From Sminthopsis crassicaudata (taxonomy: Eukaryota): a DNA stretch of 64,000 bases. Below the pieces are notes generated by a model. The model did not search any database. It was not told the DNA's origin and saw nothing but the letters and a program-made list of their open reading frames with translations. Positions 1 to 64,000 of the stretch are shown piece by piece. The stretch is from positions 5,581,123 to 5,645,122 of the forward strand of contig NC_133620.1 of NCBI RefSeq assembly GCF_048593235.1, in the 5' to 3' direction. Position 1 is the first letter of the stretch; every line of letters begins with the position of its first letter. A program made the translations under genes and the position numbers.

Positions 1-3000
1 AAAGGAGAAAAGGACTTCATAAATAAAAGGAGACAGGCAGGCAGCTGGAACACCACCACCACCATCTCCTTCCTCTTGTCTCATCTTGGACTCGATTCTA
101 CTAAAGAAAGTGTTCTTCACCTGACCTGGCTTCGAGCTATAGAACATGTGCATGGGCTTCCCTGGATGGCCAAAGGGGGTCTGAATCCTCCCAGAAGCAG
201 CAACTTATCACTCTTCAGTGACCAGCCTGGGCCCCTCCCCAGAGCCGCTGTCCCCATGAATCCCCAAGAGCAGCATCAAGCAGGTGCTGACCTCAAGTCA
301 TTTGGGCCATATGGGTATGGCTCCCACACAGTGAGACCAGAGATGATTCCCTCTCCCGCCCTCTCTCCCAGGACTGTGGCTTCCCCCATGAGTATCTGGG
401 GAGCTCTGGAAAAGAGAGTGAGTCGACCCAACTTTGTTTGGAACTGCAATCGTGAGCCCAATCTAGCATGACCTGGGCCTCAGGGATACATTGAGTGGGA
501 CAAATTCCTCTCTTCTTGGCTCACTGGGTCTCCTACAGAATCAGAAGGCTGCCCTGAATTCTACTGAACTGGCCCAAGAGCTTCATGATCTCAGCAGGGC
601 GCAGCTGATCCGCACCCCCCTTCAGACTTGACCCTTCTGGACCACTTTTTGCCCATCAGTCAGGGCCTGCACACCCCCACCCAGGGTTCATACTGACTCT
701 CCACTTTGTGTTCGTGTACTTCTAAATGTATTTTCTACTTTTCCCTTGTTGTTTTGTGAGTAACTAACATTCTCTATTTTCACCTCATTACTCTGCCCTC
801 AAGCACAAATTAATTTCCTTCCAAATTTGAGAATTTAAAACCAAAGTCCAATATGGCTACTTTGGGGTGGGGAAACAGAGCAGAAGACCACCAGGTGACA
901 GCTTCCTAAGTTACTTAAAATTATCATAAAAACTTCCCTTTATCATTTTAAAGACTATTAAAAAAACAAAAACCCCAACCTGTTGCAGTCAGTTCCTGTC
1001 AACTAAAAATTGCAGCCATCGCTGCCTTCCCAAATCCTTTTGTATTACCCAGTATAATGGGATGAATATTAACTGGCCACTAAAAAACCCAGATATCGAA
1101 GATGGAAGCCCAGGACGTCTGCCCAGAGAACCAAATGTAAAAGCAAACAAGGCAGTGTCACCCGGGAGGATGGGGAGGCCAGCCTTCTCCAGTGGTTTCA
1201 AAAAGGTCCCAGGAAGGGACACTTTCTGCCAGGGTGGAACAGGCTCTTTCCTCTGCTCCCCTCCCCGGGCACCCAGCTCAGGCTGCAGGTGGTCTCTCTC
1301 ACCCCTTTGTGTCCTTTCGGTGGTCTGACACTGGATCCCCTTTTGCAATGTTTTGGGCAAAGGTGCTGGAGTGGTTTGAATTTCCTTCCACAGCTAACTT
1401 TACAGATAAGGAAAACGAGGCAGATGGGTCACCCAGAGCTCCCAGACTCAGCACTCTGTGCATCTGGCACATGGATGCTTAAACAAGGTTTCCTGATTTT
1501 CTGTTGGGTGAGCATCATTCCAAATTGCTTTGAAGATGGTGGGCCAATTCACAACTCCATCCTCATAATGATCAAAAACCTTCTGGCACATGTGCCAATC
1601 TGCTCGATGCTGAAGCTGTTCAAGTGGGCATTTTTATTATTGATCTGGAGGTGAGCACTGAGCAGAGTCTTTAATCAGGGCTAATTTCAGAACCCTCTCA
1701 GAGGTATTTGATGAAAAGATTTTTTCCCTGACAGTTCCTGTTCTTATCCTTATTCCGTTGCCTCTTAGAATACTTTTTATTATTTATTAAAGTTTTCTGC
1801 AATGGAAACGACGTGTTTCTCTTTGGGGATTACCTGTATCCTTTATTTAAAATGGGAATTCTCCAATCCATGTCATTACGACGATACATCTGATTTTGTC
1901 TTTTGGTTAAAAATTAAAATGGTTTCATTTATTTCGTCTGCTTTGAGCTTGTGTTCACTATGTACAAAGGCGGTCTAGCCCTAATTTCCTACAATAAAGT
2001 ATAGTAGTAATAAAAGTGTAAATGTGAAAAGTTAATAGAGCAGCCAAGAGCCAACAACAAACTTTTTTTGGTTGTAAATGGTTCTCTATCCTTATCATAG
2101 GACTGTTTTAAAAATGGAGGATGAATAATTAGTCTCTAAAAATCCACTTTCAAGGCTCTGCTCTTCCACGCTCACGGCCCAATGGAGGAGCCGCCCGGGC
2201 TTTGTGCACTCCCGTTTGTGATGGGCCAAGTCCCTCATCTGAGCTCGGTCTGCTTCTTTGTAACCTCGGGGTTGGACTCGGCCACAGCCCATTCCAGCTT
2301 TGCTGACACATCACAGCCACAATGCAAGGAAAGCCCGGGCGGGAAAGGTACCGGAGGCCCAACAGACTCCCCCTGAGACAACTCTAAAGGCTGGGACGGA
2401 GTCTCTGAACTGATGCTCAAGGTGACTCGGTACTGCTCTGGGCTCTTCCCGAGAGCTTTGTTCTCCCCAATGCTTCACAGGTGGCTCATGCTCACAAAGC
2501 CGGGGACTCCAGAATAACTGAGCACCCAGGGGCAGCCATTCAGTCCCCCCCCATAAGACAAATAAAATGGATGAGATGAAAACTTTTATTTTAAAGTAAA
2601 ATAAATTTTTTTTTTTTTGCAATAGCTGCTCCTGGTCCTTCTGGTGTTTAAGAACCCCCCTGTCTCTCTCCAGCATTGTCTAGAGAGCGCCTATGCTGTG
2701 TCTACCTCCCTGACCCGGAAAGGAAAACCGCGTGAAGGCGCACACAAGGGTGAGGATGCAGAGCGGCGCTCGTTCTGTTTTAGGGCTAAGGCTCACAGGA
2801 GTGATTTGATCCAAGATGAAGCTCATTCTGCGCCCGAGCCCAGGGCTCTTCTGATGGACAGGAGGGAAGGTGTGCTCCGACCTTCCAAGATCAGGCACCC
2901 CTCCCCCTCCCCCAAGCCGGACAGCCTAAGGCTCCCCCCCCCCCCCGGGGCGGACCCCGAGGGGTGTGCGCGGGAGGAAGCAGCCCGAGCCTGGGGGGGG

Positions 3001-3279
3001 GGGGGGGGGCTCAGCTTCACCTCCTCACCTGAGCTATTCTAACGGGGACTAATGAAGTCTATCCCGGGTCCCAAGAGGCCGTGAGCAGCTAGGGGCCTCC
3101 CCGGGGCTCTCAGTGGGATAACGGGCTGCCCACTGGGCGCGGGGACCGCAGTCTGGGGCCTTCTCCAAACTTCAGTGACAGGCGGGGAAGCCTGGGGGAG
3201 GCCCTTACGGGAGGACTCCCCCCCAGGGCCCGCAGCCTTTTCTGAAGCTCCCAGGGCGCTCAGGGGCTGGGGGTCGATC

Positions 3280-5700
3280 CCTTATGGGACACGCTCACAG
3301 ACCTCCCTACAGATGTCCCCTTCCGGGGGTGGGGGCTGACCCCTCAGAGACGCCTCCCGCAAAGACGGGAGCTTCTCTTCTTGGAAGGGGTAATCCTGAT
3401 GGAGATTCCCCAGTCGACCCTCCCTCCCCCTCCTCAGACCTATCCGGTTCGCGTATACATCTCGTCCCGTTCCTTCCCCCCCCCCCCCCAGCAGAAGCGC
3501 GCGGCCCCCCAAGCGTTCCGCGCACGTGCCCTCCCCCCTCCCCCCTCCGGAAGCCCTGGGCGCCCCCCCACGTGGGGAGCCCCCTCCTCGGCCCGGGCCG
3601 TTTGGAGGCGGGCGCCAGGGGGCGGGCCCCGAGCTGCAGGCCCCCGGCGGGCCGAGCCGCGAGGCCGGACGGCAGGCACGTGCTGAGCGGGCGCGGGAAG
3701 GCCCTGGGTCAGCGCCTCGGGCCTGTCCCTTCCCGGGCCCGTCCCTCCCGGGCCTCGCCTCGGGCCTCGCCTCGGGCCCGGTGCCCCCCCCCCCCCCCCC
3801 CGCGGCCCCTCAGGCCCGGCCCCGGCCGCGCGGCCCCGCGCCCCACGCCCCCACCCCGCCCCTACCTGCCGCGCTCGCTGCAGCGCGTCCTTAAAGGCGT
3901 CATTGACCCCGCCGCCGCCGCCGCCGCCGCCGCCCGAGCCCGAGGCCGGAGGGGGGACCGTTGAGTAGTCTGCCATGGCCCAGCTGCGGTGGCCGCTGCC
4001 GCGCGTCCCGGAGCTCCCTCTCCCAGCGCGCTGCTAAGAAAGAAAGAAAATGGCGGCCGGCGGGACCGGATCACATTCTTGCGCGACCATCGTGCCGTGC
4101 AGGGGGCGGGGACACCGGCGCGGAGATCTCGCGAGGTTGGGGAAGGGGGCGGGGCGAGCTGGGAGGATTCCAGGAACTGGGCAGGGAGAGTGGAGGCGGG
4201 GGCGCAGCGCCAAAGTTCTCGCGAGACCTGCAGATGACGCCAGAGGAGGATGGCGTTCGGGTCCCGCCTCCGTCGCCTTTCGTTGCTGCTGGCGGCAGGG
4301 CGCCCGCCCCCTCCAGCAAGCAAGCTTGGTGAGGCCCAGCGGGGCGACCGTACTCGGTGTCTGGTGAGGAGAGGAAGGTGGGCGGCTGACCGGAGCGGGG
4401 AGGGGGCCGCGGCGTGGAGCGGGGTGGGGTGGTCTGGTCGGGGTCGGTGACGGAGCTCGGCGGCTCAGTCAGGCCCGGAGTGCGGAGAGCGGGACGGCCA
4501 TTCCGAGGGGCGGGGTCGGTGACCGTGACGTCAGCGCGCCAGTGACGCAACAGTCCCAGAGGACGTCATGACGTCGCGGCGGCCGCGGGCGGGAGAGAGA
4601 GGCGCGGGCCGCCTCAGGGCTTTCTTTTGCGGCCAGCTGTGGAGGCGTCGGGGAGAGGGCGGGCGCCCGGAGAGATGTCCAGGCGGATGCGGCCCGGGGG
4701 CTGCGCAGAACCTCCGAGAGCCGGCCTGGCCGAGCGAGGTCAGCATGGTGGTCAGGAAAGGGAAGCGGCCGTGACGCAGGCGGGGGGCTCTCTCAAGGAG
4801 GGGTAAGTTGGAGGGGGAGGGGTGCAGAGCTTCCCCCCCCCCCGCCTCCCGTTCCGCTGGTTTGTCGGGTTTTTGGGGTGTCTGCAGCCCTGGGGGGGGG
4901 AGCGAGGACGAGAAGGGGTCAGCCCCTTCTTGGGGACGTTGCGTGTGGGGGAGGGGGAAGTAAGCGGCTCCCTTCTGGCTTGTGGAGGGCGGGGCGGGGA
5001 GGACAGCTCCCTCCCCAGGACCGGAGGGGGGCGTGGTGGGCAGGAGACAGCCCCTTCCCTCTCCTCCCCCAGACGGAAGACCCCACCTCCGGGACCTCCC
5101 CTGGGGAGCGTGGCGGCGTGGGGGGGACGTGGATAATAAAGCTCCTCTGAGGAAGCCTGCAGTCCAGTGGAGGAAGATGGAGGAATTCCCCGGTTGGGGG
5201 TGGGGATCAGACTGCCCTGGTTTGGGGGCAGGAGCGAGAGCGCCGGAGTCGGCCCCCCCCCCCCCCCACTCCTCTTGCTCCTTTGCCCCCTCCCCTCCTC
5301 CCCGATCTGGTCCCTCCAGCGGCTCCTCCCTTCCCCTCCTTGCTGGCTCCTCCCATCCGCGGGCCCTGTGGCTCCCTGGGGAGTCTTGCTGTGGCCGGTG
5401 CCGCCTCGTCTTCTGTCTGTCTTGTGTGTGTGTCCTTTGCCCGGGGTCCTCCCCCCTCCCGGCGGTCCCGTCTTCTTGCACGCAGCAGGCGCCGAGGACC
5501 CGCTGGTTGAGCCCATTTGGTGACTGAAAGGGCCGGGATCTTCCTCATCCTCCGCCAGCCAGAAACAGTGAAAAGAGGAAGCAGCAGGATCCACCTTGCC
5601 CGAGGCTCCTGGGGAGTCAGGAAGGGGAGAGACCCGGGGGCTCCACCCCCCAGCCACCGCACCCGCCTGTCTCTTCGGAGGAAGGGGCCGAGCCCCCTGA
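3280..5700. promoter_or_regulatory. CpG island / probable bidirectional promoter of FUBP1 and an upstream DNAJB4-direction transcript
   Basis: Very high GC and CpG density. YY1-type AAAATGGCGGCC at 4047-4058. CGCG (BANP-type) elements TCTCGCGAGG 4127-4136 and TCTCGCGAGA 4217-4226. Full CRE TGACGTCA 4526-4533. Palindrome GACGTCATGACGTC 4562-4575. Several GGGGCGGGG GC boxes. Confidence 0.9.
3866..3976 (-). CDS. FUBP1: Far upstream element-binding protein 1, coding exon 1 (37 codons); remaining exons lie left of the window
   Basis: Translates MADYSTVPPPASGS-G9-VNDAFKDALQRARQ, matching the mammalian FUBP1 N-terminus. It ends in a phase-0 donor CAG|GTAGGG (GT at 3865-3864). Synteny with DNAJB4 and GIPC2 fits. 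No exon-2-like sequence was found in 1-3865. Confidence 0.97.
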
Positions 5701-8339
5701 AGCTGCTGCTGCTTTGGGGCCGCAGCTTTTCCGTCTGGGCCCTCCTGTCTCAGGACTTGTTCGCTTTGTACAGAACTGGAGAGAGTCCAAAAGAAGCTGG
5801 GGTTTGTTCGGGGACACATGGTGGCCAGGAGGGGATCCAAGGGAGAGCAGCGGGCCTGAAGAGAGTCGCAGGGTGGCTGCTGGGACACCGCCTCCATCCC
5901 TCTGCCCGCAAGTCCAAGGAAGGAAGGTCAAGGCCAAATAGGAGCAGTGACATTGACCTGAAAGTGGGCGGGGAGGGGGGAGGAGCGGCAGGGGCTGACA
6001 CGAGGGGCGCTAATGGAGACAGGGAATGCCTTTGCGGGCTAAGGCGTGTGGGGAGCCCACCATTTTAGGGGGCCGGAGATCCAGCAGTAGTGCACACTTG
6101 GATTTGAGGAGGGGGCAACTTTGAAGGGCATGGCAGTTGGGGTGGGGGAATGGATGGAGAGGAGTCCTGACTGGGTCACCCAGGAAGATGGGCGAGGTAG
6201 CAAGGAGGAGGGGGAAGAGAATGGCGGAGGGAAAGCTAAGCTGAGGTTTGAATGGTTGGTGTCCCTGCCGAGGAGTCACTTGGAACTGTAATCATGCATC
6301 TCGGGAGAAAAGCTTGGGCTGAGCCATAAGGAAGCCATGGAAAGCTTAAGGATTGGAGAAGAGGGAGGCATCGAGGTGGCATTGGTGGGGCTGAGAGCCC
6401 TTTAGCCTTGGCAGAAGGCGGCAGGAGGGGAGGAGTGGTGACCACTTGTGGCAGACATGTGTGGCTATGGATGGACTTGCTTCAGATGAGCTGCCGTGGG
6501 GAGTCATTTGAAAAGGTGCTCATGGAGAAATGCAGAATAACAGTCCTAGAGTCCATTCCTACCTTCAGACTGGCTAAAGGGATAGAAAAGCAAACTGAGG
6601 GCACAGCCCTTGAGTATGGCAATTGGGAAAGATGTTTAAACCTTTGTTAGGGCTGCACCCCAGAGGTCAAAGAAAAGAGGGAAAAGACCCACGTGCACTA
6701 AAACTTGCGCATTGGCCGAACAAATTGGAGACAATAAATATAATAGAACATTGTTACAGTGTAAGAAACGTTAAAAGAGATGGTTTAGGGAAACCTGGGC
6801 AGGTATGTATGAGTTGATAGTGAATGGAACCTGGAAAGCGATTTATACAGTTAACATTTGTATACAGAAAGTCTATTTTGAAAATCTTAATTCAGTAACC
6901 AACTAACTCCAGAGACCTTATAGTAAAGTCTGCAACCTTCTGACAGAAATGATGAATTTTTAGTACCAAATGAGACTTTTTTTTTTTTTTTTTTTGCATA
7001 GCCACTGTGAGAACTTTTTTCGAGGGTTTGGTTTTTGATGGAGAGCATGACTTTTTGGGATGTCAAAGAGAAAAAGAATTGAAAAAGGGCCCTTGAAGCA
7101 CTTTAAAAAAATGTGCAAAAGACAGTTGAGTTAAATCTAGCAGGGAAAAGAGACAACACAGGACAGCTTTGAAAGTGATGTGTTGAATTACTTATATATT
7201 TAATAGGAAAAGCAAGTCATACAGTATAGAGCTGCAGTTTTATATTTCTCTTTTCTGTTCTACTTTGTGGAAAGTTTGTTTTCTTCAAATAAAAAGAAAA
7301 ATTAACAAAAATTATTGGTTTCTTGTATATGATGCCAGCATTTAGGTGTTATCCAGCTGAAATGAGCAAGATGTTACTCAGCTTAGATGAACATCGCTGA
7401 AATGCTAATTTTGACAGTTGTATGCTTGAGAAACAAAGAGCATCTTTTTCTTGATAGTTGGATGCTTTCTTAGAAGTAATGTTTTGTTCCCCTTATAATT
7501 ACCTTTTGATATTGTGAAATGTTTGCTTCTCCAGACTAAATGTTGTTTACAGAGTATCCGTTTACAAGAAGACTCCCCCACAAATTCTTCTCTGATGTCT
7601 CCTTGTGGGGTGAGAGTCATCTAGCACTCCCTGCAGGCTCTTGTCAGTCCCTCTGGGAGTTGAACACAGAGGTCCATCATCAGGAGGCTTTGGTGATGAA
7701 TAGCCATCCAGGAAGTGAAGAACAGCACCCAGCAGCCGTCGGAGCCAGGGATGGGCCTCCTGTAGTCACAATAGAAGAGGGGTATGCAAAGGGGGCCTGG
7801 AAAAGGGCGCTCAATCCCTGTGAGATATGTTTCTGTTCATTCTTTTGGTCCTCTCCTGGGAGAGAAATCCTGTCCCTGATTTATTCTTGGAGTAATTGAA
7901 TTTGACCAATCTTGGTTTTCTTTCTGTGAATGAAACCAGAAGAGACAGAAGGACTACTACGATACCTCACACTCCTGGAGAGAAAAAGAGCTTGGCTGAA
8001 TTTTCTTAATGTCCAAAGGCAACAGAGAAAATGTTGGGGGACTTTTGATCATCTTTTATAATGTGATGAGTATTTGAGAAAATAGATCACCATGAAAATA
8101 GCTACCATTTACAGATGCCATTCAGAAAACATGGGAAACTCCATGGATTTGCTAAAAACCAAATTAAATTTGTTTATAATTTGGTAATCTGACTTTAGTG
8201 CACTGCAAATGACTACGAGGCACAGGTGTGAATAAGTTAGGTCTTGTATCCATATGGAGCTTATGTAGACTATAATGGAGAATGTTAGTGTTAATGAGTA
8301 TCAAACTGCTTTCTAGTTTTCTTAGTTTTTGCCAGCTAT

Positions 8340-8690
8340 ATGGAGTCATTCCAGTAGTTGGGATCCTTTCATTTACTGAACACTGCCCACTGCCCTATGT
8401 TCCATTGCTTCTTGATCTTGTGTATCCAATCTGATTGAGCATCCTCCCTCCCTCCAGTTTTTAACAAGTACCAAATGCTTTTGTTGATTACTACTTTGTA
8501 GTATGCTTTGAGATCCATTATTGTCAGACCTGTCCTGCATTCCTCTGTTTTCATTTATCTTGAGATTCTTGAACTCCATCTGAATTTTGCTACCATTTTT
8601 GGCTTAATTCTATAGTGTGATCCTTTGGCAGTTGGAGACTGCTGTGAAGCTACATCTATCTATTTAGATAGTATTATGTTGGAATAACTT
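8340..8690 (-). mobile_element. Old L1 ORF2 remnant
   Basis: Minus-strand peptide DLKAYYKVVINKSIWYLLK resembles the L1 ORF2 motif DFKLYYKA.VIKT.WYW.K. Confidence 0.65.
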
Positions 8691-8989
8691 AACAAAGATC
8701 AGTGAACATTTTGTAATTATTTAAGAGCTCATTTTGGTAAGGAATGTTTTATAGTTAACATTCATATAAATCTTCAGTCTGGGGTGGACTTCCATGTATT
8801 TTATATTAGTTTTGAGTCTGCCTCCTGGGTTTTGTCACTGATAAAAGAGCTGGTAATTTTTTTGCCTTCACTTTATATTTGACTATTTACTGATTACTAA
8901 TTGGTGAATTTCTAGTATTTGAAAAAATCATCACATTTCCTTCATGTGTTAGTTTTATTTCCTATTTGATAGTAAGACACATGAATGAC

Positions 8990-9220
8990 TCTGTGCATTG
9001 GGCATTGGACCTAGAGGCAAGAAGATCTGAGTTCAAATCTTGCCTAAGATGCTTACAAGTTTTTTGACTCTTAGACAAATAATTTAACATCTCCTTTGGT
9101 ATCTTTATCTATAAATACTGTAAATGATAACAGTATTTACCTCCCAGGCTTGTTGTGAGTGTAAAATGAAATCATATCTATAAAGCACTATGCAAACCTT
9201 AAAAGTATTATGTAAATGTC
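8990..9220 (+). mobile_element. MIR/MAR1-type CORE-SINE
   Basis: B-box-like GAGTTCAAATC, core region and the typical tail 'taaagcactatgcaaaccttaaa'. Confidence 0.75.
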
Positions 9221-9329
9221 AGCCAGTGTTGTTCTCTCATTTTTATTTTATTGATAGTATTTCTAAAACTGTATTAAATAACAGGAGCAGCCTCTAGGGT
9301 TTCTCTGTTAAAGATAATTTTCATTCTTG

Positions 9330-9600
9330 TTTTTAGATTGATTTCTAGTTTGCCATGTTAAGTAAAAATCCATTCCTTGTTTTTGACATGATTTATATTT
9401 TGCCAAAAGTTCTATTGGTATTTTAGTTTTTATTGTTTTTGTAATTAGTGTATAATTTTCATAATGTTGAACCAACCTTATATTTTTGATAGAAGTTGCA
9501 AAGATTGTTTTTTTCTTATAACAAACCCTTTTCAGTAGCAAGGAAAGTAGACTATCACCCCTTTTGGAGACTTCACATTCAAGAGGAGCTTCTTGAATAA
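9330..9600 (-). mobile_element. Degraded L1 ORF2 (RT region) remnant
   Basis: The minus strand contains 'ggttggttcaacatt' (GWFNI motif) and an 'LLSLLL' segment resembling PLSPLLF. Confidence 0.45.
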
Positions 9601-10149
9601 GCAAATATGACTGAATAATTATAAAGAAAATCAGGTTGGGAAAAGCCTCTGACCTAGGCTAAGTATGTGTAGAAAAGTCTGAACTGGTGCTGAGCACTAT
9701 TGTGAGAGTGTTAAGGAATCAATAATCATGATGTCTGAAGGTGGGAGAGATATTAAAACATGGGGTGAAATTGAGTCTTAGAAGCACTCCCCCCCCCTTC
9801 CCTAAATGACTTGTTCTGAGATGTTTGTTTTCACAATAATGCAATTAATCTACTCACATAAAATGCTCATTATTACAAGGGAACAGACAATGTGAGGGTA
9901 CACAAAGGCCATTTTGGGAAGGGTATAAGATGTAATTCTGGAAAGGTAGTCTGGAGGTAATATAAATTGTTAGGTTTGTAGTATACATACATACATACAC
10001 GTATATATATATATATATATGCTGGAAGTACTGTGTAAATTATTAGATTTGTAGTGTGTATATATTTATTTATTTAATATTAGACAGAGGTATTTGATCC
10101 AAAATATTGCAGCCTTTTGGGGTGGAAGTGGAGCTAGTGTGGGAAAGTG

Positions 10150-10800
10150 GGTCTGACATGACCAGACTTGGATGGATCAGAGAAGGAAGACTTGATAAGG
10201 GCCTGAAGTAGAGAATGACCACTACCATAAAGGAGAGGAAGAGGGGGATGTAAGAAATGTGAAAATAGAGTGACAAGGTAAGGAAATATTATTCAAGAGA
10301 TGGACAGCATGGAATTGATTTCTGCCCTGAGATTAAGATCTGTTCACTAGAAGTTTGGTCATGCTCTTGGCAAAAACGGGAAAAGCAGGGTCATTTTGGG
10401 CCTGGGTGGGGGGTTGAAGCTAGTAAGTTCTTTATGGAACACACCAAGTTTGAGATAGCCAAGGGAACTCCTGCTTTGAAATGGTCAGTAGGCTCCTGAT
10501 AGATACCAGTCTAGGAAGTGTGTCTCCTGAAGGGGAGAATGGTTTCCCATGGAAGTCACCTAGAAGTACTCCAGCTGAGGAGAACCAGGATGGAAAACTT
10601 AGAAGCTATAGAGCCTTTGGGAGAAGATGTGGGGTAGTGTCAGATGCTTCAGAGAAGTATTAAGATGGGAACTCAAAAGAGACCTTTTAATTTGGCAACT
10701 AGAGAGACCATCCTAATTTGGAAAAAAGCAGTTCAAATTGTGGTTGGAAGCCAGATCGCTTTGAGGTGTTGAGAAATTTGTGAATGGAGGAGGAAATTAT
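10150..10800 (-). mobile_element. L2 remnant
   Basis: Purine-rich plus-strand sequence typical of reverse-oriented L2 3' regions. Boundaries are approximate. Confidence 0.5.
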
Positions 10801-11046
10801 TGGGGCAATGAGGAACTATAACCTGTTTTTCCTTTAGAGGATCCAATCAACACCAGGGTTTTCTTTTATTTATTTTGGCAAAGGAAAAATATTGCAAATT
10901 CTTAAATTGAATCATAACACAGTATTTGTTGTGGGGTAGATGTTAGTATAAGGTTGGTATATATTGAACTCCATCTAAGGTCATGATCAAAGGAATTTTA
11001 CCCAAGCTAAATAAGTGAAACACCTCTATGCAAATCATTTTAAAGG

Positions 11047-11252
11047 CAATCTTTCCAGCCATGTGTAAGACTGGATTTCCTAATGCCAATTGCATTACTC
11101 TATTCATTATACCACCTAGCTCCTAGGTTCAGTGTTATAAGATTATGGACAATCTTTCCAGCCATATGTGAGACTGGATTTCCTAACCTTAATTGCACTA
11201 CTCTATTCATCATACCACCTAGCTCCTAGGTTCAGTATTGTAAGATTATGGA
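11047..11252. repeat. Tandem duplication, 2 x 103 bp
   Basis: The unit 'caatctttccagcc...gattatgga' starts at 11047 and again at 11150, with about 10 mismatches by hand count. Confidence 0.95.
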
Positions 11253-12634
11253 TTCTTGAAAGATATATTCAAGAAGGGTTCCAAGTCCCCCTGTAACTAC
11301 TTTCTCCATGGCAGGATCAGTTTTCATTGATATTTGATCTAAAGGTAGAATGTGTGTTCAAATGCAAATTTATTGCTTTGATGGATTGAAGGAAGCTAGT
11401 ACTAATTATATTCATATTTAGGTTAGAAAAGAAATAGCAAATGAGTCAAAGTAGATAGTTTCACCCAAAGGAGGAATATCCTCTCAGGTGCTACTCAGAA
11501 GAATCCACTCGTAGATGCTTAATGGTTTTTATTTTAATAAAATACTAGATAATAGTGGTTAACTAATAAGACAATCAAATGAGTTAATAAAAAGTGCTTT
11601 GCAAATCTTAAGGCCTTGTGGTGTGTTAATAAGGTTAGTCTTCTTGAAAGACTAAGTACATATGCAGCATTGCTAGGGAGCTATACCCATCTGGGCACTT
11701 GGGCAGAGAGGTTGGGTTCCCTAGGGGGATTTGACTACTCTCACTGCTCTCCCGGTAAGCCTCGTTTCAGGATTGTAGCTCCTGAGTCCTCACTAGTATA
11801 CTCTGCATAGCAATCAGTTATTTTAACTGAACTTTTAGAAAAGGGATTTACTGGGAAACTATTGAAAGAATCATTCATTCAAAATATGTCTCACAAACTG
11901 ATTTATACTACTCTTCCCTTATTCACCCAAGGTCCCAGAGGAGAGTGGGCTCCAAGGACAAAGGTCTTGAAGCTGCCATATAGAGAAGGTCACTTTCTCT
12001 TTGTGCCATCTGGCACAGTTCCTTCTGTGCCCCTCGAAGCTCTCTTCTCCCTACTCCGGTGTCCTTCCCCTGCTGTTGTAAAGTAAGATCAGGAAAGAAT
12101 AAGGACAAAGAGATGAGGCAGCCGCTGCCCGGGGGCAAATGGACAGCTGGACAGGGCTAGGTCAGAGTTGTTGGTCTCATTCAAAACCCCAAAGGAAAAA
12201 GCGGAAAAAAGGGCAAGCCATTTAGCAGCCCTGAGTCAGGTTCTGTGTGCTACAATAGTTTCTACTTGCTGGTCAGGACAGAGGAACCAGACCAAAAGGG
12301 TAGGACCTATCTATCTGTTGTCTCCAAAGAATTTACCTCTGTATCCTGCCTTGGCTACCCAGGTGTCATTTGAGTGGTCTTAAAGATATTTTCTAATATT
12401 GATTGTGTCAAATGTACATAGATCTGTGCTCATTAAGACTAAATGTTGCTCCTTTTTAATGAACTTGTTGGATTTCTTTTCTTTCATATTTTGTTAGCAA
12501 GGCTGTACATTTATTTCATGAGCGAGAGAGACTGAAAACATGTAGAAAAGCTAACCAACATAAATTAAATCCCTTTTTGGTGAAGTGGGGGAAAAAACTA
12601 CTTTAAGTTGCATTTCCTTATAAATAAGACATAA

Positions 12635-13033
12635 CTTTTTTAAATTTTATTTTTTAAAATTTTTAAAATTAATTTTATAATTATAACATTTTTAACATTA
12701 TCCCTTGTACTCCCTTCTGTTTTGAATTTTCTCCTACTTCCCTCCACTCTCTCCCCTAGATGGCAGGCATTCCCATACATATTAAATATCTTACAGTATA
12801 TGCTTGGTACAATATATATGTGCAGAACCACATTTTGTTTTTGTTGTTGCAAAGGAAGAATTGGATTTGGAAGGTAAAAAATAATCTGGGGAGAAAAACA
12901 AAAAAAAATGCTAAGTTTACACATTTCCCAGTGTTCCTTTTCTGGGTGTAGCTGATTCTGTCCATCCTTGATCAATTGGAATTGAATTAGCTCTTCTCTA
13001 TGTTGAAGATATCCACTTCCATCAGAATACATC
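12635..13033 (-). mobile_element. 5'-truncated marsupial L1 3' end with target-site duplication
   Basis: T-rich tail, then marsupial L1 3'UTR sequence. Flanked by ATAAGACATAA at 12624-12634 and 13034-13044. Confidence 0.9.
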
Positions 13034-13401
13034 ATAAGACATAATTTAGAAAATAAGTGATTGCTAAATACTCAGGTAGGATTGTAGTCTCATTCATTTG
13101 AATATTCTGCCCAACAGCTCTGGTCCCTGGGTGTTTTTGCCTGACTGTACATCCTTTGGGGCTCTTGAGACTCTATGAAGCCTTTAGGGCAGGGCCTGGC
13201 TGAAACTTGTCATTACTAATTGAATGTTTATTTTCAGTTCCATATTTTCTCCCTCTCTTTAGTCCCTCCCTCACCATTGAGAAAACGGGAAATACAATAC
13301 CCATTATACATGTGAACTCAAGCAAAACATTTTCGTATTAGCCATGTTTGAAAAATAAGAAATGAAGGGAGAAATTATACTTAAATCTGAACTCCATCAG
13401 T

Positions 13402-14194
13402 TTTTTTTTTTAAGATAGCTTTTTGTTTTTCAAAATACATGCAAATATAACTTTCTGCATTCACCCTTGCAAAACATTGTGTTTGAAAGTTTTCTCCCTC
13501 CTTTCCCCCATTCTCCCCACCCCTGATAACAAGTAATCCAATATAAGTTAAAACATGCAGTTTTTCTAAACATATTTCTACGTTTAACATGCTGCCCAAG
13601 AAAAATCAGATCAAAAGAAAAGGGAAAAACCAAGCAAACAAACAAAAAAAAAAAAGTTGAAAATAAATATGTTGTGATCCCACATTCAGTCCCCATAGCC
13701 CTCTCTGGATGCAGATAGCTTAATTGGCTTAAATCCTCCCATTTTTTTGAAAACAGCCAAGTTCATTAGAGTAAATCATCACAATCTTGTTGCTGTGTAA
13801 GTTCTCTTGGTTCTGTTGACTTAGCATCAGTTCATGGTAAGTCTCTCCAGGCCTCTCTGAAATCATCCTGCTCATCGTTTCTTATAGAATGATTTTCCAC
13901 GACATTCATATCCCATACCTTTATTCAGTCATTCTCCAACTGAAGGCCAACCACTCAATTTCCAGTTCTTTGCTATGAACTTTTTTTTTTTGGCACATGT
14001 GGGTCCCTTTCCCTCCTTTAAAATCTCTTTGGGATATAAGCCCAGTAGTAACATTGCTGGACCAAAGGGCATGCGCAGTTTGCTATCTCTTTGACATAGT
14101 TCCAAATTGCTCTACAGAATGGTTGGATCAATTTACAACTCTACCAACAATGTATTAGTGTCCCAATTTTCCTCCTGACATTTATCATCTTTTC
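13402..14194 (-). mobile_element. Younger L1 3' end nested in an older L1 3'UTR (older pieces ~13225-13400 and ~14200-14500)
   Basis: Poly-T tail at 13401. TSD CCATCAGT at 13394-13401 and 14195-14202. The older L1 sequence resumes colinearly after the insert. Confidence 0.85.
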
Positions 14195-15959
14195 CCATCA
14201 GTGAATAGTTGATCTTGAGGTAAATAACATTTTATATCATGAGTCCTTTGGAGTTGTGCTGAATCATTGTATTGATCAAAGTTCACACCTAACTTTCATG
14301 GTTGATTGTTTTTACATTATTGCTATTAGTGAATAGATTGTTCTAGTTCTCACTACACTTTGTATCATTTTGTTTAGGTCTTCCCAGATTTCTTTGAAAC
14401 CATCCCCTTCATTTCTTACAGCAAAATAGTATCATGTTACTATACCATAATTAGTTTAGCATTCCCTAATTGATGGGTTTCCCTTCAGTTTCCATTAGTA
14501 ATTGAATGTTAAGCCTCTAGAGGTACCCTAGATGTCCTCTATCCTAATCTTTGATTTTCTATAGGAGCAACTGAATCCCAGAGAGGTTGATGACTTACCT
14601 AGTTACTCAGCCAGCTATATTCATTGAGCCAAGAGGAAAAGCTATTCATTGATCCAAGATGAAAATTCAGTTCTTCTGATGTCCTCGTCTGTATTCTTTC
14701 CATGGTGTCACTGAATTGGTTGCATCAAATCATAGTACATATGAAATGAAGGTATTCTATTATTCTCAGTTTGTTTCCCTGTTTCTTAGGGGTATAGTGG
14801 GGGAGAATTTAACCAAAAAATCTTTATAGTGATTCAGAAGCAAATGTTGATTTTTCATATAACATTAATAATCCTTAATTGTGAACATCTTATTTTAATT
14901 CTAAATCTTTCTTTTAGAGAAAGATTATTAAGAGATGAATCTTAATTTTTCTTCTTTCCCATAAAAACAAACATAATGGGTCTGAAAGTATCTAAAATTA
15001 CATTCAAATAAAGTTTTTCCCCCCTGAAATAGGACTCTTCTCTGTTTTGACATTATATTTATAGTAGTGATCTCTTTGGAATTTGCCTCCTGGTTTCATT
15101 TGCTCTTGTCTGTCACTTCATCAAATCCTATTCTAATTTCTTTCTTTCTTTTTTTTTTTTTTTCCTACACATTTGGAGGAGTTATTCAAAGTTTTTAAAA
15201 ATATTTTGCTTGAAATTTTATTTTTAGGTAAGTTAAAACATTTGAAATACCTGTACCATAGGTCTTAGTGATCTCTAGTCCAGGCCTCATTTCTTGCCAG
15301 AATCTTATTAATGCTATATCTTAGTATAGAAAATAATTATTTTAAAATAATAGTATAGAACTTAATTCTTTGAGTACATCTGTTACATGAGATACTATGC
15401 TAGGTGCTGTAAGAAAGTATATGCAAAAGTGGTTTAAGAAATATTTTCTCTTCAAGGGAAAGAGAGGGAAAGACAATTATAAAGTAAACAAAGGCAAAAA
15501 AAAAATTAAGTGTTCTGAGAATTAAGAACTGTGGAGATGGATTTGGATTGTTGCTGTGAAACATGGGGCTAGACAAGATTGTGTTTCGAGGCAGAAAACC
15601 GTTTGGACCATAGTGTGGAAACAGGAGGGTGGGGGGGGCGTGCTCAAAGAAAAGTGAGCGATCTTAGTTGTCCAAAATTCAAGATGGAATGTGCCCCCAG
15701 AAATGTGCTTCTGGATAGCTTGGTGATGGGACCCTGTTTAGCCGAGGCATCTCTGGGTTTGCTTCATTCAGCCAGTGGGACCTGAAAGGAGTGTACTCCT
15801 GAAGAGCACATGACTTCTTACCAAGACCTCCTGCTGGTTTCCCATCATTGTCAGAGAAGTTGCTGATATTGCTGCTTCTTAGAAGGCTTTTGTTGTGGAG
15901 TCATTTTCCAGTTGTGTCCCCATACAGGAGGGGTTGGCCCTTTCCTTCTCCAGATCATT

Positions 15960-16190
15960 TTGCTGATGAGGAAACTGAGTCAGGGAGGGGGAAGTGACTG
16001 GCCCAGGTCACCCAGCTAAGAAGTGTCTGTGGCCGAATTTTCAGTTTTATTAACTATGAATGACCTTTTGAAAATTCTTATCATTACTGTGTGACCATGG
16101 ATAGGTCATTTAACTTTTCTCAGCCCCAGTTTCCTCTTGGAGGAAATGGAGATGAGAATAGTACATCTCACAGATTTCTGTGGTGCTAAG
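15960..16190. mobile_element. Two adjacent MIR fragments in opposite orientation
   Basis: 'gatgaggaaactgag...cccaggtcacccagct' (minus MIR) is followed by 'tgtgtgaccatggataggtcatttaac...cagtttcctc' (plus MIR). Confidence 0.7.
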
Positions 16191-17495
16191 TGCCAGGTAA
16201 AAGTTTTTATTTCAGTTTCATTGTGACTAAAAACAAGAATGATTGTCTCCTCTCTTAAATTTTATTTAAAGGAGTTAATTGAGGAAACATTCCAGAAGTG
16301 GGTCGATTCTTAGCAACACTGGAATAAATAATGGCCATCTCCCAGGGGCAGGTTCTGGCTCTTGATTTGTAGTCCTTATCTAACCATTCATTGGCCTCTC
16401 TGTTTCCTTCTCTGGTTTCTTAGTCTTCTGATTGCAGGAATTGTAGTTTTGTCAGTGACACTGCCTTCACTTGAGGCCCATTGTGAGCCCTCTCTGAAAT
16501 TCCACAGATGGTCTTTGAGAATTTCCGAGCTTGCTGACCACCACAGCTAATGCTTATGTTGTGTCTCCAATGGGCCACTGCTGGGTTAATAAGTGCTTGA
16601 CAAATAGATTTCATTCAGTTTTCCCAAGGAGGTAGGAGATATTAGGATCCCCATTTTATGATGGGGAAAACTGAGGCAGACAAAAGGGGGATGACTTGTG
16701 GTCATTCAGCTAATACTTCTCTGAGGCTAGATTCAAACTCGGGTCATCTGGACTTCAGATGCCAAGATCCAGCTACTGTGTGTCTCCAGCTGTTAAAGAA
16801 ACATTTTGAAGTTAACTAGGATGGTTCATGGGCAGCAAACATATTAAAGCTTTGCAGTTTGGAGGCACCTTAGGCATAGCCTTTGAGCATCTAGAAGTCA
16901 TCTGGTATTGTGACTTTAACCTTCAACGCTTATTGCCCCTCATTTTGTGTGTGTCTGTCCTCTCTCAGATCATAAGCCCTTAAGAACTTGCCCTATAGTC
17001 TGTGTCATAGGCTTCCTTCCACTTTGCCCATAGGCTTTTGCACATAGTAGACCCTCAGAAGTTTAAAAAAAATTTTCCATAATATGGATTAGATATTATA
17101 GCTAATTTTTCAGATAGTCAGACCCTAAAGTATAACAGATTATTCTGAATCTAAATATCCCAGATAACTTGATAATTTATTCTGTGTTTAAAAAAATTAA
17201 ACATCTTAATAGTGATAACAATGGTCCCAAGTGGAAAAATAACTGGCCATTTTAGTGTCAGGACTTAATAAATACTAGTTGAACTGAACAGTTATATTGA
17301 GGCTACTTATTAAAGTGAGCAGCATTTGAATGTTGTCTCTAAAGAACATTGAAGAGCCACATTCTTGACTGTAAATGATGGGACTCAGAGATCATAATGA
17401 ATTGTTTATTCAGAAGTTTTGTTGATGTAATTGGCCAGTTGATTTTTTGATAGACTTATGCCATTCTGTACATTGTCTATTGCAAAGTGTTGCTT

Positions 17496-17774
17496 CAGAA
17501 TGAAAGCTAATCATTCAAATTCAAGAGAAAACACTTGAAAAAATTTTAAAAACCAGGGGGGAACTGCCCAAAAAATTATGCTGAGCTAAGCAGTATATTT
17601 ATACCTCAACTCAAAAGATCTCCATCATTCAGAGGCAGAATGAAAGCTAATCATTCAAATTCAAGAGAAAACACTTGAAATTTTTTAAAAACCAGTGGGG
17701 AACTGCCCAAAAAATTATGCTGAGCTAAGCAGTATATTTATACTTCAACTCAAAAAGTCTGCATCGTTCAGAGG
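17496..17774. repeat. Tandem duplication, 2 x ~140 bp
   Basis: The unit 'cagaatgaaagctaatcattc...cagagg' starts at 17496 and 17636, with few mismatches. Confidence 0.95.
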
Positions 17775-18879
17775 TCAGAGTATGCTTCTCATGGTTGTCT
17801 TGCTAATTTGAGGTAGCCTCTCCCCTTTTCCATTCTTGGTTCTCACTTATGCTTGGACAGTGAAACAGCTGTTTGTACATTTGGGGAGCTCAGTTAGTGG
17901 TGCTTCCTTATTGGGAATCGGGTAATAGACAAGACCTTCATGTAGGCATCCTAGCCCAAATGACTCCTAGTCCTAGCAAGTGATGGGCTGGAGTTGGAAA
18001 AGAAGGGAAAGAAAATGTGATGAGGCAAGGAAAAGGAAATTACTTTTGTCCTCTCTTCCCTAGGTCAGGTTTTACTTAAAACAGAATACAAGATTTTGTA
18101 GGGGTGGGATGGGTATGAATGAAGGCCTCAGAAATCCTTCCCTACTCTGCCTACTCCCCACTGCTCCTTTTACTAATTGTTGGTCCACAGGGGCACCTTT
18201 GGGAATTTCTTTAGAATTCATTGTTTTGTTAGAATAGGCATCTATTTTTGAGCATCATCTGGCTTACTTGAAACCCAACCAGACTGTAATGATCAGCAAG
18301 TGTGTGAATGCTGAAGGATGTAGATTGTGAAGGCCCTGGAAGTTCAGAGGAGAACAGATGAGTGAATGTCAGGGTCTGGTGGCTTAGACTAAGGAGGAGG
18401 TGACTCTTAAATCGTTCGCTGTAGCCCAGACCTCTCTTCTGAGTTGCAGACTCACATTTCCAGCTGATGCCATCGAGTCAACATGTCCAAAGCTAAGATT
18501 ATGTTCTCAGAACCTGCTCATCCTTTGATCTTTCAGGTTTCTGTCAGGGGAGGAGAGGGCTGGTCTGGCAGGAGTCGAGCCTCTTTTTCCTTCAGGTGTG
18601 CAGAGTGCTTGATATCTGTGCATATGCATCCGTGTACATGTTTGCCCATGTCTGAATAAACACTCTTATATACACACATTTACACAAACAAGGGAATTAT
18701 GCATGTGTAAAAACTACTCTCATTAGATCTTCCCCAAAACCTTGTCTGCTAGGTGCCCCAGGCATTGTCCCCATTACAGATGAGGAAACACCCAGTTGGA
18801 GATATGATGACTTGCCATTGGCCACTGTTTCAGATCACTCCTGACTCCATGTCCATGTCTAGTATTTATTCATTGAAGC

Positions 18880-19440
18880 AATCCTCCAAGCATTTATTAA
18901 ATGCATGATATGTGCTGGAAGCTGTGCTAGGTGAAGGAGAGACAAAGTTCAAGTCGCCCCATCTCTGCTTTTGAGGGGTTTACACTCTGTTAAGGAAACG
19001 TGTCTGCATAGAAGTAGATACAAACCACAAAAGTTGATGCTATGTGATTTAGGGGGAGGCCTTAGGGATTGGGGACTAGAAAAGTCTTCATGTGAGAAAT
19101 GGTGCTTGAGCTGAGCTTTGAAGTATATGAGGAAGGGGAGAGGACTTTCCAGGGACATATGTACTGTATTGGATTCGAGGTATTGTGAAGAGTCCCTGGG
19201 AATGATGTGGTCGGCCCTGTGCCTTAGGCACATCGTTGGCAGCCATGTGGAGGGGAGGAGGCAAGGACACCAAGTGGAAGACTTACTGGTCAGGAGAGAG
19301 ATTATGAAGCAGCATGTGAGAGAGAGAAAGAAAAAGAGAAAGATGGATGAGAGAACTGTTTTGGAGATAGGATGGGATGTTAAAGTAGAGGGTAGGGCCG
19401 TGAAGGGTCAGGGAGGGTTCCTAAAGATGCAAATTTGAAT
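18880..19440 (-). mobile_element. L2 3' region
   Basis: 'aagcatttattaaatgcatgatatgtgctggaagctgtgctagg' is the reverse-oriented L2 3' terminus, followed by the usual purine-rich body. Confidence 0.7.
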
Positions 19441-19752
19441 GACTGGTGGGCTGGGAGTGTCCTTAGCAGAAATGGGAACAAATTCTGTTTTGGAATGATG
19501 TCTTTTAAAAACTTACACAACTAAGTAAAATAAATCCAAAAAATGCAGCAGTTTGGAAAATTGGATGATTTATGGCTTAGACTTAAGTGGAACCCCTTAA
19601 CTGCCTGACATTTTGAGTTTTCTTCAGTGAGACAGTTTGCATCCCACTATGTACCTGGTTTGAACCCTTTCTTAAACTGGTCATCAGCTGTTTTCATATT
19701 CTCTTGGGATAATGTGGCTATAGAAGTATGTGGCCCAGCACAGCCATCTTTT

Positions 19753-20417
19753 AAATTTTTAAAAATTTAATAGCTATTTATTTTTAAAATACATGCAAAG
19801 ATAGTTTTTAATATTCATCCCTGCAAAACCTTGTGTTCCAAAGTTTTCTCCCTCCCCTGGATAGCAAATAACCCAATATAGGTTAAATTTGGAATTCTTC
19901 TAAATATATTTCCACATTTATTATGCTGCACCAGAAAAATCATATTGAAAAGAAATGAGGGTGGGGCAGCTAGGTGACGCAGTGGATAGAGCACCAGCCT
20001 TGAATTCGGGAGGACCCGAGTTCAAATCTGGTCTCAGACACTTAACACTTCCTAGCTGTGTGACCCTGGGCAAGTCACTTAACCCCAGCCTCAAAAAAGA
20101 AAAGAAATGAGGGGAAAAAAGCAAATGAAGCACAACAAAGATGAAAATACTTACTGTGATCTACATTCAGTCTCTCTAGTTCTCTCTAGATGCAGATGGC
20201 TCTCTCCATCCCAAATCTATTGGAACTGGCCAGAATTACCTCATAGTTGGAAAGAGCCAAGTGCAAGAGAGTTGAACATCACATAATCTTGTTACTGGCG
20301 AGTATGAGATTCTCTTGGTTCTGCTCCTGCTTGCTTTTGTATTAGTTTATGTGTTTCCTCATGTGTGTTCAGCATCAGCTTGTGCAGGTCTTTCCAGGCC
20401 TCTCTGAAATCACCCAG
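19753..20417 (-). mobile_element. 5'-truncated L1 3' end, itself interrupted by a SINE
   Basis: Marsupial L1 3'UTR sequence. Near-perfect TSD CAGCCATCTTTT (19741-19752) / CAGCTATCTTTT (20418-20429). Confidence 0.85.
19962..20098 (+). mobile_element. Young tRNA-derived marsupial SINE (WSINE1-like)
   Basis: GGGGCAGCTAGGTG head, A and B boxes and an A-rich tail. Perfect 15-bp TSD GAAAAGAAATGAGGG at 19947-19961 and 20099-20113. Confidence 0.93.
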
Positions 20418-23400
20418 CAGCTATCTTTTCTGGCCATATATTTCATCAGCTATGTCCTTGTAGTCTTCCCAGGTCCATACATGTGTCTTTACTTATTGAC
20501 CTTCCAGTACTCCTTGACGATCATCCTGAGCAAGGTCAGTCCCCAATAGATCGGTAGGTCAGCTTTGTAGGGTGTCCATTCAGCTACTTGTGATGTTCGG
20601 GACAAGGGGCATTCTTCCTCCTTGTGCTAAGGCCAGCCTCTCTGAGGACTCAGGAGAGGGTAATGGGACTTGATATTGTGTCTCTCAAGAATCTCCCCAT
20701 CTATAACAAATGCCTCTGTAAACTGGACCTCTTCCTTAAATCTGGTGAAATGACCAATTTTCAAGCCTTCCCAAATATTTATGATCAGAGAGTCACAAGT
20801 GTTTTCTCTAGTCAGATCTTTCAAGGGATTCCACATGAACTGCAACTGTTAGCCTTACAGTGTTTGGAAGGAGGGTTGCAAGTGCTTATCACTGAAATAT
20901 AAGATGATCGAATATCCTGTGAAATGATACCTGCTTAGCTTTTGACTGTAAGAGAGTCAACCCTGCCAATTCCTCTGCTTGTTTCTCCCAAGGAGAACTT
21001 GTGGGCCATCCTCTTACTTACCTGTTCCCTCTTTCTGCACTAGTATTGACTGGTTTTATGATTTCAAGATTGATATTTTTCTCAATCTAATGATTGATCT
21101 TTAACTCACATGATATACAGGGTTAAGGTAGGCCATTTTGTGTCTGTCTTTGCTTGGCCATTCACCTCCACGCGGCCCACCTTAAGCTTGTATATACCTC
21201 CCTGTTCCCAGTTGGATTAGTCCTCAGAAAGCAGACACCTCGAATGTGTGAGCGTTCAGTGCCCCTGTCCTTCGGGCAGAGACTCCGATAGCATTTCCAG
21301 AATGCTACCTAACACATGGCTAACTTATTTGATCCTTAAAACAACCCAGGGTGGTAGGGGCATCTATTATCTCCATTCTACAGGTGGGGAGACTGACTCA
21401 TTTGTGGAAGGAGTCAGACTTGGAGTTCTCCACTTCTTCCTTCTCCACTTTGAACATGGGTAAAGGACTTGAGAAAGGATATTCCCTGGCTGTGTAATCC
21501 TGGGGGGGGGGTCATCTTTTATCTATTCTGAAATGGGGATCATAGTAGCATCTACCTCTCAGGATTGTTGTTGATCCTTCAGCCAGATGAATACTAGCTA
21601 TTTTGTTTTTTAAAATAATTTCACTTGTACTTAGATTTTCTGCAGTATCCCTTCTGTCCTCCAAACTTCTTAACTGTGGATGTCTGTAGGTTCTGCTCTG
21701 GGTCTTCATCTGTTTTCATTCTATATCCTCTTGATATCCCATCTGTGAGTTAGTTATATCCAGATTGGGGCTTTTTCCTGTGTTAGAAACTGAGCCCTGA
21801 ATCACCATGATTGGTTGAAAAATTCCATGTAGATGCTCTGCAGGCATTGCTCCTTATATCTTGGTCCCAAATCCATCTATCCTTCATATTTTTCCTTTTC
21901 TCTTGAGAGTATCATCATTCTACCATGTAGTTACACTGGATTTTTTATTCTTTTTCATCCTTACAAGTTACCAAGTCCTGAAACAGCTTCCTCATTGCTT
22001 GGTACATAAGAAGTGTTTCTAATAAATGCTGGTTGACTGACTGGTCCATCTTTTTTCCTTGCTGCTGCTGTCCTTATTTCATACAGTTGCTAAATTGTTC
22101 CAGAAAAAGAACTGATCATATCCCCCTTTCTCTACATGTAGCAATCTTCCATGAATTATTAGGATCCTTGGCAAAGACCAAAATCCTGAAATTGGAAATT
22201 TAAGCCTATTTGTGATGCTGGATTCTTCCTGCTTTTCCTGCCCTATTTCCTTCTTCCATTCTACTTCTAGTCACACTGGTTTCTGAACTGTTACTTGTAC
22301 TGTTTATTGTTCTTCATCTTCAGCTCACCATCTTGTTTCCATGCTTTTGCACCAGGAACCCCTCATAGCTGGAATTGCCTCCCTCCTCTCCTCTGTATCA
22401 TCCAGGAGCCAGTCTGGCTTTCTACCTCCCCATCCTGTGACTGCCCCTTCTTTGACAATGATTTTTTTTTTTAATCAAGTTTTTAGAACTGCCACCTATG
22501 TGCTAAGGCCCTGGGGATACAAAGAAAGGCCAACTGATTTGTATTTACTTCTCTGGTGTACCCTCCTCACTTCCAGAAAACTATAAACTCTCCTGGAAGG
22601 CAGGAAAGATTTCATCTGTCTTTGCAGTATAGTACCCTGTATGTAGTCTTTGCTTAATGCGAGTTTGATCGAAGCATAGCATCAAGTGGTACACACAACA
22701 TAAATATAAAAGTGTTAGCTCATTTTTGCTCAGGTTTCCTGGAAACAAATGAGTAAGATGCCATTTACAGGAAGAATTTGTACAAGAATAAAATAGTTAT
22801 CATCACTCTCTGAAAGTGCTATGGAACTGCATCCTTGGCAACCACTGAAATATAATATCCAACCCCAGTTGCCAAGTGAAGAACACCTGAACAAGAAGCC
22901 CACCAAGGCCAAGAAGGTATGTGAATTTTCTCTGTGGCCCTTCTGAAAGGGCTATCCCAGCCATCTTATTAGGCACATTCTTTAGATAGGAACCTTGATT
23001 AACTCATGGGTTCATACTTTTTGGTTAGGCCTCTAGGCCTTCCTAAGGCAGCCCTAATCCCCTGGAGCTTCTCTCCTACTCACTGCCCAGGGTTCCCAAA
23101 GTTCTTCAATTCTCATAACCCCTTCATCCATTGCATACCTAATTCTGGATGATCCCTAGTTTATCAAAGGTCTCAGTAAACTTCAGTCAGGGCCCAATAC
23201 TGGAGATTTTTTTTTTTTTTTTTAATTAGGGCAGATACCAAAAGGACTGTCACCTTCCTGTGCTTGGGAGTTGGAACTCTGCCATTGAAGCTTAGACACT
23301 TAAACGACCTATAGGGAAGTTTCAGGTCACTAAGATCCTTTGGTTTTTTTTTTAGTCAAAACTGCTCATTAGCCATTCTTCCCCCAACTTATAGTTGCAA

Positions 23401-23639
23401 ATTGAATTTTTGAAACCTTAGAGTGAGACATTACTTTTATTCCTGTTGAATTTCATCTTATTAGATTCAGCCCAAGAACCCCAATCTCTTTTGCAGCTTC
23501 GTCCCCTCCAAATTGCCATTGAATACTTTTTATTCCTAATGTGTATTATTTCAAAAAAAATTTAAAGAGATAATAACATGAACTGTCTGCTATTTCTTCC
23601 TTTTAAAATAAAAATTGAGCAGTGTCTTTACTGAGTCTG

Positions 23640-24280
23640 TGTCCCCAAGAGATCATAAAAAGGGAAAGGCCACCTCTTTTTGTAGTGGCAGGAAACTGGA
23701 AACTGAGTGGATGTCCATCAGTTGGGAAATGGCTGAATAAGTTATACAAATGTAATGAAATATTATTGTTCCATAAGAAATGATGAACAGGCTGATTTCA
23801 GAAAGGCCTGGAAAGACTTACATGAACTGATGCTAAGTGAAGTGAGCAGAACCAAGAGAACATTGTACACAGCAATAAAAAGGTACTATGATGATCAGCT
23901 GATCATCATGTCAGATGATGGATTTCAGACCAATTCCAATAGACTTGTGGAGAGAGCCATCTGCATCCAGAGAGAAGAGGAGAGGGGGACTGGATATGAA
24001 TCACAACATAGTATTTTCACTTTTGTTGTTGTTTGCTTGTTTTTTTCTTTCTCTTTTTTTCATTTTTGATCTAGTTTTTCTTGCACAGCATTACAAATGG
24101 AAATGTGTTTAAAAGAATTGCAGATGTGTAACCTATATTGGGTTACTTGCTGTCTAAGGGAGGAGGAAATGAAGAGGGAGGGAAGACGATTTGGAGCACA
24201 AGGTTTTGCAGGGGTGAATATTGATAACTGTCTTGACATGTATTTTGGGGAAAAACAAAAACCTATTATAGAAAATAAAA
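23640..24280 (+). mobile_element. L1 ORF2 C-terminus and 3'UTR
   Basis: Encodes MKYYCSIRNDEQADFRKAWKDLHELMLSEVSRTKRTLYT, the typical marsupial L1 ORF2 end, followed by 3'UTR and an A-rich tail. Confidence 0.9.
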
Positions 24281-24283
24281 ATC

Positions 24284-24448
24284 GGGGCAGCTAGGTGGTG
24301 AAGTGGATAGAGCACCAGCCCTGAATTCAGGAGGACCCGAGTTCAAATGTGGTCTCAGACACTTAACACTTCCTAGCTGTGTGACCCTGAGCAAGTCACT
24401 TAATCCCAGCCTCAGAAAAAGGGAGAAAAAAAAAAAAAAAAAGAAAAA
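24284..24448 (+). mobile_element. WSINE1-like SINE inserted at the L1 tail
   Basis: Same head and body as the 19962 copy, with a long poly(A) tail. Confidence 0.9.
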
Positions 24449-27400
24449 TTGGAAGTTTTGCCAAAACATCATAGCTATCATTTACATAGTGCTTTGATGT
24501 TTACAAAACACTTTTGTGTTTGATCCAAGGATCTCATTAGGGAGGTCAAAAACAAAAATGTCCCATATCCAGCAAATGGGCCATTGACTAATGGCCAAGC
24601 AAATTGTATGGCACTGATTTAGTTGCATATTAATGTGCCATGAGAAATGATGACTATGAAGAATTTAGAGAGCCATGAGAAAGCACACAAACTAATACAA
24701 AAGCAAGCAGGAGCAGAAAAACCACATACATGCACACACATGTATAAACATGGACTACAATAATGCAAAGGGAAGAAATAAAAAGTAGTTTAAACTTAAA
24801 CATATATGTAGACTTACATTGTTAGTTTTTCAATGATTATAATTGAAGGAAATTTCTAGGATAAGTCAACTGTTCAATTGAAAAAAAAAAATATATATAT
24901 GTATATATATATTTTTTTTGAGAGCAAACTTCCTAATGCAGATGTTAAGTATTCATATATTTTATGTTTATCACTTATTGTGTACAAGCTACTTTACTAA
25001 GCTTTGAGGTAAATAAATCAGACCTGATTGCAGCCTTAAAGGAATGTAAACTGTAATGGGGGAAATGAGACCTATAATTATAAAAAGGATGTTGGGAAAA
25101 GGTACTGGGAAATAACTTCTGCCTGAAAAGGCCAGGGAAAGGTGTCATCTGAGATGGGCCTTGAAGTGAGAAAAGAATTGCAGTAGTATCTATTAAGATA
25201 AACAATTCTAGGAGGACATAATGATGGGAGCAAAGTCTCAGAGTTGGGAAACTATGAGAAGTATTTGTGAGGGTAATAAAGTGCAGGAGGAAAGCAAGCT
25301 GAAAAAGGCATTGGAGACCAGGGTGAAGAAGCCTGAGAATTCCTAGGTGAAAGGATTTTGGATTATTTGGGAGCTATTGGGAAACTATTCAAGATTTTTA
25401 AACAGTGGAGTGGTGTACTTTAATCTCTTCATCTGGTTGCAGATTAAAGGAAAGAGAAGCTAATAACATGAATTGATTAGGTAGGGGAGAGCATTTTTTA
25501 ATTGCCCTTCTTGTATCTAGATCTTATTGATCCTCACAATAACTGTGAGGTTGGAGTAGTAATAATAAAAAATAAACATTTACATAAAATTTGCTATTTG
25601 CCACACACTAGACTAAACATTTTACAATTATAATCTCATTTGATCTGCCTAATAGGGAGATTATTGTTTATTTCTTTTTTTGAATTGAGGAAACAGGTGG
25701 AGTGACATGTTCAGGATACACAGTTATTACATATCTGAAGTCAAATTTGAACTCAGTTCTTCCTGACACCAGGCCCGTTGCTCTATCCACTGATCCACTT
25801 AATTACATCTGTTATTTATTTATTTATTTTTAAACAGATTAGGAAGCTATTTTAATTGTCCATGCAAAAAGGGAAAACCATTTGAAGTAGAATTTGGGAG
25901 TTGTGAATGGTGGTGGTGAAAATCAGGGATGCATGATGACTAATTTGCTTTGCAAATGGATCATTTTGTAATTACAAATGCAGCTTTGATAATAATCACA
26001 TTAGGTTTCTGCAAAATTATTAAATTGGATGACTTGGGTCCAGTTCTAAGTTACGGAGAACATGTTATAAGTTTTATCAGACAACAAAAATCAGCACTTT
26101 GTAGAAAGGACAGTGACTGATCCTGACTTGTAATTAAATTGAAATTTACTTTTGTGATTTTAAAAACATGTTGCAACCAATTAAAGTCAACCGAAACAAC
26201 AACTAGCTGGCAGTTTGGCAAATGGATGAATTAGGACTTTGACTTTCTAGGTTGAATTCTCCTTGGATGAAGGACAGTGCTTCTCCATCCTCTCCTGCTT
26301 AGCTTGGTTTAGTCCACTGGCACACCTTGGTTTGTACAGCTGATTGGATGATTTTGTTTCTGTCAGTGTGTTGAAAACAAATCTTGGTAACATTTTTCTT
26401 AAGTCTTCATTGTATACAGAATGACCCTAACAACATTTCTGGCCACTTAAAAATGATTTGGTCTGCTGATAATTTGCATTTTCCCTCAGAAACACCTTTG
26501 ATAATTTTTTTATCATGGGTTCTGATGTTCCACATCCTTTGATGTAGATTCAGAGGAGGCAGTTTTGAGTTTTTTAAAGAAACTCAGTGTTTTCCTTAGG
26601 GAAATACATTCTCATTGTAGGGTAATTTTCTTATGTTCATGCTCATTGCTTCAGGTATTTGTTCTTGTCCTCGATTTCTTAGCATTGGGCATTTTAGAAT
26701 AATTGAAATGAGAAAGTGGCCTTATGGAGTTGTGCTTTTCCCTTAACACAAGATCAGGCTGCCCCAAAGGTTCAGTGAAGCCTGGGGACTCCCCGTGTGC
26801 AGCGCTTTGGCCTCTGAGGTGAGAATCCAAAGGTGGCTAAAAATAGTGCGGTCACCTTTGTACAGTTGCTTTAATGTGTGCCATGGGTTTGATCCACAGG
26901 GTCACAGCTTCCCTGGAAGGAGGAAGTATAGCAGCTATTATGACTTAGCGATCAGAAAATGGAGCTTCTCTCCTAGCTGGTGACTTCTTACAACTTTTCC
27001 CATAATACCCATGAGTATCTCTGTGTTTAGGTCATTAGGGTAGTTTTTAAAATATTTACATTTAAAAAAAATTTTTTTGAGGGAAAAGGTTTTAAAGAAT
27101 CAGAGACCATGGGATGCCAAAGAAGATGGAGATGAAAAACCTCCAAGAAGAGTGGCTCCCTGTGACCACCCAGAGTGTCAGAGACTTAGAGCTGGCAGGG
27201 TCATTGAGTCCAACCCTCGGCCTCCTACAGATGAGACGGGTTTTAGAAGCTGCTGCCAAAGTGTCTGAGGTGGGATTCAAACTCCCAGCCATCGGGATAC
27301 ACTTGAGTATTTTGGTATTTCTCCTTCCACCCAAGTTACAATAGGATATGGCATGATGTGTTCCAGGAAATTTTCCCTTAACTCTTCCCCCTCCTCCCCC

Positions 27401-28079
27401 CAGTCTGTATTCACGAGGGCACTAAATTGAGATTCCAGGCAGAGACTTGAGACCAGCTGCCCACCCACCCACCCTCCCTTTCTTGAACTCGGTTTCCTTC
27501 CATGTGCAGCAAGGAGAAGGAGGAGAAGACCTTGTAGTTCCTTTCCAGCTTTAGAACTCGGCTCCCCGTGTCACGTAGCTAGCATTAGAAGGCAAACTTG
27601 AGGCCAGATTTTCTGCTAGCGCTTCACAGAGAAAAACTGGACAGTCATTTTGTGACTTGGGATTCCCTTGTTTGTTAGAAGTGACTTAGATTCAAGTATT
27701 TCACGTTAAGAATCAAATCTCTACCTTGGTCAGGTCGCTCCCCATCTAACCTGGAATTACTCAGTGCCTTGTTGAGCTTGCGGAAATGGCTAGTGTCTCA
27801 TTTTCCTCATCCGGCAGCCTGCCGAGGACAAGAAAAGAATTCATTAGGTAAAGCGGGAGAATACCGAAGGAAGTGGGATTCTGAGATTCCCTCCTCAGAA
27901 GCTGACTGGAAAGGTAGGGGCTGTAGGGAAAAGTTTCCGAGAGGGCAGTGGTGGGCAGCTTCGGGGGCTTTCTGGAGCTTCTCCCTCGGGGCTCACGGAG
28001 GAGAGGCTGCCTCTTCTTTTCTGATCTGGAATAGAGCCAAAATAATGTTGGTTGGTTTTTATTGTGGCCCAAACGTTTG

Positions 28080-28950
28080 GCCCAGACCGGGGGAGAGACA
28101 GAGACAGAGACAGAGAGGGAGAGAGGGAGGGAGCGCAGCGAGAAGGCAGGGCAAGAGTTAATCCCGGAGGAGCGCGGCCCACAGCCCGGTCCCGGCCGGA
28201 GGCAGCCTGGGAAGTGACGTGCGGAGCCCTGGCTCTTCTAGAAGGTGCCGAGACACGTAGTATAAAATGGGAGGACCAGGAGAGAGGAGGTCTCTGTCTC
28301 GGAAGGAGCCGGAGGGAGGGAGGGAGGGAGCAGAGCAGGGAGGCGGCGGCTCCCCGTGGCCGGCACTGCCCAGCGAGCTCTCGGTTTCTTAGGGCCCTTC
28401 TGTCGCTAAGACTGCAGGTACATCTGTATCTTTTTTCTTACATAAAGGGAAATCTAAGTTCATTTCAAGACATTCGGAATGGGGAAAGACTATTATTCCA
28501 TTTTGGGGATTGAGAAAGGAGCTTCTGATGAAGAAATTAAGAAAGCATACCGCAAACAAGCCCTCCGATTCCATCCGGACAAGAACAAATCTCCTCAAGC
28601 AGAGGAAAAATTTAAAGAGGTGGCCGAAGCCTATGAAGTTCTGAGTGATCCTAAAAAGAGAGAGATCTATGATCAGTATGGGGAGGAGGGTAAGTGTCGT
28701 GTCTCTGTGGGGGCGGGGGGGGGGGACTGTCCGTCTGTCTGTCTGTCTCCCCTTCTGTCCTAGTTCCCCCGGGGCGCTGGGACCTCTGGGAGGAGGAGAG
28801 CGCGTCCTCGGGCCAGCATGACCGGAGCACGTCCGGCTTGATTGCTTGGGTTTGAATTGTCTGGTTGCTGAATGTGTCCTTTGAATAAGCGACATGGTTT
28901 TCGACGGCGCACGCACTTTCCATGATTCGACTTGGGATCTATTTTGGAAA
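28080..28950. promoter_or_regulatory. DNAJB4 proximal promoter / CpG island
   Basis: GGAAGTGACGT (ETS-CRE overlap) 28210-28220. HSE-like cTTCtaGAAggTGC 28235-28248. CACGTA (TACGTG on minus) 28254-28259. TATAAAA 28261-28267. Confidence 0.85.
28479..28689 (+). CDS. DNAJB4: DnaJ homolog subfamily B member 4, coding exon 1 (J domain with HPD)
   Basis: [37 protein letters not shown]... 211 nt, phase-1 donor G|GTAAGT at 28690. Confidence 0.98.
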
Positions 28951-30828
28951 AGAAACTTAAAACCGTTCCAGGCACTGAGTTCCAGAAGTTATGTCGGGCC
29001 CCTTTTGGAAATTGTTTTATTCGAGAGATGAGTAAATAGCCCATTGGTCTTTGGAGTCTTGTTTGACAATGAAAATCAGAAGGGTTTTTATGTCTTTCCT
29101 TTTTACTTTAAAAGCAAGTGATTCATCTCCTCCTAGACAAGAACCCTGGTGTATGGACTGACCGAGACAGAGCAGCCCCTAGGAGCAAGAGCTCAGGCAT
29201 CTAGTTTCTAGCTTGTTTTTGGCTTGGTGCCCGGAAAGGAAAGAATTTGCCTGATGTCATAAAATACCAGAACAAGTTTTTAGCCTAATTGTAAACAGCA
29301 ATCACGTGCCAAGAAAGTGAGGCCCCCGAAATGCAATTTTTTACCCTAAAATGGCCACCAGGTTAGAACACTGGTGAATTTAGCATAGAATCTTGGAGCT
29401 GAAAGACAACCTGAACATTTCAAACAAAATGATTGGTTCAGAATTTTAATATTGAACCAAAAGCATGCCGTTCTTCCCTGCCCTGGTTTTATGTAGATTG
29501 AGAGAGTAGATATTAGCCAGACTCAAGTTAATTTCCTCAGTTTGTCAAATTAGAATTTGTTTTCAAAGTTACTCTCCAGCTGCCTAATTTTGAAGAGGAA
29601 ACTTTTGAGAAGACTCTATTAATTGTAAAGAGAAAGCTTGCCCGGGGTCTCAATGAATAGATTTCCATAGTGTCTTTGGATCAGCGCTAAATCATTGTTT
29701 GAGGTCACCTTTGTTTTCATCTTGGTAGCCATAAGAGAGCTGTGGGGTTTCCACTTCCTGAGCCTGTCCCCTGGGCAGGGGCAACTGATAGTACTCATGC
29801 TATGCCCTGATAGAAGTTATCTTAGTTTAATTTTGCCATATAAATGCAGCTTTTTTTAATCTTTAAAATGCAAATACTCAGCTTGATGGAACGTTATACT
29901 TTTTCACTGGTTGTTTTTGTGAGTGGGATAGCTCATGTCAGATTCGTGCAGAACAAATATTGAAACAAGCTCATTAGTAAGCAGTTCAGTACTACACAAA
30001 GATACTACTTTTAAGAAAAAAGTAATTTGTCTTACAAGAGAATTTGACCAACCCAAATTTATAGCAAATAAAATGTTGTTTGAGAGGGTGTGAAAAATAA
30101 ATTTGACTAATTTTAAACTTTTGCCACAGTAAATAAACCATAGTCAGTCTACAAGCATCTTTTTTAAATGCCCACTCTGTCTTTAGCACTGAAGAGGCTA
30201 AGAAGGGCCTTACGAAAATGTATCCTTATAATGGGACACTAAACCAATTATACCTTTGGCTTGGTTGAACAACTTAAGGAGGTGACAGCATGGTTTAGTG
30301 GACAGAAGACCCAGGCAAGTCCTCTGCTACTTACTGCCTCCCAGACCTGGGCAAGTTGTTTAAATTCTCAGTGCCTGAAGACTATCTTTCACAGAAATGT
30401 CAGCCCTATTGGGAGGTTCCTCACCTGAGAGCTCCTTGGAATCAGGGTCTAGTCCCTATAGCTAACATTAAAGACCTCTTTTTAAAGCAGCAATTACTTT
30501 ATATTCTTATCATTGGCTTTGTGTCTAGCTATCATTCCAATTGCATATTTCTATAATCCTGTGCCTGCTGAGTGCCCAGCATTGTGTGCCTGAGCAGCTT
30601 TGGGGATAAGGACCCTTCCCAAGAGACACACTCAGAAACAGACCATCAGCTGCATGGAGTTACTGGGATCAGGGCTATGGAGAAAGCTTCTGGGCAATTG
30701 ACTTTTTAAAACTACAGAGCTGCAGCTGCTAGGAAAATGCCCATCACTGTTTCTATTTGGTATGTCTGTGTTTCTACCTGTGATGAATGGATATTCCCAA
30801 AATGAACCTTTTGGAAATCTTTGATGTG

Positions 30829-30960
30829 GGGGCAGCTAGGTGGCACAGTGTATGAAACACCAGTTGTGGAGTCGGGAGGGCCTGAGTTCAAATTCATCCT
30901 CAGATACTTGACACACAATTAGGACACTGGGCAAGTCATTTAACCCCAATTGCCTGCCTC
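30829..30960 (+). mobile_element. Older WSINE/SINE1-type copy in DNAJB4 intron 1
   Basis: GGGGCAGCTAGGTGGCACAGTG head and 'taaccccaattgcct' tail, more diverged than the other copies. Confidence 0.8.
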
Positions 30961-33339
30961 CCTCCCTCCCCCCAATCTATGATGTGTTAAGAATTCTGAA
31001 CCTTAGAAAAAGAGATGATTTAAACACAGTTAATATTTTATAAATTAAGCATTTATAATGAGACCTTTGAAGAAGAAGGCTATATCCTGAAAAAGAAATG
31101 TAGATTTCCTCTTCTGAAGATAGAAAATGATCAGATATCATCTACAGGAAACTTCACATAAGGTCCTTTGTGTTTTCTTTATTCAAATTTTTTATAAAAT
31201 GGTTTTATTTGTAAATATAATGCTGCTTTTTATGGTTTGCTAAGTTTTATTTAGATACTGAATAGTTGTGTTGGTATTAGTCCCTTTTTGCTTAGGCATG
31301 ATGATCTTTCCTACTTCTTTCTTTTCTACATCGTTAATGTCTTTACCTTATTTTGCCAAATGAATCTATTTCCCTAAAATTGCGAACAACTCAAATAACT
31401 TTGAATCCCCAAAGAAAACCTATTTACAAGAAGCTAACCTAATTCCCCTTGCCCTGACATTTATCCTTTTGGTAAGTCCAGATGTTTTTTTCCTATCAGG
31501 TACCATTTCCTCCAGGACTTTACTCCATCATTTATCTTCTGACTGCTTTCCTTTGCCTATGTTAGTCTTGCTCATATCTTCCCTATCTTCCTCCCTTCCC
31601 CAAACAAAAATCCAAAAAATCTTGTCTTGGCCTTTTTATTCCCTTAGGGTACCCTAGCTCTTTCTTTCAAAGCTAATCTAGAAAAATCAGAATTCTGCTC
31701 ACTATTCTCGAATTCTTACCGCTAGCTGTCTCCCTCTTAGCCCAAGGTATACCAACACAACACGTCTAGCACAACTCACCCCGCCTAGGGCACCATAACT
31801 TTCTCAGGAACCCAAGTTGGTAGCCTTGGCATTGGCCTGGACTTGTCCCTCATTGTCCCTAAGCCCTGACTGTCCTAATTCTTTGCTCTCCTCAGCACCT
31901 CTCACCTGGACAGTTCCCCTCACACTCACCTTCCATACAGCTTCCAAAAGGGTCATCCCAGAGTCCCCTCCATCACCCTAGTGTCTGACTAATGCTCAGA
32001 TAAGACGCAAACTCCTTATTTCTGGTCATTTAAAGTCTTTGATGACCAATGTTGTCATGTCTTTTGATTCTCTCTTTCTGGTACTCTAGTCCTTACATTC
32101 TATTCTCTGGCCAAATTGACCCATGTGCTGTTGGACGTAAACAACCTGGGCAGCTAGATGGAGCAGTGATTAGAGCATCAGAGCTGGAGTCAGGAAAACT
32201 TGAGGAAATAGACAACCTGCCATCTCTGACCTTTGGGCTTTTGCATTCCCCTTCCAATTCTAGCTGCTTCTTCATCCATTCTCTCTAGTCACATGTTCAT
32301 CCCCCAAATTCAGGTCAGCCTGATCTCTTGTCCAGGTTATTAAGTGATCCGGTGTGCCTTTTTTTGCTTTCCCCGTTGGTCTCCCTGCTAGCATCCAGGC
32401 TCTCATCTTGCCCATCCATCTGTCATAGAGCTGTCACAGTTTCTTGGCTAATTTATAGCCTTAACTAGGTCCCTTCCTTGTTCCAGTATACAGTGGAGCT
32501 TGATAGCCTTGAGGCTTCAGTACAGATTTCTGAGTGGAACTTCTGATCTCCTTTTACCATATTCCCTTCCATCCATTTATGTTTTCAGTTAGCTGTACAC
32601 ATCCTGCTTCTGCCCTGTAGAATCTGCTCCTCCCTTTTCAGTAATACCTTCTCTGATGTTCCTGGCCTTGATAGTAACATCTCCCTTCTCAGAATGTCTT
32701 GGAGCACTTTACCTCCTTTGCCCCCTCTCTTAAGAGCCTGGGTTTCAAGTCTAAAGAAAACCCCAATATTTTATAAGTGAGGAAACTGAGACCTACAGAT
32801 TCTTGGGGATTTCCATAAGGAACCCCAGGTAGCAAGCCAGGTGGTTGAGGTATATTCAAAACTCAGATCCTCTGCCTGCGTGCCTACAAGGAGACAGATG
32901 CTGTCCCTTTTTCATTAAGAAAGTCATAGATGCCAGCATGTAGCAGGTGCTAATTCCAAGGTCAGAGGGCTCAAAGGGATCCCATGGGACAACTCTGGAA
33001 GACTTTGCTGTGTCCTGCCTCTGCCAGGGTTTCGTCTGTATTAGGAAGAGCCGGGATGAATGACAGGACCAAGAGTAGTAGTGGGATCCCAAGTAGATGG
33101 AGAACTTCTTTTCTCAGGGCTTTGGTTTTCCACAGGAATGGCTCCCTGTGATAAGCATTCTTTTCCACACTATTTCTGTCTAATTTTCTTCCTCAAAGCC
33201 ATCATCCTACCGATCACATCTGGTAGCTTTTTGCATTTCAGTGAAATGGGAGCAATAGCCCCTGCATGACCTACTATGGGAAATTTGGCAAAATGATTTT
33301 AGATCTCTGGGATGAGGAAGTGAGATGACTGAAATTAAG

Positions 33340-33590
33340 ACATGACTCCAATTAAAAATACAGCTGGAACTAGAGTAGGAGATGGATTTCAGCTCAGGAT
33401 AAAAGAAAACTTCCTTCACATTTAGGGTTGTTCCAAAATGAACTAAGTTGTCCTAAAAGTTCCTTGTCACTAGAGGTCTTTGTGGGTGTGTGCATGTGTG
33501 GGTCGAGAAGTGGAAAGATAGGATGACCACTTTTTAGGGATACCATGGAGGGGTTCATCTCTTAGTAAAGTATTAGACCAGATCAGAGGC
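33340..33590 (+). mobile_element. L3/MIR3-like 3' remnant
   Basis: 'ttcagctcaggataaaagaaaacttcc...ccttgtcactagaggtctt' resembles the CR1/L3 3' end. Confidence 0.55.
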
Positions 33591-35308
33591 TCTTTATGAA
33601 TTTGGCAGTGGTCTAGAGAAGGCTTGGAGCACTTCATGGAGTCATGGTTTTAAATATAAAGAGAAATACTGAGAATTACAAAAGAAGCCAATTATATCAA
33701 CATTTTCAACAAGTTGTTGGACCTCAGATTCAGAATCCTTGGTTGAGATGGGTGTGTGGGTTCCTGGATTTCAGTATTGGTTTTGAGAGAGTCCTCTGAT
33801 TTTTGACTGGCGGGAAAAGATCCAAATGAACATTTTTTCATTAGACTCTTTATCTTTTAATCAATGGAGTTGTTGTCATAACTAGACATGGCCACTGCAA
33901 GTGGGAGTTGACTTACCTAGAAGATACCAACTCTCACACAGAGGGCATGACCAAACATAAGGTGAGGGGCACAAGACACTTGTATGGAAGATGAGAAAGC
34001 AATTGGGGGGAGGGACAAGCTGAGTTTCCCCAGTGATACTCATTGAGATGATCATCTTTTGTTGTGGTTTCTTCTATTAGCATGAAGCAAAAAATTTCAT
34101 TTTAAGGTTGGATGTAGCAGGTTATCTAGCCTGTTGGAGCTTTTAGCCCTGTCCCTAACATAATTTATTAAAATTTACTCATTTTTTTATATTTTATTTT
34201 GTAATATTTTTTATTGGGGAATATTCTTGAGACCCTTCCACAAGTTTAACCAAACAGAAGCACTGATTATCCTAGATTCCTCAAAGATCTTGTGACTTCC
34301 AACTTTCAGCTTTTAGTATGTTCTTTCTATAATTACACTGCCTCTTTCTTGGGCTATCTAGCCATCCAGCAGTGATTTGATGACAGTGAGGTGCCCTGAG
34401 GGCTGGGGATCCAACAGCAACATGTGTCCAGAGCCTCTGACACCTCTCTTTCAATAGACTAGGCTTGATTGAAGTGGCAATCTTAGAGTGATAACTCTTA
34501 AGATTAAATTCTGTAATTTAGAAATAGGATATTTTTCATTGAGGGACTTCATGATTAGATTTCTATCCTTTCCATACCTGGAAAGTCTTCCCTTTTTTTA
34601 TTCTTTACCAGTAAAGTGAGATTTTAGCTGGTAAAGAATGTTTGTTTGTTTTTTTAACAAGCTAGTTAAGTTTTCTTTAGGGTTATTAGCAATTACTTGC
34701 CAGTTAGTAACAAATACTAACCCTAACTCTAACCTTAAATGCACACAAAAAAGGCTCTGTCCTGAGGAATTTGTAGTCCTGTTGACTTGAAATTCATGGT
34801 CAAGTTAAAATCAGATTTCTGAATATTTGCTTATGGAAAGACCTCTGATTTTAAAAGTGACAAGTCAAAAGTCATCTCTGTAATGAGAAGTTTAAAATGC
34901 CATTTTTTCCCTTCTTGTTCACTATATCACTGCTCTTTAGGATTGTAAAACATTATCAAAGAACAACCCTAGAAAATTTTGGCCTAGAAAACAGACAAAA
35001 GTGGCACGGTCTTTTAAATTTTTAATTATAAGAAGTAATAAAGAGTCAGCCGTGGAATAGGAAGGCGTAATGTTTACCTCCTGCCCCTGACACATTAACC
35101 ATGGCCAAGTCCCTTAACCTGTCAGTGTTCCCAGGCAATTTGGTCCCTCGAACAGGGGAATCAGATGTGGACCCCTTCTTCTTCCCCTAAGTGAATACAG
35201 TCCTTGTTTCTTTTGAGTAGTTTATAGCTCAAGTGGGTTGAGAACTATGCATCTCTATTTTATGTCATAAGGATGTTGTGTCTCTAACATGTTGCTCATC
35301 TCATCTAG

Positions 35309-35877
35309 GCTTGAAAGGAGGAGCTGGTGGGACTGATGGACATGGAGGTACCTTCCGGTACACCTTTCATGGTGATCCTCATGCCACGTTTGCAGCATTT
35401 TTCGGTGGCGCCAATCCTTTTGAAGTCTTCTTTGGTAGAAGAATGGCTACTACTAGAGATGGTGAAGAAATGGAAGTAGATGGAGATCCTTTTAGTGCTT
35501 TTGGTTTCAGCATGAATGGGTATCCTAGGGAGAGGACCCCAGTGGGTGCAACTCGACCCAGGCAAGACCCCCCAGTTATCCATGAACTTAAAGTATCTCT
35601 TGAAGAAATCTATAATGGTTGTACCAAACGGATGAAGATTTCCCGAAAAAGGCTGAACCCTGATGGGAGAAGTGTTAGAACAGAGGACAAAATTCTCACC
35701 ATTGAAATAAAAAAAGGATGGAAAGAAGGAACAAAAATCACTTTTCCAAGGGAAGGAGATGAAATGCCCAATAGTATTCCAGCGGATATTGTTTTTGTCA
35801 TTAAAGATAAAGCGCATACACAATTTAAGAGGGATGGATCCAATATTATCTATCCTGTCCGAATCAGTTTACGAGAG
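35309..35877 (+). CDS. DNAJB4: DNAJB4 coding exon 2 (G/F region and C-terminal domain I)
   Basis: Acceptor catctag|GC and donor GAG|GTAAGT. The 569 nt keep frame with exon 1: GLKGGAGGTDG...PVRISLRE. Confidence 0.98.
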
Positions 35878-37384
35878 GTAAGTTATAAAACAGGATCTGA
35901 AACATTGACATTTAACCAATTTGTGCCACAAGAATCTAGGAAATGACTGTGGAAAATGCCCTAAGGCAAACCTGCTTTCCCCATCATAACTACCTTTGAG
36001 TATTCCCTAGGATTTGTCAGCATTACTAGCCATCAGTGGGCTGCTGACTTCCTTTCCCAGTTGTGCTGCTTGTGATTAAATATGTCCTGGTTCCCATCTC
36101 CTTTTCTCACAGGTATATTGGGAGAAGAGATGGTAGAGGGCACTGTAGGCATTATTTACTCTGATAAGGAAAGCTTTCAGGGCTTTCAGATTGTTTATCA
36201 TAGCATAGTTTAGTCAGGATTTACAACTTACTGTTTAAAGAAATAATTTTTTATCTGTTTTGTAATTTAAAAATTTCACTTGCAAGCCTTCTTTAAACCT
36301 TCAATCTTGTGTAAGAAGCCATACCAACAATCCTTTGCCAAATCTGTGGTTTTCTTTGTGCGGTCGGGCCTTCCCCTGATGTCGATTGCTGTCATTCTCC
36401 ATGGCTCACTGCTTTGCATTGCTGGCCCATGGCTTGAGTATTCCCAGAGAGATCCTGAGTAAGGGCAGCCTGGGGAAGAGGAGAAGCAGGTGACAGATTT
36501 TAAGGGCCAGTCTAGAACTTGAATGGCCATGTTCCCCGGGGGACTTCAGGGTCTTGGTCTGTGCCCTCTCCTTTTACCCCAACTCTTCTTTTGGTCATAA
36601 ATATCCGGAAAATGTCTTTCATACATTCAGACTGATGAAGAGTCTACCCCTGTGCATCATCCTTTGCCCTCTGGGTCAGCATCATCAGTGCATCTTTTAC
36701 CCAGCTCAGCATTTCCTTCTAGCATGTAAGGAAGAAGCCAGTATTGATAGATTACCTTGCTGGATCCAGCCTTTGTGTCATGGTCTGATAAGAGGTGTGT
36801 CAGAGCTGCCTCCAAGACTAGGTGATTGATAGGAAATTAGGAATTTCCTAGGAATTAGATAGGAAAATGGGAAAACCAATATTCTATTCAAGATTCTAGG
36901 TCCTTAAATGTTGATTTTGAATTTAAGCATTATGTGGATAACAGTAGAAAGGAAAATATGTAGTTTGAAATAGGGATGTCATTCCCTCTAAAGCATCATT
37001 TCCTAAACTGTCCAATGGACCTCCAAAGGGGAGAGGAAATGGGTAAGATGGCTCATAGGACTTTCCTTACATGGAAATGAAACTCTTCCCCCTCCCCCCT
37101 TCAAGGTTTTTCTGTATGTACATGGACCTCAGTTTAATAAAATCATTTTCTGCACTGATCAGGGGTGAGGCTTGATGCTGAAGAACAGGAACAATACAGT
37201 GGTCTCTGGTCTTATTGGGAGTTTGGGGTGAAAATGATGGTGGTTTCTGACAGGTGGTTGGTAGTTATAAGGTTTGCCTTAGTCACAATGGATATTTTGT
37301 AGTTGCCGTTTGCATTGAACTTAAAAAAGATAATGCAACAAGTTTCTACTTCCTGGCAAGTTGACTCTGTTGTTGGTCTTTTAG

Positions 37385-37618
37385 GCCTTGTGTGGCTGCT
37401 CCATCAATGTTCCCACAATGGAAGGAAGAACCATCCCCATGACGATAAATGAAGTTGTGAAGCCTGGAATGAGGAGAAGAATTATAGGCTATGGACTGCC
37501 CTTTCCAAAAAACCCTGACCAGCGGGGCGACCTGCTCATAGAGTTCGAGGTGAACTTCCCGGACACCCTGTCCTCGGCAACCAAAGAAATCCTCCGCAAG
37601 CATCTTCCCACCTCCTAG
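37385..37618 (+). CDS. DNAJB4: DNAJB4 coding exon 3 to stop
   Basis: Acceptor ttttag|GCC, then [11 protein letters not shown]...LRKHLPTS*. The spliced total is 211+569+234 = 1014 nt, or 337 aa plus stop. Confidence 0.98.
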
Positions 37619-38780
37619 GAGGATGAAGCTCCCGCTGGATTACTAGGGTTTTGGCAAGGCGCTGAATAGAGCGCCATAGACAAAGTGGGGTGAATGCCTC
37701 GAGGATTCAGTGATATGCATGAATAGAGAGGGTCAAATAAAGGGCAAAAGGGAATTTGCAGTTAAATATGGAGAGGAAAACCACTTACTATATTTTGTTT
37801 TCTTCTTAACCAGAAATTTCATTCACAATTTTGCATACATGTAAAATTTAGTTGTTTTATGAAGCTAGTGTACATATTGCTAATAAAGTACTCGAATATA
37901 CAAGTACTTTATTTCTTATGTATCTACATCATCATTAGGAGATGCTGCCATTTATACTGGAGAGCAGAATTCACAAGTGAATGACATGTCGTATGCATCT
38001 TCTGGGACATTTTAAAGAGGCTATTTAAAAATAGAGAAATCAGATTTAATTCTGCTTCCATAGTAATGCTCTAGGGCTGGTACCCTGATAGAGAAATTGC
38101 CTGGTAGATAGATTTCATTACTTTGATTTTCAAAATGTGAATTTATGTCAAGCTATTTTTTCAGCTGTGGAAATCCTAGTTTACCTGAACTACTGGGTAT
38201 TTCAAAATATCAGGCTCATTTAAAATGTCATGTGTGATTTTTATCTGTGAAAGTAGTTATGTATATATGTGTATGTATGTATGTATACTTACATACATAC
38301 ATACACATATATACACAGCAAGGTCTGTACTCACAGACATGCTTATATACACATGTTGGGCTTATGAAAGTATAGACTCATCAAAGCACTGGCATAAATG
38401 ATTTATTTCAAAATGAATGTGCTCTTCAAGGCTCTTGTTGGGTCTGTTTTTCAACCATGTAGTCATTTTCATAGTGTACACAATCATGCTATATGACTCA
38501 ATTTAAGTAGTTCCCAAAAAGGAACAAATAAATAACTACTATAGTGTTACAATCAAAATACAGGGAAAAACAATGACTGCTGCTTATGATAATGTTGCTA
38601 CTATATAATGTGTGTATGCATGTAAAATGGTTTGTTTCCATATGTACAGTATTGTGTTTCTCATGTTTTTAATTTAAAGATTGTAAACTTATTTTTAACT
38701 AACTTTGCTTTTGTTACCATAGTGAGAATGATCTTTTGAAACAATGTGTTCAGTAAAAGTATGTGATCCCTGGGTCTAGA
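37619..38780 (+). other. DNAJB4: DNAJB4 3'UTR with candidate poly(A) signals (3' end uncertain)
   Basis: AU-rich sequence after the stop. AATAAA at 37736-37741 and 37882-37887, and the AGTAAA variant at 38752-38757. Confidence 0.6.
38260..38315. repeat. Perfect 26-bp inverted repeat with 4-nt loop
   Basis: TGTATATATGTGTATGTATGTATGTA (38260-38285), loop TACT, then TACATACATACATACACATATATACA (38290-38315). The arms are exact reverse complements. Confidence 0.97.
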
Positions 38781-40870
38781 TTTATTCTGCATGTCATTGT
38801 TAAAATAACTTTATCAGGCTTCAATTATGCCAAGTAATACAGAATCCTATTGCAATTTAAAAATCATAGTAATGAAATACTGCATTTCACAAATTAGATC
38901 TTCAGTAGTTTATATTTTTGTAAAAATCTAAGGCTCACAAAACAGCAATGAATTAAATTATTCCTACCTAGCATTCCATTTTTCTTCATTCATAACAGCT
39001 TCCTCCGTGGCCATGTTTCTCAGACTGAAGTTAGGAGCCTTCTCAGAGGTCACAGAAACATTTCGTGGAGATGTGGTAGCACAGTACTGTCCCCATTTGC
39101 CGCCTCTTTCTTTGATCCCTCCTTTACCTTCCCTTCTTCCTTTGTAACATCATGATTACCACATTCCAAACATCTGATCCAGTTAATTTCTTTTGTATCA
39201 ATATTATATCTAATTCTTGACATGCCTTTTAAAACTTGTATGATGGTATAGGATATAGGAACTCTTCAAAACAGATAAAATAAAATTTGGGGGGAGGAAG
39301 GAGGAGCTTCATGAAAGAAAAATAAAATTGCTGCTCAATGGTCATTGAAGTTATGTGGACTTTTAAGAGAAAAAAAGTCTCCCATGTCCATTTTTCCTCC
39401 ATGGCTTCAAATCCCAGAATCACAAATTTAGATAGTCAACTTTTACTGATAGTATTTTGACATGATAAAGTTCCTAAAGAAGATGTTTAACACGATTTAT
39501 TTATTAGTGAATGAAGCTATAGGTAAAATAGGATTTCCTCCCCCTGCCCTCCCAGTCAGAAAAGTACATCAGACTCTCCTGTGAATACTAAGGGACCATG
39601 TATACTATCACAGTTGTGAAGAAACTATTTTGTAAAGCTTCAGAAAGTCCTCAAGACAATCCATTTCTCTTGTATAGAACAGGCGAGGTACTGCCACATT
39701 TTCAATTAGGAATGGCCATAGACACTGACTTTTGGATATTATATAGCCTTTTTTGGAGACAAGGAATAGAACTTTTTAGTTTTTTTAATTGTAGCAGAGA
39801 ATTGCCTTAACTGTGGATGAAGGAAATGTAATAAGAAAATGGAACTGTTTGTCTTTAGTAAACTGGTTACAGTTACTTGTATAGATACTTGAAACCAAAG
39901 GATTATATATAATATTTCAAAATTGAGATTCCATAAAATCTAGCAGTAAAAGGCTTATCGGAGAGATATCCATTAAATCTAGTAGTAAAAAGCTCTTTTG
40001 AGATAAAAAAAACTTCAGATATAACACTATGTATGTGTTTTAAATCATGTCATTCTTTATTTGAGAAGCTTAGGTTTTATAGATTTAAATATAATTTTGA
40101 TGGTCATTGCCATTAGCTATAAATGAAAATTACAGTAAAATATCAGTTTCATTGTTGTCTAAATAACTATTTGACCTTATGGCCCATTAATATTTTATTA
40201 TAGAAGTCAATGCATGTTCATTTAAAATGGATTTTGAGATTTTATCAAAAACAATGTGTAAAACTCTGTAGTTCAAGTTGTACTGACTAGAAAATTTCTA
40301 AAATATGTGTTGCAAAACCAAAATGAGCTATTTGCTTAGAATTTGTACTTTTTGTGGGGCTGGGCTCCTAAAAGTCTTTAGTTTAGTTCCCTGAGGCTCA
40401 GTGAGATTAACACAGCATGTTGGTGTCTGAGGCTGGATTTGATCTCCGGTTTTCTTGATTCCAAATCTAGCCTACATCTTTTAAGACTTGACTGATTAAC
40501 AACAAACAAATAGTATAAAAGAATTTTACTTATTAATTTTGTGGCTTTTTAGAAATAACACTATTTGAAGCCATAAAGTTGATAAACTTAAAAGAATGTT
40601 TATTTTATGTAGTACTAACATTTTTTAGAATTCTATAATAATTTTATTCCAAGGAACACAGAGAATGTGTACAGATTTTAAATGAGATAAATCCTAAATT
40701 AAAACTAAAATCAAGAGATTGTTCATGGAACAATAATAAAACTTAATAAAATGAGAGATAACCTGATTTTTCTACCATGAATTTTCAAGGCACTGTTGAA
40801 GCTCTTCTTTTGTAAGGAGATGAGGAAAAAAAGGTCTTACTATAAATTTTGGACTTGGGCATTGTAATCT

Positions 40871-41936
40871 TTAGTGTTCTGTTGTCTCTCAATTGTAATC
40901 CTTCTCTGGTAGGAGGTTTCTGTTAATCCTTTTCTCTGTGAGCAGGTTTCTTGGGAGGCTTCGGGATACTCCAGCCAGAGCGAAGGTAGAATCTTGAATC
41001 CTCTTCTTCCTGAATCCTGGCTCCTTTTATCCTCCCAGAGAATGGGCTTGTGGGTATTGCAAAGGTGTAAACTCCTTTAAAGGTGTAAACTCCTATTATG
41101 TGATTTTCGAGAAAAGTTTGAATCTGCTCCTATAAATGACGCTCTCTGACTCAATTAAAGTGAAAGTAAAATTTAATTATACAATGCACCAAATAGAATG
41201 CTTACAATAACAACTAATACAATAAATGATACATAAAAGACAAAGAATTATGATTAAGATAGCAGAAAAAGAGAGAGAGAGAATGCATCACCAATTGGGA
41301 GGAGCACCAACACTAGATTTCAACCTGCTGGGGAGTCCCTATACAGCCTCTAGGTTCAGAATAGGAGAAAGGGTCCCAGACAGATCATCATCTTCATGGG
41401 TGAAACTCCAAATATGGAATGTTTTACCCATCTTTTATAGGGGTTGGGATGAAGAAGGCTTTGAGCCAAGTAAAGACATCATATAAGATAGTAACGTACC
41501 AACATAGGCTCCAGATGGTTATAGTCAAGTGGTGTTTTGACAAAGGGGCCAGTCCTTATCAATGGCAACTATTCCAAGAAGTGTCGAGTTCCTGGAATCA
41601 CGTATTTGGAGCTAAAACACAGGTGGTACACTCCCATCTTATAGGTTTAAAAAAAAATGGTATGTTGTTATGGGTTAAGGAATGGTCAGGTTCTCATGAA
41701 GAAAATTATATCTTAAATTAAGTGGGTTCGCATGGTTCACGTGGAGAGTCACGTCCTTACAATGATTTGAAATGAACTTACCAATAATACAGAAATTTCT
41801 TATTCAACTCCTTTCAGAAGACTAAAGGTGTAAACTCCTTTTAAAGGTGTGAACTAAAGGTGTCAATTCTGAGCTAGAGAATTGATAAGTACTATGCTAA
41901 ATTAGACAACCTAATTAGCACCTAGTAATCCTAACA
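40871..41936 (-). mobile_element. 3' LTR of the provirus (interrupted; U5 end not recognisable)
   Basis: 40871-41094 and 41807-41936 align with 46800-47136, at roughly 7% mismatch by hand count. It starts TGTTAGGATT on minus at 41936. Confidence 0.9.
41095..41806 (-). mobile_element. ~0.7-kb insertion in the 3' LTR, probable solo LTR of another family
   Basis: Absent from the 5' LTR. Flanked by (A)ACTCCT duplicates at 41088-41094 and 41806-41812. On minus it begins TGAATAAG, with TATAAAA at 41439-41433 and ATTAAA at 41177-41172. Confidence 0.75.
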
Positions 41937-41952
41937 AATCCCCCTTTCTTTT
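41937..41952 (-). other. Polypurine tract
   Basis: The minus strand reads AAAAGAAAGGGGGATT, immediately followed by the TG of the 3' LTR. Confidence 0.9.
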
Positions 41953-42319
41953 GATTTAGAACATAGGATGGTCATGACCTTGAAACAGGTATACATAAAT
42001 CCATCAATATGGGAAATATTACACATTATTACGTAAATTACATAAACATTATAACACATGCTAGAAGTGATGTAACAAATAACATGATCAAATAATCATA
42101 AATTGAGAATTTATACATGTCCATAAGTCTATTGTCCATTAGTTCATGTGCCAGGAATCCAATAATTCCTGCAAGTTTTAAAGTCCTACAATAGTCTCAT
42201 CTTGTGTTAGGAAATCCAATGATTCCAGTCTCCTTATCAGCCATGCTCTTTCAGTGTCAGATGTTTCTTAGATCTTCTCCTTTGTTTTGATGTTTTTCTC
42301 TTTTTCTGTCTCTCTCCAA

Positions 42320-42440
42320 GTGCTTGTTGCCACCCATCTGTTTCCTTCTGTCTGTTAAAATACAAGCAAACCCTGTCTCCCAGGCAGTTAACCTATCTAA
42401 TTTCCTTCTATTTATCACTTTCAAAATCTCTTCTCATCAT
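42320..42440 (-). pseudogene. Retroviral integrase C-terminal remnant
   Basis: Minus-strand frameshifted peptide ...RLTAW / GFACI... resembles the betaretroviral IN C-terminal W.GRG.AC motif. The remainder of pro/pol and env is missing. Confidence 0.65.
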
Positions 42441-42498
42441 CTGGCAATTACATTGGAGCTGTTTGTACTGGACACTTCCCTCTTGGTTTAAAAGACCT

Positions 42499-43600
42499 CT
42501 ATTCTTCCCAAGTGTAATCCATTTCTGCAATCTGATTGCCTTTTGGCTGACTGATCAAGTAATCCCTTTCTTCCATGTGATTACTTTTCAGCTGATAGAT
42601 CACATCAGAGTCCTGACCTTCTAAAGGCTCTTTGGGTGTAACCTTAGCTGCCATCATGCCCCACCTATCTTTTGATTGAATTCTTAGAGCTGGGCTCTGC
42701 CTCTCATTTCCCTGGATCAATCTACATTCCGAGGCCCAGTGGAAGCCCTTGTGACATTTTGGACATGGAGTTTTAGGTCTTCTCTCAGCCTGTCTTCTCA
42801 CTCTATCTCCATATCTACATTGAGCTCTTAGATGTCCAACTTTTCCACATTGAAAACATGGATGAGTTTCCCTAGAAGTCCCTTGCGGGGAAGGACCTTG
42901 TCTTTCCATGTTCATCATAGTCTGGGTATAAAAAGTATTTGTTCCTACTTTAGCACAGCATCTTATGATCTCTAAAGAAGCATTTTTGTCTAGTCCCCAT
43001 ATAAGTCTCTTGCAAGCCTCATTGGCATTCTCCTTAGCCAGATGTCTGGTCATTATTTCTGTAATTGCATTCTCTCCAATAGTTCTTGTGACAGCAGTTT
43101 GCAAACGTCCCACAAAATCCACAAAAGGTTCATAGGGACTTTGTTCTATTTTTGTGAAGGCTTCCCCTTGATCTTTCTGTCCGGGGAGGGAACCCCAAGC
43201 TTTTATTACAGCCTTAGAAATTTGCTCATACACTATGGGATAGTTAATCTGTTCTGAATTCTCTCCATACTGACTTTCACCAGATAATTACTCAAAAGTG
43301 AATTATGTGTTAACTCCCGTTTCCATATTGCATCTGTCTTGAATTCTACATAATTCATGAAGCTCTGAAAGCCACAACAAGTTTTGCCCAGATTCTAAAT
43401 ATGTCCTAGCTATGGATTTCCAATCATTCAGGGTTAGAATTTCATAAGGGACAAATTATCTAGTAACATTTTAACATTAGAGGATGTAGCCCCATAAATA
43501 GTGCAACCTCTTTTCAGATTCTTAATTTTATTCAAATTTAAAGGAGTATATCTTCTCTTTTTTTGACCTAACAAGTCAATCTCTTCAATTATAGGATATG
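42499..43600 (-). pseudogene. gag: ERV gag remnant (capsid and nucleocapsid only)
   Basis: YPIIEE...GCTIYGATSSNVKMLL lies upstream of a break. The open 42499-43233 frame has an MHR-like FTKIEQSPYEPFVDFVGRL and two CCHC knuckles, CFQCGKVGHLRAQC and CPKCHKGFHWASEC. No matrix region is seen. Confidence 0.92.
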
Positions 43601-44134
43601 TAAGTATAAAGCTATAGAACACAACCCCATCATATCAAATTTCCAAGGTTTGTCTAAAAACCACATTTAGAGCCCACTTTTGGTTACTTCCCTCAGAGGG
43701 ATAAATTTTTTCTCTTAAGAGGTATAAATTTATCATTACGTATCACTAGAGATAAGTGATGCTACCATGCTCAGGAAGACAAAAGTCAACCAAGCTAGAA
43801 TTAGCAAGATAATGTACCTAAGGACACATCATATTTGGTTTGAGGATCAGAAGTAACATAAAAGCTTGTTAATATAAAAAAGGGGACTAAGAAAGAGAAA
43901 ATTACTTTAAAAAATGAGGAAAATGAACCACTTTCTTCCTCAAATTTTACCTTCGGTAGGTTTAGTCAATCCAAAAAATAACCACCTAAGGGGATAGGTA
44001 AAATGAACAATTATTCATGTAAATAAAAATGGGGAAGAAAAAAATGTTCCCCTCAGCACCTCCAGTAAGATGGTGGGTAGTGGTTTGAAACTGATTCTAA
44101 GGAGATTACACAAGTGTAACCAGGCCGTCTCAAA

Positions 44135-46690
44135 AAATTCTTTAATGTACATTTATTTCTACAAAAGCAATGTATGATACAGAATTAGAAGTGAACACAT
44201 AAACAAACATTTACCTTAAAATATACAGATTCTTAATATAGAGCATGGGATATTTTAAAAAGATGACAAGGGTGGTTAATCTTTTTTTTTTTTTTACATG
44301 TTTTTTGGAACCTCACATCATTTTGATAAATAACTTTTACAAAATTATGTAAAAAGTACAAGAATGTCTGCTAAACAAAGTCTGCATTTTTTCCAAAAAG
44401 AATTTTACAACATGCAGTTCTTAAGGCAGCATTCCCCTTAAAAGGAAAGGTATCCTTTTACACATCAAGAAATCTTCTGCTGCAAATAGGCTAAGGAAGC
44501 CTGGTTTCTTCCATTAATGCCTTTTGTCTTTCCTGTCTGATTTACGATCTCTTTCACTTCTTGAAGATCTTTTGCCTGACCGACTACTTTCTGATATAGA
44601 CCTTTTTCTCTCAGACTGAGTACTCTTATCCTTTGATCCTTTTGTATCTTTGCTACTATCTTTTGAAGACTTGTAATTGTGACTTCTTTCTAGTCCTGAT
44701 GTATCCCTCCGCTTTCCATCCACACTCCTCCTGCGCTTTCTATCCCTCTTATGTCCCCGACCTCGGCTTCCACTCCTACTCTCACTGCTACTAGTGCTGC
44801 TCCTACTACTGTGTCTGCTGTTGCTTCCGCTAGTACTAGTGCTGGTACTGGAACTACTCCGACTGCTACTGCTGCCACTGCTGGAGCTGCTGCCACTACT
44901 ACTACTAGTTGAACTACTATTTGAAGTGCTACTGCTACTGCTATAACTTCTAGTTTTGTTTCTGGCTCGACCCCTGCTTCTGCTCCTAGTTTTGGTTTTG
45001 GTTTTCCTTTCCGTAGGCATTAACAAGACTGGCTCTATTTGTACCTCAGTAAGTTGGACAGGTTCTATGGCAAACCCTTTCCTCTCAGTTAGATGTTTTG
45101 CTTCCTGCATGACCTGACGTAGTGGCTCTATAAGTGTTAAAGGCAAAGTCTCAGATTGAGGCAACGACTGGGGCTGGAGCTGGAGTGAGGGCAGAGTATG
45201 AGACTGGGACTGGGACTGGGACTGGGGTTGGGGTTGAACCACAAACTCTAGTTGAGACTCAGGTTCTCTTTCTCTTGTTTCTCTTCAGATTCATTTTCAA
45301 TTTCTGGAACATTAGCATTCTCCTTCAGAGGAGAAATAGGTTTATACTCTTTGTTTGGTTGAATTTCACCTTCCAATTCTGGTCCCATTTCTTTGCTATT
45401 CTCATTTTCTGAAGGGTCTACACTTTCAACTTGATTAGTTTCCATTTCCTCTGTTTCTGTATTTACATTTTTGACACTTTCTCCCTGCTCTTTCACATCC
45501 ATAATTTCTTCAGGCTGACTATCCTGTTGTTTCTCTTTTTCCCTAATCTCATTATCCTCCTCCATTTTAGCCTCAGTTTCCTTTTTATACTCCTCCTCCT
45601 GTTCTTTCTCTGCATCACTATGAACTGCACCTACTTCTTTTTCCTCTTCCTCTCCTGCATCCTCTATTTCTACATCATTGTGCTGATTACCCATCTCCTC
45701 CATCTCTTCCTCATGCCGAGCCACCTTACCTTCTTCTTGTTCCACCTTCTGTTCTTCATTATGCACCACCTGAGGTTCTTTTTCCTTCATTGATTGTCTT
45801 CTAGGCTTAGCCTCCATTTTATTTATTTGTTCAGCAAATTCATTGTGTCTACCTTCAAACATAGCATTCATTTTTCTCTGTGACTCTTCTATCAACTTTT
45901 TGTAGCTGGGCACATTCTTCCAGGAATGTAGAACAAATGGGGCTTTGTTTTAGTTCTTATATATTTAATTACCTTAGAATTATGCTCATTCCATTCTTCT
46001 TGCAACTGAGCAAGTTCCTTTTGTTCCAAAAGTCGCAGTTCTGTCTGTTTAGCACGTCTTTCTTCAAAAAGTTCTCTCCTTTCATTTTCAACTTGTTTTC
46101 TTTCTTCTTCTGCTTGCACTTCAAGCTTTTGTTCAATTTCTTGACGCCTCTTTTGCCTTTCCATAGCTACAGTTGATTCCTGCTCAAATTTCTGAAGAGT
46201 ACCATTTACAAATCAAATATACGTTGATTCCTTTGTTTTCCCTTTTCATCCATATTTTGATCCTGAATAAGGTCTTGACGTGTGCGCTCTTTGGAGGTAG
46301 CTACAACTGAAGACTGCAATGCTGGCTTTTTGACATCATCATCCTCTGCATTGCTTTCTTGGTATGATTCTCTTCTTGTCCAACACGCTCCTCCCAGCCT
46401 ACTGACTGCCCCTTCAAGATCTCTCTGTATGGCTTGGGGTCCTCCTCCACTATCTGAGAATCCATGCCTTAGCAATAAACTACCATGACCTCTACCCCCA
46501 CCAGGGCCTGAGAGGGCCAACAATCTAGCTTGGATAGGTCTCACGTCATTAGGATCCCGGCCCGTGAGTTTTCCGATATTCTTGTCTACATTTGTTAAGC
46601 TCTCTTTGGCTTTTTCTAGCTGCTCCTGCAAAGTTCTCACTGGAACCACCATCTTCTCCACCCTCAGCTGGTGCTGAGGCAGCTCTCAAG
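44135..46690 (-). pseudogene. PNN: Intronless pinin retrocopy (CDS 46652-44514, plus short 5'UTR and 3'UTR)
   Basis: Four ORF pieces reconstruct nearly all of pinin, from [18 protein letters not shown] to SERDRKSDRKDKRH*, with no introns. Lesions are a stop at 46208-46206, frameshifts at ~46201, ~45900 and ~45267, and a one-codon loss near 46018. A PNN-like 3'UTR follows, with AATAAA at 44157-44152. Confidence 0.96.
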
Positions 46691-46704
46691 GCAGATCGTC
46701 CTGC

Positions 46705-46723
46705 GTCGCCTGTTTGGGCGCCA
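46705..46723 (-). other. Primer-binding site, tRNA-Lys3 type
   Basis: Minus strand TGGCGCCCAAACAGGCGAC versus canonical Lys3 PBS TGGCGCCCGAACAGGGAC. It lies 3 nt after the LTR-terminal CA. Confidence 0.9.
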
Positions 46724-46726
46724 AAA

Positions 46727-47136
46727 TGTTATGTCAAGTCCAGACTAGTTCCTCTGAAGGGCTCAGAACAAGTCCTTGCCCTCGTGGGGTGCCAAATTGT
46801 AGTGTCCTGTTGTCTTTCGATTGTAATCCTTCTCTGGCAGGAGGTTTTTTTTCTGTTAATTCTTTTCTCTGTGAGCAGGTTTCTTGGGAGGCTTCTGGAG
46901 CCTCCAGCCAGAGCAAAGGTAGAATCTCCAATTCTCTTCTTCCTGAATCCTGGCTCCTTTTATCCTCCTAGAGAATGGGCTTGTGGGTATTCCAAAGGTG
47001 TTAACTCCTCCTTTCAGAAGACTAAAGGTGTAAACTCCTTTTAAAGGTGAGAACTAAAGGTGTCAATTCTGAGCTAGAGAATTGTTAAGTACTATGCTAA
47101 ATTGGACAACGGAGTTAGCACCTAATAATCCTAACA
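46727..47136 (-). mobile_element. 5' LTR (410 bp)
   Basis: TG...CA termini on minus (TGTTAGG...TAACA). TATA-like GATAAAA at 46964-46958. Internal 'aaaggtgtaaactcct' repeats. The PBS is directly downstream. Confidence 0.92.
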
Positions 47137-47139
47137 GTA

Positions 47140-47290
47140 ATACAGTGGCAAAAAGCCAGATTTTGTGTCAGACACTCACTAGCTGTGTATGGCTAGCCTT
47201 TTAGCTAGCCTCAGTTGCCTCAGCTGTAAAATGACCTATTATTTGGGGTTGGTTGTAAGGGAAGAGCTGTGTAAATGAATATTCTGCCTA
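47140..47290 (+). mobile_element. MIR fragment
   Basis: 'cagacactcactagctgtgt...gcctcagttgcctcagctgtaaaatg' matches the MIR core. Confidence 0.7.
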
Positions 47291-48298
47291 AATATATGGT
47301 GTTAATTGTTAATTGATGATGATAATGATGACATTTGTTAAGCAGCAATATCCTTATAAAGCCAGACAATATTGTTTTTAGAAAACTATTATTCAAAATT
47401 TGAGGATTTCAGAGTGGATCTCATAGGGATAAATTAGCTTCCCCTCCCCCTTGTAAATATGATACTCTTTTAGGTATTTAGCATAGTAGGTTTGTGTCTA
47501 TTACTTTTAATTTGTGCAATTTTAGAAGATTTTTTTTACCTACATTGCAGAGACAAGTCAATCTCATAAAGAACTGTAAAAGAAATGTCTAGGAGGCAGA
47601 GTCAAGACGATGGAGTGAGAGTCTACCTTTTTGCCTAACTCACCAACACAGCTTCTCCACAACGATCTATAAATGTGCCAGAGCCAAGAAAAAGGCCACA
47701 ATAAACAGCTTAGGAAGACAGAGAGGTCTGCAGACACTGGGGGTGGGGGTGGGGCCCAGCCAGAAGCACAGTGTTGATGTCTGCAGCAGTGGGGACAATT
47801 CCAAGGTAAGGAGGTTAAGAATGAGATCCTGGAGGAATCCCTGATCAGTGCTGGGAACCAGAACAGATGCCAACTGCCAGCTCTGTTACTATTATCCATT
47901 CCTTGGTTCACTGTTCCAGGGCCAAGAGGACTGATCCTGAGCATGAAGCTCCATCTTTCTGACTCTGAATGGAAAGGATTCAGTTCTAACCTTAAGCTCT
48001 GGGAATAAGTCTGTATTGGAATAACCAGAGCAGAAAACCAAGACCAAAGTGAGGAAGAGTCAAAACAAATCAGTCCCTGTGAACCTACAGAACCTCCCAG
48101 TAAGCCAATAGTGACTTGAGTCCAACATTAGTCTATGAAAACTTGATCTTGCAGATGCCAACAGATCCAAATATGGGTCAGAAACTTTGGAGAGTTTATA
48201 TACCTGGAAGGCAGTGAGCAGACCTCTCCCTGATTTGGAAGGGAGATGAAGCAATGAAACTTTGGAAGCAATGAAACCTTGCCCCCCAGACTGAGCTG

Positions 48299-48337
<39 letters not shown>

Positions 48338-50485
48338 AACATAAAAAGAAGCTCGGACCAGGACATCTCTCTTTTCCCAAGAAGTAAGCATAGAAGTTCA
48401 AGGAGGAGTCTGGGATGAATGAGCAATCAAAAAAGAAACTGATATGTGGCAGGGAAGCACAAGACATAAATTCAGAAGAAGAAAACATCTATATGCAAAG
48501 ATGCAAAAGAAAAAAATGCAGGCTGAACACAAATCAAGTGAATTCCTAGAAGAGATAGATTTTTAAAAAGAGAAAAAAAAAAAGCTAAGAGCATTAGAAA
48601 CAAAAAGCTATTCAAAAATTATGAAAAGAGGTCTGAAACATTTTAAAGAAATTAACACTTTAAAAATTAGAATTACCAAATGAAAGTTAATGACTCCACA
48701 AGACATTTAGAAAAACAATCAAAAGGCACCCCCACAAAAAAAATAGAAAAAAAATTGAAATATCTAATAGGAAAAACAACCTGGAAAATAGATTGAAGAG
48801 AGATCATTTAAAAATCATTGGACTACTTGAAAGCCATGATCAACAGAAAAAGAATCCAGATGGATTTTAAGAAATTATAAAGAAAAATCACCCAACTAAG
48901 AACCAGAGAGCAAAATGAAGTCGAAAGAATTTATTACCTCCGAAAGAAACGCCAAAATGAAAACTCATAGGAACATTGTAGTCAAAATCCCGAACTCCCT
49001 GATCACAAAATAATAAAAACCAAAAAAATAGATACCAAGGAACCACAATCAGGTTCACATGAGACTTTAGCAGTTATCACTGTAAAGGAATGGAGGACTT
49101 GGAGTATAATCTGAAAGGGTATCTAGGATTACAGTCAAGTATGAGCTATCTGGCAAAAATGAACATAACCCTGTGGAGCATGGTGGGAAGAGGAGACAGG
49201 GCATTCAATGAAAGAGAACACTTTTGCATGCCTGATGAGAAGACCAGAACTGAAATAGAAAATTTGATGTTCAAAGATAGGATTCTAGAGCAGCATAAAA
49301 AAGGAAACATGAGACAAACATGATAAGGGATTAAACAAGGTTAAACTGTTTACACACATAGATGGGGAAAGGATGTAGGGCTTTAGAGGAAGTATGTGTA
49401 TGATTCTGTTATGTTAGATTAATCTCAAGAAGAATGGAAGGGTGAGGAGAAGGAATGCTCTCTGAGTTCTCTGAAGGGAAAGAAAGAAGGGGGAGGTCAT
49501 AATTAGAGTGTTCAAAGAAACATACAGTAGAGGAGAAAATAGTGTGGGCCATATTTGGACCTCATTCTCTTCTAAATTGGTTCAAGGAGAGATGAATAAA
49601 CATACACAGAATCAGAAATTCATCCTAGTAAGGAAAAGGGAAACAGAGGGGAGAGGGGGTAGATTAAGGGAAGTGTAGCGATCAGAAGCACAAGTAGTTG
49701 AGTTTAGAGTAAAAAGGATAAGTATAAGAAAGAATGTAGATATTAAATAGCAATCATAGCGATGTATGTGAAAAGGATGAAGCAGATTAGAAACCAGAAC
49801 CCCAAAATAAGTAGTTTGCAAGAAACAGTTGAAACAAAAAGATATGCATAGTTATAATCTGGGTCTGCAACTGACTATATTCTTCAGCTGAATTTAAAAG
49901 TTCAACCATCAAAAACCAGTAGTAATCATGATTACATACAAAGCAAAAGCAAACATAGGTCTAAGTAAAAGGGATGAACAAGGCAGGGAAACTTCATTTT
50001 GCCAAAAGGTACCACAGACAATATCAATACTGAACATATATGCACAAAATGGCACAGCATCCAAATTCTTGGGGAAAAAAAAAAGTTAAATGAGTTATAG
50101 GAAGAAAAACGGTAAAACTATACTAGGTAAATATAACCATAACATAAAATTAGTAGAATCTTAGAAAAGTTAGAATAGACCTCTGGAAAATATACCTATT
50201 TCTCAACAATACAAAGCTGCTTCACAAGAATTGATCATAAAAACCTCACCATCAAATAGTCATTTCATTAAAGATGATGACCAGACAACATACTAAATTT
50301 CTGGAATACAACTATAGCAGTACTTAGGAAAAATTTTATATATCTAAATCCCTACATCAATAAAAAAGAAAAAGATCAAATTGGGCATGTAACTAAAGTA
50401 GAAAAACAAAAATTCTCAAAACATATAGAAATTCTGAAAATCATAGATTAATCAAATTGAAAAATTTAAAAACATTAAACTAGTA

Positions 50486-50787
50486 TGTTGAGGACCATGC
50501 CCAAATCTAAACACAGAAAGCCTGCAAAGTGTTAAAGGGGACTGCACCATGAAGGGGCCGGTCTGTTCTCTGAAAGCCTTCACAGTTGTGAATTGTAACA
50601 CATTTGAAGGAATTGCAAATCAGCTTTTACTGAGGCAGATGTTTCTTGTGAATTGGGATTGAAATAAATTCGAGGCAAGAGGGACTCTGAGATCAGAGAA
50701 TGCAACTGCCTCTCAGTCTTCTACCATTATCGTCTTCTCACATGAAGGGATCTGTTATGCTGGTCAGAATTAGATCCCCAGCAGCCA
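50486..50787 (+). mobile_element. Solo LTR (302 bp) inserted in the L1
   Basis: TG...CA termini, AATAAA at 50663-50668, and 6-bp flanks CTAGTA / CTATTA with one mismatch. Confidence 0.75.
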
Positions 50788-51294
50788 CTATTATATATAA
50801 TATAAACACCAGCATATAAAACAAGGAACTGGTTTTTTAAAAACCCAGTCACATAAATATTGGATAATTTTTAAAAGGATTGGAGAAAACCAAATTGGAA
50901 AAAAAAACAAAATGAAAAGGATAAATTCACAACAAAATTATTTTGCCTAGCTATATGTCAACAAAAGTGATAACTTAAAAAATAAAAAAGACTAAATGTT
51001 TACAAAAACATTGTACAAAAACCATTGCTCATGCAGGAAATAGAATATTTAAATAACCCTATCTTAAAAAAAGAAATTGAACTCTTCCCCCAAAAACCCA
51101 AAAAACAAAAATGATGGAATGGATTTACAAACTAATTCTGCCAAACTTTTTGTTGTTGTTGTTGTGAGGCAGCTAGGTTAAATAAGTTGCCACGAATCAC
51201 ACAGCTAGAGATGTCTGAGGTCAGATTTGAATTCAGGTCCTTCTGACTCTAGGGCCTACAGAATCTTAAAAATTAGTTTCAATACAATGTAAAC

Positions 51295-51600
51295 TTTTTT
51301 CTTTATCTTTTTATTATAGCTTTTTATTTACGAGATATATACATGAGTAATTTTTCAGCATTGACCCTTGCAAAACCTTCTGTTCCAACTTTTTCCCTCC
51401 TTCCCCGAGATGGCAGGTAGACTAATACAGGTTAAATATATTAAAGTATATGTTAAATACAATATATGTATACATATCCATACAGTTATTTTGCTGCATA
51501 AGGAGAATTGGACTTTGAAAAAAGGTAAAAATAACCTGAGAAGGAAATCAAAAATGCAAGCTGTTAACAAAGGAATTAGAAATGCTATGTAGTGAACTCA
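51295..51600 (-). mobile_element. Younger L1 3' end inserted antisense in the old L1
   Basis: T-rich tail and the same 3'UTR family as 12635-13033. Confidence 0.8.
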
Positions 51601-53821
51601 TTGTTTTTTAAACATTAGGACATCCTCCTTTGATACAAATATTATGACACCTAAACCCGGGAGAGCCAAAACAGAAATCTGTAATCCAAATTTCCCTAAT
51701 GACTATTGATGCAAAAAATTTAAATATAGGCAAGGTTATAGAAATCTATCACAAGATCATACACTATGACAAAATTGGATTTTATATCATAAATACAGGC
51801 TTGATTCAGTATTAGGAAAACTATCAACATAATTGACCAATAATCAAAAAAAAAATTATGTGATTATTTCAATGGAAGCTGAAAAGGCTTTTGACAAAAT
51901 ACACTACCTTATTAAAAGCACTAGAAAACAGAACTTTCCTTAGTGCTAGCTGATCCTTGAATCATAAGTGAATTGGATTTCCTCTAGTCAGTAAAGCCCA
52001 GTGGTTGACAAAAGTTGATGGTGGCTTAGGATGCAGTGGATAACTTCCCAAATTAAAATGATTTCCCCCTGTTTTGATTTGTCTGAGGTCACAGTAGGCA
52101 TTTAAAACCAAGAGCAAGCATATTATACACAATGGGGACAAAAGCTTTTTGTTTGCAGATAGAAGGTGAAATAATGTCTATTACAATAACGATTTGATAT
52201 TACAGTAAAATAAGCAATAAGTAACAGTAAGACAAGAACAACATTGTGCAAGACATGGGGACGTGGAATGTCATTGGAAAAGATCCAAGCTAATGACCTT
52301 TCACTTTTGGGGAGAACAGAGACTGGATATTACTCCTTTTTCTAGCCTGCAAAGGCTCCAACTTAGGAGGAGACAAGGAGGCATCAAGGGCTGAGTTAAT
52401 GAAGAGGATTCTGTAGGAATGCCTCAAGGATTCCCAGATAGGCCAAGTATCCTTGGTTCCGAAACAAGATAGAGTTGTGGGAGTCAGGCTCATACCAATT
52501 TAAACTACATTTAGATGTTCTTGCTTACATCGAACTAGAAGCCTACCTCACTGTTTGACCCAGTGGTCCTAGTCAGATCTTTAAAGGACAGTCAGAACAA
52601 TAAAAATCTTACTGGGTCATCTTTAGGAAGTTAAGAAAATGAGCACATACCCCTTAAATCTCTAGTATATGAAATAGATGTCTAAAATTCTAACAACCAT
52701 CCAGTGTCTGGCAGGAAGCTAGAATTGTCTCATTCTCCTGTTTTCGGATCAGGTCTAACTTACCCATGCTTTGAACACTATGCTAGAGTCTTCCTGATGT
52801 GGTCAGTGTAGTCTAATAGAGAGACCACTTTCTCATTCTGGATATTCTGGAATTCATGAGAACTGAAGAATCTGTGGAAGATGATTAAGTATTGTGTTGA
52901 TGATGAAATAGAGTAACCTAGGCTTTGACTCTACATATTGGAAATGGGCTTTCTTTTTTTCATCTCCACTAAAGAGGAAAGACTTTCATGGGCCCTGGAG
53001 ATTTGCTTATATTTAATTTAGAACTCTCAATCTTATGTTGCCTTAACTATTAAACATCCCCCAAAGCATTTTTTTTGGTAATATAGTACTTTATATACTT
53101 TAGGTATTGATAGAAGGTGTAGGAAATTGATTTGAACTATACATCTTTGGAATAAATGCAGTTGTGTTGGTGATGCTAATGTGTGCACTAAATCTGGTCT
53201 TACTCTCCTTTCTCCTAAATAGATGAATAAATTTTTATGGAGCATCTCTTACTTATAAATTACTGTAGTAGATTCTAAAAACGGGAGTGCAAAAGGTAAT
53301 TCTGATTAACTGAGCATCTCAGGGATCTTATTGTTCCTTGTAGATTCATCTGACCTTTGTTGCTTGTCCATCCTAAGAGTCCCTTCCTCCAGTCAAAGTA
53401 ATCTACTTATTCTTCCCGGGTTCAGAGAATGGAAACCTCCTCTGTAGCAGTGGTACTTCATTTTTATATGTGTTGTGGACCTCTTTGTTTGTGCAGTGTC
53501 AAACTATAGAAAAATATTTTTAGATTCTAGGTTTAGAATCTCTGATCTACAGGGTCTACATAAAGTCCTTGGAGGTATATTTAAATGTAAATGTTAGGTT
53601 ATCATAGAAAAACAATCATAAGAAAGTTAATTATGGATCAAGACTATATTCCCATTCAGTTCTTGGGACAAATGAAAAATGACTAAGACAAAAAGGTAAT
53701 CACCCAGTGAATGAATGACTAACATAATTGAAATCCAAATCAATTAGAAGAAAGATCCATTTACTTCTAAATACTTTTTTTATAGATTTTTTTCCTATAA
53801 TACCTTCAACTTTGAATTATT

Positions 53822-53964
53822 GGGGCAGCTAGGTGGTGCAGTGGATAGAGCACCAGCCTTGAATTCAGGGGGACCCGAGTTCAAATCTGATCTTAGCACT
53901 TCCTAGCTGTGCGACCCTGGGCAAGTCACTCAATCCCAGCCTCAGGGGAAAAAAAAAAAAAAAG
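53822..53964 (+). mobile_element. Young WSINE1-like SINE with short internal deletion
   Basis: Intact A and B boxes and a long poly(A). TSD GAATTATT at 53814-53821 and 53965-53972. Confidence 0.93.
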
Positions 53965-55060
53965 GAATTATTAAACTTTTTTACGTAAACACTTTATGAA
54001 GATCCTGTGTAATGAACACTATTTTAGCAAAGAACTTAGAGCAGCTCCAGTATCCTAATAAATTATGCTTTTGTAGACAAGTAACCTAGGATAGATAAAA
54101 TTAGAAAAATTAATGTTAGAGGATATAACTTCACTATACTTCAATTGGCTAGTAGTGTTAGGTAGAGGGTTAATTATAAAAACATAAATCACCAACAAAA
54201 TGTTGGATACAACACAGAAGAAGAGTTCCCCATCATTTGGCTGTCCACCCTTACCAGCTTCCAACACATTCTTTAATGTATATTAAATGACAAAAATGAA
54301 GCCATTTGCCTACAGTTTTCCTGGGATTTCTTTCCTTTTAGCTACCATCAAATGAATGAAATTAAAATAACATTGGTAATTGGAGAGTGTGTGCCAAAGT
54401 TTCCATTTTAAGCAATCAAACTTCAATGATTAAAACAAAAAACCCTATTCATTGTGTTTATGTGTGCCCTGATGAAATTCATAGACTCTAAGTTAAGTGC
54501 CCTCTTTTTATTACTGTTATTTTCAGTCTAAGCAGGGTACTTCTGGGAGAAGTAAAAATGGGCCATGTTCCCATCCACTTATCCCTAAGGATTCCTAAGG
54601 AATGAGAACTTCTCTGGGTTTGGTTAGTTCTGGTCTCTGATAGGAATTACGATCACGGATGATAAGGAAGATGTATGCCATAGAATGTTCGAGGGAGCTT
54701 GTTCACCTGCTTGTCTCCCACCCATTTGGTCATCACTCTGCCCTTGTCTAAAGCGACGCCAGGAAGCAAATCTGGACAACTGACAACTGAGAGGACAATT
54801 GACAACTCTGGGTTGATTTCTAATCACTAAAGTGGCCAGATGCACAGTCTTCTCCCCCTAGAAACAGGAAACGGCAGCAACTGGGGCTGATAAATCTGTC
54901 CTGGAGACTCAGACATGTCAGCTCTGCTTGGAAAGGAAGACTGCAGACAATACTCTTTTAAGAAAAAAAACCTAAATTTTGGTTTTTAGTTCATGAAAAT
55001 TCATCCTTTCCTCCTCTCAACCCAAGTCTTGATATTGGCCATAAATAAAGGAAAAAGAAA

Positions 55061-55061
<1 letters not shown>

Positions 55062-55092
<31 letters not shown>
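55062..55092. repeat. (TG)n microsatellite
   Basis: About 15 perfect TG units. Confidence 0.97.
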
Positions 55093-55094
<2 letters not shown>

Positions 55095-55399
55095 ATACAT
55101 ATAAAGTTACTTTATATAAGTAAACATACTTATATATGTCTACACTTATATAAAGTAAGTATGTAGATACATTGTTGTAATAACACTAGGGAGCATTTAT
55201 ATAGTATAAATGTTTGCCAAGCACTTTAGAAACACTCTCAAACAAAAATCGCAACAGTGTTTGTGTCCAAAAATGGATGTCTCTTTCTACATCTTGAGTT
55301 CATTTTATTCATTGTATTCATTTGCCTCACACACTTTAGTAAAAGCTAATTATTACTATTGGTATTACAAAAGAACCCAGTATTTCTGTTCCTCTCTCT

Positions 55400-56110
55400 T
55401 GGACTGGAGGAGAGCTTTCTGGGCAAGTCTGGGAGATTGATGAGCAGATTTTCTTCTGCTGCCAGTTTGCATTGTCTGAGCAGCCCCTCAAGGTCCAGGT
55501 CTCAGGGCTTGGGCCTTCGGGTGGACATAGAGTTGCACTGGGATATTGGAGTTCTCTAATGTAGCTGGGGAGGCTAGGAGCTTTCATTTCTTAGGAGTGA
55601 CGGTTGGTGACTGGGGGGTCAGCCTGGCCCGTAAGACCTTGTCTCAGGCTCACCTCTGTTCTGGCCTGTCTGTGCCTGTACTATTCCAGATCTGGGGCAC
55701 AGAGAGACCAAGGAAGAGTCTATCAGAAATGGCAAGAAGACCAGTTTGACATGGAGGAAACATGGAAGGTGTAAGAAGACAGGAAGGGTCTAAGTCATTT
55801 CATTCCCAAACTCGGGAGTTTCTATTTGATTCTGGAGGGAAAGGGCAGCCTTGAGTTTACTGAACAGGGAGAAGGCAATGCCGTGTGGTCAGGTTTGTGC
55901 GTCAGGAAAACCACTTTGGCAGTTGTTTAGAGGACAACTTGGATCGGGGACAAATTTGAGGCAGGGAGACCCATTTGGAGGCTATTACAGTAGTCCAGGT
56001 GAGAGGTGATGGGCTTCCGGACTCCAGTATTGACTGTATGAATAAAGAAACCAGGACAGGAATGAGAGATGGCGAATGAGTAGAGCTGACAATCTGGACA
56101 TGGAAGAGGG
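55400..56110 (-). mobile_element. L2 remnant
   Basis: 'ggaggctattacagtagtccaggtgagaggtgatgg' and its surroundings match the reverse-oriented L2 pattern. Confidence 0.65.
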
Positions 56111-57519
56111 TAAGGAAGTGAGCAGTAAGATACCTAGATCAGGATCAGTCCTGAATGGCTGACCTCATTTTCCTGCAAAACCCATTGGTGCTAGAATTGG
56201 AGTCTGCCAAATTGGAGAGAAGAACTTGGAAGTTCTGGATCCTGGAGGTGGAATCTTTAGAGAGGAGGCTCTGGGCTTCCTCATCTGTGGATGAGGGACA
56301 GAGATGGTGAAGGGCATGGGAACTGAGGGAGAATGATGAACTGGGGAGCCTTCTCTGTCTGAGCCTCTTTAAACTCAGCGAGACTGGTCACGACATATAC
56401 TGACGTCCCTGAGGATAAGTGCAGAGCCAGAAGGAAAAGCTGTACGGAACTCTGAAGGAGGAGGACAAACGACCTGGTGACAACTGCTGCCAGAGTCTGG
56501 AGGGATAGAAACGTAAGGGGGAACAGGCTGCTGACTGGAAGAGAGAGGGTCTGGGAGTGGCAAGCAGGACAGGAAGCAGGCCTCCTCCCCCTTCTGATCT
56601 ACCAAGTCTGCAGGGGGGAGGGGGGAGCGGAAGATGCATCTAGTGCTTCTTGGAGGATAGTGGCCAAGGTTGCTGGGCCTTCTGGAGGGAGAGGGAAGAC
56701 TTGATAGCGAGAGCCATAGGTCATTGAGGGAGGGCCATTTGTTAACAACAGAACGGAGTTCCAGAGGAAGCTGATCAATTTGAAATCTCACCACTGGGCT
56801 ATGTAAACTGGAACATAAATCTTGTTCCAGAGAGAGATTTCCCCTCTTTAGCTCCTATCGGAATGTTTATTTTCCCTCATAGTTCAACTAGAGAGGTCTT
56901 CCTTCCTTTCCTCTTTATTAAAGAACCTATTTATTAATGTCTGCAAATCATCTACAACAGGAACAAGGAGGAGCTGTGTCAGCAAAGTGCACTTTCTCCT
57001 AGGCACATGCAGGGATTCAGAAAGGGGAAGGGACAGATTTGCTAGCCCAATGACAGTAGTTTGTCACACTTCGCCCAGTGACAGTTGCGCTCACTTGTCC
57101 CCCCTCTCCCAGCTAAGTTGATATTCTTTCTCGGTGATGAGGGAGGAAGGGCAGAAGCTAGCTGGTCCCTGTCTGGATGTCTGGGCTCCGAGTTCCTTAT
57201 GAGAATTCCACAACATGGAATCTTTAAGTTGGCAACATTCTAGGAGAACTAGCGGGTGAGAATAGGTCAGGTTTCCATTCAAGGAGAGTCATCCGTTTTT
57301 GTTGAGTTGTTTGAAAGTTGTTCAAAGTATAACTTGTTTTGAGTCTGGTGCATTTATTTATTTATTTTTGGACACTATACTTCCCATAATTCATATGCTG
57401 GGTAGGTAAATTTTATATTTAAAATATTTTATGTTTAAATTATTTTTTTCTGCAATAACATAATTTTTAAGACGTCAAGACCCACCTTGTGAAACTTGTG
57501 CATAAATGTTCCCAGCACA

Positions 57520-57720
57520 TCTGGGAACACCAATCCTGTTCTCTTGCCCCTTTTCAAAATGAGGACATTTGCCCTTCTGTAGTCAAGGGGCACTGATGGT
57601 AGGTGAGCATGCCCATCTACCGATCCTTTTGGTCTGTCAGGATGGAGTTGGTCTGTCCAGGTGACTGGAACTCATTAGGAATGGCCAGGGCTCCCTTCCT
57701 GTCACCTTGTTAATCTTGAA
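57520..57720 (-). mobile_element. CR1/L3 ORF2 remnant
   Basis: 'ccccttttcaaaatgaggacatttgcccttctgtagtc...ccaggtgactggaactc' is the reverse of the L3 segment encoding the K..GPD / P.FKKG region. Confidence 0.6.
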
Positions 57721-58119
57721 TATCAACTTCCTATTAGCGGGTTTTTGTTCTGTCCTTCCCTGACTGTTCAAAGGTCGATTTTCTTGGCACCGAAAACAGA
57801 AACCAAGCCAGGCTCCAGCCATTCCCTCTTCTCTCAGTCCTTAGTGCCTGTCCCAGGCATCTAGCAACAATCTTTGAGTTTCTTCTTTCCCCCCAATAGG
57901 GCTGAAAAAAATGACCTTTTTGTTCCTTAGCCATCCCTCCTCAGCAATCATCCCAGCTCACACACCATTGTCACACAGCCTCTCTTCCTGCTCCTTGCTT
58001 CCAATTCTCATCTGTAGCTTTGGAGAAAAGTAGTTGGTTGGCTGGTGGGGGGGGGGGGGTCCCCATGCCGTAGTACTTGGAGTCACCTTCTGTTTTCCTC
58101 TTTCTAAAATTGGATTTCA

Positions 58120-58620
58120 GTATAATTGGTCTCCTTTGCAATCCTACATATTTGGTTTGATTATTTTAAATTAATTTTTTTTCAATCAACAAAAATCCTC
58201 CTGACCTCCCTATCTTCTCTGTTTCCCAGTGAAAAAGAAAGAAAAACAAAACCCATCACAAACACTAATAGTGGAGGAAAACAAATTCCTGCATGGGGCA
58301 TGTCCAAAAATTGCCCATTGCCTGAGGCGGTTGGAAATCTATCAGCCTATTAGGAAGTAAAGAATGTGTTTCTTCTCATTTCCTGAAATTATGATTGGTC
58401 CTTGCATTGAGTTCCTAAGTCCTTCAGATATTGCTGTCACTACATACTCTGCATTAGTTCCTACAAGTCCTCCAGGTTTCTCTGAAACAATTCCCTTCAT
58501 TATTTCTTATAGCACAATAGCCTCCCACCATAATCCATGCAGCATAATTCTTCAGCCATTCCTCAGTTGGTCACCCTCTTAGTTCTTGCCATTCTGAAAA
58601 GAAGATGCTGTAAATGTTTT
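58120..58620 (-). mobile_element. Older L1 3' end
   Basis: Same older L1 3'UTR type as 13225-14500. Confidence 0.7.
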
Positions 58621-58974
58621 GCTTATCTTAGAGTTTGTTTTGCTTAAAGCTGATTCCACTGAATGTTGAAAATTATCGTTGAGTACATTTTGAAAATAAA
58701 AAGCTATTAAAAAAAAGCATACTGCTCCAGAAAATGACAAATTAATGATAAATATTTTGTTATATTTTTATTTATCATGTTCATATTTTCCAATTACATT
58801 TTTAAGCTTGAAAAAACAAAGTTATCCCTCTCTTAATTTTTTCCTCTTCCAATCTTCCTTTTCTCACCTATTTAGAGTTGCCTGAAGTTCTGACATACTG
58901 AGTTGTCAATGGTCACATAGTAAGGATGTGTCAGAAATGGATGGAAGCTCAGATCTTTTTAATTCTTAGTCTGT

Positions 58975-59329
58975 CTATCTGTCTCCCCCCCCCCCCCCCT
59001 TCTCACACACATGCTCTGTTTCTTTGTCTTCTCTCTCTTGTCCATCTGTGTCTGTCTGTGTCTCTTTCATACACACATTCACACATATGCTCTCTGTCTC
59101 TCTGCCTTCTCTCTCTGTCTCTCTCCCTCCCCTTTTCTCGCTGTCCTCTGTCTTGATCTCTGTCTCTCTCTTTGTCTCTGTTTTTCTGGCTCTCTCTGTC
59201 TCTTTCATACTCACATACACACACACATTCACACATATGCTCTGTTTTCTCTCTTTCTCTCTGTCTTCTCTCTCTGTCTCTGTCTCCCTCCCTCTTTTCT
59301 CTCTCTGTCCTCTGTCTCTCTCTCTCTCT

Positions 59330-59370
<41 letters not shown>

Positions 59371-59385
59371 CCACACACATGCACA
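58975..59385. repeat. Compound CT/CA low-complexity repeat with a ~150-bp higher-order duplication and terminal (CA)n
   Basis: 'tgtctctttcatac...cacattcacacatatgctct...tgtcctctgtct' occurs twice. (CA)n at 59333-59368. Confidence 0.9.
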
Positions 59386-59584
59386 TGCATGGATCTATTT
59401 CTATGATGTTCAGAAAATAATATCTTGAGTTACACAGAGATCTTGCTGCTAGTACACTTTTAGGCAGAGGAATGAATAAAAGCAAAAGTCCTTTGAATCA
59501 TGGTTATGTTTGAGAAATTTTATGCTAATTTCTTACTTTATGTGTTTGTTTATGTGCATTATTCTCATATCCTCTTAATGCAAT

Positions 59585-60790
59585 GGTGATCAATCAATCA
59601 ATCAATCAATAAACAATTAATTCCTACATGTGCAGTCCCTGTGCAAAGCACTGGGAATGGGAAAAAAAAAGAGGCAAAAGACAGACCTTGTCTTTCATGA
59701 GCAAGTACATCTGAACTATAGACAGGATCAATAGGAAACAATGAACAGGGGCAAAGGCATTCGAATCGCCAGGGATTGGGCCAGGCTTCCTGGAATATTT
59801 TGTTATTATTTATTTATGTGCTTATTTTTGTTGTTATTTAAAGTGACCAGTGAGGTCAGTAGTCAGAGCTGAGGAGGGAGAGCCGTCCAAGCAGCCCAAA
59901 AGAATGACCAGAGTGGAGGGCAGAAGGTCTTGTTCATGGAACAGCGGCTCAGACACTTCATGGGGAGGAATTAGATGTCAGATAACTGGAAAAAGAGCAG
60001 GGGACCAGGTTCTGAAGGCTCTGAATGATAAACAAAGGATCTTGTATTTGAGCATGAAATGACAGCATTAGAGTTCATCAAACAGAGAGGTGAAATAGCT
60101 TGTGCAAACTCACTTTAGTGACTGAATAGAATGGACTGGAGCAGGGAGAAACTCGGGGTAGCCAGATGCCCCAGCAGCTATCGCAGGAGTAGAAGTATGA
60201 GGTGATGATCGTGGACCTGCCTGGGGTGGCGGGATCAGAGAGGAGGGTTGTATTTGAGGGATATTATACAAACAGAAGCAACAGACCTTGATACCATCTT
60301 GGAAATGGAGGCGAAGGGATAATGAGGAGTCCAAGCTAACATCTAGGTTGAGAGGTTGAGCTACTGGGAGAAGGGTGGTACCCTTGGCAGTAATGGTGGT
60401 GGAGGAAGGCTAAGAAAAAAGATGATGAGTTTGCTTCTGGACATATTGAATTTCAAATGCTTTCTGGACGTCCAGTTTGAGGTGCTTGAAAGGCAGATTG
60501 GAGACTGGAGACTGGAGGGCAGCAGAGAAGTTGAGGCGGGATGGGTAGGTTTGAGAATTTTCAGTGAATCTTCATTCAGTCCGTGGGAGCTGAGGAGATC
60601 ATCCAGGATAGGGGAGACCAGGGCCCAGGACAGAAGGAGGGGGACAGCTAGGCTTAGAGATCTGGCTGAGGATCTAATAAAGGAGACCAGAAGGATCGTC
60701 AGAGAGGCCGTAGAAGAGCCAGGAGAGAGAGAGTTCCAATACCTGCTGAGAAGAGAGGAGGAGAGCCGAGGTCAAAGAAAATGAGGTTTG
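59585..60790 (-). mobile_element. Long L2 3' fragment
   Basis: Starts with a (TCAA)n tail (reverse of the L2 TTGA tail), then 'tgtgcaaagcactggg' and an extended purine-rich L2 body. Confidence 0.8.
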
Positions 60791-62589
60791 AGAAAGATCA
60801 GGTTCAAGGGAATGGGAAGGCCCAAGGCATTAAGAAGAGTCAGAGGAAGGTGGAGGACCTCTCCTGGCTATTTAGTCACAAAGTCCAGACTTTCAGGCCA
60901 GGAGCCAGACCTTGCTCTGCCTTTCGCCTGGTGCCTTCCTCCCCTGAGCTGCTGGGAGCACCTTGTTCCTGAGAGGTGCCAGCTTCCCCTCCCCCTCCCC
61001 CCAGGAGTTCTCTGAAGTCTGGCACCTTCTATCTTCCCCAAAGATGACTTTCACTTGTGCCAGCACAAGGTCACTTCCTCCATGACTGAGTCACTTTTCT
61101 GACTCTGAATTTCTTCCTCCTTATGAATAAACCGAGAAATCTTGGCCAAATCACCTCCCCTTTCACAATCCAGGTGAAAGTCATCCATAAAATGGAGGTA
61201 ACCCTCGTTCTGCCTGCCCTCCTCAGTCAGCCACTCTGGGAGTAAAATGGGCCACAAACCGGAACTGGGCAGTCCTTCCCTTTCCTTCCTCTTGCCCTTT
61301 TCCTCCCTGGGTCCGCATCGAATATCATACCCTTACCTACAGATGCTCTTTAAAAAAAGCGTTCCCCCCCCCCTTTTGTACCTCTGCGCCCTCCCCAGAC
61401 ATCTTAGGGTTACCTGACTAGATTTCTTTCTTAAGGGCGGGGCCTTCACCAGAACCTCTGATTCTTATTGGTCACCAGTACCCCCTTGGCTTATGGTTTA
61501 GGTAGCAGTCATTTTGACTTGGGCCAGAAACCCTTCCCCTCCCAGAGTCATTTATTTATTCAGACTTTTGGGGGGAAGAGATGAGAGAGGAGATTCTTTG
61601 CCTCCGCTTCCCCCCCCCCCCCTTAATCACTGAGTGGCTGTTGCCTCAGTCAAATTGAGACTTGGAAGAGCTGAGCTAAAAAGCCCCCACCGCATCCAGG
61701 GCCATCTGCGGCCGCCCCGTCTCTGTGTGGCCCCCGGCCCCGATGGCTCTGGAGGGGAAAGTGAGGCAGGTGATCCGCCCAGCCCTCCCTCGCTCAGATC
61801 ACCTGGCGTCTCGGCTTCACGTCCCTGAAGTCCGGGTCACGCTTATTAAAGGGATGAAAGGATCAGACCCAAGCCGGGGAGGCCCCGGGAGCCCCCTCCT
61901 CAGCCACAGAGACGCCCCAATGGTGGGGCCTGGAGGGGCGCGCGCTAGCGGGGGTGGGGAACGGGGGCTGGGGACCCGTGGCTCCGTGGCCCCGAGCAGC
62001 CGCGGCCCCAAGCTCGGGGTCTTAGAGCCGGAGTGCTCGAGGGCAGCGGCGGCGCAGGGACTTCAGATTTCCGAGATTCCCGTTCCGATGCAGCAAAGCT
62101 CAGGGTCCGAGGGCGAACGGCCCCTCCCGCAGCACTTGGAAGCAGGCAGGTCCCTCTGGGCTCGGCCCGGAGGCACCGAAGCTATTCCTAGGATGTGACG
62201 GGGTCCGTGCCATTGAGGGGTCTGTTGAAATCGCGGAGGTTTCTCTTGAAGAGAAGGCTGTGGCGGCGGCTCGCCCTAGCCTCGCGCCTTTCCAGGGTAG
62301 CCTGTTATGTGCAACAGTGAATGAGGGGGCTCTTTACCCAGAGGCCAGTGGAGATTGAGGGGTCCCCAGGGGTCGCCTCAGAATGGGGCGTTCGCTTTTA
62401 CTGACGAGTTCTTTTTTTTGGGGGGGCTCAGGCTCTTTCCCACTTGCCATCCCTTCTCTGCGAAAACGCAGGCTCAGGAGGGTCAAGACCCCCGACCCAC
62501 AGCAAGTGTCAGGCCCGGGAACCCTCTTGATTTGCAGGGAGGCCCCCAAGCCCTGTCGGCGCGTCACCATCCTTCTTCGGGAGCCCTCA

Positions 62590-62910
62590 GACTCCGCTGC
62601 CCCAGGCGGCCGGCTCAGCTTGGGGTTCCCCGGTCCCCCAGGTTCTACGCCGTCGGCTTGCTCCCCGTCCCCCCCCCCCGCTGCCCCAGGCGGCCGGCTC
62701 AGCTTGGGGTCCCCCGGTCCCCCAGGTTCCACGCCGTCGGCTTGCTCCCCGCCCCCCGACTCCCCCAGGCGGCCGGCTCATCTTGGGGTCCCCCGGCCCC
62801 CCAGGCTCCACGCCGTCGGCTTGCTCCCCGCCCCCCCTCCGCTGCCCCAAGCGGCCGGCTCAGCTTGGGGTCCCCCGGTCCCCCAGGCTCCACGCCGTCG
62901 GCTTGCTCCC
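62590..62910. repeat. GC-rich minisatellite, 4 units of ~79-84 bp
   Basis: The core 'ccccaggcggccggctcagcttggggtcccccggtcccccaggttccacgccgtcggcttgctcccc' recurs at 62600, 62684, 62763 and 62845. Confidence 0.97.
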
Positions 62911-63140
62911 TGACTCCGCTCGGGCTGCGTCCGGATACTTGGCCAGTGTCGGAGGGGGGAGGCGGAGGCTGCCCGCCTTCCACCCGCGGCGCACCCAGCC
63001 CGGCCTGCCCCGCCCTCCCTCGGGGCAAAGTCCCGGGTCCGGCTCTCCCGGGCGCTCGCTGCCGTGGGTTCGGGGGTACCGGACCGGCCGCCCGCGCCGC
63101 CTCCCGCCCGAAGCCCCGTGGGCCCCTCCGCGCCGCCACG

Positions 63141-63392
63141 ATGCCGCTGGGACTGCGGGGCAAGAAGAAAGGCGCGCCCAAGGACCAGTGCGAGCTGGTG
63201 AGGGCCGAGCCGAGGGCCCCGCGCGCCGCGCAACCCGAGCCCCCGGAGCCCCCCGAGCGGCCGCCCAAGCCCTCGCTCGTGTTCCAGGCGCAGCTGGCGC
63301 ACGGCGGCGCCGCGGCCGGGGTGGAGGGCTTCGCCAGCATCCACGAGCTGTACGCCAAGATCGCCCAGGCCTTCGGCATCCCGCCCTCCGAG
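63141..63392 (+). CDS. GIPC2: PDZ domain-containing protein GIPC2, coding exon 1 (84 codons)
   Basis: GCCACGATG Kozak context. MPLGLRGKKK...LVFQAQLAHG...VEGFASIHELYAKIAQAFGIPPSE matches GIPC2 exon 1. Phase-0 donor GAG|GTAAGA at 63393. Synteny downstream of DNAJB4 fits. Confidence 0.95.
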
Positions 63393-64000
63393 GTAAGAGC
63401 GCCGGGGACGCAGGGGCCGGAGCCCCGACGCCTCATTTCCCACAGGAGGAAAGTGAGGCTCCCAGGGACCCACTGCGGGGCTCCGCCCCAGGCTCTGTCC
63501 CCGCTTCAAATCCCTCTTTTGAAGTTTCCCACCAGTTTGTCCGTGGGCAAATCATGTCTTCCGTGCCTCAGTTTCCTTATCTGCCAATGAAAGCCTCTGA
63601 CTGGGAAGCCTCGGGTGGCAGGGGGAGGAGGGAGGGAGGGCAGCGGAGCCCAGAGTCCGCGCGGGACGGACTTGCCTGGGCGGACAGGTTCCCCTCCCTT
63701 ATCCCAGAAGCGCATCATCGGGCCGCTGGCGGTACCTCGGGATTATCCGGACTAAAGCGGCTCTCCTCCCGACCCCCTCCTCCCCCACGAAGGTCTCGGG
63801 CCCTTCCCCATGGCCGCTTTTGCGTGTGGCTCTGACCGTTGCAGAAATGCAAACGTCCCCTTAGTGCAGAGGGAGAGCCGACGGTTTGGTGACCCCGGGG
63901 AAGTGCCTGGGACCACCGAGCTAGAATAATGCACTAAAGGAAGGCCAGGGGGTAGGGGAGGCAGGGAGGCCTGGGGAGGAGGGGAGGCCTGGAGAGGCAG

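Follow-up and report, generated by a model that had tools for sequence, protein, structure and literature searches.

The window, the 64,000-nucleotide stretch of Sminthopsis crassicaudata DNA analysed here, contains a defective endogenous retrovirus (ERV) on its minus strand (47136-40870) in which a spliced pinin (PNN) mRNA stands where the viral leader and matrix should be. With a probability of roughly 0.78, we consider that these viral parts were replaced by a PNN mRNA taken up by the viral reverse transcriptase in the particle, and that the chimera was then re-copied with helper genomes. The host sequence starts at the end of a primer binding site, as it does in chimeras of a second gene, BCAS2. 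This common junction likely marks a recurring slip of reverse transcription, by which the virus family could copy host genes around the germline.

Structure of the provirus

The order and strand of the elements are as the first-pass annotation had described them. The locus is flanked by a DNAJB4-like gene and a GIPC-like gene. The features are as follows.

47137..47142, no strand: 5' target-site repeat, five of six letters matching 40864-40869
46798..47136, minus: 5' LTR, short form (the portion that recurs as the 3' LTR), 22 differences from the 3' LTR over 332 aligned sites
46778..46794, minus: first primer binding site, tRNA-Lys(CUU), decayed
46727..46777, minus: spacer between the primer sites, which other family members have as the end of their long LTR
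46705..46723, minus: second primer binding site, tRNA-Lys(UUU); contains the virus-PNN junction, 46709/46708
46653..46708, minus: PNN 5'UTR, first 21-22 nt of the mRNA absent
44514..46652, minus: spliced PNN CDS, nine exons, three frameshifts
43611..44513, minus: PNN 3'UTR, no poly(A)
42499..43610, minus: gag, broken, beginning shortly before capsid and extending through the zinc knuckles
42230..42498, minus: integrase C-terminal stub
41938..41952, minus: polypurine tract, read from the sequence, at the same position in native copies
40870..41936, minus: 3' LTR, short form, split by a nested insertion
41094..41806, minus: later insertion, 713 nt, flanked by a 5-nt repeat
40864..40869, no strand: 3' target-site repeat, pairing with 47137..47142 at five of six letters

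A single target repeat encloses both LTRs, against the refuting case of LTRs from different insertions; they are 6.6% diverged. The 5' LTR had been placed at 47136-46727. The sequence that recurs in the 3' LTR reaches as far as 46798, and 46727 is the end of the longer LTR of other family members. The 3' LTR is present as claimed, but the nested insertion that splits it had been missed; this is probably a solo LTR of another family.

The Lys3 primer site reported at 46723-46705 matches a tRNA-Lys(TTT) gene. The upstream site, for tRNA-Lys(CTT), lies just after the short LTR and had been overlooked. The ERV family carries these sites in tandem, Lys(CUU) then Lys(UUU), about 70 nt apart, and both define LTR ends.

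The gag gene resumes at 43610, about four codons before the start of capsid, in agreement with the claim that it begins only there. Among its Pfam profiles PF19317 is above the cut-off, PF00607 and PF14787 just below. The integrase stub is, as proposed, a remnant of pol: in a relative, the 3' end of pol is 77% identical to it, and the stub of a relative matches IN_DBD_C (E 6.6e-15), whereas the window copy gives no Pfam match itself. The window element has no reverse transcriptase. Pol-bearing relatives are numerous in the genome (10,348 first-look candidates), and in these the integrase is followed by the polypurine tract within about 350 nt.

A lysine tRNA primer and a 6-nt target repeat mark class II ERVs. 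Judged from these two features and from the Gag_p10, Gag_p24 and beta-type zinc knuckle families, the provirus is a class II (betaretrovirus-like) ERV. By description it resembles marsupial endogenous betaretrovirus 3 (MEBrv 3), which is class II, lacks env and is very abundant in dasyurid genomes (PMC11334065). The main text of that paper does not contain 'PBS' or 'tRNA', and the passages covered mention no gene capture.

The captured mRNA

The captured PNN sequence is a spliced mRNA of 3.1 kb (46708-43611). It matches all nine exons of the parent gene (G000:C2:348.63 Mb), lacks its eight introns and differs from it by 4.1%. Its protein matches the Pfam families Pinin_SDK_N (E 2.6e-59) and Pinin_SDK_memA (E 2.7e-22). 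The start codon is at 46652, where the first-pass annotation had placed it, and no other ATG comes between it and the LTR's TATA-like box. As stated, the CDS has its full length, but it is not intact, with frameshifts at mRNA positions 528, 835 and 1464. The start of the mRNA was inferred from an L1-type retrocopy at G000:C2:494.48 Mb.

The stretch of about 0.5 kb formerly left unassigned after the cDNA is the distal 3'UTR of PNN (87% identical to the parent, with gaps). The suggestion that 44135-43600 is a native viral leader was thus rejected, this sequence being parent 3'UTR. The cDNA runs 530 nt past the proximal AATAAA (44157-44152) to 43611, and stops about 175 nt short of a distal AATAAA. 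An old truncated PNN retrocopy elsewhere ends at the distal AATAAA with an A run, which shows that a long PNN isoform exists.

The leader and matrix had been described as missing where the cDNA sits. In 25 native loci the equivalents of the two junctions are 566-959 nt apart (median 687), and this segment is wholly absent from the window provirus. A native copy has a match to the Gag_p10 matrix family (PF02337) within it. The cDNA has therefore replaced viral sequence and was not inserted into it. The absence of poly(A) after PNN was confirmed, and there is neither an A run nor a target repeat at either cDNA end. As a control, an L1-type PNN retrocopy elsewhere carries poly(A) and an additional G at its 5' end and is flanked by a 15-nt target repeat. 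The cDNA in the window departs from a processed pseudogene further in that its 3' end is internal to the UTR and the target segment is lost. The word TTGAGA, tried as a target repeat, was rejected since both copies are native PNN sequence.

The 5' junction (46709/46708) lies at the end of the second primer site. The last three letters of the Lys(UUU) site, GAC, are common to the PNN 5'UTR, with one host letter inserted before them; four of five letters are shared at this junction, and over 3133 nt the captured mRNA contains 32 GACs. At the 3' junction (43611/43610) one letter is shared; for LTR-mediated retrocopies the reported median is higher, at 6 nt. Of the words that make up the 3' junction stretch, DNA sequencing runs from two studies contain 0.46-0.79, and one of these may be the assembly source; RNA-like runs contain at most 0.19. 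These fractions carry no inference on junction support, expression or other species.

Further chimeras

A second PNN chimera is present at G000:C4:199.71 Mb. It has the same 5' junction, as the proposed search of other loci had sought. Its flanks are unrelated, it has a 6-nt target repeat of its own, and it differs in LTR subtype as well as in the 3' junction; the chimera has therefore been re-copied. The LTRs of the two elements differ by indels fixed in both LTRs of each, and both LTR types also occur among native copies. A 5-nt insertion in the spacer is found only in these two proviruses. The PNN copies are 7.6% diverged from each other and share exclusively one non-CpG substitution (mRNA 168), so that the PNN sequence alone hardly resolves them as sisters. 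The second chimera has 27 LTR-LTR differences in 376 sites. Private PNN changes number 35 of 1038 in the window copy and 40 of 1038 in the second, and the LTR-LTR ages agree with these counts. With replacement, no marks of L1 and a second locus, the proposal of a host-gene-transducing, non-autonomous ERV is supported. A third LTR-linked PNN copy exists in addition to the two chimeras.

The same kind of capture has taken place for BCAS2. It came to light in a screen of 53 loci, each with an intact LTR end and a Lys3 site. Five BCAS2 chimeras share one 5' junction, again at GAC at the end of the primer site. They have unrelated flanks, three different 3' junctions and one substitution private to the five. 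The 3' junction is internal to the BCAS2 3'UTR, and in the PNN and BCAS2 chimeras host sequence is joined 6-56 nt before the ATG. The idea that the family had amplified PNN thus holds in that the chimera was copied, but only two PNN chimeras were found (10 of 10 candidates scored) and the amplified family is the BCAS2 chimera with its five loci. One lineage in one genome shows at least four types of capture, and seven proviruses follow one junction rule. PNN and BCAS2 are both splicing-associated genes.

Twelve of the 53 screened loci depart from the native leader at the Lys3 site. One of them has a deletion that reaches into pol, three are inversions and two are tRNA read-throughs; five resemble solo LTRs ending with the primer site and are uninformative on capture. 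Three loci considered as further captures were rejected, two (L228 and L229) as native elements and one (L166) as a solo LTR beside another element. LTR-linked retrocopies are not the rule in this genome, since none of 11 RPL21 retrocopies adjoins such an LTR.

The raw pN/pS of the PNN copies is 0.3-0.7. Once the mutation spectrum is kept, selection on these copies is not significant (P 0.07-0.83). Among the private changes 21 of 69 are synonymous against 15.4 expected (P 0.07), which fits neutrality, and no disabling mutation is shared between the copies. The PNN copies are pseudogenes today, in neutral decay. For two Tasmanian devil 'pinin-like' proteins no orthology was assigned, as the shared changes are CpG sites or probably ancestral states.

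Proposed mechanism of capture

A long-3'UTR PNN mRNA would have been co-packaged with viral RNA. Minus-strand synthesis would then have jumped from gag to the PNN 3'UTR with almost no homology and continued to near the cap. Plus-strand strong-stop DNA, its 3' end a copy of the Lys(UUU) site (...GGGAC), would have annealed to the PNN cDNA at GCGAC. Mis-annealing here instead of at the viral primer site would explain the junction letter for letter, including the inserted C. The model requires that the 21-22 nt of unpaired cDNA end were absent or trimmed. There are laboratory precedents for errors at the second-strand transfer step. The LTR would next drive transcription of the chimera, and the upstream Lys(CUU) site would prime its re-copying, as both surviving copies have a short 3' LTR. 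This rescue rests on two copies, and short 3' LTRs are not special to them: they are found in three of six classified native elements and in a BCAS2 copy with an intact Lys3 site. A primary product with a long 3' LTR was not found. Since neither the LTR subtype nor the 3' junction is the same in the two copies, recombination with different helpers may have followed. The PNN chimera probably spread little because its leader was lost and the poly(A) site of PNN itself was included.

Capture by the viral enzyme could also have involved minus-strand template switches at both junctions, from virus to mRNA and back to virus, which is the published model of LTR-mediated retroposition (PMC5131818). 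In that case the primary product could be the window element itself, its short 3' LTR would need no further round, the second primer site would have no special part, and replacement and re-copying fit equally well. This scheme would not lead one to expect two unrelated mRNAs to be joined just where an 18-nt site ends, within a leader of about 700 nt and at GAC both times, or a deletion and inversions to start at the same spot, and we regard it as improbable. The textbook route of oncogene capture (PMC4997597) would begin with a provirus at PNN. A DNA deletion would have joined its primer site to exon 1, and the read-through RNA, once spliced, would have recombined with helpers at differing 3' points. 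A single 5' junction combined with several 3' junctions (two for PNN, three for BCAS2) is what this would give. It is nonetheless very unlikely, as no LTR lies near the present PNN gene and two genes would each have needed an improbable deletion endpoint of this kind, at GAC and 6-56 nt ahead of the ATG.

Insertion of an L1-made PNN retrocopy into an existing provirus, with the product later re-copied, is compatible with the L1-type PNN retrocopies in the genome, and target DNA can be deleted by L1 insertions. We give it hardly any weight, since the 3' end lies inside the 3'UTR between two poly(A) sites, without A run or target repeat, the LTR age equals the cDNA age, and the BCAS2 3' junction is likewise inside its 3'UTR. 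An assembly artefact, or a second PNN copy made by DNA-level duplication of the first, is a further reading. The junction recurs at the 7.6% diverged locus, with its different flanks, target repeat and LTR subtype, and the window copy is 4.1% from the parent gene; such an origin is extremely unlikely. We favour uptake of the PNN mRNA by the viral reverse transcriptase, followed by re-copying with helpers.

Relation to known systems

Gene capture by ERVs is already known. For animals, PMC5131818 gives three human and eight mouse LTR-mediated retrocopies, often of partial mRNAs, and cites the capture of FAM8A1 by HERV-K. As in those cases, an intronless mRNA replaces part of an internal region between two LTRs without L1 hallmarks, with what may be short shared sequence at a junction and further rounds of copying. 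Unlike them, whole CDSs join here at the primer-site end in two genes, and the primer sites are in tandem. The terms 'PBS' and 'primer binding' are absent from the main text of that paper, whose supplements may list junction positions.

The crocodilian CrocERV29 (KIT-ligand) and CrocERV31 (nectin3), described in PMC4299795 with nine and six copies, likewise carry a captured host mRNA replicated as a small family (here five BCAS2 and two PNN). Their inserts lie between pol and env or replace env and are under purifying selection, whereas here the leader and gag start are replaced and the decay of the PNN copies is neutral.

Acutely transforming retroviruses and experimental capture of unlinked host RNA (as covered in PMC4997597) share with the present elements a defective, helper-dependent genome with a host CDS behind the LTR, and the experiments share recombination with co-packaged host RNA. 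The transforming viruses differ, as the elements here are germline, without env or gag fusion and without sign of selection or disease; the captured ORF is not the intact, selected one of a v-onc, having three frameshifts and neutral changes. Two primer sites in one element are known from gypsy (PMC1635307), where the tRNA-Lys sites are at opposite genome ends, use one tRNA and only one is needed. The sites here are about 70 nt apart, use two tRNAs and both define LTR ends. The literature searched yielded no earlier account of the primer-site junction rule or of one pair of genes being captured repeatedly.

Implications

A bolder reading, which we hold tentatively and think doubtful, is that this ERV lineage is a selective germline gene-capture machine, with tandem primer sites and preferential packaging of a few host mRNAs, full-length splicing factors expressed in the germline. 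The downstream primer site would be lost in capture and replication kept from the upstream one. PNN and BCAS2 would each have been captured twice, by two related LTR subfamilies, against none of the 11 RPL21 copies. As the host ATG is first behind the LTR and no disabling mutation is shared, circulating chimeras would express full-length proteins, and germline expression of splicing factors would possibly be to the element's benefit.

Host-gene capture by mammalian ERVs has rarely been seen (three human and eight mouse cases in PMC5131818). Copies of this kind are annotated as 'pinin-like' genes in related genomes, which calls for caution. With junction position set against the primer site genome-wide, the step of reverse transcription that captures host RNA becomes countable, and selective packaging of host mRNAs becomes testable from fossils.

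A provirus carrying pinin mRNA

The window (C4:5581123-5645122 of the host assembly G000, 3.24 Gb in 8 contigs) contains an endogenous retrovirus (ERV) in which a spliced pinin (PNN) mRNA lies behind two tandem primer sites. The components of this provirus are as follows.

47136-46798, minus strand: 5' LTR, preceded by a target repeat
46794-46778, minus strand: primer site 1, matching the 3' end of tRNA-Lys(CTT) genes of the same genome
between 46778 and 46723, minus strand: spacer between primer sites 1 and 2
46723-46705, minus strand: primer site 2, matching the 3' end of tRNA-Lys(TTT) genes of the same genome
46708-43611, minus strand: PNN mRNA
from 43610, minus strand: gag, then an integrase stub and a polypurine tract
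41936-40870, minus strand: 3' LTR, holding a 713-nt nested insertion, with the target repeat after it

Where the sites match, ARAGORN called a Lys gene in two of the six tRNA-Lys(CTT) loci and two of the four tRNA-Lys(TTT) loci examined. The provirus is located between an exon with a DnaJ_C match (35242-35946, plus strand), which we take to be DNAJB4-like, and a gene start with a GIPC1_GH1 match (62325-63590, plus strand), presumably a GIPC-like first exon. Four GC-rich tandem copies of 80-87 nt each (62586-62917) are found upstream of the GIPC-like start. The segment at 3440-4033 (minus strand), without a Pfam match, is assumed to be a FUBP1-like first exon. The nested insertion (41806-41094) is probably a solo LTR, and its length is close to the 711 nt of devil ERV1 type 2 (PMC4408412).

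The parent PNN gene, in nine exons, has a reading frame of 716 aa. Its copy in the window is intronless, with differences from the parent at 127 of 3070 sites and frameshifts at mRNA positions 528, 835 and 1464. Among the 7,994 scored candidates sharing most words, the two best protein matches to parent exon 9 (89% and 91% within the aligned stretch) are from Tasmanian devil; these entries (P0001, P0002), titled 'LOW QUALITY PROTEIN: pinin-like', are probably retrocopies.

Host mRNA in place of leader and matrix

About 0.5 kb left unassigned by the first-pass annotation is the parent PNN 3'UTR continued, which hands over to gag at one base: the parent match stops at query position 526, where nearly all of 37 viral matches begin. 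The same annotation was right that the viral leader and matrix are missing where the cDNA sits. At 25 native loci the equivalents of the two junctions are 566-959 nt apart (median 687) and the segment between them encodes matrix (Gag_p10, E 5e-9), which shows replacement and not insertion.

The 3' junction lies 530 nt beyond the proximal AATAAA, with about 175 nt left to the distal one and an overlap of 1 nt. There is no A run at this junction. An L1-type PNN retrocopy in the same genome (C2:494.48 Mb) serves as a control: it is polyadenylated at the proximal signal, is flanked by a 15-nt target repeat, bears an additional G at its 5' end and begins 21-22 nt farther upstream than the viral-PNN junction. 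This retrocopy (L053:5793-8217) is without exon 8, the fossil of an exon-skipped isoform. An old truncated PNN retrocopy ends at the distal AATAAA with an A run, therefore the distal 3'UTR stretch belongs to a polyadenylated isoform.

Re-copying and age of the PNN chimera

The proposed search for the same primer site-PNN junction elsewhere found a second chimera at C4:199.71 Mb, with an identical 5' junction, its own 6-nt target repeat and flanks unrelated to those of the window apart from simple-repeat matches, so the chimera was re-copied. Both share a 5-nt spacer insertion seen in none of the native copies compared. The second chimera contains PNN to mRNA position 1069, then 55 nt of gag and the viral 3' end. 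Indels, each fixed in both LTRs of its element, separate the LTRs of the two, and native copies include both types. The window 3' region is nearer to a native copy (15/343 differences) than to the second chimera (21/335); the 5' half is therefore common and the 3' halves come from different helpers.

LTR-LTR differences (22/332 in the window, 27/376 in the second chimera) agree with private PNN changes (35/1038 and 40/1038), which places the capture and both integrations at one age within error, roughly 11-35 million years if each site is assumed to change 1-3 times per billion years. The two PNN copies have no frameshift in common, so over the 1 kb that they share the circulating reading frame was probably unbroken. 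The 3' LTR is short in both chimeras and thus points to priming at site 1; with classified native full elements divided into three short and three long, rescue through site 1 is a tentative reading consistent with the short 3' LTRs.

A BCAS2 family behind the same primer site

A screen for the long LTR end followed by site 2 returned 53 loci, whose continuation was classified by eye. The native leader follows in 41. The other 12 comprise a single host-mRNA capture, a deletion that reaches from the primer site into pol in an element whose 3' LTR is long, three inverted viral sequences, a tRNA read-through with a target repeat at its close, five ends resembling solo LTRs and one locus without class. 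The captured mRNA is BCAS2 (PF05700, E 1.5e-34), whose parent gene has seven exons (C4:433.36 Mb) and at least nine processed copies (40 of 48 candidates scored). Five BCAS2 proviruses with unrelated flanks (L163 at G000:C4:20.31 Mb, L218, L219, L220 and L221) share one 5' junction, the complete site 2 joined to the final 6 nt of the 5'UTR, and one substitution private to the five. They have three 3' junctions; one is common to three copies and enters RT, and one has a 9-nt overlap.

The host-mRNA-carrying, non-autonomous ERV proposed initially is real, and the phenomenon is larger than its first description. We put the probability of capture by viral enzyme with later re-copying at about 0.95.

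Probable primer-site mis-transfer at the 5' junction

In native copies, site 2 runs to its GGGAC end and leader sequence follows. Close to its start, the PNN 5'UTR contains GCGAC; the window chimera follows site 2 as far as the final GAC, with a single host C just ahead of this GAC, and from there on is PNN. Parent BCAS2 reads GAGAC at its junction point. Plus-strand strong-stop DNA terminates in an 18-nt copy of the primer site, and if it annealed by its last letters to PNN cDNA the observed junction would result. Laboratory reports of such annealing errors exist; none was found in the literature searched. GAC occurs 32 times in the 3133-nt PNN mRNA, so two independent captures both at the GAC of the primer-site end are unlikely by chance, though these are only two events. 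Capture specifically by primer-site mis-transfer appears likely to us.

The LTR right end falls at one of at least three places: in front of site 1, in front of site 2 or immediately past site 2. All three are seen with target repeats (window 46794-46705; loci L073-L100, L132-L137, L157-L167). The spacer contains a stretch complementary to the tRNA-Lys(CUU) 5' end. Some primer-site copies extend into the tRNA body (L133:1133-1155, L159, L213, L229:780-855), and in L229 a near-whole tRNA-Lys copy separates a truncated LTR from the leader.

Older captures

PNN and BCAS2 were each captured a second, older time. A third PNN copy (L055:4720-6655, C6:188.26 Mb) directly follows a related LTR subfamily, its primer site lost, so that its 5' junction differs and is at the LTR end. 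Its 3' end shares a 10-nt overlap with a fragment of a further LTR subfamily. This copy lies within the leader of an ERV that runs in the opposite direction, and it has no clear target repeat. Three of four older BCAS2 copies (L222, L223, L224, L225) have the same related LTR type, the whole mRNA, a short A run and the last ten or so LTR letters; the fourth has lost its 5' part and shares their 3' end. These ends look like very short minus-strand strong-stop DNA priming on the mRNA poly(A) tail.

LTR-linked copies number 3/5 for PNN, 8/9 for BCAS2 (9/9 with the 5'-truncated copy) and 0/11 for RPL21, a single control gene chosen blind and not a census (all 35 candidates scored, giving 12 matches that include the parent gene). 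Only the second capture of each gene is unselected evidence, because PNN and BCAS2 were picked as LTR-linked; the copies are not independent.

Relation to known elements and present state

The carrier ERV is class II-like and may be MEBrv 3 (PMC11334065). The chimera works like the LTR-mediated retrocopies of PMC5131818 and shares their features tested, but its 3' overlap is weak (1 nt). Replicated ERV captures of host genes are known in crocodilians (PMC4299795). Among the papers listed from literature with few subscription titles, none dealt with PNN or BCAS2 capture, with gene capture by marsupial ERVs or with a comparable tandem pair of 5' primer sites; PNN, pinin, LTR and ERV are absent from the main text of a marsupial cancer-genomics paper (PMC12866920).

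In both chimeras the first ATG behind the TATA-like LTR box is the PNN ATG. For each of the four PNN copies tested, private changes are compatible with neutrality (P 0.07, 0.83, 0.19 and 0.09). A plausible cause of the small number of PNN chimera copies is that the leader was lost and that PNN brings an internal poly(A) signal.
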